Part shown: positions 1 through 64,000 of the stretch, piece after piece
Numbering within the stretch: position 1 is the first letter of the stretch
How the letters are laid out: each line of letters opens with the position of its first letter
Assembly (NCBI GenBank): GCA_965644295.1
Contig: CBFFRP010000107.1
Span: 29,560-93,559 of the forward strand
DNA from: Paraphysomonas bandaiensis
Lineage: Eukaryota > Protista > Chrysophyceae
Direction: 5' to 3'
DNA: 64,000 bases
Made by a program: the position numbers and the translations under genes
Notes under the pieces: model-generated
What the model was told of the DNA's origin: nothing
The model's database searches: none
Seen by the model: only the letters and a program-made list of their open reading frames with translations

Positions 1-3000
1 TCCAATCTTCAGCTGCAGATCTTGATCCCTTGTGTGCGCAAGGTATTTCAGCACTCTATTCAACTTCTGCTGATCTCCGATTGTCGGACCCTTCACTCTT
101 GTTGTGAGGTACGCTATACTGAGCAGGATGTCTGGTCTAACTCTTATTGACAGATATAGCAATTTGGCCACCACTGAATGGAAATTGGCAGCCTCCTTCC
201 TCCCCAATTTCTGTCCTGCGCCCTCTGCGAACAGTGATGATGTCGCTGGAGATGCTGCTCTGCCAGTGACCGCTGCCTCCTCCAGCACTCCGTCTAGGTA
301 AGCCCTCATTGACACCACTGCCCTGTCATCTATCATGCTCACATGCATACCTAAATACGACATGTCTTTGTCATCACAGTATTTTACCTCACCATATTGT
401 TTCTTTAGTTGTTCCACCAACCACTCGGTGTCACGCTTGTCTTGTGATAGCACTAGCAGATCGTCCACGTGTAGTGTTATAGTGCACTGCTTGCCGTTGA
501 CAGTCCTATTGAGAACACACTGATCCACCGGGTTAGCCACGAAACCAATGCTTTCCAGGTAAGCTCTTATCGTGTCATACCAGAGCTTTGCGCTCTGCAC
601 GCATCCATATAACGCTTTGTCTAGGCGCACCAATATTTTGCCTCTTTCATCAACATACGGCTGGATTGTGGGGTCTAGTTTTCTGAGTATTGTGGCCAAC
701 ATCGGCTCCAATTCCATTATTACCTCTTCGCCTGACATCTCCGCATTGAGGTATGCACCACCTATATCAATTGTCGATACATGTCTCCCCTCTCTCGCTG
801 CTATTGCTAGGCATGCAAATACTGACTGTATGTCCACAGTGGGTGACGACGTGTCTGGGTACAGTTTCCGGTCCTGCTGTGCCCCGTTCGCAACCAGCCT
901 CGCCTTGATTTTCTCGAACCTTCCGAGTCCGTCGTATTTCGTCTTCAAAAACATCAGCGATCGAATTGTTCGTTTGAGTTGAGTCTTTGATAGGTCACTC
1001 CGGTGTACTGGAACTATCGCCTTTTTTTCATGCAGCAGCTGCTTCAGCTCCCGTAATATCGCCAGGTAGGCTTCTTTGCCGTGTTCCTTTAAACCTTTGG
1101 TTACGCTTGTGTGATAGGCTCGATACATTACGGGCTTTCTTCTTGTGCCTGCCGCTATCCTTGCTCCGGCTGATGGTGATGATAGTACTTCGCTTGTATT
1201 GTGTGTCATCCCTGTAGTTTCCACCCCTGTAATTTCCGGATCGTCGATGTCGTTGGGTGTTGCAGCGCCCGGTTCCTGTTCGCTCGGCCCATCAGCCCGG
1301 TCGCCATCATCGTCGACTGGTTCCGTGATTTTTGTTCTCTCTCTCTCTTCTGTGTGGCCGTGCCCTTCGTCTGTGTCAACTGCTGTCATCTGCCCCTCCT
1401 CGTGAGGCTCCTTCGGCTTATCGATCTCGTCATTCTCAGCTGGTGGCGTGGTATCCTCGATCTCTCGACTCTCATTCTCGCTGGTCGTGACAGGTGAGTG
1501 TGACTTGTTGTGCAATGACGATATTCTGTTCACGGCGTCTATTACTATTTGTGTGGTCACCATCTTCACCCAGTTGGTCCTACTCACATATTTATTTGTT
1601 TTAAGGTTTAAAAATATCCAACTCCCGTTTGCGTTGCCGGATGGGTACAGCGCGATACATGGTTCTGTTCTGGCCTGCTCCGCGTTATTGCTCTTGACCT
1701 TCGGGTCATAACATTCTACGTAGTCCCCAAAAGCCAGTGACAGTTCCTTTTTATAATTGGGTTTCCGACCAGTCAATGCCACTCGCGGTGCTACAGTTGT
1801 GCCATTGGTGGATGGCCTCCTCAAGTTCATGCGGCTGTTGGCGTATCTCACCAGGTCTCTGACGTTGGCATCTGGTAGGTTCCATGGTAGCCCTGAATGT
1901 ACACTGCGTATTGTCTCTTTGAGTCGCCTAATCTTCGCGTCGATCTTGTCCAGGTGATCTCCAGCCCCTGCCACGTCAATCTCCATCCCTGTGATTTTGC
2001 CTCTCAGGGCCTTGAATCCCGGCTGAGGGTCCAGGTAGGTAACTGTCGGTATGTACCCGTAGCTTCTTAACAGGTTTACTTGTTCCTGTAGGGCCAATCC
2101 CAACTGATCCGTTGTTTCGTTTTCGAGTGAAGTAACGATGGTTAGTCCCAATGGTTCCGCTAGTGTGAGCATGAACGATTGCTGTCTCACACTGAAGATG
2201 TCTGTGTACAGCATTTGCTCCTTCTGCTGTTCTGCCTTCAGTTCCGGATCCGCGTATTGCCGGCTGACTTTCTTATTCGTCTGCTTGCCTCTCACCGCTT
2301 CGAACGGTCTCCCATATATGTCAAAAGCTCTTCTGATATCACTCGGGGTAAGTCGCACCCCTGTAACGTTTCCGTCGCTCACTAGCTGCACAGCATCTCT
2401 CTCCGAGTCGAAACCCGAGTTTCGGATCAGGTCTCGTGCTTCTCGCGCTCTCGCGACTTCTACTTTCGAATATTGGGCTTCGCGCTCCGCTACAGTCGTT
2501 ACGTTGACTTTGGCCGTCGCCCAGTCGCGCATGTCGGCCACATACATCTTGTTCTTTCGATAGAAAGTCAAATCACTGTCAGGTAAGTGGACAGTGAAAG
2601 ACTCTCCCTGCCTATATGTCACTTCATATATGTCTTCTACGTCCGCCTGACATAGCACGCTTGCCCTTAGCTCATCTGCTGTCTTACAGGTGAAGAATTG
2701 GTCTAGCTCGCCTACATTCGGTAGTTCCAGTGCGTGTCCCGATAATCCCGCCACGGTGCATCCTTTGGACGCCGGTCTTACATTGTTCAGTAGTCTTGGG
2801 TGTACTACCGAGACATCCGCCTGGTTGTCGAGTAATACCTCGTACCATTGGAATGGCTCGCTTCCTGACGTGAAGGCGTTCAACATTGTTGTCGTGCAGT
2901 GCTTGTTTTCTGATTCTTGGCTACTGTCTGGGCATTCGTTCATTCTGTGGCCTGGCTCACCGCAGCCCCAACATATGAGCTGCCTTTTTTTCTGACCACG

Positions 3001-3912
3001 TTTGCTGTTGTGCGACTTCGTGTCGTTCCCTTGTTGCTGCTCTGGTGTATCATTGCTATCTGCTGATTTCTTGCCTTTGTCAGACTTCGATTTGCTCACG
3101 AATGCGGATCCGCCGCCTGCTCTCGTTGCTCTCTTCGGCGTTAGATATTTTGATGCTTTAGTATATATTTCATTCACATGCGTAGGTGCTGTTTGCGTTC
3201 CCATTGTTAGATCGTTGAGATAGCTAGTTTTGAACTCGCCATATCTCGTGTCGTCCAGCCCTTCGAAGAAATCCATCGCGATGTCCTCTTCATTCATTTC
3301 CGCGTTGTTCATGTCTTTGTAGGCTTCTAATAGATGATCAAACCTCTCCTTATAAGTAACTATACTCTCGTATGCTCCCTGTTTAGCGTCTTTGTACCTT
3401 TGCCTCGCTTCTGCTCGTACCACTGTACTTACGCTGGAGTTAGTGGATACTTTGTGGGTTTGTTTGATAGCCAGCCATAGTAGTAGAGGATCCTTAGTCC
3501 TGTTCATGAGCTCGTATTCATCTAATAGCTTGACTGCATCCATTGATTCGTGGCTCAGATGGTCTACCATGAATGAGTAGAATGCCGATCTATCGTTCCG
3601 CATCTTGTCTATTAATCTCCCTCTGGTCTTGGTCTTGTCCTTCATCAGGTCGAGGTTAACTCCATAGGGGTCGTCTTCCAAATCAAAATCCTCTGGGTTT
3701 ATCGCATCGGGCTCATAATATTTGTCCAGCTCTACTAGGCGTGCAAGATCACCGTACTTTTGCATGCCCACCACTACAAGCCTCTGTTTGAATGTGGCGA
3801 AGTTCGAGTTGGCACCGTATCTTAAAGTCGGTACATGTTCTGGTCTATCGGTGCTCGGTTTCTTGCCGAATCTTGCAAATCTTGTTGGCTTGTCGTTCGT
3901 TGTCTTCTTCAT
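1..3912 (-). CDS. Ty1/copia gag-pol polyprotein (gag, protease, integrase, RT); 3' part runs off the window
   Basis: ATG at 3912 (MKKTTNDKPTRF...) is in the same frame as the codons at position 1 (..NRVLKYLAHTRDQDLQLKIG). Manual translation shows zinc knuckle CWGCGEPGHRMNEC (~2932-2973), protease LLDNQAD (~2815-2838), an integrase core (YTDIF..YLDPQP..KIRRLKE), then RT motifs IKARLVANG, DIGGAYLNA, KALYGCVQSAKLWY and LHVDDLL. Integrase-before-RT order indicates copia. Absent from the ORF track because no stop codon falls inside the window. Confidence 0.93.
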   Translation of the reverse strand, partial: MKKTTNDKPTRFARFGKKPSTDRPEHVPTLRYGANSNFATFKQRLVVVGMQKYGDLARLVELDKYYEPDAINPEDFDLEDDPYGVNLDLMKDKTKTRGRLIDKMRNDRSAFYSFMVDHLSHESMDAVKLLDEYELMNRTKDPLLLWLAIKQTHKVSTNSSVSTVVRAEARQRYKDAKQGAYESIVTYKERFDHLLEAYKDMNNAEMNEEDIAMDFFEGLDDTRYGEFKTSYLNDLTMGTQTAPTHVNEIYTKASKYLTPKRATRAGGGSAFVSKSKSDKGKKSADSNDTPEQQQGNDTKSHNSKRGQKKRQLICWGCGEPGHRMNECPDSSQESENKHCTTTMLNAFTSGSEPFQWYEVLLDNQADVSVVHPRLLNNVRPASKGCTVAGLSGHALELPNVGELDQFFTCKTADELRASVLCQADVEDIYEVTYRQGESFTVHLPDSDLTFYRKNKMYVADMRDWATAKVNVTTVAEREAQYSKVEVARAREARDLIRNSGFDSERDAVQLVSDGNVTGVRLTPSDIRRAFDIYGRPFEAVRGKQTNKKVSRQYADPELKAEQQKEQMLYTDIFSVRQQSFMLTLAEPLGLTIVTSLENETTDQLGLALQEQVNLLRSYGYIPTVTYLDPQPGFKALRGKITGMEIDVAGAGDHLDKIDAKIRRLKETIRSVHSGLPWNLPDANVRDLVRYANSRMNLRRPSTNGTTVAPRVALTGRKPNYKKELSLAFGDYVECYDPKVKSNNAEQARTEPCIALYPSGNANGSWIFLNLKTNKYVSRTNWVKMVTTQIVIDAVNRISSLHNKSHSPVTTSENESREIEDTTPPAENDEIDKPKEPHEEGQMTAVDTDEGHGHTEERERTKITEPVDDDGDRADGPSEQEPGAATPNDIDDPEITGVETTGMTHNTSEVLSSPSAGARIAAGTRRKPVMYRAYHTSVTKGLKEHGKEAYLAILRELKQLLHEKKAIVPVHRSDLSKTQLKRTIRSLMFLKTKYDGLGRFEKIKARLVANGAQQDRKLYPDTSSPTVDIQSVFACLAIAAREGRHVSTIDIGGAYLNAEMSGEEVIMELEPMLATILRKLDPTIQPYVDERGKILVRLDKALYGCVQSAKLWYDTIRAYLESIGFVANPVDQCVLNRTVNGKQCTITLHVDDLLVLSQDKRDTEWLVEQLKKQYGEVKYCDDKDMSYLGMHVSMIDDRAVVSMRAYLDGVLEEAAVTGRAASPATSSLFAEGAGQKLGRKEAANFHSVVAKLLYLSIRVRPDILLSIAYLTTRVKGPTIGDQQKLNRVLKYLAHTRDQDLQLKIG

Positions 3913-3935
3913 AATTTCCTCTTAATGAGAAGTTC

Positions 3936-4836
3936 TCTCTCTCCTCATGAGGAGCACACACCACTATACACCACTATGACCACACACTGTTGATAGTCCT
4001 CACTCGTGTCTGTGAGTAGAGGCAGCAGCAGAGCCTCTGAATCATGTACTCATATATGCATATATCCACATCACGTTCACTTCGAAGTCACTCAGAGATA
4101 TACTGCATATACGTACACGTATACCTATGTATACCATATACATATGTATGTATGTATGTATGTATGTATGCGTAGAGGAATGAGAGGATGTTCTTTTCAG
4201 TTTAGTACTTGAAGTGACTGTATAAGATATGCATAGGGCACATAGAGGTGTATGGTGTTATATTATGCAGTGTGTAGTGTACGGCTGTAGAATAGAGGCA
4301 TAATTTCCTCTTACGCAGAGAAAAATACGGTACTCGGTCGAATGTCACGGATGTTACAAATCAATAAACGGACGGAATACCCCCGTTGCTTTCACACAGT
4401 CTACACTACAGGTAGTCAAAGCAAGGTTCTCTTTATAGTTTACTACAGAACTTCTCAGTAAGAGGAAATTATGCCTCTATTCTACAGCCGTACACTACAC
4501 ACTGCATAATATAACACCATACACCTCTATGTGCCCTATGCATATCTTATACAGTCACTTCAAGTACTAAACTGAAAAGAACATCCTCTCATTCCTCTAC
4601 GCATACATACATACATACATACATACATATGTATATGGTATACATAGGTATACGTGTACGTATATGCAGTATATCTCTGAGTGACTTCGAAGTGAACGTG
4701 ATGTGGATATATGCATATATGAGTACATGATTCAGAGGCTCTGCTGCTGCCTCTACTCACAGACACGAGTGAGGACTATCAACAGTGTGTGGTCATAGTG
4801 GTGTATAGTGGTGTGTGCTCCTCATGAGGAGAGAGA
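3936..4836. repeat. Long inverted repeat: arms 3936-4314 and 4458-4836 (379 bp each), 143-bp spacer; probably copia LTR/leader-derived
   Basis: ORFs 4006..4212(+) and 4560..4766(-) translate identically, and spot checks show the arms are exact reverse complements. TGTTG at 3988 / CAACA at 4784 resembles a copia LTR terminus. Confidence 0.92.
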
Positions 4837-5684
4837 CTCGTATGATCATATGAATAATACCGCAGCAGATACACACACTTACATACAGAACCCCCACACA
4901 CACATACATGCATAGACCGCATGGAGCACCCTGAATAGCCATATAACTGAACCAGAAGCGTTCACCACTAATGCGCTCCTGAGTATGTTATTTTATATGG
5001 CGTATCTGCATGAATGGTGCTGTGGAATCATATGTATCCGTTAGAAGACTGTGGCGCTGTTGCTCATGCAGCTGGTGGTGATTATCCATATCATCCATAC
5101 TGCATCATCTCATTATGATCTGGTGTGTGCTGTATATTCGAAAGAGGTTACATGTATATATAAGGTAAAGGTGCTGTGTAGGCAAGAGATGTTTTGATGA
5201 AACCAATTCTACTTCCATCGCATTGAATAGGGCCAATAAGATATCTCTGTTGTAACGGTGGCGACATGCTACAGTGTATAGAATACGTTTCCTATTCGAA
5301 ATAGTTTCCTCATTGCAGTGTATGTCTTTGTAGATATGTTACTAGGAAGTAACCTGTGTAATATACTTTGTGTGATTTCATTCTTGGGCATGAGCCTGCC
5401 TTGCCATGAGTTTCCTTGTCCTTTGGATTCCCCCTGGCTGATCACATCAACTTTTGACATTTGGATGATGAAATAACTTAACTAAACTGTAACCTTGCTC
5501 TACTTGTAAACCTTAACCTTGCTTCGTTGTACATTTAACATATCAGTGATAATGAACATTTAACGCCCCTGCCCAATGTTCGAACTCAATATCGAACAAC
5601 TGGAAGCACATGAACCAACGCTGACCTTGTTTGATATGACCAAATGACTAACTAGTCAAGCTAGTTAGACGTCTATCTGGTACT

Positions 5685-6027
5685 AACTCCATTATCCTAC
5701 TATTTACGCTACGGAGGATGGTTGTGCAACCACCTCCGCTCTATAGCTCAAAGCAAACGCCGTGAGCAAGCCGAATGTTGATATACCTGACATCTGCTAA
5801 CTTCAGTTTTTTTGAGTCCTTAAGGTGATTATCCCGGATGCTTGACTTCAGCAGGCAGCTCAATACCCTGGCTCCCCTTCAGGTGGGCCCTGTCCCGCAT
5901 GCCCTTGAGGTGGGCCCATTTCCGGATGCCTGTTTATTCGTCAAGGCCCAAACACGTCTACACAAGTGACACTTATTAGTGTCCCTTGTACCAAACAAGC
6001 ATTCGCCTATGAGTTGGCAGAACAATA
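5685..6027 (-). repeat. Unclassified structured interspersed repeat ('family X'), copy 1
   Basis: Reverse complement shares CTGCTGAAGTCAAGCATCC, CAGATGTCAGGTATATCA and ATAGTAGGATA with 25742-25991 and 42190-42623, and GGGCCCACCTCAAGG with the latter. Confidence 0.85.
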
Positions 6028-6073
6028 CCTAAGTAAGTAGGCGATCATGGTACAGCGAGGAAATATGATACGA

Positions 6074-9000
6074 GGGAAATATTATTCAACCTAGTCAAAT
6101 TGGTTGAATTACCTAGTCACGCTATTTTTGGTGGAATAACCTAGTCAAAGTAATAAATGACTCAACCTAGTCAACTTTGGTATTCAACCTAGTCGTTCTT
6201 ATATCCATTGATTACACACTGTGACTGTCTAAGATACCATCTCACACCACACAATATATTAGTGGCTTACAGAGCATCAAAACAAACACTCAAACATTAC
6301 AATAAGCTCATATATACATATCTACATAACACAGATGTACGTGTATGTCTATCTAGCCTATCTGTAGCATGTATGCATATAGCGATGGTCCCTGTGAGTG
6401 TTATGGGGAGGAGGGTCCATGAAGCTGTGGGCATAACTCACTCTATGATCCGCAGGACATCTTGAGATCTTCATATGCTGGGAGTGATGGCGCTCATCTT
6501 CCTTCACTTCAGCACTGAATGAATGACTTCGATTGCTGCATTGGCTTTCAGGGGTGCATAAATCCCTATTTTTAGTCCAACGGAAAAAAAAGGAGGTTTT
6601 CAGAAAACAAACTTCTAAAAGCAGCATCATTGAAGTGGACTGTAGAGCAGCATCAGAACATCAGCATCATGAGTGTGTCATCAGTCTTACAGCATCATGA
6701 GTGTGTCATCAGTCTTACAGCATCATGAGTGTGTCATCAGTCTTACAGCATCATGAGTGTGTCATCAGTCTTACAGTATCATGAGTGTGTCATCAGTCTT
6801 ACAGTATCATGAGTGTGTCATCAGTCTTACAGCATCATGAGTGTGTCATCAGTCTTACAGTATCATGAGTGTGTCATCAGTCTTACAGTATCATGAGTGT
6901 GTCATCAGTCTTACAGCATCATGAGTGTGTCATCAGTCTTACAGTATCATGAGTGTGTCATCAGTCTTACAGCATCATGAGTGTGTCATCAGTCTTACAG
7001 TATCATGAGTGTGTCATCAGTCTTACAGCATCATGAGTGTGTCATCAGTCTTACAGCATCATGAGTGTGTCATCAGTCTTACAGCATCATGAGTGTGTCA
7101 TCAGTCTTACAGTATCATGAGTGTGTCATCAGTCTTACAGTATCATGAGTGTGTCATCAGTCTTACAGCATCATGAGTGTGTCATCAGTCTTACAGTATC
7201 ATGAGTGTGTCATCAGTCTTACAGCATCATGAGTGTGTCATCAGTCTTACAGTATCATGAGTGTGTCATCAGTCTTACAGTATCATGAGTGTGTCATCAG
7301 TCTTACAGTATCATGAGTGTGTCATCAGCCTTACAGTATCATGAGTGTGTCATCCGTCTTACAGTATCATGAGTGTGTCATCAGTCTTACAGTATCATGA
7401 GTGTGTCATCAGTCTTACAGCATCATGAGTGTGTCATCAGTCTTACAGCATCATGAGTGTGTCATCAGTCTTACAGCATCATGAGTGTGTCATCAGTCTT
7501 ACAGCATCATGAGTGTGTCATCAGTCTTACAGTATCATGAGTGTGTCATCAGTCTTACAGCATCATGAGTGTGTCATCAGTCTTACAGCATCATGAGTGT
7601 GTCATCAGTCTTACAGTATCATGAGTGTGTCATCAGTCTTACAGCATCATGAGTGTGTCATCAGTCTTACAGTATCATGAGTGTGTCATCAGTCTTACAG
7701 TATCATGAGTGTGTCATCAGTCTTACAGTATCATGAGTGTGTCATCAGTCTTACAGTATCATGAGTGTGTCATCCGTCTTACTGTATCATGAGTGTGTCA
7801 TCAGTCTTACAGTATCATGAGTGTGTCATCAGTCTTACAGCATCATGAGTGTGTCATCAGTCTTACAGTATCATGAGTGTGTCATCAGTCTTACAGCATC
7901 ATGAGTGTGTCATCAGTCTTACAGCATCATGAGTGTGTCATCAGTCTTACAGTATCATGAGTGTGTCATCAGTCTTACAGCATCATGAGTGTGTCATCAG
8001 TCTTACAGCATCATGAGTGTGTCATCAGTCTTACAGCATCATGAGTGTGTCATCAGTCTTACAGTATCATGAGTGTGTCATCAGTCTTACAGTATCATGA
8101 GTGTGTCATCAGTCTTACAGCATCATGAGTGTGTCATCAGTCTTACAGTATCATGAGTGTGTCATCAGTCTTACAGCATCATGAGTGTGTCATCAGTCTT
8201 ACAGTATCATGAGTGTGTCATCAGTCTTACAGTATCATGAGTGTGTCATCAGTCTTACAGTATCATGAGTGTGTCATCAGTCTTACAGTATCATGAGTGT
8301 GTCATCCGTCTTACAGTATCATGAGTGTGTCATCAGTCTTACAGTATCATGAGTGTGTCATCAGTCTTACAGCATCATGAGTGTGTCATCAGTCTTACAG
8401 CATCATGAGTGTGTCATCAGTCTTACAGCATCATGAGTGTGTCATCAGTCTTACAGCATCATGAGTGTGTCATCAGTCTTACAGTATCATGAGTGTGTCA
8501 TCAGTCTTACAGCATCATGAGTGTGTCATCAGTCTTACAGCATCATGAGTGTGTCATCAGTCTTACAGTATCATGAGTGTGTCATCAGTCTTACAGCATC
8601 ATGAGTGTGTCATCAGTCTTACAGTATCATGAGTGTGTCATCAGTCTTACAGTATCATGAGTGTGTCATCAGTCTTACAGTATCATGAGTGTGTCATCCG
8701 TCTTACTGTATCATGAGTGTGTCATCAGTCTTACAGTATCATGAGTGTGTCATCAGTCTTACAGCATCATGAGTGTGTCATCAGTCTTACAGCATCATGA
8801 GTGTGTCATCAGTCTTACAGTATCATGAGTGTGTCATCAGTCTCACTGTATTAAAGGTACCACAGCATATATATGCTGTAAGGGAGGAAGCTTACAAAAT
8901 CAAGAGCGAAACCTATATTATTATCGTTCTTGTCTACAACTGCCCGCGCTGTGGGTACTAGCAGCTATTGATCCTACCTCTAGTGAGGTATGTGCAATAG

Positions 9001-9635
9001 ATATGTACTCTGCATTTATATATTACAATATATTTTGCGTTCTTGTGACTGTTAATCATTGTATGACACAATACTTTTTACAATCTTGTGAGTGCTAATC
9101 ATTGTATGACAGACATCACAGTATAATATTATGTATGTTGTACGGGAGATCCCTTAATAATCAAGTGCAAACCCAATATCGCTTGTGAGGTATGTAAAAT
9201 ACATTTATAACTCTCTACATATCTTAATTATGTGCTCAGGGAACATTGATGTGAAGCACATGTTGATCTCCATCAAGACTCACAATGCAGCGAGGTCCCT
9301 CATCAACGGTGAACCCACCGATGTCATGGCCCTTGGGAAGCTATGGAATTGCACCGGACATGGTCACCAATTTCTCATTGGAATGCAACGTTATAATGTT
9401 ATGTATTGCATGTATACAATATCTACATTTATCAATTGATGGATAGAGTATGCTCCCATGTTTGAATGAAAATTTTTATTTTTGACTAGGTGAATACCAT
9501 AAAACCTAGTCATTGTAAACTGAAAATATGAATTATTAAATGACTAGGTTTTTCAACCGCTTGACTAGGTTTTTACACCAATTTTGGTGTGACTAGGAAA
9601 TTACACCAATTTGACTAGGTTCAATAATAGATCCC
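6074..9635. mobile_element. Non-autonomous Mutator-like (MULE) DNA transposon with repetitive TIRs
   Basis: Left end GGGAAATATTATTCAACCTAGTCAAATTGG and right end CCAATTTGACTAGGTTCAATAATAGATCCC are imperfect inverted repeats with multiple subterminal ACCTAGTCA motifs. A 9-bp direct repeat ATGATACGA flanks it (6065-6073 and 9636-9644). A 9-bp TSD with G..C termini is typical of Mutator. No transposase seen. Confidence 0.8.
6665..8843. repeat. 28-bp minisatellite, ~78 units (YATCATGAGTGTGTCATCAGTCTTACAG)
   Basis: Exact 28-bp periodicity (unit starts 6665, 6721, 7561, 7981, 8821). Units differ mainly by C/T at base 1. No spacers. Confidence 0.98.
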
Positions 9636-9697
9636 ATGATACGAAGGATTATCCGAATCTACCATTTTTCCCACAACAATGTCGAACATGCTCTTTT

Positions 9698-9800
9698 CGT
9701 GGTGTTCTGGGGGATAAGTACCGGAAACTAACAATAAACAATATATAGTATACAGTCAGCAGATGTTGTTCTGTCCACTCATAGCCAAATGCTTGTGTGG
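9698..9800 (+). repeat. Family X partial copy
   Basis: CGTGGTGTTCTGGGGGA..GGAAACTAACA and ATAGCCAAAT/GCTTGTGTGG match 42190-42265. The second block also matches the reverse complement of ~5990-6025. Confidence 0.7.
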
Positions 9801-9858
9801 AGATACTATATCTCTAATATTCTTAATTCTTTTTTTTTGCATATACCAAGTACCAGTA

Positions 9859-9891
9859 AATGCCATTACCATTAACGGTTACCACGCCCTG
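9859..9891. mobile_element. Isolated hAT terminal fragment
   Basis: AATGCCATTACCATTAACGGTTACCACGCCCTG matches the right end of the 19271-20194 element (AATGCCATTACCATTAATGATTACCAGGCCCTG). Confidence 0.6.
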
Positions 9892-10384
9892 TAACATAAT
9901 ACTCAACTTCTCACTTCATTTATTAAAGTTTGCTACATTTATATTCTCTCTACTTTCTACTCACATTCAATATTATCAGATCTTACACCATGCACGATCT
10001 CATACAGTAAAAGTATTCTAGTTTTTCTAATTAATTCTTCATGTACTACAATTTTCAACTTCTATATTTTTAAACTAACGATCATACTTCTAATACTTTA
10101 ACGTACAGCTTTTATGTGTTAACAACCCCATTCCAACAGTGTGACCATAGTGTAGGCTCGGTGGTACACCCATAAACACCACGAATTTGCACTGACTCTA
10201 GGCAGTCATCCACCCTCCCACACGTTCATCTTGGCTGACCACATAGATCGCGCAGATTCTGTAAAGCAAAGCTCAACATTGGTGGTTGCCTATCCATCAG
10301 TTATGACTCGTGGTCTGAAGATTCTATCTACAGCTTTGAATTGAGAGGGAGGATACGATCCCCTACTCAAATATATCAAGCACT

Positions 10385-11341
10385 CTACAACATCCAGTGC
10401 TCCAGGTCACAGGGTATTTTACGCATGACATGCTCGAAACTAGGGTATTTCGATTTTTTAAAATAAGTCATAATTTCTTCGTAATTCGACACAAACGTTG
10501 ATATGTCATCTGAATGCACTTTCCTATACTCTTGATGCTGGGAGACTAAGAGCAGCTTGTCGTAGATGCCTTTGGCCAGAGCTTCCATAATAGCCTGAGT
10601 ATTGACCCCTCCGGTAGTTTCCATGTAGAGTCGTGCTATAAAACTATACGGATCATTCAAGTAGTCCTCATAAGTTATAATTCCGAATTTTTTGCATGAC
10701 TTTCTCTTTGAGATGCATTGTTTAAGGAAATCGGCTTGACTAATCCAGTGACGGACAGTTAAATCAGCACCTTTTCCCACATCAGCAATAGGAAAATGAC
10801 GTTTTACAATGGATATATTATGTGTACTGAATTGAGGATGCGGTTCACCATAAAATACACTCTCAGACGGAGACATGGACAGAGATTTTTTGACTATGTT
10901 AGTTCTCGCCAACAAAATCAACTTAAAGTCTCTCTTTATAAAATCCAATACGTATTGCTCTGATCGGATTAGTGCTATCACAACGCTTGAAATGCCGGCA
11001 TCAGCACAAATCTTATAGCGTGGCAGTATTTCATCACCATCTATGCCGCGTGGACCAAAGAGATTAGCTCCTGCTGTATAAAGTTCTCGTATGCGGGGAC
11101 CGCTGGGTGAAAAATACGACTGACGGGCAGATTCAGTCCAGTTATGAGGAAATCTGGTGTCTAAGAGCTCGCTGATCGTAAACACACATGGCATCTTGGT
11201 CATTAAGTCGACGAATATTGCATGCGAGCCCTCATGTGCTGTGTGTAAGATGGGAAGAGCAATAGTGCGATCCGTTGAATGAGACCATACTGCGCACACT
11301 GATAACACCAACAAAACCAGCAACATATATACACATCCCAT
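10385..11341 (-). CDS. Secreted/membrane-anchored sulfotransferase-like protein (NodH/Stf0-like)
   Basis: 318-aa intronless ORF with an N-terminal hydrophobic signal. Motifs LILLARTNIVKKSLS (3'-phosphate-binding-like), ITYEDY and KVHSDDISTFVSNYEEI. The 5'-PSB-like loop is AHEGSH. Confidence 0.6.
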   Translation of the reverse strand: MGCVYMLLVLLVLSVCAVWSHSTDRTIALPILHTAHEGSHAIFVDLMTKMPCVFTISELLDTRFPHNWTESARQSYFSPSGPRIRELYTAGANLFGPRGIDGDEILPRYKICADAGISSVVIALIRSEQYVLDFIKRDFKLILLARTNIVKKSLSMSPSESVFYGEPHPQFSTHNISIVKRHFPIADVGKGADLTVRHWISQADFLKQCISKRKSCKKFGIITYEDYLNDPYSFIARLYMETTGGVNTQAIMEALAKGIYDKLLLVSQHQEYRKVHSDDISTFVSNYEEIMTYFKKSKYPSFEHVMRKIPCDLEHWML

Positions 11342-11688
11342 ACTCTAACCTATTCCGTCGACAAATGCCGATTCATTGTCATGCAAACATAATCCAACCA
11401 TCCAACCAACCATGCCATGCATCCAAACGCAATGTACATCCACTCTACTGTGTACATACATACATGCATACAGTAGTACATACTATACAAACTTTTCATA
11501 CCAGTTCGTGTATAGAGATGTACAGAGTAGGTATGTAATTGTATGTACAGTATGTATCAGATCGTATACTGCTGTACTCTGTACAGAGATACCATACGAC
11601 TAGATCTGTCATAGCAGTGTGTATAGTAACACTATAACACTCCTATCACAATCAATATTCCGACATTACAACTCTATGATTAAGTAGA

Positions 11689-14018
11689 ATGTTTATCTCT
11701 ATAGTTCTATTCAATGCTTTTATTTTAGTGTGTGTGGAAGGGTCTAGATATAAGAATCACGAGCGCATTACTATAGTAGCTAATACAGTGGGCCCTTTCA
11801 ACAATCCCACAGAAACATACCCTGTACGTAGAATATTATAAATGGAATTTATTAATTACTGTATTATAGTACTATTCTTTGCCGTATTGTCGTCGAACAG
11901 GAAAGCAGCGTCGTCATAAACAGGACTTAGGGGAGACCTTAGCAGGGTCTCGTAAGATTGCAACTCCTTATGATTTGACCTTTATGGACCCAGTGCCTTG
12001 GAGATCTCTTTGTGAAGAGTATATGGATGTGGAGGATGTATGTTTTATGTTATTTGTAAAGATGGTTTCTGATATATGTACTTCAGCTGAAAGAATTCAA
12101 AGATGCTATTGAAGATGACTATTTCTTTGAAATGTTTGTGGATGACCTCCCAATGTGGGGATACGTGGGTGAAGTCGCACACGAGGAGTTCCTTCTGGGA
12201 AAGTCTATCCAGGGTGCACGGGTGTATCTTTACCCTCATCTTCACTTCAGTATAGGATTCAACAACGATCAAATTGTATCAGCGAATGTCACGACAGATC
12301 CTAAGCGTCGTGTGGATATTACAGATGTAGTATCTGGACAAGAGGTAAAATCCTTCTCGTATATGATATATTAAATATTGGCTATGCGATACTTTAGATA
12401 TGTCCCACATACTGTCTTTAACTTCACCGTTTTCAGATTGTGTTTTCGTACTCTGTTGAGTGGAGACATCAGCCGGATATTGACTATGACGACCGCATGA
12501 AACGGTATGAAGGGTCTGCCTTTCTTCCCTCTACCTTCGAAATCCACTGGCTCTCAATGTTTAATTCTATGGTGCTCGTTCTTCTACTGACGACTTTCTT
12601 GGCCATTATTCTGATGCGTATATTAAAGAAAGATTTTTCTAGATATATGGAAGTCGATGAGGTATTTTACGTGTTGTGGATGCATGATAGACGAATGCTA
12701 GATAACTAGTATTTATGTTTTGCTGCATAAAAATTAGTATAGATTATATTTTTTATGCATTTAAAGTATTTCTAACACGGAAAGGATGAGATTGCTGAAG
12801 AGGAAACGGGTTGGAAGATGATCAACGGTGATGTTTTCCGTCCTCCACAACACCTATCTCTTTTTACCGCATGTGTTGGAACTGGGGCACAGATATTCAC
12901 AACCACCGTTATTCTCCTGTCGTTTGTACTACTGGAGGTTTTCAAGGCTACTCGTCGTGGGGCTCTTCTAACATCAGCGATCATCATATATGCCTTATGT
13001 GGAGTGGTTGGGGGATTCGTTTCAAGTCGACTCTACAAGCAGCTCAGAGGTACAAATTGGGTATGGAATGTAATCACGACTGCGGTGGTGTTCCCACTTC
13101 CTCTTGCGGCTGTGTTTTGTTGGGTTAATGGAGTAGCGTGGATGGAACATTCTACAGCTGCCCTCCCAATTACAACTATATTGGTAAGTTTCACCCTGAC
13201 AAGTAAACAACAGTGCGTCGTTTATCAGTTATTCTTACCCTGCAACTTTAATATATACTGACTTATTTCATCTTTAGTTAATGCTGTCCATTGTCGTTTT
13301 CGTGCACTTTCCGCTTACTGTCGCTGGGGCAATAGCCGGACGTCATTTAACAGCAGAATTCAAAGCACCATGCAGGTACTCATAGAGAATAACATTACAA
13401 ATATTTGTATTTCGAAGTTATCCGATACCATTGTTCTTTTTGCGCTATTGTTGTGTTTTATCTATTCCATGTAGCCTAGAAGTTTTACTTGATTCTAGTG
13501 TTTATAAATGTAACTTCTGCGTCGTGTAAAGGACAAATAAGGTTCCCCGTGAGATACCCAAACAAACCACTTGGTACCGTCATCCCTTTGCACAACTCTT
13601 TATGGCGGGGTTTCTTCCATTTTCGGCTATATACATTGAACTTCATTACATATTCGCTGCCATCTGGGGACATAAGATATACTCCCTTTTCGGGATTTTG
13701 TTTCTGGCTTTTGTTATGCTGACCTTGGTGGCATCTTTCATAACAATTGCGTTACTCTACTTTCAACTGGTGCGTGAAGATCATAGGTGGTGGTGGAGGT
13801 CCTTTGCGAATGGTGGCGCCACTGGGCTGCTTATTTACTGCTACTCGTTCTTTTACTTCTTCCATCGCTCCAAGATGGACGGATTTCTTCAGGAATCCTT
13901 TTATTTTGGGTACATGGGAGTAGTATCCTACGCTTTCTTTTTGATGCTTGGGTTTGTTGGTTTCATGTCGTCGTTCTCATTCGTGAATTACATCTATGGG
14001 GCAGTTAAAAGTGACTGA
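11689..14018 (+). CDS. Transmembrane 9 superfamily (nonaspanin/EMP70) protein, TM9SF1-like; multi-exon
   Basis: Signal peptide, then GPFNNPTETY/YYSLPYC, MFVDDLPMWGYVG, FEIHWLSMFNS, EEETGWKMINGDVFRPP, GFLPFSAIYIEL, EDHRWWWRSF and C-terminal YGAVKSD, joined by GT-AG introns. Confidence 0.95.
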
Positions 14019-15055
14019 GCATAGCGGCAAGTCTATAGATAGCTAGTACCGAGTATGTAAGTGATGATGGTAATAGAGTATGCATTGTTTAGTGGTGCGT
14101 TGTCGTTAAGTGCAATTGAATAAAGTAATTTAAGTTTATCCGTTGTCTAGAATTTACAGATTGGTTTTCGCTCTTTGCTTAAGTATTGGATCTAATATGC
14201 TATAACGACTTTGGTTCTGTAATCTACATCTCTACACCACTTACTAAGAAATCTCTTTGACGTGTTAATTGTATATCGTATATTACCAGGTGTCTGTTTG
14301 CTTCATGTTCACATGGAATGTAGAACCACTCCGCTATCATCCTTTAAGAATTTAAGCACTCGATTCCCCTAGCATTTTAGTACAACGATATTGAAGAGTG
14401 CACAGTATGGTGTGCTGAATCCATATTGAAAAATGAAATTTCGGGTTTACTTTCTTGAGGTGCTTTAAGTCGGAAAGAGTCATCAGTTAGATATTAATAC
14501 TCCTTTATATTCATCTAATACTTTAAGCGTATTAATAGACGAACTCTTGGTTCACATGCAACAGGCTTACAGATTATAACATGAGTAGCACTGGACGCTA
14601 TCAGCCAAACACTGTTTTCTATTTCCATACACTCTTGACATATTGAACATGGCGTAGCTAATGAACACTGACCCTTCTTCAATCAGTAAAGATATCTCGC
14701 TATGGGCAGGGGACGCTGCTGCTGTATACATGCATATATCCAGACATCTCCATATGTGCGTGATGTCGTGTTTTTGGTTGGAGTAAAACAACACTCTTCC
14801 AATTAACGAGCCGTATTACCTAACGATTGGTTAGCATTATATGGTGTGAGTACAGCAGTGTGTACTACTATTGCCACTGTACTTCTTCGTGTACTGCTGT
14901 ACTGTACTGCGTTGTACTGCTGTACTATGCTATTGTACACTACACTGCTGTCCTGCCATGTATGTACTGCTGGACGGTGTCCAAGCACACTGCTTGCAGC
15001 ACTGCATGTTCCCAAAGATAATGCACACCTCCGTGTCGTTGCAACAAGGATTCTT

Positions 15056-16009
15056 ATGCTCACATATTTATCTTCTCGACGACTGGCTTGTCACAGTAAA
15101 CTTTCATCTCCAAGGTTGCTGTTCTCAACATGCGAGAGTTTGAATGTCAAATCTCAACTCCTTCAAGATACAGACGTGTTTATATTTGATTGCGATGGAG
15201 TCATATGGCGTGGCAATGAAGCTATCAGTGGGGCAACAGATGTTATAACAAAATTAAGAAATTTAGGGAAAAAGGTGTATTTTATAACTAATAATTCCAC
15301 AAAGTCGAGAAGAGCATTGCAACAAAAATTTTCTCGCTTAGGATTTGAAGTTACTTATGACGAAGTTCTGTCGTCAAGCTATGCTGCAGCTACTTATCTG
15401 AAGCAGCACGGAATGGATGGTGAGAATGGTGGAAAGGCGTATGTTCTAGGAGAAGAAGGTATATGCGAAGAACTTGCCTTGCAAGGAATACCATACTTGG
15501 GAGGGCCACAAGACAGCAACAAGATCATTGACATCGAGAAAGATGTGCATGTTGATATCGACGTTAAAGCCGTGGTTGCAGGATTGGATCGAGGTATCAA
15601 CTACTATAAACTACAGTACGCACAAATTTGCTTAAGTAATCCAGAAGTATTGTTCATCGCGACGAATGAGGACGCAAGAGCTCATCTAACTCCAACTCAG
15701 CAATGGGCAGGCGGTGGTGCAATTGTTGGGGCACTAAAAGGCTGTTCTGGCAGAAACCCTCTAGTTGTCGGAAAACCGTCTGATTTTCTTATAAGAGATG
15801 TTATTAGTCGTAGTGGATCGAATCCGCAGAGAATGTGTATGGTTGGCGATCGTCTCGACACCGATATCCTATTTGGTTTGAATAACGGCTTACAGACATT
15901 ATTGGTACTGAGTGGAGTTACGACGGAGGATTATCTTCACAGATCTAGTGCTATATCGAAACCGAGATACTATTCTGAGAGCATTGCTGATTTACTTCGC
16001 TTAGTGTAA
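15056..16009 (+). CDS. HAD class IIA phosphatase (phosphoglycolate/p-nitrophenyl phosphatase family), possible organellar presequence
   Basis: FDCDGVIW, ITNNSTKSR, GKP and MVGDRLDTDILFG motifs. Likely start MLTYLSSRRL at 15056; the upstream part of the track ORF is low complexity. Confidence 0.9.
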   Translation: MLTYLSSRRLACHSKLSSPRLLFSTCESLNVKSQLLQDTDVFIFDCDGVIWRGNEAISGATDVITKLRNLGKKVYFITNNSTKSRRALQQKFSRLGFEVTYDEVLSSSYAAATYLKQHGMDGENGGKAYVLGEEGICEELALQGIPYLGGPQDSNKIIDIEKDVHVDIDVKAVVAGLDRGINYYKLQYAQICLSNPEVLFIATNEDARAHLTPTQQWAGGGAIVGALKGCSGRNPLVVGKPSDFLIRDVISRSGSNPQRMCMVGDRLDTDILFGLNNGLQTLLVLSGVTTEDYLHRSSAISKPRYYSESIADLLRLV

Positions 16010-16244
16010 GAAATCATGCACTATATCCTACTGTGGACTGGCTTCATGTAGATAGTTAGGAGGGGATAGGCAGTGTATAGTGCACTGTAGATACCAATTA
16101 AAGAACCGTAAAAAATTATTGCTCACGTAAAAATGCTAATGTATATTAATTTCTACTTTTGCCTTGAACAAGCCCGATAAAACAATTTGTGTAATGTTTA
16201 CAGAAAGTATAACTGCTTCTACAGAATCAAGTATGAATTTTCCG

Positions 16245-16458
16245 GTGACATATTTCAACCTACTAAATTATGCAGATGTTTTTACTAAACTAAAAACGAC
16301 AGTTGCGCCGTATTGAAACTTAGTAGAATCGATAAAACTTTAGTAGGCTCGACTGACATTTTAAATATAATAGGAACGTCCGCAATTAGTAGGAAGAAAT
16401 GGCACTTTTTAGTTTAGTAGGAAAGTCAGATAAATTTAGTAGGGACAAATATATTTCT
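16245..16458. mobile_element. Possible small MITE with TAGTAGG/CCTACTA subterminal repeats
   Basis: ATATTTCAACCTACTAAATT and AATTTAGTAGGGACAAATAT form an imperfect inverted pair with several internal TAGTAG(G) copies, similar in style to the MULE ends. No TSD confirmed. Confidence 0.4.
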
Positions 16459-16847
16459 GCATCATGTTCTAGAGGTATATAAAATACGAATGTACCAGTA
16501 TATTTTCTAGCACAGCGTTGGAAGTATTCAATGAAGGCTTCGTAGAAATTGTATTGTAACGGATATATATTGTGGAGATCTCGTTATTGATTATTTTATA
16601 CTAATACAAAATGCAGTGATAGTAACCAATGCCGCTGAGGATGTTAAGTAAATGAACACACACAAAATGCTACGGATTCACGAATATTTAAAATATAAAT
16701 TCCTTTATTGAATAGTTACCACTAAGGAGACAGCGCTACATGAACCGTTGGTAGTGGTAATGCCGCAGTCAATCGGCATCATATACTATCTATAAACAAT
16801 AACGACCAAGTCTGCTCTCATTGAACAGAGAAATAGTTTTTATCCCT

Positions 16848-17567
16848 TCACCCTCTGAGGCCCATGAGAAGCCCCGCCGCAAACCCACCACCAGTAGGCA
16901 TGTTGTATGAAAGAACGCCGCTCAGCTACAGGTAACCATGTAAATACACGGGATATTAAACTGCAACTACATACCTTCGAATAAACCGCTTTAAAATCAA
17001 GGGAATCTATCTGGCCGTCCTTGTTAATGTCAAGTAATTCCTGTTGCAGGCGAATAACTTCATTAGATGGACATTGATCATAAACATGCTCTCGAATACC
17101 TCAATATCTTTCTTGATTTGAATGTGGTTAACTTTGAGATAGCCGTTATAGGCTAGCCCTTGAACAACCATAAATATTCCACCCATAATGAAGGCCAAGG
17201 TTCGAGATACCTACGACGAAATTACAATTTATTCTTTATTCAAGCGACGATGTACCCGTTTTAGACAAAATCCAGATGAATATCCTGCTAAGAAGCCGTA
17301 TCCTACCTTTGCAGGAATACCGTGATCAACAACGTCAAAAGTCTGCTTGCTCAGAGTCTCAAAATCGAAAGAGGAGTTAGGAATGTATTTTTTAAAGTCA
17401 TCAGATCTGGAGTCATCTATAGCGCGTTTACTATTTTCTGCCAGCTTTTTTAGCCATTCAATTGGACGATCACTATTTCCATCATCATTGAAGCTGTGCG
17501 TGCCTTGAACAGACAGTAGTAACACTGCAATAAAAGTCTTTGAACTCAGGCGAGATACACGAAGCAT
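16848..17567 (-). CDS. FUN14-domain membrane protein; multi-exon
   Basis: GYGFLAGYSSGFCLKRVSRTLAFIMGGIFMVVQGLAYNGYLKVNH, then LDINKDGQID and C-terminal GGGFAAGLLMGLRG*. Confidence 0.85.
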
Positions 17568-18152
17568 GTAGCTCTATATATTATATCCAACACTTTCGTG
17601 GTGTGATTTCAATATCAAATATGCAGTTGGATAGTAGAATGTAGAGGATTATTCAATTATTGTTATTGAATAGTCCAATCTTGTCCCTCTTGCTATGCTT
17701 GAGTTTAATCACACTGTCTCGCTCAGTGTTCCTCCTGCTAACATCAACGTCTCTTATATTCAACATTATCAATACAGAAAATGTGTAGCCCGTACAATGT
17801 ATTGAAGCAATATGAAAACCGGAATACGTAGCCTGTTAATATGTGATACGTGAACGTGTAGCCCGTATAGTATATGGGCCAGAGGGTAGGGAACATCTCA
17901 CCTCTGAAGGGAAAAGAATACCATCCCCCGTATACCGTACACCGTATACCGTATACACAGTCTCCCACTACAGTTGCACACTACAGTTGAAAAACAAGCC
18001 AAGTGAAGGTTACACATCCACAGCAGCATACAGCAGCATACAGCAGCACCATATACATATCTGCATACACGAGCAACGTGGTCATCGTTCCATACACTCC
18101 GCATAGTTAGACCACAGCTTTAGTTCAATTTGGCGGGGATTATTTAATAAAT

Positions 18153-18851
18153 ATGGGCTGTGGTTCTTCTACCGAAGCCCCAACCGGCTCAACAGCGACT
18201 AGGTCTGCACCTAATAGGATTGAAGTGGCTCAACAAAAACAAGAACCTGACACTGGTGTACCCCCTCCAGACAGGAAGCCTAGCTCTGCTATAAAAACTT
18301 CTGACTCAACAGATATGAATTGGAAACAAATTCATAGCGCTATTCGTTGGAATAAACCCACTGAAGAGGTCAGAGCAATGTTGACTAAAGAGCTGGCAAA
18401 CTCGAAAGACACTGGCAATGGAAATTTCCCACTACATATTGCGTCTCAGAATGGTCATTTGAATCTTGTTGAATTATTGATCGAATGTGGTGCTGATATA
18501 AACTGCCAAAATTTTAAGGGCAACACGCCGTTGCATATGGCTTTAAGTTACGACTACATAGATGTTGCAGAATTCCTCATTTCTGCAGGAGTGGATATGG
18601 ATTTGAAAAATGAATCTGATATTCCTGCACGCAAAGGTCTAGAAGGAGACAAATGTTTGGCGGCTGTGTACTTGGCAGCGGCAAAGAATACTGATGATGC
18701 TGTAAAAGCATTACAAAAATGCCTGAAATCCATCGAAGATCTCGACAAAGCCACTTTTGCTGCCACCGGACTTCGCGTAAAGAAAAGCATTGGGGGAGAA
18801 TGGACTGATGAAGTAAACACGTTGTTTAAGGAAGTACTGGGGAAAATATAG
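18153..18851 (+). CDS. Ankyrin-repeat protein with N-terminal myristoylation/palmitoylation motif
   Basis: MGCGSS start; ankyrin repeats GNFPLHIASQNGH and GNTPLHMALSYDY. Confidence 0.9.
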   Translation: MGCGSSTEAPTGSTATRSAPNRIEVAQQKQEPDTGVPPPDRKPSSAIKTSDSTDMNWKQIHSAIRWNKPTEEVRAMLTKELANSKDTGNGNFPLHIASQNGHLNLVELLIECGADINCQNFKGNTPLHMALSYDYIDVAEFLISAGVDMDLKNESDIPARKGLEGDKCLAAVYLAAAKNTDDAVKALQKCLKSIEDLDKATFAATGLRVKKSIGGEWTDEVNTLFKEVLGKI

Positions 18852-19270
18852 ATTGATGGGATGCCCGTAGACGGGCTATGGTGAGCAGCTAGTCCAATAG
18901 GAGTTGTCGTTTCTTGTGCTGCGGGCTCTTTGGTGTTACGTTACTTAGTTTCGACATCGCATCTTTATTTTATTTCGAAACTATGCTATTTTACGTGAGC
19001 TGTACTGGTTATGAGTATTGATAGTGTTCGCATAACCTTGAATTAACCATAGTACGCTTCTTGAAGTGCGAAGTATAATTAATGAATAATGATTTCGGTG
19101 ACTGTATATTGTAAATGTCGTAGCGACGCTTAGTTGTCATTCGGTTCCTCCAGTGGAAAAATAATAATACAGAGGGGGTTTATGTACTCGATCTATTCAT
19201 CATGTATATATCTGTTTACTCTCCTACATGCTGTGTGAGTATGCAAAACTCAAGTTTTGAAGCCTAATAT

Positions 19271-20194
19271 CAGGGCCTGGTAATACCTACTAACTGAAAG
19301 TAGATAGCACCACGCATATAAGAGATAGTGTTGTGCTCCCTTAATTACTCATTTTTAGTTAAATAGCAGACTACAAATTTTAACTACTTCTCGCTCTCTA
19401 CTGACACATCAGGATCTTCTTGCAGGGCTTCATGGAGGGTGTAAACTTCGCACAACATGTAATTGACTCGTAGGAATAGCAACGATTGTAGACGATATGG
19501 ATTCATATAATCACCTTTGCAAGACTAAAGAGCCTCTCAACAACATTAGAGTGTGCTTCAATATGAAGCAAGCAGCGGTAGTTGGACTCTCTTGGTGACC
19601 TCGGAGCTGTCCAGAACACGCTGTGCAAAATCAGTTCCTTCACTCTCGTCCTCGTTATTTCTGTCGGGTACACCAACCTCCATGGATGAATCCAGTTGCA
19701 AATGTCTAACTGCTCTTCTCTCATGGCCTGTCAACTCTCTTTCATCGTTCCCTTGAATTTTAGCCACTTCCTCCTCAAAATTTGCGCTGGCAACAATGCT
19801 TGCATTCGGGGAAAGGTATGGATGCAACTCTGGAAATTCTGGCGGGCTTGGTACAAATTGATTCCATCTCTTTGTAAGGCCAGCGTAACAATCTGTAACT
19901 TTTTCAAGTTGCGTCAAATATTGTTTCAGCTTTCAAAAGTTAGCTGATGTTAGAATCTGGAGTAAGGAGATACTTTCATTCTTATAAAAGACAACAAATC
20001 GCTCCCGTGAAGTCTTTCATTTCAGTTCTATTTAGAGCAGTACAGGTCATTAATGGGATACCATTAATGGCCCATTAATGGTAGTCCGGTTCCCGGCAAT
20101 TATAATGGCATCAATTAAAAATGTCCCGGCAATTATAATGGCATTACCATTAATGGCCATTAATGCCATTACCATTAATGATTACCAGGCCCTG
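19271..20194. mobile_element. Internally deleted hAT DNA transposon
   Basis: TIR CAGGGCCTGGTAAT / ATTACCAGGCCCTG; 8-bp TSD CCTAATAT at 19263-19270 and 20195-20202; subterminal CCATTAATGG repeats. Confidence 0.92.
19503..19917 (-). pseudogene. hAT transposase C-terminal remnant (frameshifted)
   Basis: HIEAHSNVVERLFSLAK (hAT dimerisation-domain motif) and LSPNASIVASANFEEEVAKIQ occur in two different frames inside the TIRs. Confidence 0.8.
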
Positions 20195-20367
20195 CCTAAT
20201 ATTATGTCTAAACGAGACTGAAAGATATAGTTTTTGCTTGTCGAAACAGGAGCGAAGAATGGTAATCGAACTTATCAGTTGCCAGAAATACAAGTATCCT
20301 GCAACCCTAAGCGCTCAAACGACTGGCCATGTTAAAAAGTTTGAAAAGAAGAGGCGAGAAGACAGGT

Positions 20368-20928
20368 TCCTAGTCTAGTCAGAAGGTAGAAAAACTTAGT
20401 CATTAAATAATTAGATTTTTAACATTACAATGACTAGGTGGAAGTGGGTATTTACCTAGTCAAACAGGGGAGCATACTGTAGCCAAAAATTCAAATACTA
20501 TGTATGCCTCACATTTTGTCGTCACAGTCGAATAAAAATAAGTCGAGGTAATACCAAAACCTGCAACGCGATTTCACCAGGTTTCATATCTAAGTATTGA
20601 CCAAGTCCGGTGTAGCTCCACAGCAATCTTCATTTCATGGGCATCCAACCTCAGTATGTAATCAGCAGGAGCATCAGAAAACCGACACTGCCAGCGAAGA
20701 ATTTTTTTATTTCTGTGGTTTGATACCACGCGGTAATCCACGAATATACCATTCAGGTACTTCCGTAGTGTCGTACGTACGTGTTCTTCCAGTCCCCTGG
20801 CCTAAGGGCCATAACATCTACGGATTCATAACTTTGATAAGTGTCCTAGCTGCATTACGAGGCCGCGTTTCCTTGCAGGCCTGATATTTATAATATATTA
20901 AATTTGACTAGGTTGAATAATATATCTC
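20368..20928 (-). mobile_element. Inverted, deleted copy of the MULE-like family
   Basis: 20370-20480 matches the reverse complement of ~9446-9570. 20899-20928 is the reverse complement of the left TIR (GAGATATATTATTCAACCTAGTCAAATT). Confidence 0.7.
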
Positions 20929-21089
20929 TTTTCGTATCATATAACCGCCCACTATTCTTACTTTAAATTTAAAGTAGCTTCAATATAGGGTTCATGGACA
21001 AACATACTAGTATACGCACTAAAATCACTTAATCAATTAATAACTTGCATACTCAAACAATGACTTCCTGAGATCATAAAGCAACCTCA

Positions 21090-22538
21090 TCAGGCAAGAT
21101 CGGAAACAACGATTTCGTTGGTTAACTGTTTCGCTCCGGTGATCCCTTCTCCCTTCGCGTAAGAATGGTACTGCATCCACAATCCCAAAATGCGGAGAGA
21201 GAACTGTAGAAATGTAAACATGCAGGAGACGACCACTCCACCAGTCGCAGGGGAACTTGCTGATGTGGCAATAAAAAATATAAAACCCAATACTGAAAAT
21301 ATAACGTCTCTCTGAAGAGTCTTAGTGTCAAATTCCTTCACACGCATGTAACGCAGCTTCTCTATGAAGGCGAACATGCTGTAGAGTCCGTTTAGAACCA
21401 AAATCGGATGATTGGCCGTAAAGGAAAAAGATACAATCATACAAATGAAGGAAAAGAGGAATATCGTGTAGTAGGTAACTCTGTAATGATAAGACATATC
21501 TACCCTTATGTGAACACCTCCCGAGATAGCATCAAGCAGAAAAGTCGATAGGTCAGGTTCACGAGAGTGTAGTAGGTGCTGATATTTACTTAGCGGGTCA
21601 TAAGCCTCCAGTTTCAGGTTGCGAAGGAAGTTCTGCCTCTCCAGGCGATCTCGAACTTTTCGGTCCTCTATAGCTCCTGAGAGCTGGCAAATAAGATCAA
21701 TGCACTTCCGCGAGTCTTCGTCAGGAGACACCACAATCACTCCCTTGTGCTTCATCGTGTAGTCAGTGTCATCTGTGTACACCAAATGGATCGTGTGGAA
21801 TCGCTTTATGAACTTTTCTTCTATAACTGACTTGCTCACGGCCCTCTCCTTCTCTGAAAAAGGATCCAATATCACCGCCTCCTCGTCACGACTCGCGGAA
21901 TACGAGCTCTGAGATACTAACTTGTCGATTTCTCCCACTTGCATCGACTTTGCTGTCAAATTCCATTTCAACAGCCTTTCCTCGTGGCTTCCACATAGGA
22001 AGGAACATGATGGGCATATATTACATGAACAGCAATTGCACTTTATTGAACAGCATAATCCGCACGCCAGGTCCTCTTCCTTCTCATCATGATTCGTAGA
22101 GAACTTGTGCATGTCCACGCTATCATGAACCTGATGGTGCGCACTCAATAGGTCCTCAAGATTGAGAGAAATGAAGGCGCCATCGACGCTTCTGTGGTTC
22201 AGGTCCTCAACGTCGAATGTATATGTGCTCTTTTTCTTCTTTCCACAACACCATTCAATATCACAGAGCACTTGAAACATCCAGCTTTTCACGCTGTGAA
22301 AGAACTCTCTCGAATCAAAATTTCCAGACTCGTGCCTGCTGTAGAAAAACAACCTGTAGTGGTACTCTCCCTCTGCGGTAGGAATGGGCCTCCTTGTTAG
22401 GAAGAGTCTACCGTCGCCTTGTAGATCAGAATAACATTGGGGAGCATTGAGAAACCCAACACAATTAATGTAGGAAACAATTTCTTCTCCCATGCTTTTC
22501 AGAGTAATAAGTTCGTCCCCGAATCTAATTGACAACAT
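21090..22538 (-). CDS. Hypothetical membrane protein with Cys-rich segment and ~4 C-terminal TM helices
   Basis: 482-aa uninterrupted ORF; CGLCCSIKCNCCSCNICPSC segment; hydrophobic C-terminal stretches. No family recognised. Confidence 0.7.
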   Translation of the reverse strand: MLSIRFGDELITLKSMGEEIVSYINCVGFLNAPQCYSDLQGDGRLFLTRRPIPTAEGEYHYRLFFYSRHESGNFDSREFFHSVKSWMFQVLCDIEWCCGKKKKSTYTFDVEDLNHRSVDGAFISLNLEDLLSAHHQVHDSVDMHKFSTNHDEKEEDLACGLCCSIKCNCCSCNICPSCSFLCGSHEERLLKWNLTAKSMQVGEIDKLVSQSSYSASRDEEAVILDPFSEKERAVSKSVIEEKFIKRFHTIHLVYTDDTDYTMKHKGVIVVSPDEDSRKCIDLICQLSGAIEDRKVRDRLERQNFLRNLKLEAYDPLSKYQHLLHSREPDLSTFLLDAISGGVHIRVDMSYHYRVTYYTIFLFSFICMIVSFSFTANHPILVLNGLYSMFAFIEKLRYMRVKEFDTKTLQRDVIFSVLGFIFFIATSASSPATGGVVVSCMFTFLQFSLRILGLWMQYHSYAKGEGITGAKQLTNEIVVSDLA

Positions 22539-23866
22539 CGGTTACTAAATAAATATTGATGACATGCATAACACTCACTTGGTGATTGAATCTTCAATAA
22601 TTCCATCTTCCAAGCATGACATCTTCAAACGACATTCTTCAGCACATTTTTTGTCTAATTCTAAAATTCTTTCAACTCTACTTTCAGTAAGTTTTGAGGG
22701 AAGTTTAATCTTTTTAACTTCTCCAGACAATGCGGTCTGCTTTTGCAATACTGAGTGTTCCTTCAGGTAATTCTCATCAGGACTTCCATTTATAGCTGGA
22801 GAATATTCTTTATCTTTATAAGATTTTAACAAATCTGTGTACTCATTTTCATCCCAATCTTCTTCCAGTTGAAGCTGTACAGTTATTTTATCAATATCTT
22901 TCATCATGTTGAATAGAACTAGATCAGTGTGTTCAATCTTAAGCTGATTATGCAGACCTCTTGCTATCTTCTATTGCCCTTTCCCCTCTCTATCCTCCAT
23001 TACCCTCGATAGATGACCTGATCTAAAATTTATGTGTTCTGATTTACTAGTGAAGCAGTCGGAGCCAATGCTGGAGCTGAAGTACTAAGAAGGTATCTTT
23101 TTGTCCCCAGCCCCCTCTAGCACTCGCGTATCGGCATCCTTTGTATATTTTTGTTCAAATATGCCTCTAATATTGAGACAATAATTATCTTGACAATATG
23201 CCGTAGTTGTATTGCAGTAATGTAGATAATATTTGCTTCAATTAATTTCCGAAAAATAAGATGCTGACTGCCGATACGTCGAACCTATCTATAGCCTACT
23301 CACGATATATCGCGGTTCCTTATATAATACCCATACGGGTATACCGGTATAGGCTATATGGTAATACGATCGTAGTACGTTGACCATAAAAGCCCTGATA
23401 TTAGAAGAAAAGGTCGCTTTTCATTTCAAATACAGAGAGTTTGGGTAAGCAATTTTCCAATAAAAATCTTTCTGTCTGTACGTACAGCAGTATACTTCGT
23501 TTTCATATTACGTTGTACTGTGTACAGGTATCAATGTACTGTACTGTACAAGGCCTATACAACTGTATAGACCAGTTTTTTTCTGTGTTGGTTTCTACGC
23601 ATTGTGGTATATGTATGTAGAACCCAACACGTAGTTGTTCAGGTCTTCTTCTTCTTGTGACGGTGTTACTGTATGGAACTATAGCCAACTTAACGTGACG
23701 TGGATTGTACTGTATATACGAGAGGTGATAAACGAAGACTGTCCTCTGAACCACTCCTGTATATTCATATATGCGCTTGACAGTAATAACAGTCTATTAG
23801 TATGTATATTTCTGTCGTCTAACCAGACATTACTATACATACATATCTATATATTGTCGAAGAGAA

Positions 23867-24858
23867 ATGGGATCAGGAGTGAGCAGAGGTCGTAATCAAC
23901 GATCCACTAGAATACAAGTATCAAGAAATTCGACTTCTAGTGTATCACAAGCTGTGGAATCGACATCATCAGCAGTGCAGTCTCAGAGCAGTCATCCGGT
24001 GGCATCGAATGACAGGTTTACTCCCAACAGAAGAAGGTACGTATATGTTTATATTTCTTATAGTTGTAATTGTTGGGTGATGTGATTGCAGTAGTGAGAA
24101 CTTTCAGCCATGTATTGATAGCAATGATTCGTCGCCGGATAGAGAAGAAGCCAATATGCGTGCTCATATGGCTCAGTCGGCGATGTCCCTTGAAATGGAT
24201 AACGACGATCTCATATTTAATATGTTATACTTTGGACAGTCGGGCGCAAGTATTCAGTCCATGTTTAACACTGCCCTGGAAGAGACACTTGCTGCTCACT
24301 CGACTGAAAATACGTATGTTTTTGAAATCCATATTGTTGAATGAATGAATGAATGATTTTGTATGAGTAGGCCGTACAAGCTGCAGCCGGCAACAGAAGA
24401 GGCACTTGGACGACTGCGGGTAATGATTATGAATGATGATGTGGAGGTGGACGAGAAGGAATGTGCAATATGTCAGGAGGATATGGAAGTGGGGAACGAA
24501 ATCGTTTTTATGCCGGCCTGTGATCACGGGTTTCACAACGAGTGCATGCAGCGATGGCTCAAATTGGTGCGTGCTTCGAACAATATATTGCTGTATTTAA
24601 AACTAGTTTACGTATAATTAGCAAAATTGGTGTCCAGTATGCCGGTCACAGATCGTGAAGGCGGAGACACTGGAGTCGCTTGAGACAGCCAAAGTTAATC
24701 TTAGTGCCCAGTTCCTGAGTATATCTGGGGATGAGGAAAAGAACGATCACGATGAACGAGGGTTGCGATCGGACAGGTCCGTCGAGGGACTCTTGGCGAG
24801 ACAAATAGTTGATAGAGTTCTGGATTCGGCCGTCACGAGCTCTCCTATGAACCTTTGA
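23867..24858 (+). CDS. RING-H2 E3 ubiquitin ligase, probably N-myristoylated; multi-exon
   Basis: MGSGVS start; CAICQED..MPACDHGFHNECMQRWLKL (intron) QNWCPVCR. Confidence 0.85.
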
Positions 24859-25741
24859 GTGAAAAAATCTTTTGTGATTTAGATTTCAACTATCCTCGTA
24901 TTGCTACCACGTATACTTTATGAACTACGATATTCAGTAGTTTTGTATTATGTTCTTTTCGGTTGTATTTTTGTTTTTATGAATAGCACTGCCTTGCGTG
25001 ATACTTTTTCAAATGTCTTGTTTTGCCGATGTATACATCTACCGCGATGTAGATATAATACCATATATGAATCTTTGATATTTTGGTGTACTGTTTATGC
25101 AACTTTTGTATCTATAATATGAACTCATTCAAATTCAGTACGTAGTAATTTATTTTTGTTTGGTATTTTGCAGCGTTATGTCGAATTGAATTGTCAGGAT
25201 GTTGCGTCAAGACACTTTGGACATCCAAATGCTGAAACTCCATTCACATGATTCATAATTAATCTAGGGAGTACTTTACGAAGTTTATTTGTGTATTTTC
25301 TACATGCCACTAACGTAGTTGCGGCTTAAATTGCCTAGATGACACTCTACTTATACTCTACTACTACCAACCAATATTGTTTCGACCTTGATAGGGGCGA
25401 TCTTATACAGTATACAGTCAATTTTATTTAGTTGGGCTACGCTACTTCATAGCATATCATCATATTTGTATAAGACTGTCTGCTGTCTTTACATGCCGTA
25501 TTCTACAAGAAACAGCTATAATTCAAGACCTTAGAAATACAGCAATAATCCAGTTGATGGACTTTCAAATGAATGCTGCTGAATAATTAGTCGAACTGCA
25601 ATACTTTTTATTTTATTCAGCTCTACCACATATATTGTAATCGAAGCAAGTCTTGCCTTGTGTTTCTTCACTAATCTATTCTTGTTATACTAATATCAAG
25701 GACGAACTCCAGATGGAGTCTCCACTACCTTCCGCTTGTCG

Positions 25742-25991
25742 CTTGTGTTGACGTCTTTGGGACTTGACGAATAAACAGCCATCCGGGCTATTGGGCTGTC
25801 TGCTGAAGTCAAGCATCCCGTCTGTTCACCTTAAGGGGTCAAAATCCTTAAGTCAGCAGATGTCAGGTATATCAGAATTCTGCTTGCTCACGACGTTTGC
25901 TTTGAGTGATTGAGCGAAAGTGATTACACCTTGGTGCTTGCGGTAACGCACAAGCAGCTTTCGTATCGTTACATAGTAGGATATCAGAGTT
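25742..25991 (+). repeat. Family X copy
   Basis: Shares GACGTCTTTGGG, CTGCTGAAGTCAAGCATCC, CAGATGTCAGGTATATCA and the CGAAAG..CTTTCG stem with the other copies. Confidence 0.85.
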
Positions 25992-26340
25992 CAACGCCTA
26001 TTGCTAATAGATATTAACAACTAACACGCAGACATCTGCCACAGCCTCACTAGACCTCTGTATTCTACGAATCAAGTATACACCAAGCAAAACTTCGAAA
26101 TGAAAACATATTGTTTTTTTTTTATCCTATTATCTGCTATATGTAACTATTCACTATTCTACGGGTCTGTTCATGTCAGCCTTGTGCTCGATGTATAACA
26201 ATAAAATTATGAATGATTCATAAGATCGGTAAGAACAATTTCAGATGAACTTTTGATGCAAGAAGTCCATAAGTGCAAGCAAGGTATGCTTATCTTACGG
26301 TTGTAAGGTAATTTCATAAGTTAATCACTGTTCTAATACA

Positions 26341-28297
26341 TTACGACGGAATCCATTTCGAATAGAAATCGTTTCCTTTGTCATCCACAACTATAAATGC
26401 CGGGAAATCTACGACTTCGATTTTCCAAACAGCCTCCATTCCAAGTTCTGGGTATTCTAAGACTTCAACTTTCTTGATAGATTTCTCAGCTAATATAGCA
26501 GCAGGACCTCCAATTGACCCCAAGTAGAAGCCCCCGTACTTCTTACAGGCTTGCGTAACAGCCTTGGACCTGCACACATCATTATTAGTGCACGCTAGAA
26601 ATAGTACGGTAATATCCACCTGTTCCCCTTCGCAAGGGTGATAAAACTCCCTCCAGCTTGCATGAACTTGTCCACGTACGCGTCCATACGCCCTGCAGTG
26701 GTGGGACCGAAAGATCCTGACGCATATCCCTCAGGCGTTTTCGCTGGCCCAGCGTAATACACCATGTGGTCCTTCATGTACTGCGGCATACCCTCTCCAC
26801 TGTCTACGCGCTCCAGTATCTTAGCATGTGCCTGGTCACGAGCCACAACTAAGGTACCAGTGAGGTTGAGACGAGTTGTTACAGGAAATTGGGAGAGCTT
26901 TTCGCGCAGAGCGGCCATAGGCATATTTATGTCTAAAGAAACAGCATCCCCTTTAGAAACATCATCTTCCTGGACCTCCGGGAGGTATTTCCCCACATCA
27001 CGCTCTAGTTCTTCAAGGAACACTCCTTCCGAAGTAATCTTTCCCTTTATTTGTCTGTCGGCAGAGCAAGATACCCCCAGCCCAACTGGGCAAGATGCTC
27101 CATGCCGCGGCAATCGCACAACCCGCACGTCGTGGCAGAAGTACTTCCCGCCAAATTGTGCGCCGATGCCCATCTTCTGTGTTAGTTCAAGAACACGCTG
27201 CTCAAGTTCTAAATCGCGAAAGGCTCGTCCATGCTCATTACCAGTGGTTGGGAGCTCATCGTAATACTTAGTAGATGCCTAACACAAAGATAATGAGAAG
27301 AACACAGAAAAAAATATATGTGTACCATTTTTACGGTCTTCAGATTCATCTCAGCAGAGAGACCACCAATGACGATAGCGAGGTGATAGGGAGGACAAGC
27401 GGAAGTACCAATGCTCTTAATCTTTTCTTCCAGAAAATCCATGACCGTATCAGTGTTGCGAAGAAGTGCTTTCGTCTGCTGATAAAAAAACGTCTTGTTT
27501 GCGGAACCACCACCTTTGGCAATGAAAAGGAATTTGTAGGCCTCTCCTGCAGCCGCATATAGCTCGATCTGAGCAGGAAGGTTTGTACGAGTGTTCACCT
27601 CATCGAACATATTGAGAGGTGCCAACTGTGAGTATCTAAGGTTTGTCTTCGTGTAGGTGTCGTAGACTCCTTTCGATAGATGCGCCTCGTCCTGACCATC
27701 AGTCAGAACGTATTGGCCACGTTTACCACTGATAATTGCAGTCCCAGTGTCTTGGCATCCAGGAAGAATAAAGTTAGATGCAATATTTGCATTCTTGAGA
27801 AGTGTCATTGCAACGAATTTGTCGTTGTCTGTTGCCTCAGGATCCTACAAACAGTTACACATAGAAGATAAAGAAGAAAGTGTTAAATACCTTGGTAATA
27901 TTAGACAGCTGCTGCAAATGACCAGGCCGAAGCAAGTGTGCAATGTCTCTCTATATACAAATCAGCATGGATAGCACATACAAGATATATCCGAACCATA
28001 GCAGTGGAAGCCAATAGAGTTAACGCTTCCGGCTCAACTTTAAGAAATTTCATTCCATTTGCCTGAAATTCATAACGAAAACCACGTTAAATATATACCT
28101 GAGAGAAATATGTGCATTACTTCAATCGTGCTGACATGATCACTAGTCAGTTTGCGGTAAGGTGTGTTGTCCTCACTGAGATCGAACAGCTCCTGATAGT
28201 GAAAGGGTTTGTTTGCACTAGAGGATGCAAGCCGAGGGGAAATGCAGGAACGAATACTAACCGCAGAGCGGCGAAGGAGTGATTTACTGCACAGCAT
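26341..28297 (-). CDS. Class I (Fe-S) fumarate hydratase, likely mitochondrial; multi-exon
   Basis: [42 protein letters not shown] and [10 protein letters not shown] motifs; Arg/Ser-rich presequence [17 protein letters not shown]. Confidence 0.95.
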
Positions 28298-28703
28298 TCT
28301 CGTTCTTCCGATACTTAATATTGAATTGCAAATAAGAGCCACAAGATGATATATGCATGTATGTATGCACAACTGTATGGTATACTGTGTACCTGTAGAG
28401 GTGGTTGTACCCACACAACTGCCACGTATATACACAAACCAGCAACATATCTAGAAATTTTCGTTTTTTCGAAGGGTTTTATAGAAAATCGGTCAAATTA
28501 TGTCAACTGTAAAGAGTTTTTGAGAAAACTATCCCTTTTGATATAACTAGATTTCAAAAAATAGTGAAAAAATATCGACCCACAGCGAATCTTCCCAACA
28601 CTTACTTTGGCGCTGTGTGACTGGCGGTGTCTGTGTGTATGAAGGTGTATCTTGCTTCCATACAGTCATATATGTGTGAGTCATATCTGTCAGGATATTT
28701 ACA

Positions 28704-29876
28704 ATGACGGAGAAAAAGAGAGCTAGAGATTATGGCATTCCATTGCGTGGTATTCCCGGTGAACACAACAACATTACTGATGTCCCTGGTGTTGAGGTGG
28801 GCTACAGTACTCTGAGTGGATATTCAGCTGATGTTAATACGGGTGTCACTTCTATATTTTGTCGTGGTTCCCATCGTCCATGCATCCCTTGCAGTGCGGG
28901 GATATTTTCACTCAATGGTAACGGTGAACTAACAGGCAGTCATTGGGTAGAGGAACGGGGTGCTGTATCCACCCCTATTGTGCTGACAAATACTCTTGCT
29001 GTAGGAACATGTCATAGGGCGCTAATTGACTGGATAAATACGAACTATCCCGATGCGGGGGGGTTATGGATGCTTCCTGTAGTGGCTGAAACATTTGATG
29101 GGTATCTCTCTGATATTCGTGGGAATCATATTACACCTGAACACGTTTATGAATCTCTCCGTACAGCTCGCGGTAATTGTCGTATTGAGGAAGGTGGTGT
29201 AGGAGGTGGATGTGGAATGACCTCGTATGGCTATCGAGCCGGTAGTGGTTCTTCTTCCCGAGTAGTGCCTTACGGAACCGAAACATATCACGTTGGAGTC
29301 TTTGTTCAAGCTAATTTCGGTAAGCGGCACCAGTTGACAATAGCAGGCATCCATATAGGTGACGCCTTATCCGATGATAACCCAATGGGTGCACCCAGTT
29401 CGACAGACACGTCATGCACAGTTGAGGGGGCTGGGTCAATTATAGTTATCGTGGCTACGGATGCTCCGATGCTTCCAGGGCAGTGCAAGGCGCTTGCTCG
29501 ACGGGTCAGCATGGGTATTGCTCGCACAGGATCATCGTGCAGTCACTTCTCTGGTGATATATTTTTGGCATTTTCTACTGCCAATGATGGGGCACTTACG
29601 AGCGAACCCCCACCATCTAAATCAGATCCTGCGAATGAAACACTAGAGACTCTTCAGTACATTCCGTGGGGACGTATGGATAGATTTTATGAAGCAGTCG
29701 TGCATGCAACGGAGGAGGCAATTATTAATGCACTCTTTGCTGGAGAAGAAACTGTGGGGTTTAAAGGGCATAGAGTGCCTGGATTACCGATAGAAAAAGT
29801 TGTTGACATTTTGCAACAAAAAATGTTCTGGTTTAATGACATCTATATTCTGCCATTAAGAAATTGCCCGGAGTAG
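28704..29876 (+). CDS. dmpA: DmpA-family (peptidase S58/P1) L-aminopeptidase/D-esterase
   Basis: NNITDVPGVEVG, NGNGELTG, LPVVAETFDG, VQANFG, autoproteolytic G/SIIVIVATDAP, SGDIFLAFST and ATEEAIINAL; intronless, 390 aa. Confidence 0.92.
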   Translation: MTEKKRARDYGIPLRGIPGEHNNITDVPGVEVGYSTLSGYSADVNTGVTSIFCRGSHRPCIPCSAGIFSLNGNGELTGSHWVEERGAVSTPIVLTNTLAVGTCHRALIDWINTNYPDAGGLWMLPVVAETFDGYLSDIRGNHITPEHVYESLRTARGNCRIEEGGVGGGCGMTSYGYRAGSGSSSRVVPYGTETYHVGVFVQANFGKRHQLTIAGIHIGDALSDDNPMGAPSSTDTSCTVEGAGSIIVIVATDAPMLPGQCKALARRVSMGIARTGSSCSHFSGDIFLAFSTANDGALTSEPPPSKSDPANETLETLQYIPWGRMDRFYEAVVHATEEAIINALFAGEETVGFKGHRVPGLPIEKVVDILQQKMFWFNDIYILPLRNCPE

Positions 29877-31138
29877 CTTTAGATTTATGATACACTCTTA
29901 AATTGAGTTTAATATCTACCACTCATGTGGCATTTTTATAGGGCTGAAATATATAAGTAAAGTAAGATTCAAATGATGTGCTTTAATGAAATCGATTCCT
30001 GTTGTGGAAGTAATACATGCATTGTTTTGGTGCCAAGATACATAGTATCTTACTTTGCGTAGTGCGTAGTACTAACCTATGTTATTAAACAACGGTTCGT
30101 CGTGGTACATACATCATACACCCCAATGATAACCACATATACTATTTAATATTATTGTATATCATATATCATTACATAACTCACTCAATGAGTGTCTTTC
30201 ATAAAATATGGATGATAATGAGACACTGATAATTACCAATGAATTAATGATTAACAACTAATAGACAAAATTGACACTGGAAACATGCAAATGTAGTGGT
30301 ACTGTTCATTATATAATAGTACCGGAAAGGTGCACGTTCGGCTATACCACAAAAAACATGACCAATGTCTAATATATGTTGGTTATCAGCATGCTACACC
30401 TAGAAGCGCTACTCTATAGTCACTGTTTCCTTGCACGAAGCAATATGGAAGTCTTTATCAATAACATACATCATTGGCTTCAGATACAAATTCACAGCAC
30501 TCCACTCAACGAGGCACAATTGAGACACTTGTTGTAAAGGTTTCATTAAATACGCAACCTGAACAGCTACCTGAACACAATACGAAGCACTTATTGTCAC
30601 ATTCATCGAGAGTGTTTCTGCGGTAGAGGGGCATATCTTCCGTTTTGTACGAGTGAGCTCATAGACAGAGGGGTAATATGCCCCTATCAAACTAAGGTAT
30701 AATGATAGAATAGAGTACAGATATATCACCAGCCCCTATCATACACTCACTCCTCTCTTAGTTTTCCTTTACCCATATCCTCTATATCATATAGCTGCAA
30801 TACACTGCTCTGTGCATGTACAGAGTGCATAGCTCTGCCATAGCTACTAAGCGATACTGTCGTGTGCTGTATACACATACATACACATGGAACGACCAGC
30901 CATGTAGAGATCTGATTGGTCGCTCAGTCAGATTTCAACCAATCGTTCACATGATCACACCAAATAGAAAAAAATATCGGTCCAAAAACACCCCCCACAG
31001 CAGTGCTCCAGTGGTCTGAGGATCACATATACTTCTAGACTGTTGCAGTGACCAGTGGTGGGGCATGCCATAGATATCACGGAAATAACCAGATGTGTGG
31101 CTACTCAAAACAGTAAACATCATCTTAAGGAAGATAGT

Positions 31139-31917
31139 ATGTCCCAATATGTTATTCATTGTATCCTTCCTTATGCTAGAAAATGCAAAATCGTCAATGG
31201 CAGTGTTGTGATTGCAGACAAATCGGACACATTGCAGGGAACAGTAACTGACCGTACAACGAAAGTGAAAGTGATATTAGAAGATAAATCTGTGCAACTC
31301 TTAGATTTTGAATCACTTGGAGAGAAATTTGGATTTGAGTACTCTACGTACTTGCAATGTCTGCATGAATCGGTGTTTCGCAATATTTTATATTGGGGCT
31401 TGGATTCAAGTGCATGCGTTCCTTCAGCAGAAGATGCTGGTTATAGTAGTAATATTCAGCGAGGATACGTATCCGAAAATGTCTCTGTTCGATATGTGGG
31501 GCTCGTAGGAGATGTTGATGTGGGTTATGGCTTGTTTGCTGACAGCGCTCTCTCAGCAGGTTACATGGTTGGCGAATATGTAGGCGTGTTAATGGAGAAT
31601 TCTTCAGCAATATCGTCTGCGTATTGTTTAAATTATCCTTCCGCGAATAATGGTTACATCATTAATGCGAATGAAATCGGGAACTTGATACGATTTGTAA
31701 ATCATTCAGACTCACCAAATGCCCAATTCCAGCCGTATGTATACGACGATATGGTTCATGTTGTTTGTGTAAGTGTCTTGGTTAGATTTATTTATGTTGT
31801 TCTTATGTTACATGCCAGGTATGTGTTAGAAAGGTTGAGCCAGATGAACAAATTACCGTGAGCTATGGTAAAGCATATTGGGCTGCTCAAAATTATAATC
31901 CTGTGGCTATATCATGA
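31139..31917 (+). CDS. Small SET-domain lysine methyltransferase; 2 exons
   Basis: GYGLFA..GEYVG and RFVNHS, then after a short intron (~31769-31818) EQITVSYGKAYW; stop at 31915-31917. Confidence 0.85.
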
Positions 31918-32089
31918 TAAGATAGATAACTCTAACATTTCTCGTTTGGACGTATGTAATATTTTGTGGCTGTGGTTTTCTTAAATGTAACACTACTAAG
32001 TGGATATTGATTGTTCAAGATATCTCGTTTTAGACACTTCATTTCTTGATACGATATCTACTATCTACCATTTAATAATAGATATACTA

Positions 32090-32450
32090 GTAACCAATAA
32101 TGGTCATGGCATCAATGGACATTAATTGTAATGCTATTATCAATGCCGGGACATGTTTCATTAATGGCATTATAATTGCCGGGAACTGGGCAGCCATTAA
32201 TGAAAAAATGAAAACACCTGAGCGTAGAAACATGAATCCAATTACATTCCTATTGCTACAAGACAATCATACGATGTGGGATGCTAATATCTCATACTCT
32301 CCATATGAAGCCTTGCAAGAAAATCCTGATGTGTTAGTGGAGGGAGCGTAGTTACGATTCGTAGTCCGGAATATAACTTTATTAGTAATTAATAAGCAGG
32401 ACACTATCTATTTTCAGCGATAGTATCTAGTGTCTAGTTAGGTATTATTA
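32090..32450 (-). mobile_element. Older MITE-sized derivative of the hAT family
   Basis: ATGAAGCCTTGCAAGAAAATCCTGATGTGTTAG and ATAATTGCCGGGAAC/ATTAATGG blocks match the reverse complement of both ends of 19271-20194. Termini are eroded. Confidence 0.7.
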
Positions 32451-32749
32451 GTGAATGTTTGATTATTAGCAATTAGCAGTTGGCGTAGAACTAATGCAGC
32501 AAAACAATTTAACTAACTAGTGCTTAACTCTGATATTTGGCGCCACCAAAACTGCTTGCGCGTGCACATGCAAGGAGAAATATGAGTAAGAGCACAGTAC
32601 AACATTACCGCTATTTAACATATTAATATCTTTCCCACGTTATTTATTATAATCGTTTTAAATTGTTTCAGTATATAGCTGTTTCTGCAATGAAAGAGTT
32701 GGGATATTCAACACCAATATTCTTCTTTGCAACACTAATAGCAACATGT

Positions 32750-33807
32750 CTAGTCTGCCTTTTTCCCATTAGTTTTCTCTGTCGCTGAACTAGAATCCCC
32801 AGTCTTCTTTTTGTTTTTGCTATACTTGTTGTGTAGCTCTAGCAGAAGTCCTGAAAACACCATCGTGACACCAGCCCACTGCATATTAGTCAGCTGGTGC
32901 CCGAAGGAGAAGACTGACACCAAAATAGTGAAAAACTTCCTAGTCGTTGTAATAGTTGCTAACGTAAGTGCATCGAAATTCGATATCGTATAAAATATGA
33001 AGTTTTGCCCAGCAGCAGATGTGAGAGAGGCTGTGGCGATAAAGTAGATTACATCCGGATTAGTCATACAGTAACCCACGCCCATTGCAAACTGCCCTGT
33101 CACTAAGACCAAAACTGTCAGGAGAGCAACAGCCCAAAGATTCAAGTAAAACATTAACTCGTGTGTTGTGAGACGATATTTATCCTGTAGCTTGTCTTGG
33201 GATGCTCCTGTAACACCATCTAGCACTAAGGACAAAAACAACAGAGCCAAGCCGTAGATCGAGTTTTCACCTCCAGATTTTCCTTGTTGAAAGATATTTA
33301 TTCCTCCAGTAATAAGCAGAACAGCAACTGTCTCTAATAAAGAGTATCGCTGTATACAGATCATGATCAGCATCATGCTCTGTTTGTATACAAAATAACA
33401 TCACATACCTTGCCGCGAATGAGGAATCCAAAGAGCATCACGGGAATCATCTTGCAGGATTTACCTAATGCCTGAGTTGGATACGAAAGATATTTCAATG
33501 CTTCGTTGGAAAAGAGCATGGCGCAGATATAGCTAAGCCCACAGGTGACGTACGATGAAGCTGGAGGTGAGTTCTTTGAGGAACCAAATATGAGCATTGC
33601 AACACCGGAGATAGCAACATTTGTAACACACTGTATTAGTAAAAAGAAAAAGGTAGCAACAAATTTTTCGCCCTTTGGAGAAGTGTAGCCGTAGAGGGAT
33701 TCTTGGCATATACCGTAGGCAATGTAACACGAGTAAATACCACCTACTGCGAGAAGAAGCTTTAGTTCAGGCGGCCATTCCCGCTGTTTTTCTGTTGCAG
33801 TACTCAT
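32750..33807 (-). CDS. SLC35B1: SLC35B1-like UAA nucleotide-sugar/ATP transporter; 2 exons
   Basis: SNEALKYLSYPTQALGKSCKMIPVM, DGVTGASQD, TITTTRKFFTIL and a C-terminal KKxx ER-retrieval signal (KKAD). Confidence 0.9.
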
Positions 33808-34524
33808 AGTAACAATAGCGTCAAAATAAGTTGAAGAGAGTAACAATGAATAGACACAGCTGTGTAGAGAGAGAACAATGCAAAGATGTAGCAGTCAAAG
33901 CTCTACGAGTATGCAACACCGCAAAATGCCACAAACAAACTATCGCATTATGGCACTCAACTGCTCTAGAATACACATATTTAGCAGTATACGTGCATAT
34001 ACGGACTGTATAACTACCTGTCCACGTGTCAATTCTACTGTGAAACAATATATATACAGTAGACTACAGAGTGTATACATACAACTCCATAGACGGCAGC
34101 ACAGTAGACTACTACGTAGGAATACCGCTGTATATCATGGATAATTGTTCCAGAATCCACTCACTAACCACAACACCACGAGCAGCAGACCAAAGATAGT
34201 GCCGTGATAGTTATGTATGTATGGTATACAGTGTGATGGTAGCTACTACAGCAGTGGAATATGAGGTGCAGATCCTGTGAGTGATATCTGCCCGCCTGAT
34301 ATACATACACAACAATAGTAATCAGTAAGAGAGGCTTGTGGGACTGCAGTGATCAAGATCAATGTCGATTGCTTTGATCTATCATTAACACTGTGCTCAG
34401 TAGTTAGAGATCTGCTCATATACATATACACACACTGCTTCTCATATCACACCTCACATATACAGTATAAACACAGCACATCAATAACTCGCATCACATC
34501 ATTCTCAGAAAAAATATATCTTTA

Positions 34525-37435
34525 ATGTTCTCTTTTATTGTTTGTATATTCCTCACAGTTATCTGTGCGGGAGATGCAGTATCCGGTGAAGGGGTCAGTA
34601 GAAGCCGTATGCTATCTGGTGATTTTGCAGAAAAGTCTGAAACTCTTATTGTGTTTATGTTCGCGGGATTGACTCTTGGGGCTTTCGTGACTCATGTTTT
34701 ATCCCGATTGAAAATTGGTTTGCCTTACACAGTTGTTGTGTTCTTTTTGGGGTGTATGCTTTCCTTGATAATTGACTCTGATGTCGATTTGGGGCACGTC
34801 GAAGAATCAATTCGATCTTGGAAAAAGATTGACCCCGAGTTGCTCTTATATCTCTTCTTGCCGGCGCTATTGTTTGGGGAGGCTATGTCACTGAAATGGT
34901 AGGTGTATGGAGAGGATCGAACGTTTTAATGATAACTTTTTTGCATGAAATGTTTAGGTATCACGTCAAAGCGGTGTTCTCACAAGCATTGATTCTAGCT
35001 GGACCGGGTGTCTTGATCGGAGCTTATCTGATGGCCTTGATTTTGTACTTTTGTTTTCCACTGAATTGGCCCTGGTACCTGTGTATGGTTTTCGGGTCCA
35101 TTGTTGCTGCCACTGATCCTGTCGCTGTTGTTGCTTTACTGAAAAACGCTGGTGCCTCTCCGAAACTGACCATTCTCATCATTGGAGAGTCACTCATGAA
35201 CGATGGCACTGCAATGGTTCTTTTTACTTTGTACTATAACCTAATGAAAGGTGACAAGTATGATGCTGGTGAGGTCATTGAGTTCTTTCTAGCAGAGGTT
35301 CTTGGCGCACCTTTGTTGGGTATAGCTTTTGGTCTTTTATCCGTATACTGGTTGAGCCTTGCCAACAACCCTCTGAACAGTGAAGATATGACCATTCAGA
35401 TAGGCATTACCGTATGTTGTGCATATCTGACTTTCTTCGTGGCACAGTATGAATGCGAAGTCAGTGGTGTGCTGGCGTGTGTGTCTGCTGGTATTATGTT
35501 TGCTTGGATGTCACCACCGTTGATTCTCGAACATGAAACCATGCACAGTGTGTGGGGGTTCATTGAATGGGTAGGCAATACCATAATTTTTTTATTGGCC
35601 GGGGTTATTATTGGCGGATCAAAGGAAGAGGCACACATATCTAGCATGGACTGGCTGTACTGTCTGCTGCTGTATATTGCCCTTATGATTGTACGCTGCC
35701 TCGACATCGCAGTTATCTTCCCTTTTCTGAGTAGAGTGGGACTGCGATGTGATGAGAAGGATGCAAAATTCATGGCATGGGCAGGACTTAGAGGTAATCG
35801 TGGATTTCTGTGTTGTGGCACATATGATTTCATACATCGCAGGTGCCCTTGCGGTGGCATTAAGTTTGATAATATACGCTGACTACGAGGAGTTGGGTAT
35901 ATCACAAGGTGATGCCGACAAGGTCTTTTTCTATGTCGGGGGAATTGCTGCGTTGACTCTACTCGTCAATGCAACCACCGCCCAAGCATTGCTTTCTTAT
36001 CTAGGTGCACTGCTGTTGCTTGTTGTGTATGTAGTATATCGATAACTCTATTCTTTAGGTTTGCTCAAAGAAGATAATAACGCACATGCTCTCAGTACGC
36101 AAAACAACCTTCGTAATCGAATTCGCACGAATCTTCTTGACGACGTAATGAATTTGGATGTGGATAAGTAAGCGTAATCACAAATAATGTACCTTTGTTG
36201 ATATTCTGTCCTTGTAGATATTCGGCAAATTTCAAAATTGATAGTTCCTCTATCATCCAGTACAACTCCTTATTATCTAATTTCGACCAGGACACCCGAC
36301 AGGACAGTGTAGCCATTAAAGAGGGTCTGACAGAGATGCTTCGTGGAGAGGAGCTCGGGGATGGGGGTATGCTTTTTCTTTCAGCTGTTGGTGTGTGGTG
36401 ATGATGTACAAACATTCTGTAGATGATGTGTACAACGTCGAGATGCTCGCCTATTATCGAACCATGTTTCTGGAGAGTATTCGAGTAAAGTATTGGAAGT
36501 TCATTGCTGACTCCAAGCTTCCCCGTGAGGCACCTGTCACGCAGACCCTATTGTACTCGATTGACAGTGCGAGTCGACGTGTGCGCACCCAGGGTAGGCG
36601 TGACTGGTTCTTCTTAGTTAAAGAAATGGAACTGAGCCCGTGGTTGTTAAATATCATTGAAAGAGCGGGCTCAATTTTTCCCGAGTGGGCAGGGTGGTTG
36701 AAGGATGTGCTGACGATGAGGAACCTATATTTCAAAGTTTACGTTTTGCTTTGCTTTATTGATGCGCATGAGTACGCGGAAAAGAAATTTACAGAGATGA
36801 TGCGCACTACGTCAGAGGAATGTTGGGATGGCTCCAGCATACACATTATACTTGAACAAAAAAAGGTTTTATCGGACTCAAAAGAGTCGGTGAGTAGTTC
36901 TGAGCTGTACAATTCACTTAAGATTAAATGATACAATCTATAGGTGGAGTGCGCAAAAGAGATGCTGATGTCGCTAGATACTGACGTTGTGTCTGGGTAG
37001 GTACCATATCTTTTAATTTTCTAGTCCTGCTGACGTGAAATGTTTAACTCTTGCAGTATAATTGTTCAGCAAAGCTCGCGCATTCTGCTTGCAAGACAGA
37101 CTGCGTATGTACGCGAACTGGTACACGAAGGTGTTAAATGTTGCTCTTTGCTACATCTTTTTTACTCGTCTTTAGGTTTGATGAAGCCAAAAGACGCTGA
37201 CAAGTTTTTCGACACTATTGCCGCTGATTCGAGCAAGCTGGATAAAGCCCAATTGAACCTTTTCAAGTAAGTGCTTCTTATGTGTTTGATATCTATTTCA
37301 TGTAGTCATTGTTGTTGCAGAGATCACGTCAAACTTTCTACAGAAAAGCGCCAGTCACTTTGTATGAATCCTATCAGTGCCTCCGCCTCGAAAACTTCAT
37401 TGGATTCGGAAAATGTTGAAAATGATTCGCTGTGA
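34525..37435 (+). CDS. CPA1 Na+/H+ exchanger, SOS1/NHX7-like; multi-exon
   Basis: FLPALLF, ATDPVAVVALL, IIGESLMNDGTA, SGVL and WAGLRGA motifs, plus a cytosolic tail. Confidence 0.92.
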
Positions 37436-39087
37436 TGTAGTAATGCTAGGATTATGGTATTCGTATTAATATAGAGTACTCGGAATTAGTATCTGTTATG
37501 ACCTCGAGATATTAGGGAGTAAAGTCTCCAGATTGGTATTTCGAACGATGTAGTTTTATTACTACTGTCTTGTTGGATATGATAAGTAGTTGTAAGTTTA
37601 TAACGTGTTCTGTCTATGACGCACACTAGTAGCTGTAATTTCATCTACCAGGCATAAAAATGACATTACGACGTCGTGTGATACCCGGGGTTGAATACCC
37701 TGGGAAAATCAAATCAGGGTTGTTGACTTCATTGCTTCACTTGCTATACCAATATAATGTATCAGTATAACTCATGATCAATGTATCAGGGAAGGAGATA
37801 CGTTCAGTGTTTCGTTGTGTGTGTAATATAGTGTACAGTATATTGTTATCTAGCTTCCCAATAATAAATAATAATATCCATGGCTAAACGTATATTGCAG
37901 AAACACAATATCAATATATTGTGGACGTTGTGCTGGTGTAGAGTTCCCACAAAATAACGTTGAGTAAGTTATCAGTATGAAAGGGTTATTATATATTCAA
38001 AAGAACAGATACGGCTTCAGGTGTGAACGATACAAATACATAGATACAGGAAATGATGCCAGACACGTGAAGACCCATCACAAACGTCCAACCACATGAA
38101 CTCAGTGCCTAGTTGTATAGGGCACTACAACTAGCTCGGTATTCTTATCCTCATTTTAACCCATTTCTGATCCTCCCATCTGCACAAAGTCATTATACTT
38201 TTAAATGTGATCACTCCTTGGATTTTCCAGATATTCCTATCAGTAATTAGCGATGGTAGCATTCTGTTGGATTGATACAGCGCAACGTAATTACACTACT
38301 AGACTATACGGGCAGCTCCATACTCTGCACTGTTAGTCCTCAGCGTTCTAACTGCGATGATGTGAACAATAATATCGACATACTGAAGAATTTGACCAAT
38401 GACAACAGATGAAAATAACAACCCGAATAAAGTTTCAATACGAAACAGAAACACAAACGCTGAATACAATATGACACATACGCTGAAATGAGACATATAC
38501 AGATGCACAGGCACCCTCATAGGATTGCTGATGCCTGATCCGGTAAATCCGAAGGCTGTCGTTATGGCCTGTAGTCGTATTCGTTAGTTTGGTGCATTAG
38601 TGTATGTAGCGGTATGTTTTATACCATAGCTATAATCACATAACAGTCTGCGGTGCCTCTGAGGAGTAATACAGTGTATCCAGTAAACAGGCCGAAGAGA
38701 GATGCTAACATTCCTCGACCACACATACATGGTGCAACAAAGTCATCATCATCGGAATTAGACGACATCTAGACGATTAGATTGCATCCATGTGTCGTGT
38801 GTTGGCATTGCATTGCACAGTGATACAACTCAACTGTTCGCTCCTCCTAATTCCAGGCATTATCTCAGGGAGCTTATATAAATCAGGGATTTTAGTCATA
38901 AAAATCAAAACCTGAGTTTTTTTTATGTCAGTTCGTACACTTGTATACTGCTGTATAGTGGTGGAAATTGTTGGTACGAGGATGGTGTCTAGATGTGTGA
39001 TTGCCAGCTGTGTCAACACACTGCAATGGTCTGAGAAGTTTGATATATAGATTGAGAATAAAGTGAACAATGTACTGAATATCGACC

Positions 39088-41340
39088 ATGTTTCCAGCTC
39101 TATTTCATCGTTCTTCTATTAGATTTAGTGTTAACGGTTATATTTCACGTTATTGTAGTCATCATACAAATGAAAAACTTCAACTTTTATCAAATTCTTT
39201 GAAATTTCTTGTGAAGTATAAAAAGAATGATCGTAAGGCAATTGATCGTATAGCATACACAATATCAAAAAGAAGAAGTATTGTAATAGTACGTGAATTT
39301 GTGTCTTCATGTAATTCATGTGGTGTGTTGTTGTCATATGATGGTATATGCAGCATAGCCAGTGCAGTGAGATCCAGTCCATATATATCCCCACATATAT
39401 ATATATCCTCATTATCTGATCTTCAGAGATATATTCATCATCCAACTGGTGCAACTCATCTTGTTCAAGCTTTTAGTGATCATCTTCATAATAGTTCCGC
39501 TCAGTTGTCTCTCGAGGCCATATGCGTCACACTCCACTCACTGTGTGTACATACAGACATACGGGCTGTTAAGTTACACAAATATATAGCTAATCAGCTC
39601 TTAACTAACACTGAAGAGGTCACCTCGACCTCTATTACATCACTACTCTATGGGCTCCGTGGAATGAGCAGTGAGTATGAAGAGGTTCGAGAGTTATTAC
39701 GAGCCATGACACAGAAGATATCACCATATAGAGGTGATGTAGATGGTGAGGGGATAGGTAATGCTCTATTTGGTCTCCGTGGTATGTCAAGTGAGTATGC
39801 AGAAGTACGAGAGTTGCTGCGTGTCGTTTCACAGAAAGTGTCATCTTCTCATGCCACTCTAAATGGGCAGGGTGTTGGAGGTGCTCTGTTTGGTCTCCGA
39901 GGTATGTCCAGTAAGTATGTCGAGGTACGAGAGTTGCTGGGTGCCCTTACAGAGAAAGTATCTTCTTCTGGTAGTGATCTCGATGGGAGGAATATTCGTA
40001 GTGCTCTGTATGGTCTCCGTGGTATGTCGAGTGAGTATGTTGAGGTGCGGAAGTTAATAGGATCCTTGTCTGAGAGGGTAGCATCATCAAGTGGCAACTT
40101 AGATAGTCAAAATATTTGTGGAGCTCTGTACGGTCTCCGTGGTATGTCAAGTGAGTATGTGGAAGTGCGAGTGTTATTACGTTCCTTGACTGAGAAGATG
40201 TCATCTTCTGGTAACAATCTAAACGGTCATGATATAAGTAGTTCTCTGTATGGCCTCCGTGGTATGTCGAGTAAATATGCAGAGGTACGGGAATTGTTTC
40301 GTGTCCTTTCACAGAAAGTGTTATCATCTAGTGCCAATCTAAGTGGTCAGGGTATAAGTAACGCTCTCTATGGTCTCCGTGGTATGTCTAGTGAGTATGT
40401 TGAAGTACGGGAAATGTTGCATGCCTTGTCAGAGAAGATATCATCATCTAGTTGTGATCTAGGCGGTCAGGGTATTGGTAGTGCTCTTTACGGTCTCCGA
40501 GGTATGTCTAGTGCGTATATTGAGGTACGAGAGTTGGTGGGTGCCCTTACACAGAAGGTGTCATCTTCTGGTTGCGATTTAGACAGTCAGGCTATAAGTA
40601 ATGCTCTGTATGGTCTCCGTGGTATGTCGAGTGACCATGTTGAGGTACGGGAGTTGTTGAGCGCCCTTGCAAAGAAGGTGTCATCTTCTCGTGCCACTCT
40701 AAATGGGCAGGGTATTGGTAATGCTCTGTACGGTCTCCGTGGTATGTCAACTGAGTATGTAGAGGTACGGGAGTTATTGCGTGCCCTTTCACAGAAGGTG
40801 TCATCGTCAAGTGGCAATTTGGATTGTCAAAATATTGGTAATTCTCTGTATGGTCTCCGTGGTATGTCAAGTGAGTATGTGGAGGTACGAGAGTTGCTGC
40901 GTGCCCTTTCACAGAAAGTGTCATCTTCTCGTGCCACTCTAAATGGGCAGGGTATTGGTATTTCTCTCTATGGTCTCCAAGGCATGTCGAGTAAGTATAT
41001 TGAGGTACAAGAGTTGCTGGGTGCCCTTACACAAAAGGTGTCAGCTTCTAGTTGCGATTTAGACAGTCAGGCTATAAGTAATGCTCTGTATGGTCTCCGC
41101 GGTATGTCGAGTGAGTGTGTTGAGGTGCGGGAAATGCTGCGTGCTCTTACAGAGAAGGTGGTATCTTCTTGTCGTGATTTTGACAGTCAGGCGGTTGGTA
41201 ATGCTCTTAATAGTATCCGTGGAATGTCGAGTGAGTATATTGAGGTACGGGAGTTATTGGGTGCTCTTACACAGAAGCTGCCATCTTCTAGTGACAACTT
41301 AGATGGCCAAAGTAGTGATTGTGTTTTGCAAAAGGCATAA
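39088..41340 (+). CDS. Helical-repeat protein with 14 tandem 40-aa repeats (OPR/HPR-like), possible organellar RNA-binding protein
   Basis: 750-aa intronless ORF with exact 120-bp periodicity (GG[A/T/C]ATG at 39661..41221). Consensus xxLxGQxIxNALYGLRGMSSEYVEVRELLxALxxKVSSSx; N-terminus resembles a mitochondrial presequence. Confidence 0.88.
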   Translation: MFPALFHRSSIRFSVNGYISRYCSHHTNEKLQLLSNSLKFLVKYKKNDRKAIDRIAYTISKRRSIVIVREFVSSCNSCGVLLSYDGICSIASAVRSSPYISPHIYISSLSDLQRYIHHPTGATHLVQAFSDHLHNSSAQLSLEAICVTLHSLCVHTDIRAVKLHKYIANQLLTNTEEVTSTSITSLLYGLRGMSSEYEEVRELLRAMTQKISPYRGDVDGEGIGNALFGLRGMSSEYAEVRELLRVVSQKVSSSHATLNGQGVGGALFGLRGMSSKYVEVRELLGALTEKVSSSGSDLDGRNIRSALYGLRGMSSEYVEVRKLIGSLSERVASSSGNLDSQNICGALYGLRGMSSEYVEVRVLLRSLTEKMSSSGNNLNGHDISSSLYGLRGMSSKYAEVRELFRVLSQKVLSSSANLSGQGISNALYGLRGMSSEYVEVREMLHALSEKISSSSCDLGGQGIGSALYGLRGMSSAYIEVRELVGALTQKVSSSGCDLDSQAISNALYGLRGMSSDHVEVRELLSALAKKVSSSRATLNGQGIGNALYGLRGMSTEYVEVRELLRALSQKVSSSSGNLDCQNIGNSLYGLRGMSSEYVEVRELLRALSQKVSSSRATLNGQGIGISLYGLQGMSSKYIEVQELLGALTQKVSASSCDLDSQAISNALYGLRGMSSECVEVREMLRALTEKVVSSCRDFDSQAVGNALNSIRGMSSEYIEVRELLGALTQKLPSSSDNLDGQSSDCVLQKA

Positions 41341-41636
41341 TGAATTAGGACCATGTTCGCTGTTGCATAGATTATTTTATATTTTTAATTTTCCTAGAAG
41401 AAGTGCTTTGCAATGAGTGATACGAAGTCATTGTAGAAAATCTATTCAGTAAAGACTGATGTAAATTAAAGTGATGTGAGTTTGACTGGTGGGTATACGA
41501 TAAACAGGTTTAATAACGGCAATAATTTTATTTTTAACGATGGTATGAAATAATTTTATTTTGGTTGCAGCAAATAAAAAGGGCTGTCACAAGTGAAAAA
41601 GACAAAGAGTACACTATAAGACAACAAGAAATAAGC

Positions 41637-41755
41637 AAGATATATTATTCAACCTAGTCAAATTGCTTGAATTTCCTAGTTATTATTTGGTATAAAAATC
41701 TAGTCAAAGCAATAAATGACTCAACCTAGCCAATTATAGTATTAAACCTAGTCAT
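41637..41755 (+). mobile_element. Solo left TIR of the MULE-like family
   Basis: AGATATATTATTCAACCTAGTCAAATTG..CTAGTCAAAGCAATAAATGACTCAACCTAG closely matches 6074-6195. No partner TIR found. Confidence 0.75.
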
Positions 41756-42189
41756 GAATTGTACTCGCATATAGCTACGCATTACAGAAGCATGAGGTCA
41801 TAGCAGGTGAAGTAGTACCAATGCAACATACATCAGGTCAAAACAAAGCTAAAGAGCGGTATATAGCAGCATATAGGTATATAGGCAGGACTCCATCGCT
41901 CTCTCCAATGCTGAAAATAGTGTTCTTGTCCTTTTCTTATCTTTGAATTTATATATATAGCAAGCAAGTCACTGAGTTCAAACGGACCAAAAGCAAGTGA
42001 CATAAACCTGAATTCACAAATAACACAACTCATACAAGAAGTAAAGACGAATTAGACAATAGTATTCTGTAAGATGATAGCAGTTGAAGAAGTAAAATTT
42101 TAATATCACATCTATTGTTTCATTACTTTTAAGTGCGAGTTAAATATAATAAACTCACCACCCTCAAGAACGTTGTTGTCGCACCTTTA

Positions 42190-42623
42190 CGTGGTGTTCT
42201 GGGGGAGGAATTTCTTCGGGAAACTAACATGAGCCCGCTAATAGCCAAATAAATGCTTGTGTGGTACAAGGGACACTAATATAAGAAGTCCTTATGTAGA
42301 CGTCTTTGGGTCCTAGTTTTGTTATGAATAAACGGACACCCGGGAACGGGCCCACCTCAAGGACATCCGGGGTATTGTTGGGCTACCTGCTGAAGTCAAG
42401 CATCCGGGCTGTTCGACATCCGGGGTATTGTTGGGCTACCTGCTGAAGTCAAGCATCCGGGCTGTTCACCTTAAGTCATCAGATGTCAGGTATATCAACA
42501 TTCGCTTTTGATCACTGTTTGCTTTTTGAGTGATAATGCGAAAGTGGTTGCGCCTTGGAGCTTGTGGTGACGTACAAGCAGCTTTCGTAGAGTTAAATAG
42601 TAGGATATAATATATTAGAGTTA
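42190..42623 (+). repeat. Family X, longest copy, with an internal perfect 53-bp tandem duplication (42362-42414 / 42415-42467)
   Basis: Contains all blocks seen in the other three copies. Confidence 0.85.
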
Positions 42624-43588
42624 AGCACTAGTCAGTTAATTTCAATGCTAAATTAGTTCTGTCCCTTAAGCGCCTACTGCTAATAATTAATAGTAAGACA
42701 GTCACTTCTAATAAACGCATCTAAAGTTCCTCTATATTATGTTAGAGTGTTCTCTGATAAAATCCCAAGTATCAGAAATAGATGTATTCGTTCTTCATAT
42801 TCTGAGAGAAAATAAATATTAGTTGTACAAAATAAAGTATTACTTAACTGGTAAATGTAAATATACCTTCGACTATGATGATGGAGTGACGATCACTCAG
42901 TGACCTAATACAACTTCTACATCATAGTTGAGTTGTAAATAATTTTAACATATATATATCTTATGTTCTCATGTTTTGGTGAAAGTTACTCGGATATCTA
43001 TAGAGTACACAGTACACAATTCAAGGATTCTTTATTATCCACAACAACTTTAGTATCAGTCAATAATATTGGTGTTTGTCGATGATACTGTGTTGCTGTA
43101 TGTGCAGACTCCTAGAATACATCCTAACCTACAATGGATTAACTGCCAGCCTCACGCAGCTATACCTGATTCATACTTTTCCACACTGCCTACTTTCGAA
43201 CTTCCCACCAGCTACAAAACTAGCTACATCAATATCTATATTCACGGCGTAAACTAGCTATTTATGTGGTCATAAAGCGATATTCGTACTCGATAAAAGG
43301 CTATCTACCATATCTAATTGTGTCATAACTTCAAGAAGGCATAGCAGGGAAATCTCCACCACAAAATTCTTTCCAGATTGAGCCCATTCTGTCGGTATTG
43401 TCTCCACAGAAGAAGAGATATAGACCGCCCAAAATCAACTCTTGAATCCTTCATGTATCTTCCGGCATTAATCCACTGACATCGTAATCTCTACCTAGCT
43501 ACAGCTAACTAATGACCACAAGAAGCACTACCACAACTTTCAGTGGAGTATTGAGTCCAGCAAACGATATCGTTACCGATGACCATTG

Positions 43589-46500
43589 TTATGGGCAGAA
43601 AGGCATAGGGGGTAATTCGAACACGTCATGAAGCCTCCTGACGGCACCCTCATCCATCCTGCCCACAAGTCTGTTCCACTGCGCTCCCGGTGCTCCGCTG
43701 GCACCTGTATCACCGCCATGGGCCCTCACCGCCAGGAGAATATCCCGTAACCCCCTCGCTACATCGGGAACTCCCGGTAGGCGGTCCCATGAAGCGCAAG
43801 CAAGAACAAATTGCTCTATTGCAACCGTATCTTCCAAAAGCACATGTGGGCTCACATTGAGCACTGCCACAAGCCCACTGAAGGCTTGATCTCTCTCAGA
43901 GGAGTACTGAACCAGCTTAAGTGCTCTGCACCAGGAATGGAGGCAGTCCGGAGACATCACAGGGCTGCCAACTTCGCTCCCAACTTCTCTTGCGCAAGTC
44001 ATGCAAATCCTACCAAGAGCAATAGCAAGATTTTGCTTTAGAGCAACTGGGGCCCCATCCTCCCAAACCACACCCGCACCAGCGAGACTGGAAGCCGGAC
44101 TGACAGTCTGTACAAGCAGTAATGCAACGTGTTTCGCAAGTATAGGTCCAATTTGCGCACAGGCCTGGCCCAGAGCCAGACAAATCTCACCAAGAGACCA
44201 CACTGCATTGTTGGCCACAAGCGGCCATTGCACAGCGGCACGGGGCTCCATGTGCACAAGGCAAACCTGTACAATGTATGCCACCCCCGGAGGAATGTCA
44301 GATGGATGAATGGCGAGGTTTACTCCAGTATCCGATCTTGTTGGCGGAGAAGGAAGGGATATGGATGTTGGAGTGCAAAATACGGATACGCACTCACCTT
44401 TGCTCACTAAGTCACCTAAGAGAGAAAACGCGGACTGACGAACATCTGTACCAAGCCATTAGACATCTAGGTGAGTGAGAAAGAATACAATACACTCACC
44501 AGCGCTGCTCTCGTCACATAGGCAAAGAAGGAGCTGTTGTATCATAACCTCTTGCGCCTCCGAATTCTCCCCAGCAGCAGGACGAGACCCAAGTGCCACT
44601 GGTGCGAATGACCCTTCCAGGGCTTCAGTAACACCACTCAACACGTCCAGACTACACATAATGTAGTCCTTGTTAGGTAGCTCTAGGGAAGTGCTATCAC
44701 CGCGTTGCTCTCTAGCCGCCTGCTCCTGATAGGCCCCGATTACGACCCCGATGAGTCGTAGACAAGTCTGAGTGATTTCCGCGGCGTAGGGAGCAATGTC
44801 TCGTCCAACAGCAGGAGCAACACTTGTAATACACTCCATGATCGGAAATACGTAGGGGTTGAGTACAAATGATCCTGCTTCAATACTTTGTGACATGCCC
44901 GTTAATTGAGACGATCCCAGAGCCATAAAGAACTTCTGGAGCAATGCGGGCAAGAAAAGTGCAGAGTAGGATTTCGAAGGGTCATCCCTGCGGTAATTGG
45001 TGCACTCGTCAGATAGAGTATCATTACAAATAAAGTATTTACCCTTCTCGTGATTGAAGCGTAAACGGCCCCATCGAGTCACAAAGAGTGGCCAGAGTGT
45101 CGCACAATAAGAGTGTATTCTTAACACCGTAAAAGCTGAACGCCTGCTCAATGTGCTTCAATATGTCAGGTAAACAAACATCTAAAATGTTAATACTCTC
45201 CTCCCCAGCCCTAAGAAATTAGCTGTCACACACCACAAATTATACCTAATGTTGGCCATACCTCGACGGTACAGGACAGGCAGAACTTTCAAATATTGCA
45301 CATAAAGCAGCGCAGACCGCAGCCTGCAATTTAGTTATTTTTTGTACCATGGCCGTCAACAAGCAAGACAGTATCTCCTTCTGTGTTTCTACACGGGCAA
45401 AGGTCTGCTCCTCATCTGAACAGTCGAACCAAAAGTAGCTATATCGACCTATTACCCACGCGCTGACACATCGAAGCTCTGGTGGGCATTCAGTTCCACC
45501 CATTCTATCGGATATACTGGCCAACAAAAAGGGGAGGATACTGGGAAGAAACGGAGCCATTTCATCCATGCATCCTCGGCTGAGGGCACCCAAACCGAGC
45601 ACTCCAGCTTCAACTACCCACACGTCCCCACTACTAAGATTCTGCTGCAGTACAGGCAGAGCAAGTGCTAGAGTGATATCTGTCGGCACTGCACATGAAA
45701 TACAGTCAAGTACTCGGGCGGACTCCTTTCGGAGAGTCCACAGCATTGAACCCCCCCCACCGTCGCCTCCTTCCTCGCCTTCCTCGTCGCTTCTGCTGGA
45801 GCGAGTATTGTAGTGAATGGGTTTAAAGTTGATCTCCTTCTCGCCACTATCTTCTGCTTCCTCTTCCGTTCTATCGAATTCAATCTGCGTCTCCGTTATC
45901 AACGAATCTATTGCAACGTGCATAGCATACCTGTGCTGCAGTCAGCCCAAGGCGTGAAATCAGGTTAGGGATAAGGGCGGCCAATATGCTATTGGCATTG
46001 TCCGCGGAAGAGATTGATAGTGAGGGGCCACCAACAGGAGAATTATTAGGAGTATGCGATGCCGCGCCTGTGGCGGTCATGTGTTGATCTATGAGGAAGT
46101 TGCATCCGTCTATACTCTCCACAAGCACCCACCAGAACTCACAAGCTTCCATCGCAACTGCCTCCTCCTAGGCACAAAGCGATATTAGAATAGCAGTACT
46201 TACAATAGTATGTACATAAGACGTACCTGATCCATCACAGCCCGAATCATAAAGGTGCATATGTCGAGCATTAGAGGGGCCAGCATAGCCAACTGGAATG
46301 ATGTCAGGAGAACAATCGCCTGGCACACTGCTCGACGCACAGGCGCGCTAAAGTCTGAGGCAAGAGCAGCAAGATGGGAAAGGAAGGCGTCCATATGTGT
46401 GATAAGAGCACACGGAGTAGATCCAGAAGCACGTCTGGTGTCTCTGTCAGTTGCCTCGTCTTGCACTCCATCACGCTCTGCAGCAGGTATAAGAAATATG

Positions 46501-47165
46501 AGAGAGTTGAGACTCTCCAAGGCTTTAAGACGGAAAGTAGTTTCATTTGAGTTTAGAAGCTTCAACAAGACGGGTACGATAAACTCGAGTGGACGGCGAA
46601 CCGTATCCATGTTCAGTTTTTCACAGGCATCTTCACACATCCGTTGTGTGGCATGCAGGGCGCCATCGATGCGCACAGGATCATCTGACTGCAACATATT
46701 CAACAAAGATTCAATCATGTCTGCCCAATTGTCAATGGAAAAGGCGTCGCATATTCGTCCGACTAATATCCCAGCCGTACTCCGGATTTTATGAAGTGGG
46801 TCAACAAGAGCTCGTAGAATTTCTTCTTTTACTACTTGAAATACATTCGCTGGAAGTTCTCCAAAATGTGGAAACACATAGTTTTTTACAATAAGACCAG
46901 CGAGTTGGCGAATATCAGTGGACAATCCATCATACTTTCCACCCTGAGAAAATATTTCAAGTAAATGCAAGACGAATGTAGGGTTCGCAGTGTCTGATTG
47001 GAGAGCAGCCAGTGCGTTCTGGTGGTCTCCGCGTGTGGGATCTCGTAGAGCCTGTATACATATACATATCAACACACATATGATGAATTATTATCTTACA
47101 TTGAGCATAAGAGCCACTTGCTCTAAGGCAGAGGGATCAGGAGACCATTGTCGAGTCTCCGTCAT
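43589..47165 (-). CDS. TNPO1: Transportin-1 (importin beta-2/Kap104 family); multi-exon
   Basis: N-terminal QWSPD, IBN_N-like RQLAGLIVKN, EACEFW, acidic loop followed by WTLRKESARVLD, VANNAVWSLGEI and NLAIALGRI. Confidence 0.88.
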
Positions 47166-47937
47166 AGATAATCGTCTTCTTCTCAATGCAGATTATCTAT
47201 CAGATATATACGAGAGAGAGGCTCAATCAGAGGGCATTAATATATCCAGTATTCAACCACTGTTACTGGGTCCATGCAGGATATTTCTATTCCATATGTC
47301 GATGATGATGTGCAGTGTAGAGCTATGGAGAGTGATATTCCTGGTATGTATGTATATATGACACATACAGTGATCATCTGCATGTGCTCTCCTACATACA
47401 TACATACACATACATACATGCCCCTATGCAGACATACATACATTAGCAACCCAAAAATGAGTGAATGATATTTGCTGTTCTGCTGCTGTGTGTAGAGTGT
47501 GTAGAGGGGTGTCCATGGTGACATATACAACATGATATTAACGGGTTACGTGTTGCCGTTACGGACATAGTTTTTAGTGATATGAAGTTTGTGTATAACG
47601 TCAAGACGTATATATATGTATGCAGCACCCGGTACATGTACACAGGTACAGCGGTATGTACAGCGCTATATATGGACATGTACATATAGATGGTACGTCG
47701 TCAACACACTGCTCTATGAGTGTATGTATGCATGTATATACAGCGTACTGTACCATAAACACGCTCATACACAGAGGGACGGTCTGATGGTTGTTGACTC
47801 ATAAGATATTCTCCATATGCTCCTGAAGCGGCATAGTGTTCATATTCATATATATATCATGCAGTATGCATCGAATGAACTGGAAGCAGGACACTGTTAG
47901 TAAACACATATACATACATACATAGATACATAGAGTG

Positions 47938-50900
47938 ATGTCAGAGACCAAATCATTATATCACAGAACATCATCTCTGATTGATTTCGATGAGGATGAA
48001 TACGATAAAGTGATTGAGAAGTATTCAGTGAAGAAGATCGAAAAGACGAGACCGATATATGAGTTTGAGCCTGATAGTCCGGTTGAAATAATAACAGGAG
48101 CTGTAACGAAGATTGGTCATCGCGACATATCGAGCTGGGCGAGTTTGAGTAATCCAAGACGGTTATTATTTTGTACTATCAATGTAATATGTACTGACAC
48201 GAATTGCAGGTCACAAGAGCACAAGGTTTCGATAAGTAATCACAAACCATGCCGCCATGCAGCCACCAAAGCAAAGGGTGCTAAATTATTTTCAAGTATA
48301 AAGAGCCGCCCGAAACCGACCCTAGAACGCATTCCCACTATTATAGACGAATCCAGCGAGAAAGTTGAGTTTTTTTCACCCGAGAAATGGTATACGAATC
48401 AAACTATGTCTGTGATATATGATATAACATAATATATCTGTCCAGTGAGAGTCTTAACCTTTCAAGGAGGCTGGCAGATCCTCCTGCTAAGACCTTTGTC
48501 GGAGTTTTTGATGTCCCTGACGAGGTATTTCAGAAGGAAAATGACCAGAGTGGAAGTGAAAGTGATGGCTCGACATCGTCATCGTGCCCGAGTCGTCGTC
48601 CAAGTGGCAGCAGTATGGTCAGCGACTTAACCTTGCCCAAGATATTTGAAACAGATCATGAAAAAGCTGCTTCTCGTGCTGCTGAGGCTCTAATGGGCTA
48701 CTCAAAGAAAAACCGATCATACGCTCGGCAGTCGACAACTCTCAAGAATTTCAGAGTTAGAGATCGCCGAATATCTTATCTCAAACTACAGAAGCGTAAA
48801 AATGTGAGTGCGGCGGCCTCACAGTCGAGGTACCACATGACTCGACAGGGGTGTCGGCATGGCCTACCCTCACTATCTCCAGAAAAGACTCCCAAATACT
48901 TTGGTGAGCAGTCTCGGGTGTATCTGTACGACACCTACCGAGATTTAGACCACATACGGAAACAACTGCGGAGTGCTCAGGACGATATAGAGGAATTTGT
49001 GTCGGTCCCTCAGCCTGACTTGGACCAAGAGATAGACGAAGTATCTCTTAGTGCTGGAAACGAATGGGCAAATGAATACTATGAGGAAAAAAGCAATAGT
49101 ACCGGACATGTGACATTGCAGCCCTTAGGGCTGGTTTGCGATTCCCGCTCCCTGACATCAGTATCCTCTCAACACTCCAAGCGTACTTTCGACCCCTCCT
49201 CTCCACGAGCAAAATATCTTGCTGCTTGTCTGAAACAGAACATCCCCCCTAGAGCTGCTATGATCCTCCGTGATAAGGAGACTACCTCGCTATGGTTGGA
49301 TCACCAAGGCATGGGAGACCAGCTCGGGATTGTGTTCGCTAAGGGTCTAGCTGATCTGCCGAATGTGACATCGGTGAATCTTACAGATAACAATCTTACC
49401 GATAAGAGTCTTACAGTTCTTATCAACACAATAGCTACGAAGCCATCTATCACAGAACTGAATTTGTCCAACAATGTGGTAGGGTCTGATGCTGCGGATG
49501 CACTGGCAACTTATCTTAGAGACCCTTCCTGTACGATCAAGAAGCTTGTCCTTCGGGCCGCTAATGTGGACGACTCAGAATGTCACAAGTTTGTTGACGC
49601 TCTGGGATATAACCGTGTACTGGAGGTTATCTTTCCATTTTAATGTACTCTTTTTTTAACGTTATCATTACATGGTAGGAGCTGGATATGTCAGAGAACT
49701 TGCTGGGTAAGGACGAAAATCTGAATGCTGTCAAGCCGGATATTATAACTGCTGGAGAAAGTTTAGCCGTTTTGTTACATGATTGTCGGTGTCCCCTACA
49801 GTCCCTCAAGATTGCCTGGAATATGATCAGGATGGAGGGAGCCATGGAATTTTGTCGTAGTCTCCAGTACCAAAGGCATCTGAAGCATCTGGACATATCA
49901 TTTAATTCTCTCGGGAGGGAGAGTGGAGTTGTCCTTGGCAACGCGCTTTTAGACAATGAGGTATTTTTTTATCGGTATTTTTGTGTTCATACTTCTAATA
50001 AATGTTTGATTAGATTCTCGAAGAGTTATACATAGCGAACAACAATATCGATGGGGCTGCCTGTTTTGCCATTTGTGTTGGTATTCGTGAGGGACGATCA
50101 ATGAAATATTTGAACATTGATGGAAACCCGGTAAGTACACTACTTCATGTGATGAATTTCGAAAATTTTCTGAAGTATATAACATTAATTCCAGATTGGC
50201 GAAGCTGGAGGCCGTATATTGATGACCTTGCCGGTATCGTGTGGGGCTAGAGTTACATTCAGCGCGAAGGGGTGTGATTTCAACATGCACCAAGAGGCGT
50301 GCTGGTTTGATAAAACATGTAAAAAACCTCGTTCGTTTCTAATATTAGTGTGGTCTAATTTCTTTTCTGTAGCACCTACTGGTGATTTTGAACTTGACAT
50401 GGAGGATGGGTACGAACTGGCAGTGTTCTACGAGCTGCTAGACATCGTTGCTAAGCACCCATCGTACACATTCGCAAAGGTAGAATACGGTTATGACAGA
50501 GAAACTAAACACTGGGATGAAATCCACCTATGCCCTCTCGCAGAAAAGAACACTAAGCTCAGCGCGTCTGAAGCCAACCACTTAGCTAAACTGAAAAGGT
50601 CTGTACAACTAGCTCAGGATTTAGATATGTGTAAGAAATATTTTGAGGTACGGACAATTCTATTTACAACTTGGGTGTAATATTGTTTGTCAGCTATGCG
50701 ATGTTGATAATTCAGGAGAGCTCTGTGAGTTTGAGTTTTTCGATGTCGTGGACAAGATTGGATTCGCACTAACAGAAAGGCAAAAGGCATCAGTAATGTC
50801 TATTTATGATACGGATCACTCTGGGGCGATTCAAATAGAAGAGTTCATTGACTTTATATCTGAGGTTGGCTTTTCTTCTGGTCATATATGGTCTGGCTTA

Positions 50901-53066
50901 TGTTGTTGTTGTTGCATGTTTCAGGTAGGGAGAGATTCCGCACTTCGGGTTCGTGATATTGAGACTATTGCACGATGTGCTGAAGCGAAGGACCCCAAGA
51001 AGAGATATATTCCACCTCGCCGTGGGATATTTCGAGTATCGGTGGTGGACAGTTACGTCTTCGGTGACGATTGCAGAGCCCTCACTTCAGAACAGGTAGT
51101 ATACGGAACCTTGTTATCTCAACCATTTGCTGAGCTGATATGTTTTCAGTGTGAGAATCTTGTTAACATGGCCAAGAACACCTCCGATGCTGCTCGCCTG
51201 CTTCAGTACGCCGCTCAAAGTGACCAGTTACGCATGGATGAAGCGCAAGAGATTTTCAATCACGTGGTGAGTGAGAGTGGAGATCCCGCTGGTACGATGG
51301 CTGTCATCCTTCCGCATATGGCCTCTGCAGCCGAATCGAAGAATATGACAAGTGTATGTGCTCCTGATGATGAGGTTACAAGGAGACGTATCAGAGCACA
51401 GCTGGGTAATGCATACAAAGCGATAATGGGACTCGCCGATGGATTTTATGCTCTCGATTTAAGCAAAGAATCTGATAGACTCTGTATGACGAAGCTTTTG
51501 GAAATCAGCACCACTTGTGCTGCCAGGAGGAGGCAAATGGGACTCGGAGATGTTAGCCAGGACGGAAATTGGTCCAGCTTTAGAAATGAGTACTTTTCAG
51601 GCCGTGAAGTCCGCCTAACATCATCTTTTCTAACACCTATGCCAGAGTTTGGAAAAATTGAGTTCGACTTTGTCGGATCGGAGCGCCCCTCTCCCAATGT
51701 GGTATGTATAACTGACAGAAAATTGGTTCAAACTCTCGTACAACTCAAGTTACTCACTGTCAAGCACGTACACTGGGCTTACGATGAGTTGAGTGATATG
51801 CGGTCAGCATGCAAAAAGGCGTTGGTATGTCCCGGGGCATCACCCTACTGGCAGGCTAGCATAGGACGAGTTCGTGAGGCCCAGGACTACAAGTACAAAA
51901 TATATAGTGAACTCCACCTTCGGTCCGAACAGTTGGAAAAGGCCTCTAAACGAGAGCAGTTTTATTCTCAGATGGCAGCCAGCAAACCGCGTAAAACCAG
52001 TGTTCCGTCTGTTCTCGCCGATGGTGTCAACTTCCTGCTGGATGAGTTCGAGGTAGAGGACGTGGTGCCTGTGACTATGGACAATGCCGCTAGGACACCG
52101 CTACATAAATCTGAAGGTTACTCTGAATGGGACGACGATAAGGAATGTGTAGAAGGTGAACGCACAGAAAATGGTGTTGAGGCAGAAGCGGCTACATCAT
52201 CTCGTACTCGAGAGAAGACCCCGTCTTCGTCTCGACGGAAGGCAAAAAGGTCTGCAAGCAAAGAGGTAATGTATGAGAACGGTCAAGCAGCCTGTGCGAA
52301 TTGTGCTCGCATTGTGGATGACATGGAGCAAGCCTTTGCGACGAAGTGGATCTATGCCCGTCATTTGGCCCTGATCGCGAAGTGTTTCCGTACAGGCACT
52401 CTGAAGAAGACTGATTTTGGGACTTACCGTGTGGAATTAATTGTGTCCCTTTTCTGTAGAATCAAGGATAGCCACAATTTCGATCTCGTTCTGGCTAGTG
52501 TCACAGCAGAGGAGCATGGAATGCTGATGGCACGACTTGGAATACTAAATATATTTGACCCACTGAGACCCGAAGGCGGGTTTTGTCTAGACCTCAGCAC
52601 GTGGGAGGAGAGACAGGCAAGTTTGATGATACTATATTCATTTTGTTTGATATCTAATTGCTAGGTTGTTAAAATGCTTGTACATTTTGCTGCTGTTGAG
52701 CCGGGTGTGAATTGGTGGACACAGGCTTTTCAATTTGATAGGAGTATGAAGCGTATACCTGGATGGGAGCTACCAGTAACGTGGTACTCTGAAGAAGGAC
52801 TGCCAAAGAAAGGGCTTCTGTCTCTTATGTACTATGCTGGAAGTGGGCTAAAAATGCACGGCTGTTCAGCAGTGAAACGGGACAGACAGGCACTTTTGTC
52901 CCTTGTGCTTCACCGAGCATCACTAGTTCGTTTGGACGACACTGGGCTGAGTCCTTTTACTGATGGCATGGAGCACTGTACTCTGGAGGCTGCGAATCAG
53001 CTGTTGCTACAATGTGGAGCTGATATAAAATGGAATTATGACCCTGTTTCTGACCGTCACGAATAG
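47938..53066 (+). CDS. Large LRR (RI-like) + EF-hand protein; multi-exon, 5' structure uncertain
   Basis: LRRs VTSVNLTDNNL, ITELNLSNNVVG and LKHLDISFNSLG; EF-hands DVDNSGELCEFEF and DTDHSGAIQIEEF; consecutive ORFs joined by short introns. Confidence 0.8.
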
Positions 53067-54562
53067 TAGTGCGTTGGAACCCACGCTATGAGTAGATGAG
53101 TAGTGCTTTTATGTTGTTTGATGTGTTTAGTATTAGTCAATGTGTTCAATGTATATAATTATATGGATACTAAAGAGAATGATTATATAGAGCTTAATCT
53201 GTACTCTCTACAGCTATTTAGTGCTAGCATGGACGATGTACGAGAACCTCTGTGGTTAAGTTTATTAATGAACAGCCATATAAGACAAAAAACAGAAAAC
53301 TATACCTGTCATGGATATATACGGTAGTGAAGTACATCTGAAATCACTACCGTCTAATGGTGCAATGAATTCATATACACTATTGAATACTGTTGTACGA
53401 TGTGCTCTATTCTAGATTTGAACAGTGCACTGAAGTTGACTTTGCTATACACTTAAACCTTAATATTGCTGTGTTTAACACAATGCACTTTCAAGTAAGA
53501 AATCATAATTATTAATTATTAATCTAAACACTTCACAACATATTCATGTAACATCTGGTGAACATCTGTTTATCATATTTTTGCTTGTGGCCGACAGCAC
53601 CTCGACAACCAGCACCATCTCCACCACCGACTTACACTCTCATCTACATCTCGCCCCATCCACTCATCACATATCACATAACCCATGGCACAGGCCCACC
53701 AGACACATTGCCTAAAATCTCCCTCTGCCCTACGGTGGCAAATACCGTTCAACACAAAGTTTCACCTTATTAACCAGCTTTAAGCTCAATGTCCCTATTA
53801 AGGGTATGGATGAGTCATGTCAGTGTGCCTAGGGCCTCTTCTCCCTCTCTTCGGCCACATTTTGCTGATCACCTCGTCTCCGACAAATCTCTTGTTTTAC
53901 CACGTTGTACACGTTCCAAGCCTCACTGCCTGGCTTTGCGACTTCCACCCAACCTAACGGCTTCGGCTAAACCACGTGCCTGCACTAATGCAGCGCTTAC
54001 CGCATTCATATGCCATCACATCAGTAGACATCATAGTCTCACCTATCGAATTCTACGGTTACAACCACTCAAAACGTGGCTCGTGCGAGCAGGTCCACGC
54101 AAAAGATCCTCTGGTGCTCTCCATATGGTCACAGAATACTCTCGAACCCTCACAACTGAGCTACAGGGCTGCCTCCTGATGTCCACACAAAACAACCCAA
54201 CATGGTTTCTCTGTGGTCTATGCATCCAGCAGGTTACCCCCTCATTCTGTTCACCTATCACTCCCTCAGCCCATTCCTCTTATTGGACAGACACTGTATT
54301 CCGCATACGGTATATTCGGCTACTGTACTACAGTGCCCTACAGGATGTATACCACACAAAAACGGTGCTAGCATGCGGTACACCACGTAGCCCCGGACCC
54401 CATCAATACCCTACCAACACACACCCACTCAATCTTGCTGGTTATGAGTATATCACCTATGCAAGGCCCCAAAGTTCACGCTTAAGTCTCTTGCGTAACA
54501 ACACTCGGTTCACATACAGATATACACCAACACTCTTTAGAAGCAACTTCGACACAATTTCA

Positions 54563-56328
54563 ATGAAACGTGAAACAAATTCCAACACTTCCAGAACCTT
54601 CACCCCGAAGTTTGTTCTTCCCCCCTCATATCAACCAACCAACATTGATGCGCAGATCAATAATGCTATCAGAGAACAGAAGAAAGCCAAAGCTGACACT
54701 CCCCAGCTACAGCTCCCATCGGTACGCACCTTTCTGGGATGGGAAAATGATCTACCTGTGGGAGAGTACAAAACACTCGTCCTTACAAACATAAAAGCTG
54801 CTGATGATGCCACCTTCCTGGGGATAACACACTACCTTATCCATGAGTTGGGGTTTCCCATTCAACCCCCTACCCCCCAAGACATCGCTACCTTCAGGGC
54901 AGCCAAGGATGCACGAACGTGTTCAGACTTACCCGCTCCCACAGCGAGTAGGGTAGTCCGAGCGTTCGACCTAGGCAGACCTGGGTACGAAGTCCGACAG
55001 GGCATGGGAGCGAATGTTACCGCTGACTCATGTATGTACTCCTCCCCTCTATGCTTTGACCTCCATGTAGAAACGGGCACATCAGTCGATGACAAAGGCC
55101 TCCTTCGGACCGAACGCCGACATGTCCAGATATCACTTTTCCGAACGCCACGAGAACTCTTCGTGGGTCGCACCAAGGATGAGCCCTCGCTGATACCAGT
55201 GGCGGCTATATATGGGCTACATGCAGACTCAGCGCACACCAGACCTGCACATGCCTTTAGGTTACGAAACACGCTGGATATGCTTCTCCGAACGGGAGGT
55301 TTCCCCACGCCACCTCTATACGAAGTATTCTGGACTCTAACACACTATAGAGGCAAGACTCGAGCCACTGATAAAACATATAGGTTCTATCAGATTCTAT
55401 TACTCCACGATCCCATTCACGATCAGGATCTAAGAGCTAAATTCTATAAAGCACTCTTCAATAATGAAATAGGAGGACATGTCGAAATCAACCTCGGCTC
55501 ACTCTGTTGTAGAATGGTCAGCACTGAAACACCCACGCAAAAGCAGTCCAACTGGACACCGTCTCAAGAACTCTTCCGCATCGCTGTCTGCTCTGAAACA
55601 CTCCTATCTCCCATCCAAGTCTGGCAAGCCTGTGAGGCCATAGGTATCCCATCCACGGACATAGAGGACATCATTTGGACCGCCCGCAACCCACTCACAA
55701 GCGGGCGCAAAGAAAAAGAACGCTTAGTTGAACAAACCTACATTTACCTTGACGACAGGAATACCAAGATCAAACTCTGTTGGGAAATCTCACGCACAGG
55801 TATCGTGCCTTTACTGCGCAAAGCTCTGGGTGACGAAACTCTAAGGCTCCTCTATCACACCATAGCAGTCCCCCTGGCCTCCCTACTCAGCGGTTTCTAT
55901 ACGGCCTCCATAAGGCCCCAGACACAGCAACAAACGCCCCTCCCATAATACCGCCTCCAACGTCCCTTCAACCCTTCGGTCCAACTGTTGCTCCACAAAT
56001 GCAGACCGATACACCGCGATCGTACACTCCCAAACGACAGCGACAGATGGACACATCCCCATCAACAGAGCCAGCACCAGCTCCCACCTGCCCAGAGCTC
56101 TGCGAAATAGCTCTACACATCGCTTCAGATCTTGTACCTCTGTCAAAAATCCATGCCATCCTCGTGCAAATGGAAAACGCGGTTGCAGCTCTCTATGAGA
56201 TCGATGCTGGGGCGACTCTCACGGTACTTGATTACTATAAAAACAAGGTAGATCACAGTATCCCAGAAAGGTCCTCAGAAGAACACTCTCGGGTGGACTC
56301 GGACATCTTCGGCTCCGACTCCAACTGA
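54563..56328 (+). CDS. Putative ORF1 of the non-LTR element (one probable frameshift near 55945)
   Basis: Long ORF 53789..55948 (likely ATG at 54563, MKRETNS) continuing in 55999..56328, positioned upstream of pol. No domain recognised. Confidence 0.55.
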
Positions 56329-56376
56329 CTCCTACTGGACTGGGACACAACGAACATCAAACGTACACTCATAGAA

Positions 56377-59300
56377 GTGTCCGCAGCTGCTCACACGTGG
56401 TTATCCCCCAGTCCACACTTACATATCCATAGTTGGCCATCACCTCCTGACACAACGACCTTCGCCTGTAGCACCCACATGCGTCCACCACGTAAACCGC
56501 CAGACAAACAGTCGAGATCCACCAGTGTACATCCCACGAAAAGGCACCAAGGACCGCACTTTTCCTGTGATAATAGTGGTGATGGACCACGAAAACGGCC
56601 GGCCTCGACACAACGTAAGCGAAACAACCTCCGGCGGCTCAGTCGCAAACGAACTCTGCAACAATTTCGTGAAGGAACAATCCAGTCCCTCCCTCCACAC
56701 ATACAACGTCAACAGACACGAAACAAGCTCCGCATCCGTGCCCACAACAAGCAAGCATGGCGAGAGCATTTACAACACCTGGCACAACAGTGTGTAGACA
56801 CACACAACATCGTGACCACTCCTATACCTGACACAGCACCCACAGCTGTTACAGCACCCCCCGTCCAGAAGACTCCACACATACTATTTGCCTCCCTCCG
56901 CCCACAGTGGAGGACGAACAAGAGAGAACAATCACTGACACAAGTGTACTGCCTCAACTATTTGTGCCGCACCCTCTGCCAGCTGCCTTCACGGACCCCG
57001 GACTGCAGAATTGGTCCTTCTACTCGCCCAGCGGTCTGTTAGCCATTGCCATACACGAAGAGGTGGTTCACAGTGTCATGTCCATGCTACAATCGAGGCA
57101 CGCTTTAGAACGCATAGAACAGCACCTCAGATGTTCGCTTGAGGAGGGGAAAATGCTGGTTGCACGTCACTACACACACACAGAATACAACAACACACCA
57201 ATGGAGGGCTTCTGCGGACTAGCTGCTATTGCCGCAATATACCACAAACAACCGGAGGAGGACCACTACCCGTATTTAAATCCCGATGATCCAGCCTCGA
57301 AAGCAAAACTGCTCCAAGTCATTCAGACAAGCAGGACGGTACTTAGTACCTACACGCTCGCTGAAGCCAAGATGCTTAACTTTGCATGCATCCGGAAGAA
57401 GCTCCGACAGCAGCTAACAACGTACAACAAAGCACTACGCCGCAAACGACCAACTGCTGTCGGAATACCCCCAGAGCAATGGGGCTACACAGACATCATA
57501 GCCCTCCTGGCAGAAACCCTGAGTATACGAATTCGTATCTGGCAAGATTCACCAGTGGACCTTGGCCACAACTGGGCGTACTGGTCTACCCACCATTCCT
57601 CCTTCCTTCCACAAACTCAATTCCTTCCATCTTATGATGTGTTTTGCTCCAACGACCACTTCTTCCTGGACACCAAATACCCGGTGGAGTTGGAACTACA
57701 CGCGCTACTCGAGAGAATTCCTGACCTCGTCATCATGCGTCTCCAAAATGTGTTGCAATATCATTCCAAGGGAATGCAAGGAGTCCATCGTGCTAGGTCC
57801 ATCAACCATCCCTCCCACGCCCTTCAGGGGAAGGAATTCTCTTCCGATAACAGCGGTGACGGACCCAGCAAATCCACCCACACATTACCCTTACCCACTA
57901 AGGATGCCACCACACCGTATGCAACTCTATTTGACTATTTCCCAGTCAAACGGAGGCCACCTACCACCAACCCTACTCAACTGAACACCATGGGAACTCC
58001 AGCATTAGCCCCAGACGGCCCATCCTCACACTCCACTACCACTCCTGACATCAGGCCGGATGCACTGCCCAAGGACATTGCCACACACCCCCGACACTAC
58101 ACAGAGGGCTGGGGTCACACGCCCTTTCACTCCGATCTGCTGAACAACTGGGTTAGATACGATGAAACCCAAACCATTGCTGCCTCCCCACAGGGAAACC
58201 TTTTAAAAGAAATATATGCACACATGCTATCCCCTGCCTGTACAGACATATGGGAAGGATTCATAGCCAAGGCTTCCAGGACGGACAACTATGATCTCAT
58301 GATATCATTCACGCTACCAGAGCACAAATTGGATACCACGCACAGCGCCCTACTAGTTGCCCAGCATCTCGCGAATGGCAACAAACCCTGGGCAGACTCC
58401 ACTCATGTTGTATCTAGGCATGTGCGGACCCTTTGCCTGACAAAGGGTATTCCCTCAACAGCCACTGTTAGTCTCCGTAAGACACTCATGCAATATGAAT
58501 CCTCGACTCCACACACAGGACTACATCTAGACACGGAGGATTTCCAACTGCTACTCGATCTTCTCTCCATACCATACAGACTATGGGACGCTGTTCAACC
58601 GCACCTGGCGCCTGGTTGGGCACAGCTGTCACCATTCTCCAGACAGGCACTAACAGTGCACGCTTCTACCAACACTGTGGTAACCCATGACATCATACGC
58701 AGCCAGCATGGGTTTCACATACTCAATGCAACAAATATCCCCACCTGCATCATGCACGCTCTAACACGGACTCAGGAGCGGCTATCCTGTTTTCTACAAC
58801 ACCAGACCTCCAGACAGAGCACCACCATCCTCTGGACTTCTGAGCCGTCAACTGTACCACCTATGCTACATGAGCACAGAGAGCAACAGGAACAGAGGGA
58901 AGTAATTGCAGTCTCCTTGTCACCGAGAGCTCGACGTCAACTACGACAGATGAACCCCACGGACCGTCGACAACTCAGGCTCCATATGTGCGACATGAGC
59001 AGAGTCTACCGCCTCACCCTCAGACCCTCAGCCCTTCGCACACAACAACATATCCCTAGTGATGGGTACTGCGCATACAGCACACTCTATCATCTGCTAT
59101 ATTCTTGCTTCAAGCAGGCGACACACTCGCTCCTGTCTGAAATTAGACCTCAAACAACGCAAGGACCGTCACACGCTAGCATCTTTCATAAATACATTAG
59201 GCACCCAAGCGTTCGACATAATGCAACGGGAGTGCATGGCCCATCACACACTTCAGCCACTACGACATAAGTTAGATCACGCACAGGCCGCACTTTTAAT

Positions 59301-62300
59301 ACCTACCAAAACAACATACACTACGGAAGACGACATAACTCACTGGCTCTCAGTGCGAGAGGTCCACCTTTTAGCCTCTACTATCAACCCCTGCACGACG
59401 TGGGCGCAAAATGGTAATTACCTCAGCATTGTTGGCATCCCTACTGACAAAGTAGCTTATAACATCGCATGGAAGGTGGACGAACTTAGGGACGCTATTC
59501 GTGATAACTACTACCATGTCATACTACAAGATGCTCACTACTTCCTCTTAGACCCTGCCGGTCTTTCTACTGCCCTAGACAACGCCCTACTATCTCTTGA
59601 AAACACCTTGGCCACCAGTATACTCTCAACGGCTGACCCCATCGCTCCACCTACACTTCCCGCGGACTCAATCACGAACAACAATAGGACATCAAAGATG
59701 ACCAGCACCAGAACAACCTCGTCAAGCAGCACCAAGTTAGCACGAACAAATCGACAGATTCTGCAGGCTTCAAACCCTGGAGCACTACCATCGCACAAGA
59801 AGATGCAGTTGAAACACGCCCAAACTGCGTTGACAAGTCGATGCCAGCCAACCCGGAAAGCCAAAAAGGTCGTAAATTACGATGAAAGTGACCAACCAAC
59901 GAACCTTCACAACTCACACCCAACCACGACCACACGAACGATCAGACCAACTCCAGCACTAGATACCACCGGATGGGACAGGGACTGGTCAAGAAAGTTC
60001 TACATTGCGTACGCCGATAACACTGCCAAAGGACTATCCCTTTATGCGAAGAACACATTCCCAGCAGACGTCATCATTGCTGAGTACAAAGGCAAACGCT
60101 ATCCACTAACAAAGATGAGTCAGTCTACAAGGCGTTCTGATTACATAGTTCAAGACAGTACTGGTACCTTCGCAATAGATGGCTTTGACCAAGTCCGACA
60201 ATGTGTAACATGCGAAGCTGGGTATATTAATGACCCCCTAGCCACAAGCATGGCTAATGTCAAGTTTGTCACGAAAAATAAACGCCTCTGCGTCCGTACA
60301 ATACGTTCCATTGCTAAGGATGAAGAACTTCTCATCAACTACGGACATCACGGTATTGGTGTGATCAGCGCTGGCCACTTGAGATATTAATCCAAGCCAG
60401 GGCTGCGTACGACAGCGACATATGGCGGTGCCAATATAGCAGTATGGGACAGACTCCTTGCAGACAAGAGAGTGGAACTCCTACAGAGACCTCCAGCAGC
60501 ATCCCCAAGGATCCCTCGGGAGCAGCCATGGGACTCCGAACTCTCCACATGGAACACAAATGGCAATCCGGCATCACACACGGGCAAAGCCCAAGCTATC
60601 ATCCACGACACTTTAAGCGGCAAAAATTGGACGTGCTCCTATTACAGGATGTCCGTCTAACAGAAACTCAGGCCAACTTCTTCACGCGTATCATCGAAGA
60701 TGCACTCCAGGGAACAAGAACATGCCTCTTCCTCAGCAAGCAGCCAAAACTGACTTCAAGAGACCCACTAATGGGGGGTACGGTAGTCATAATCAGCGAA
60801 TACTGGAAGCGCCGTCTCGCCTTCACAAAGGCTGACTTTACGGGACTTGGTTTAGTGAGCCGACTAGAGCCCAAAACGTCGGTGGCGCACACCCTAGAAC
60901 ACTAATAAGCACGTCTATCTACCCCCGAAGCCAGCCCTCGCCAGGCACTTGCACATTATGGAGCAAATTGACCAAGCTAGGGAGAGCGTCCCGTGGTATC
61001 TGTACTGCTGACCCCTACAAGGCTCTCTATGCAACATCCTTACGAAATGGGGTCACCAAAGCCAGAGCCAAGGACCATACTGTCATTGTCGCCGGCGACT
61101 TCAGTGGCTCCATGGAGACAAATCCTAAAGGCAGAGACATACGACCACTTGCCGACAAGCTCCACCCGGCTGCACCACTCCACTGAGCTACCTACTCCAG
61201 GAAAACATAACATCGCTACCCTTCCACAGATTAGACAAAGGAATATCGCGGATCGATCATATTCTACACACGCCGTTACCTCCGAACATGTCTGTTACGG
61301 ACACTGGCCGCCTTGACTCCCCCTCATTACTCGCAGCGAGCCTTCGATCATCGACCGGTCTGGGTCGGTTTCACCGTACCAGTCAATCTTGATTCCCTCG
61401 TCCACCGAGCCGCACCTCCGACCCCCCCCCCGTCTCCAATGTAAACCCGAAGGACTCCAAGGAAGTACAGGCATACACACCACGACTCCTCCAACTTCAT
61501 GCACAACTACCACATTTAGACAATCGGATCGACTGCCATACTCCCTCCTATGAGGTGGCAGCCAACATGAACTAGCGGCCATCCATCACATAACCCTCCA
61601 GGCTTCGCTTGAGGCGAAGCGTCCTGCATGTACACATATGACACGCCGCATGAACGTTGTCAGCGCACACGCTCAAAGTTCAAGAATGGCTTTTTCCCCG
61701 GAAATGAGAGTAATACAGGAAGGAATGCTCATGGTTTTGCGGATTATCCAAAAGATGTTCAATTCTGCTGGATACAAACGGCATGGGGATGGCGCGGCCC
61801 CCCGGCAACCACCCCCACCCACGAAATCATCACTGCATGGTTCGCCCGATGGGACTCCTATCTCAGGAGTTCTCAGGGTCACATCAAAGGCATATCGGAC
61901 ATCAACTCTGTGCAGCCACCGCAACGCGGACCCACGAGTAATCCTGGGTTGGAACGCAAAGCAAGCCACCAAGAAAACCTTCTCCGAATTGCCTTGCGAC
62001 TGAGAGGACTTCTTCATGTGGAAGAGCCAGGACAGAAATGCGGACCAGACTCACGGCTCGCACCAAGCAGATGGAGGCACTGCTACAGCAGAAAAGATCA
62101 AGCAATTCTCTACACCGAAAATTGGTCTCAAGGTCAAAACACCACTCCGACTTACCACGAGGTGAAACAACGGACGGACACATCCTCACAACGCCGCAAG
62201 ACATTCCATGAAGGCATTAATGCGCACTTCCGTGAACATCATGCCAAACCTCCCGGACTTGACCCTGTGGCACAACAGCTCCAGGATGACCCTACATGGT

Positions 62301-64000
62301 GGAAATCACTTCTTGATCCGGGCTCAGCGACATGCCAGGAACCACTCCACCCCCGCTCGAAAATTCCTCTTCCCCTGCAACTGGGGTTACGACGGGCCCT
62401 TTGTACCAAGACCACTCCGGCCATGGCAGCCACACTCAAATCTACTCTTGCAAAAGACATCACCCAGGATGAATTCTACTGCACACTTCACTCTCTCTCC
62501 TTCAACCGCGCGCCTGACCCTCAATGGTCTCCTCCAACATGGTCAAATCCTGGCCACCGGTAGTTCAGCGAGAGGCTTACATCCTCACCAGATCTCTCTG
62601 GAAACATAAACATGTGCCCATTTGGTGGAGAGACAGGGTAATGTCTCCCATTCTCAAGAAACCAGGAGAATCCTCCCTCACTAATCTCCGACCGATTGGT
62701 CTGCTTGAAGTCAGTAGGAAAATATTAACAAGGATAATCACTCATAGAATTCTTACCGTATGGGAGGAACAGAAAGTTTTGCATCCGTCCCAGCATGGTT
62801 ATCGCTGGAGGAACGGGACGGACACAGCGATACTAAGGGTACTCGCGGCTGCAGAAGAAGCAAGACGAAAAGGCGACCAGCATATATGTACACTCTGGGA
62901 CTTCAAGAAGGCCTTCGACTCAATTGCGCCTAACCTCATGCGTCTCGCGTGGGCACGACTGGGCGTTCCGGACGATGTAGTTGACTGGTTTGGCAACTTA
63001 GATGCCGGCGGTCTAACATTTCCCTGGACACCATTCATGGCAAACAACATAGAGCCACGTTCTCTCCTTGACCTCCTGTCCGCAGACGGCCACTTCATTG
63101 CACTATTCAGTCTGGGTTTCGAAGCCGAAAGGGGTATCACCCAAGGGGGCACAGAATCCACATGCGCCTGGGTGGCACTCTACGACATCCTTCTCACGTG
63201 GCTGGACATTGAACTGTCAACAACGAGTCCAACGTTACCAACTATTCAACTCACGACTCCGACTACAGGCGAAATAAAGATCTCCTTCGCGGATGATCTT
63301 AACACAATAGCTAAATCCATACACGCTGCCCAACTCATTGCCCAACAAATATCTGCGTTCTGCGTACTTTCGGGAATGGAACTCTCAAAGTAGTTTGCAC
63401 AGTGTTTCCGATCCTACAGGATTCCAACAAGTCCTCCGACCCCATTGGCTACATCATTCTCTACGACTGGTCATGGCGCCCACACCCAGTCCCTATCCAA
63501 ACATCACTAGAGTCGATACATTACCTCGGAGCAGACCTTCCTCTCACAATCACAGACAAGGCCTCCCATGACTGGTGTCTAAAATACCTGAAAGTCGTGA
63601 CCACACACCTAGGGATCAAACAGGCCTCAGCCGGCTGTAAAGTCATGGTTATCGAGACCCAAATCATACCGACTTTGCTCTATAGAGCCACCAAAGCTTC
63701 ATGGCCGCTACACTGGTACAGAGAAATTGACGCTGCTTGCGCAACCCTCTACAGAAAGGCCCTCAGTCTAGGCCCTGGATACCCCACGGAACTGATCTAC
63801 CTCTCACTCAAGCACAACGGATTAGGTATGAAACGTTTCTCAGACTCGGCGCAGGAGCAAAAATGGGGATCTCTACAGCGCGCAATAACCCTCGGGGGAG
63901 AAGCAGGTCAAGCAGCACATTTTCTACTCACTCAGACAACAGAGCCACAGCCCCAATACCACCACCATGTTCTCAGCCTCAGGGAATGGGGAACGGAATT
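56377..64000 (+). pseudogene. Non-LTR ORF2 (OTU-like x3, SET, APE endonuclease, reverse transcriptase), broken by several frameshifts
   Basis: APE: LSTWNTNG (60541), LDVLLLQDVRL, GG, IVAGDF, SRIDHIL, DHRPVWVG (~61350). RT: LRPIGLLEVSRKIL, QHGYR, DFKKAFDSI, RGITQG, FADDL, HYLG, then YLSLKHNGLG. SET and OTU motifs are detailed in the findings. Confidence 0.88.

Follow-up and report, generated by a model that had tools for sequence, protein, structure and literature searches.

Why does a retrotransposon of the chrysophyte Paraphysomonas bandaiensis carry the same short peptide twice within one predicted polyprotein? The question arises from the second open reading frame (ORF2) of a LINE lying in a 64,000-nt stretch of genomic DNA, here called the window. 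Both copies end in Gly-Pro, as do the 2A (StopGo) peptides, and a preliminary description of the locus had proposed either a ribosome-skipping peptide or a cleavage site for a protease of the element itself.

The repeated peptide and its host element

The two 20-residue stretches (56530-56589 and 57807-57866) align without gaps in otherwise unrelated surroundings, as first described: 13 of the 20 residues and 37 of the 60 nucleotides are identical, and the 30-nt blocks flanking both stretches agree at only 6–9 positions, which is the chance level. Eight of the 13 shared residues are encoded by different codons. Within 53601-64000 this pair is the top 20-aa repeat, with all other pairs of 20-aa windows showing fewer than 10 identities, and local shuffling of the codons, repeated 40 times, never gave a score above 11, against the 13 of the real pair. 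Because the codons differ, the flanks are at chance and the shuffles score lower, the repeat is taken to be real and kept at the peptide level; on the same codon, nucleotide and flank evidence a recent DNA duplication was rejected as its source, in agreement with the preliminary description.

The original length of 20 aa has to be revised, since the unit conserved family-wide comprises only the last 13–14 residues, (F)G[KP][EQ][FY]SSDx[ATE]GDGP, and the HPxxxxQ lead-in is common to only the two window copies. When a profile from which the two window sequences had been left out was run against all six frames of the window, it returned exactly these two sites (E 1.2e-9 and 1.1e-4; the next at E 1.9). 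Among the contigs of public runs compared, no difference is listed in the codons of copy 1, and the sole listed variant within copy 2 (position 57842) is synonymous.

The host is a high-copy retrotransposon, as contig depth in public marine runs is 30–46 in the flank and reaches thousands inside the element from 53470. Its 5' edge lies at about 53470-53570, where loose contig ends are found (53472-53598), its 3' end lies past the window, and its composition is C/A-skewed from 54 kb on. With an APE-like region ahead of a non-LTR reverse transcriptase (RT), it has the make-up of an APE-type non-LTR retrotransposon, the APE being present here as fragments only; RT relatives carry Pfam Exo_endo_phos where the APE-like region of the window sits. 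A word-based search with the 812-aa ORF against longer proteins gave no match.

In this copy the two motifs occupy different plus-strand frames (0 and 2). Other copies of the element, compared through contigs of public runs, are distinguished from this one by indels at 55869, 56443, 56856 and 59098, the 1-nt difference at 56856 being present in contigs of two of four runs. Frame arithmetic with these indels joins the ORF pieces and so places both motifs in one ORF2 frame. The TGA that closes the ORF1-like frame is unchanged in the run-X1 contig. The predicted leader begins MRPPRKPPD (56479-56505), and the KPPD word also occurs in the RT relative P0125.

The preliminary placement of copy 1 near the ORF2 start is borne out, as its last Gly is residue 36 of the predicted ORF2, and that of copy 2 behind a first OTU domain is as tentative as the domain itself. 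For this OTU-like domain 1, ESM Atlas gave matches at 0.90 with OTU on 19–20% of their members, Pfam gave no match and a home-made OTU profile was not significant; an AlphaFold model of the OTU-like region, made without an alignment, was uninformative, with a pLDDT of 35.

In two runs the contigs become about ten times deeper at about 57555. Loose contig ends are found ahead of 57571 and also past 57874 and past 58442, where the same tail is attached at both places. Short derivatives of the element, or alternative 5' modules, may therefore exist in which motif 2 is retained (57571-57874 and 57571-58442). Their contigs are also found in a poly(A) RNA run, which does not itself imply transcription. 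Elsewhere in the window, an uninterrupted 1307-aa Copia-type ORF (1-3921, minus strand) runs out of the window and has no motif copy, and a host gene with an EF-hand match (50625-53066, plus strand) lies immediately upstream of the insertion.

Table 1. Features of the retrotransposon and its two motif copies (window coordinates)
Feature	Position	Strand	Basis and remarks
High-copy non-LTR retrotransposon (APE/RT type, SET and OTU-like domains)	53470..64000	+	Depth; Pfam RT and SET
ORF1-like frame	53774..56328	+	Broken at about 55869 here; TGA 56326-56328; no Pfam match
Predicted ORF2 leader, 36 aa	56479..56586	+	First in-frame ATG (inferred start) to Gly of motif 1
Motif copy 1 (GPHFSCDNSGDGP)	56551..56589	+	Variant: H and C replace the usual E and S
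OTU-like protease domain 1, tentative	57190..57665	+	Cys loop 57207, WG 57480, His 57651, by eye
Motif copy 2 (GKEFSSDNSGDGP)	57828..57866	+	Fits family consensus
OTU-like domain 2, tentative	59061..59545	+	Landmarks by eye; split here by 1-nt difference at 59098
SET domain	60031..60345	+	Pfam PF00856, E 9e-9
APE-like endonuclease	60400..61400	+	Fragments by eye; broken by several indels
Non-LTR reverse transcriptase	62518..63393	+	Pfam RVT_1, E 4.5e-15

Occurrence in transposons and RNA viruses

Scans of JGI metagenomes and viral contigs recovered the motif in 77 independent contexts, or 76 after removal of one chance match. In 52 of 64 parts of the JGI metagenomes a degenerate pattern gave 121 loci with 125 translated matches, of which 96 have Ser-Ser at the core, against a chance share of 14%; these 96 fall into 58 independent contexts. 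The 29 matches lacking Ser-Ser, 27 of them with a Cys-Asp core, were set aside, and the one scanned with Pfam (L005) is a bacterial-type group 1 glycosyltransferase. Most of the invariant columns of the motif are set by the search patterns themselves. At positions left free, the 58 contexts are biased towards Phe before the first Gly (28/58), Lys or Pro (45/58) and Ala, Thr or Glu (47/58), and conservation is absent past the Pro and farther upstream of the motif. Every synonymous codon is found at the fixed positions, and a signal at the RNA level was rejected on that ground. Of 49 loci that measure at least 1500 nt, 48 have their longest open frame in the frame of the motif (median 864 versus 43 aa), and two copies occur in each of 19 ORFs (about 13 distinct).

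Pfam annotation of 37 JGI motif ORFs identified DIRS-like elements (RT plus tyrosine recombinase), a LINE-type RT ORF, a Helitron, a Copia and a Gypsy; single MORN and LRR ORFs are the sole cellular-looking carriers seen, and about half of the ORFs have no Pfam match. Across 28 Pfam-annotated ORFs (those with no Pfam match being left out, and one copy counted twice in overlapping contigs), none of 34 motif copies overlaps a Pfam stretch, against 6.2 expected. In two ORFs (L006 and L017) the motif lies 14–15 aa past the end of RNase H, with ends judged by eye, and in L006 it stands directly ahead of the recombinase. A Gypsy-like polyprotein (L071:793-7203, L080) has an integrase, then an APE-type endonuclease domain and then the motif.

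Among the best 150 RT relatives the motif is present in two, both at 31% RT identity, and the closest are without it. In one of the two (P0147) the motif ends 9 aa ahead of the APE domain, and the 45-aa region around it, used as a query, matched only itself. Since two of the 20 relatives that extend at least 700 aa upstream of the RT have the motif and the closest have none, its distribution in the LINE clade is patchy. The accessory domains among RT relatives are Ulp1, OTU, SET and RNase H. P0043, P0047 and their relatives are intact non-LTR polyproteins of 3500–3900 aa with RNase H, RT, SET, OTU and Ulp1 in varying order, and represent a LINE family with chromatin- and ubiquitin-directed enzymes. 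Among other non-LTR elements, Dualen carries a protease.

In viral contigs the exact pattern FSxDNSGDGP, which is too narrow, had no match. The scan of IMG/VR gave 17 matches, all of the Ser-Ser type, and a looser scan added 18 further contigs and one chance match, giving 35 viral contigs in total; 31 of these have an RNA-dependent RNA polymerase (RdRP) or S-domain capsid match and are thus RNA viruses. Matches on five larger contigs (L157, L211, L212, L213 and L215) were taken to be due to chance, and a phage scan gave no match. When single positions were left free in the viral scans, all 25 stretches retained the Asp and 25 of 26 the last Gly. The Pro was retained in 14 of 16 stretches, which correspond to 9 of about 11 independent contexts, Ala or His replacing it in the other 2. 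The two closely spaced copies of one contig (L175) end in GDGA and GDGH, natural variants that have no Pro. An environmental RNA virus (L135:1912-8160) has an S-domain capsid, a Z-alpha domain 14 aa past the motif and an OTU domain, and a picorna-like polyprotein (L137) has two motif copies upstream of its helicase.

Two viral observations bear on separation. In a pair of contigs that overlap by 879 nt at 100% (L163 and L154), RdRP, motif, 99 aa, motif and capsid follow one another in one frame, and the available part of the genome has no Pfam protease. In three capsids, the motif Pro lies 101, 106 and 111 aa upstream of an S-domain landmark; in 20 motif-less capsid relatives (of 23, after exclusion of the truncated L221, the short L230 and L231, whose landmark was misplaced), the first Met lies 88–137 aa upstream (median 112). 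The Pro therefore occupies the position of the start codon of the relatives.

Prokaryotes show no sign of using the motif. In 596 Gb of prokaryote genomes from GTDB, 12 pattern matches were found against 4–10 expected by chance. Only two of the 12 are of the Ser-Ser type; each lies on a MAG contig of 3 kb, and one of these contigs has a SET domain; a chance level of this kind means non-use and not inactivity. Among protein resources, ESM Atlas searched with the motif alone gave no match, the best PDB match was partial and at chance level (E 0.57), and 42 motif stretches searched against Pfam hit no family.

A probable StopGo-like separator and its alternatives

The canonical StopGo core is (D/G/C/N)(V/I)ExNPGP, with N16 and P17 almost invariant in viral sequences (accessible part of PMC12846837). 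PGP is described as necessary in the accessible part of PMC12338488, where class B is defined by an upstream Trp and EG(I/V)Ex(N/H)PGP, and in class X no more than a single position of the canonical core may be substituted, every cluster in the accessible text keeping NPGP (bioRxiv 10.64898/2026.09.24.754024). As these sources describe them, class B and X peptides make plain that a 2A core can diverge and that retroelements are among its carriers; the present motif has neither the Trp of class B nor (N/H)PGP. It does not match the class A core, nor that of class B, and at six of the eight core positions tested for class X it differs or is free. It therefore falls outside classes A, B and X, with only the Gly-Pro (two of eight core positions) in common, as had been recognised for the canonical consensus; its own core is SSDx[ATE]GDGP with G[KP][EQ][FY] upstream, and its activity is putative. 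GDGP does not appear in the main text of the 2A papers searched, those on classes B and X included (supplements aside). Literature searches, whose scope was main texts outside most subscription journals, found no description of the motif or of such a class, nor of the related ending GEGP/PGEGP. The motif is real, apparently undescribed and far more widely spread than the first reading of the sequence could show.

The motif and canonical 2A are both short portable peptides that end in Gly-Pro, leave codon choice free, recur within ORFs and lie in frame at polyprotein domain borders, including those of RNA viruses; the motif has no conservation downstream of the Pro, and both are limited to eukaryotes, StopGo being inactive in E. 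coli (accessible part of PMC12846837). According to the text available from PMC3708506, canonical 2A occurs in the APE-type LINEs L1Tc/Ingi, CR1, L2 and Crack, sometimes directly before the APE. The motif likewise lies in the N-terminal region of ORF2, before the APE in P0147, and is patchy among relatives; the 2A-bearing LINEs of that text have NPGP and mostly lack ORF1, whereas the present one combines an ORF1-like frame with OTU-like and SET domains and carries the motif twice. Long non-LTR elements with accessory domains include Dualen/RandI and the protease-carrying NeSL and Utopia-1_TSP (accessible part of PMC4640811), the comparison being one of length and domain content.

Taken together, the motif is a portable peptide in fixed register, common to unrelated eukaryotic transposons and RNA viruses, and at their polyprotein borders it would probably act as a StopGo-like separator. 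We infer that it separates proteins, for which the single-frame RdRP-capsid virus and the Pro/Met geometry of the capsids are the best arguments; by analogy, we infer that separation would be ribosomal and at G|P, as the motif resembles 2A in its length, its terminal Gly-Pro, its conservation on one side only, the range of its hosts and where it is placed. The nascent motif in the ribosome exit tunnel would lead to release at the last Gly, with translation resuming from the Pro. In the present LINE, ORF2 would then yield the 36-aa leader, a basic/OTU-like piece of roughly 426 aa, and a piece with OTU-like, SET, APE and RT domains. The StopGo-like reading of the preliminary description gains strong comparative support from conservation as a peptide, the Gly-Pro end, the border position, the occurrence in five types of transposon as well as in RNA viruses, and the chance level in prokaryotes, but the motif fits no described 2A class; most likely it works like one nonetheless. 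With a little better than an even chance, it represents a second, independently evolved family of ribosomal peptide-bond-skipping peptides that lacks NPGP and extends across RNA viruses and all main types of microbial-eukaryote transposon.

Several observations speak against this reading. Beyond the slight overlap with the 2A core, the patchiness among RT relatives and the columns fixed by the search patterns, Pro is not absolute, in-frame Mets are also present downstream of the Pro in the three capsids, and two copies are oddly placed, one of them a single codon ahead of a stop (L086) and the other in front of the first Met of its frame (L167). NPGP was never found at the same junction: neither it nor the motif occurs in the 23 related capsids, and NPGP is absent from the best 150 RT relatives.

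Alternatively, the motif may be the site of a host protease, cut post-translationally, either behind the final Gly or at D|G-P (compare the Q|G-P of 3C), and borrowed by viruses and transposons. Such a site would account just as well for the position at borders, the restriction to eukaryotes, the repeats and the geometry of the capsids, and would tolerate Ala or His in place of Pro. We nevertheless regard it as unlikely: a 13-residue site in fixed register with no downstream conservation would be unusually long and one-sided, most proteases cut poorly before Pro, and the only cellular-looking carriers seen are the single MORN and LRR ORFs.

Less probable still is an arrest or pause of the ribosome that is not followed by release, and that would tether the growing protein to the RNA that encodes it (cis preference) or adjust how much is made downstream. 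G|P is likewise the end of the bacterial arrest peptide SecM; the motif agrees with such a peptide in length, in its freedom of codon use and in the terminal Gly-Pro, and copies beside a stop (L086) or after a short leader (36 aa here) require no separation. However, a virus with RdRP and capsid in one frame, only motifs between them and no Pfam protease does need separation, and so does a Pro that matches capsid starts.

There is a very slim prospect that the peptide, acidic and with its Ser-Ser-Asp, is a short linear motif for binding or phosphorylation, through which disordered linkers would recruit a host factor. Repeats and a linker location are typical of such motifs, and FGxxF/Y loosely resembles the G3BP-binding FGDF, but the near-invariant GDG end, the single-frame RdRP-capsid virus and the fact that unrelated proteins have it at borders and where ORFs formerly began would all be left unexplained.

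It is equally improbable that the motif is cut by the OTU-like protease of the element itself, as proposed in the preliminary description, or that it holds a chemically self-cleaving Asp-Gly bond, since the two OTU-like domains here and the one motif-bearing virus with OTU (L135) are set against OTU-bearing RT relatives that lack the motif (P0043 and P0047), a motif far from element-specific, and carriers that mostly have no Pfam protease (among scanned motif-bearing ORFs only the OTU of L135 and the 3C of L137, both viral, and none in DIRS-like, LINE or Helitron ORFs, with the reservation that divergent proteases may escape Pfam).

Implications for protist viruses and transposons

StopGo surveys define or search around (N/H)PGP, as the accessible parts of the sources indicate; if the motif does represent a second skipping family, searches anchored on NPGP have missed a whole class, and StopGo would be a convergent solution that different sequences have reached independently. 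With an unrelated core of equal function, the exit-tunnel model derived from the cryo-EM structure of F2A could be put to the test on a new sequence. A 14-aa linker unlike P2A or T2A could also serve in vectors that carry several genes, perhaps above all in algae and other protists.

If the motif is instead cut by a host protease, a conserved processing pathway of protist viruses and transposons is still undescribed. If it is a StopGo-like peptide, many RNA viruses from the environment and many transposons of protists would have to be re-annotated, in that apparent fusions would be separate products.

Follow-up and report, generated by a model that had tools for sequence, protein, structure and literature searches.

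Transposons are usually viewed as targets of histone methylation. Several mobile elements have been described that carry a SET protein of their own, namely HarbingerS and MuDR of Phytophthora with their SET accessory genes (Kojima & Jurka, Repbase Reports 2014, as cited in PMC12730594), the proto-Helentron of P. infestans with a SET gene (PMC4067079), and the Plavaka element of the red alga Bostrychia, whose PAG2 is a SET accessory gene (bioRxiv 10.1101/2025.02.11.637652). Most of these elements come from stramenopiles and algae, and they have been proposed to act against silencing or on chromatin. By their descriptions they are class II elements in which SET is a separate accessory ORF, and this sets them apart from the element reported here. 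Among retrotransposons, DNA methyltransferases (DNMTs) are found in elements of dinoflagellates and charophytes (de Mendoza 2018, PMC5890265) and an MBD in arthropod Copia (PMC6673714); like the chromodomain Gypsy elements, these have a host chromatin or epigenetic module fused in the polyprotein, selected, and gained recurrently by unrelated classes. A screen of 172 genomes listed SET methyltransferases among the chromatin genes fused with TE domains (Grau-Bove et al. 2022, bioRxiv 10.1101/2021.11.30.470311); its main text names only SETMAR, and neither a LINE with the order SET-APE-RT nor its family structure or selection is described there.

In the present study we analysed a stretch of 64,000 nucleotides of the chrysophyte Paraphysomonas bandaiensis, a marine protist (contig CBFFRP010000107.1, positions 29,560 to 93,559; hereafter the window). 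It contains a LINE in which a SET domain is an in-frame part of the polyprotein, lying between an N-terminal region and the APE endonuclease. Unlike the modules of the DNMT, MBD and chromodomain elements, this one is of the histone-lysine-methyltransferase type and stands upstream of APE, rather than being a DNA methyltransferase or a reader. In the literature searched we found no description of SET in a LINE polyprotein, and the caution about novelty in the original prediction was apt: SET capture by transposons has been published, within that literature for DNA transposons only.

The copy in the window

The features of the window copy, all on the forward (+) strand and in window positions, are as follows.

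53714..64000, +, LINE copy of the 'long' subfamily, complete at its 5' end and running past the window end; total length estimated at ~12.4 kb
53789..55948, +, 5' ORF segment of 719 aa that begins at the first ATG of the element
56907..59270, +, N-terminal part of the polyprotein, where Cys...His modules are repeated, as read from the sequence
~59980-60440, +, extended SET (N-flank and YW tail)
60031..60345, +, SET domain core (Pfam SET, family HMM, AF2 model)
60350..60356, +, frameshift from frame 1 to 3 that cuts the SET tail short; private to the window copy or a few copies
60543..61270, +, APE (Exo_endo_phos) endonuclease, mapped from aa 1257-1494 of the intact copy L037; several frameshifts
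62656..63530, +, reverse transcriptase domain (Pfam RVT_1, E 4.4e-15, at 62656-63387, and tblastn)

The 5' end was placed by 11 other copies (99-100% identity), which start at positions 714-718 of the query window:53000-57400, that is, window 53713-53717. At the other end, homology to intact copies continues as far as window 64000 (L037:2220 in the intact copy). No domain was recognisable by Pfam in the 5' ORF segment, the first 190 aa of which are 67% identical to the beginning of the short subfamily's only ORF.

SET motifs had been predicted ahead of APE-RT, and the quoted residues lie in the ORF window:59059-60390, where aa 325-429 match Pfam SET (PF00856) over its complete profile (1-105/105; E 8.5e-9, 36.2 bits). 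The predicted frameshift near 60350, which hides the YW tail, is real in this copy, and tblastn places the switch from frame 1 to 3 at 60353/60354. Intact copies read through this point to ...LINYGHHYWCDQRWPLEILIQARAAY, and the window copy has ...LINYGHHGIGVISAGHLRY followed by a stop. Contigs of other runs differ from the window copy at 60353 and at nearby indels, and its APE indels at 60539, 60604 and 61049 are missing from other copies. The APE motif STWNTNG, expected ~190 bp after SET, is at ~60544. In total the window copy has at least seven frame changes, with many frameshifts in the APE-to-RT stretch, and ~30 small indels per 3.4 kb, and it is non-functional. Its RT stretch (window 62518-63387) encodes protein 100% identical to that of an intact copy. 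The copy start at ~53714, the run-off at the window end and the further APE-to-RT frameshifts had been missed earlier.

Intact copies and polyprotein architecture

All inferences were based on natural copies, whose uninterrupted ORFs made a consensus unnecessary. The intact C440 copy has a single ORF of 3016 aa (L037:371-9421, minus strand) with the following order.

aa 1087-1191, SET
aa 1257-1494, APE (Exo_endo_phos)
aa 1951-2244, RT (RVT_1)
after RT, RNase H-like motif set, then a CCHC knuckle

Uninterrupted natural ORFs of 3016, 2819, 2788 and 3731 aa were obtained from four subfamilies, each with SET, Exo_endo_phos and RVT_1 in one frame and above the Pfam thresholds. The order SET-APE-RT was identical in all four, with 47-73% identity between their SET domains. 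SET is present in 35 or more copies of 91-100% identity and in three more divergent subfamilies, and at least 86 genomic SET matches sit inside long open frames. In intact copies Exo_endo_phos starts 66 aa (198 nt) past the end of SET, and both GC content and skew were continuous through the junction, which agrees with the uniform base composition noted in the original prediction.

The nearest solved structure to the RT is human L1 ORF2p (E 7e-9). The RT relatives found were all metagenomic proteins without a name, apart from one contig that had been mis-binned as a Nitrospiraceae MAG. After the RT, the motifs FTDGS, YAYE, TDC, WVRSHPE and IADA are conserved in the canonical RNase H order (D-E-D-H-D). 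This region gave no match in Pfam or in the PDB profile search, and hhalign against true RNase_H was weak (P 0.004, probability 8%), so that we accept a putative RNase H at the motif level only; the C-terminal 617 aa gave nothing meaningful against the PDB. The element resembles human L1 and the I/Tad/Ingi-like LINEs, a group defined by an RNase H downstream of RT, in its APE-RT core order, target-site duplications (TSDs) and 5' truncation; after its own RT, an RNase H-like D-E-D-H-D order and a C-terminal CCHC are seen at the motif level. It differs from both in that a single giant ORF spans 2800-3700 aa, with some extra N-terminal domains (~1250 aa, SET among them), and in lacking poly(A).

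Short polyA metatranscriptome contigs mapped to parts of SET, APE and RT, for which DNA carry-over is possible; none of these RNA contigs bridged the SET-APE junction, and we take them as weak evidence of expression.

Signs of transposition

The intact C440 copy is flanked on both sides by a 13-bp TSD, TAGTAATTCATAA. Truncation points at the 5' end vary (window 57356, 57571 and 58782), whereas full-length copies have a common 5' end. The 3' end was identical in eight of eight copies with unrelated flanks, and all 40 scored 3' ends showed 98-100% identity. Taken together, the TSD, the 5' truncation and the precise 3' end show that the elements transpose by target-primed reverse transcription. 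A poly(A) or simple-repeat 3' tail, which is typical of many LINE clades and not of all, was absent, the copies ending ...CATTCACTAC straight into the flank. With APE N-terminal to RT in one ORF, a TSD, dispersed copies and no LTRs, the family has the features of an APE-type non-LTR element, and its copies mark it by sequence as a young, recently active, high-copy LINE.

Selection on the SET domain

The amino-acid identity of the SET core was 73/53/51/73%, close to that of APE, compared with 18-41% for the linkers. For SET, dN was 0.22 and 0.18 (range 0.18-0.22) with dS saturated (>1.4), giving an omega of ~0.05-0.19, the same range as for APE and RT. Between close subfamilies omega was ~0.35, and the SET domains of the two closest ones differ by only 5-6 substitutions and are uninformative. 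By these comparisons purifying selection holds SET as strongly as APE, and has preserved it while the family diverged deeply. That the elements encode a SET module of their own was thus borne out, the module being in frame in four subfamilies and under selection. Each refuting condition named in the original prediction was checked (SET missing from other copies, SET out of frame with APE-RT, no SET match in profile searches), and the claim withstood all three.

A passenger or artefact, be it a host exon captured by one lineage, a chimera of the assembly or a relic in decay, might be suspected from the window copy itself, with its frameshift at the SET tail and its density of small indels. The in-frame SET in four subfamilies, at scattered loci and with an omega well under 1, refutes this, and other, separate assemblies from metagenomes contain SET too (31-48% identity); we consider such an origin very improbable.

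Fold and motifs of the SET domain

The SET domains of the window and the four subfamilies scored 34.6-55.3 bits over the whole profile (1-105/105), against a Pfam gathering score of 22.4, and an HMM built from relatives scored window 59980-60348 at 6.5e-35. An AF2 model of SET had a pLDDT of 88.5 and a pTM of 0.83, and Foldseek matched active SET enzymes with probability 1.0, the matches being SET7/9 (top, TMq 0.72), SET8, MLL3/4, PRDM1/3/9 and LegAS4. A PDB profile search matched KMT2C/D, EZH2 and EHMT2 at ~1e-10, and there were weak additional Pfam matches to the PR domain (PRDM2_PR). The profile matches and the model show that the domain is real, with a predicted SET fold.

The SET signatures show little or no variation among 45 members of the clade: GxG, EYxG, N...N and the Tyr at the catalytic position of EELxxxYG, followed by YW. 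The motif I glycines G28 and G30 are conserved in at least 90% of the sequences, and Y131-G132 of motif IV is (near-)invariant. The N-H-(S/C) of motif III, part of the SAM pocket, is altered: the Asn is kept, and at least 90% of the clade have Asp in place of the His (I-N-D-P-L), a stretch that aligns to YINHSCAPN of KMT2D. A Cys-rich post-SET zinc cluster, which only some SET subfamilies have, is also absent, the tail (YW...W-PLEIL-QAR-AY) being predicted as a cysteine-free helix; the SET7/9 and SET8 classes likewise have no such cluster. Since the NH-motif His is Asp and the post-SET zinc cysteines are absent, catalytic competence cannot be read from the sequence.

Proposed role of SET in the element

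We propose, with a probability of roughly 60%, that the SET module is a fixed and selected lysine-methyltransferase component of the LINE polyprotein, acting on chromatin in the element's favour. The module would be made as part of a polyprotein in which N-terminal Cys/His modules, SET, APE, RT, the RNase H-like region and the CCHC knuckle follow one another. LINE proteins work in cis, both on the RNA that encodes them and at the nicked target, and therefore SET would reach the chromatin of the integration site or of existing copies of the element. At such places it would use SAM to methylate a lysine, on a histone tail or on some other protein of chromatin, and the local chromatin state might be biased for the element, with host silencing countered or forestalled or with access to the target made easier. 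The original prediction had likewise suggested that SET marks the chromatin of the element's copies or targets, or counters silencing, and this may apply.

The same motifs bear on a different function, in which SET is retained and catalytically dead, and binds a histone tail or protein so as to tether the LINE RNP to particular chromatin. Chromodomains, which target Gypsy integrases, are the model for such a tether. The H-to-D change and the loss of the post-SET cysteines are conserved clade-wide, the weak PRDM2_PR matches point the same way given that many PR domains lack activity, and constraint alone would suit a binding role equally well. However, the residues kept in the 45 divergent sequences are those of catalysis rather than of the fold (GxG, Asn, motif-IV Tyr and the aromatic YW), and the flanks of eight insertions had no common target, although flank similarity was judged by sequence and not by chromatin state. 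We regard a pure tether as rather unlikely.

The N-terminal region bears on another possible target of the enzyme. Its modules contain the motifs GFCGLAAIA...NDHFFLD, ...QHGFHIL and DGYCAYSTLYH...DAHYFLLD, the third of which is kept in all four subfamilies. They had no Pfam match at E<=10; hhalign against true OTU (PF02338) aligned 15 columns only, at the Cys motif (DGYCAY compared with DGNCLF), with a probability of 1.4%; a language-model search returned one OTU-containing cluster at 0.91; and an AF2 model from a four-sequence alignment was unusable (pLDDT 49.5). From these motifs the modules may be cysteine-protease-like, perhaps OTU-like, which is unproven. Together with such modules, SET could methylate a non-histone target: the polyprotein or RNP components of the element itself, or a factor of host restriction or the ubiquitin pathway. 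OTU-like, OTU or Ulp1 modules accompany SET in the LINE family, P0058 and P0106, and SET7/9, which has many non-histone substrates, is among the closest structural neighbours. The protease nature of the modules on which this reading leans is itself unproven, however, and we hold it to be less probable than a tether. Methylation of chromatin in the element's favour remains the reading that we prefer.

Related SET domains in other retroelements

The clade is defined by a conserved N-D in place of N-H and by the YG..YW tail. In the P. bandaiensis genome, two Gypsy lineages have a SET of the same clade between RNase H and integrase, as an in-frame domain of Pol. As independent recurrences elsewhere, SET-APE fusions at ~31% identity were found in three unrelated metagenomes, and same-clade SETs occur also in RT-SET-OTU-Ulp1 elements. 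It is conceivable, and we put it forward tentatively, that two unrelated retrotransposon classes (the LINE and the two Gypsy lineages) and further environmental LINE-like elements carry TE-dedicated SETs of the ND type with a YW tail, which would actively place a histone mark where the elements integrate or on their own copies. Combined with the protease-like modules, these SETs would make up a mobile 'chromatin toolkit' for manipulating host silencing, the histone counterpart of the DNMT-carrying retrotransposons.

A long-selected SET in an active LINE, with related SETs in Gypsy and environmental retroelements, suggests that the element itself may write or read lysine methylation. The capture of epigenetic enzymes, as seen with DNMT, MBD, chromodomains and SET in DNA transposons, is hereby extended to LINE polyproteins, and the family offers a natural system in which a target-primed retrotransposon faces nucleosomes and host silencing. 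An uncharacterised SET clade with Asp for the canonical His also bears on whether this His is dispensable for catalysis.

A further metagenome contig, L043 (ERZ27288152), was considered as independent support and set aside, as its SET is identical to that of subfamily D here and it probably comes from the same or a very close species.

The SET domain lies within an intact LINE polyprotein

In the polyprotein of an active LINE, the SET is an integral domain under selection. The original prediction had placed SET, APE and RT in one polyprotein, and we used the SET piece as query against the complete assembly (62.6 Mb, 669 contigs). There were 86 SET matches, the majority within long open frames. 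In contig C440 (locus L037) a single ATG-initiated ORF of 3016 aa holds the three domains in one frame as claimed, and the order recurs in three other natural ORFs as well as in the cut frame of C426. In the intact copies, Exo_endo_phos starts 66 residues past the SET end.

SET-bearing open frames
C440 ORF, aa 1087-1191: SET (Pfam)
C440 ORF, aa 1257-1494: Exo_endo_phos (APE; Pfam)
C440 ORF, aa 1951-2244: RVT_1 (RT; Pfam)
C433: ORF of 2819 aa; SET of the same family as C440
C143: ORF of 2788 aa; SET 66-67% identical to C440
C644: ORF of 3731 aa; SET 47% identical to C440; a second, weak SET upstream
C426: SET 47% identical to C440; open frame truncated where the locus begins

The second SET-like stretch of C644 (L033:3656-4060, plus strand) lies ~1300 aa upstream of the main SET and is much more divergent. 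The family HMM scores it at 20.6, and the Pfam result consists of two stretches.

Downstream (3') of the RT, three subfamilies share FTDGS, YAYE, TDC, WVRSHPE and IADA, then a CX2C...H...C knuckle, which is the canonical order of a putative RNase H followed by a LINE-type zinc knuckle. Neither Pfam nor the PDB profile search supported RNase H in this post-RT region, and hhalign gave a weak alignment.

The window element is one member of this repeat family. Its 5' end (~53714) is a start point common to eleven other copies at 99-100% identity, and it continues beyond position 64000, where the window ends; intact copies put the complete 'long' form at an estimated ~12.4 kb. All of the residue strings first quoted for the SET are present in the ORF at 59059-60390 (plus strand), in which residues 325-429 cover the Pfam profile completely (1-105 of 105; E 8.5e-9, 36.2 bits, gathering score 22.4). 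An HMM built from relatives scored 59980-60348 at 6.5e-35.

Features of the window copy
60031-60345, plus strand: SET (Pfam)
~60544: APE motif STWNTNG, after the SET as predicted
62656-63387, plus strand: RVT_1 (Pfam, tblastn)

Base composition is continuous across the SET-APE junction, in agreement with the prediction, and the frameshift proposed near the SET tail is real for the window copy: tblastn passes from frame 1 to frame 3 at 60353/60354. Past the SET core, intact copies read ...LINYGHHYWCDQRWPLEILIQARAAY and the window copy reads ...LINYGHHGIGVISAGHLRY, then a stop. The window copy, with at least seven frame changes in 59096-63400, is not functional. It (58800-62300) and two further copies, L002 (C422) and L030 (C42), each carry about 30 (~20-40) private indels of 1-2 bases per 3.4 kb, about as numerous as their substitutions; other copies have none, and the window copy's indels are absent from contigs of other sequencing runs. 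These private indels may be assembly or polishing errors in repeats, or may reflect an unusual, indel-prone decay. Elsewhere in the window, 25 residues encoded at 31822-31896 (plus strand) weakly match the C-terminal portion of the SET family HMM (score 12.5).

The element is a young LINE

The SET-bearing element is a young LINE. In the C440 copy the UTRs measure ~66 nt (5') and ~235 nt (3'), and a 13-bp direct repeat, TAGTAATTCATAA, lies on both sides. Truncation points at the 5' end vary among copies (window-equivalent 57356, 57571 and 58782), and the 3' end reads ...CATTCACTAC in eight out of eight copies with unrelated flanks beyond; neither a poly(A) tail nor a common target was present at the 3' ends and flanks of these eight. 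Of 2425 first-look candidates, 40 3' ends were scored, and all 40 were 98-100% identical. The C440 type is a 'short' subfamily: its copies are at least 99% identical and are without ~2.5 kb of the 5' part of the long form. The nearest solved RT is human L1 ORF2p (E 7e-9), and the RT relatives found were all metagenomic proteins, apart from one contig that had been placed by mistake in a bacterial MAG. One LINE APE-RT fragment, P0154, shares 49% identity with the SET-LINE family across 748 aa and 58% within the RT core. NCBI lists it as a hypothetical protein from a Nitrospiraceae MAG, probably because a eukaryotic contig was wrongly binned with a bacterial genome.

Constraint was examined on an alignment of the four SET-bearing subfamilies, A to D.

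Amino acid identity (A-B/A-C/A-D/C-D) and dN (A-B; C-D)
SET core: 73/53/51/73%; dN 0.22; 0.18
APE: 71-73/36-55/47-53/70-80%; dN 0.18; 0.15
RT: dN 0.19; 0.10
Linkers: 18-41%

The identity of the SET core is far higher than that of the linkers and similar to that of APE. As dS was saturated (>1.4), omega for the SET comes to ~0.05-0.19. The two closest subfamilies gave an omega of ~0.35 over 1094 codons, the changes within the SET alone being too few to judge.

Related SETs recur in retroelements

Four metagenomic proteins, P0006, P0011, P0026 and P0125, match the C440 ORF through SET into APE at ~31% identity (P0011: 641 residues, E 5e-82). Three separate metagenome assemblies supplied these proteins, so more divergent lineages, too, have the SET-then-APE junction. 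P0001 and contig L043, with a SET identical to subfamily D, were discounted as independent support because they are probably from the same species. In more distant LINE relatives (~25% identity) no SET was found upstream of APE.

Two metagenomic polyproteins, P0058 (3923 aa) and P0106 (3532 aa), contain RNase H, a weak APE, RVT_1, then SET, OTU (a true Pfam match) and Ulp1, an architecture that is LINE-like (L051; metagenome ERZ19570880 scaffold_365). Their SETs follow the RT, whereas in the window LINE family SET precedes APE, yet in a maximum-likelihood tree they form one clade with this genome's LINE SETs (support 96/87); within the tree, SETs from the four LINE subfamilies are a group by themselves (100/97). 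Two Ty3/Gypsy lineages of the same genome carry a SET between RNase H and integrase inside Pol, and these SETs are the sister clade to the LINE SETs (99/96). One lineage has an ORF of 1947 aa and the other an ORF of 2890 aa, the latter in at least seven copies with identical open frames; between the lineages identity is 41-43%.

SET-Gypsy copies
L045:3217-9057 (= G000:C476), minus strand; also L046, L047 and L048
G000:C252, C432, C201, C119, C123, C210 and C191

LINE, LINE-like and Gypsy elements have repeatedly acquired same-clade SETs, which argues for a benefit specific to retroelements; DNMT-carrying retrotransposons (PMC5890265) offer a parallel. Outside the TE-associated clades in the tree are the SETs of P0030, P0038 and P0015, which have non-TE domain architectures in public data: multi-methyltransferase fusions in which SET is joined to PRMT5 (plus DOT1 in one) or a protein kinase.

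SET capture is known from DNA transposons, namely HarbingerS and MuDR of Phytophthora (as cited in PMC12730594), a proto-Helentron of P. infestans (PMC4067079) and a red algal Plavaka (bioRxiv 10.1101/2025.02.11.637652). In a screen of 172 genomes, SET is listed as one of the domains fused to TEs, and no LINE case is described (bioRxiv 10.1101/2021.11.30.470311). Full-text literature searches gave no description of SET in a LINE polyprotein.

Kind of SET and possible function

The element SET profile matched KMT2C/D, EZH2 and EHMT2 in the PDB at ~1e-10. An AlphaFold2 model (pLDDT 88.5, pTM 0.83) superposed on SET7/9 (TMq up to 0.72), SET8, MLL3/4, PR domains and LegAS4, with a Foldseek probability of 1.0 for all. 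Among 1.84 billion representative proteins there were 8011 matches to the SET, of which 990 fell under 1e-10. When the 45 best matches were aligned, GxG, the Tyr of EYxG, two Asn residues, the Tyr-Gly of EELxxxYG and the subsequent YW were invariant or at least 90% kept. In at least 90% of these 45, Asp (I-N-D-P-L) takes the place of the His in the canonical N-H-S/C motif and is therefore a clade trait, not decay. No Cys-rich post-SET was present.

SET7/9 and SUV39H1 require the NH His, but PRDM9 lacks it and is active. With Asp at this position, the methyltransferase activity is putative. We infer, with a probability of roughly 0.6, that the SET delivered by the LINE would methylate a lysine. 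That it merely binds a tail seems unlikely, and a non-histone substrate is a further option; the element would benefit whether the SET methylates or merely binds. LINE proteins work in cis and at the nicked target, so the SET would reach the chromatin of integration sites or of the element's own copies.

Upstream of the SET are up to three paralogous Cys...His modules (window 56907-59270; L037:6572-7189, minus strand), with the motifs GFCGLAAIA...NDHFFLD, ...QHGFHIL and DGYCAYSTLYH...DAHYFLLD. The third, IP(S/A)(D/N)GYCAY...DAH(Y/F), is kept in all subfamilies; the second has lost its Cys in A and B and keeps it in D. An OTU-like cysteine protease is a plausible candidate for these modules, and no profile or fold support for a protease-like nature of the modules was obtained.

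Transcription

Matching sequence is present in several marine metagenomes and in runs of two organisms. Two polyA metatranscriptome runs of one sample contained short contigs with 90-99% identity to the element, which provide weak evidence for transcription; none of their contigs bridged the SET-APE junction.

RNA contigs (window coordinates)
59837-60130: SET
60701-60973: APE
61809-62300: RT

A 652-nt contig from a probable DNA run spans 60280-60933 and is free of the window copy's indels.
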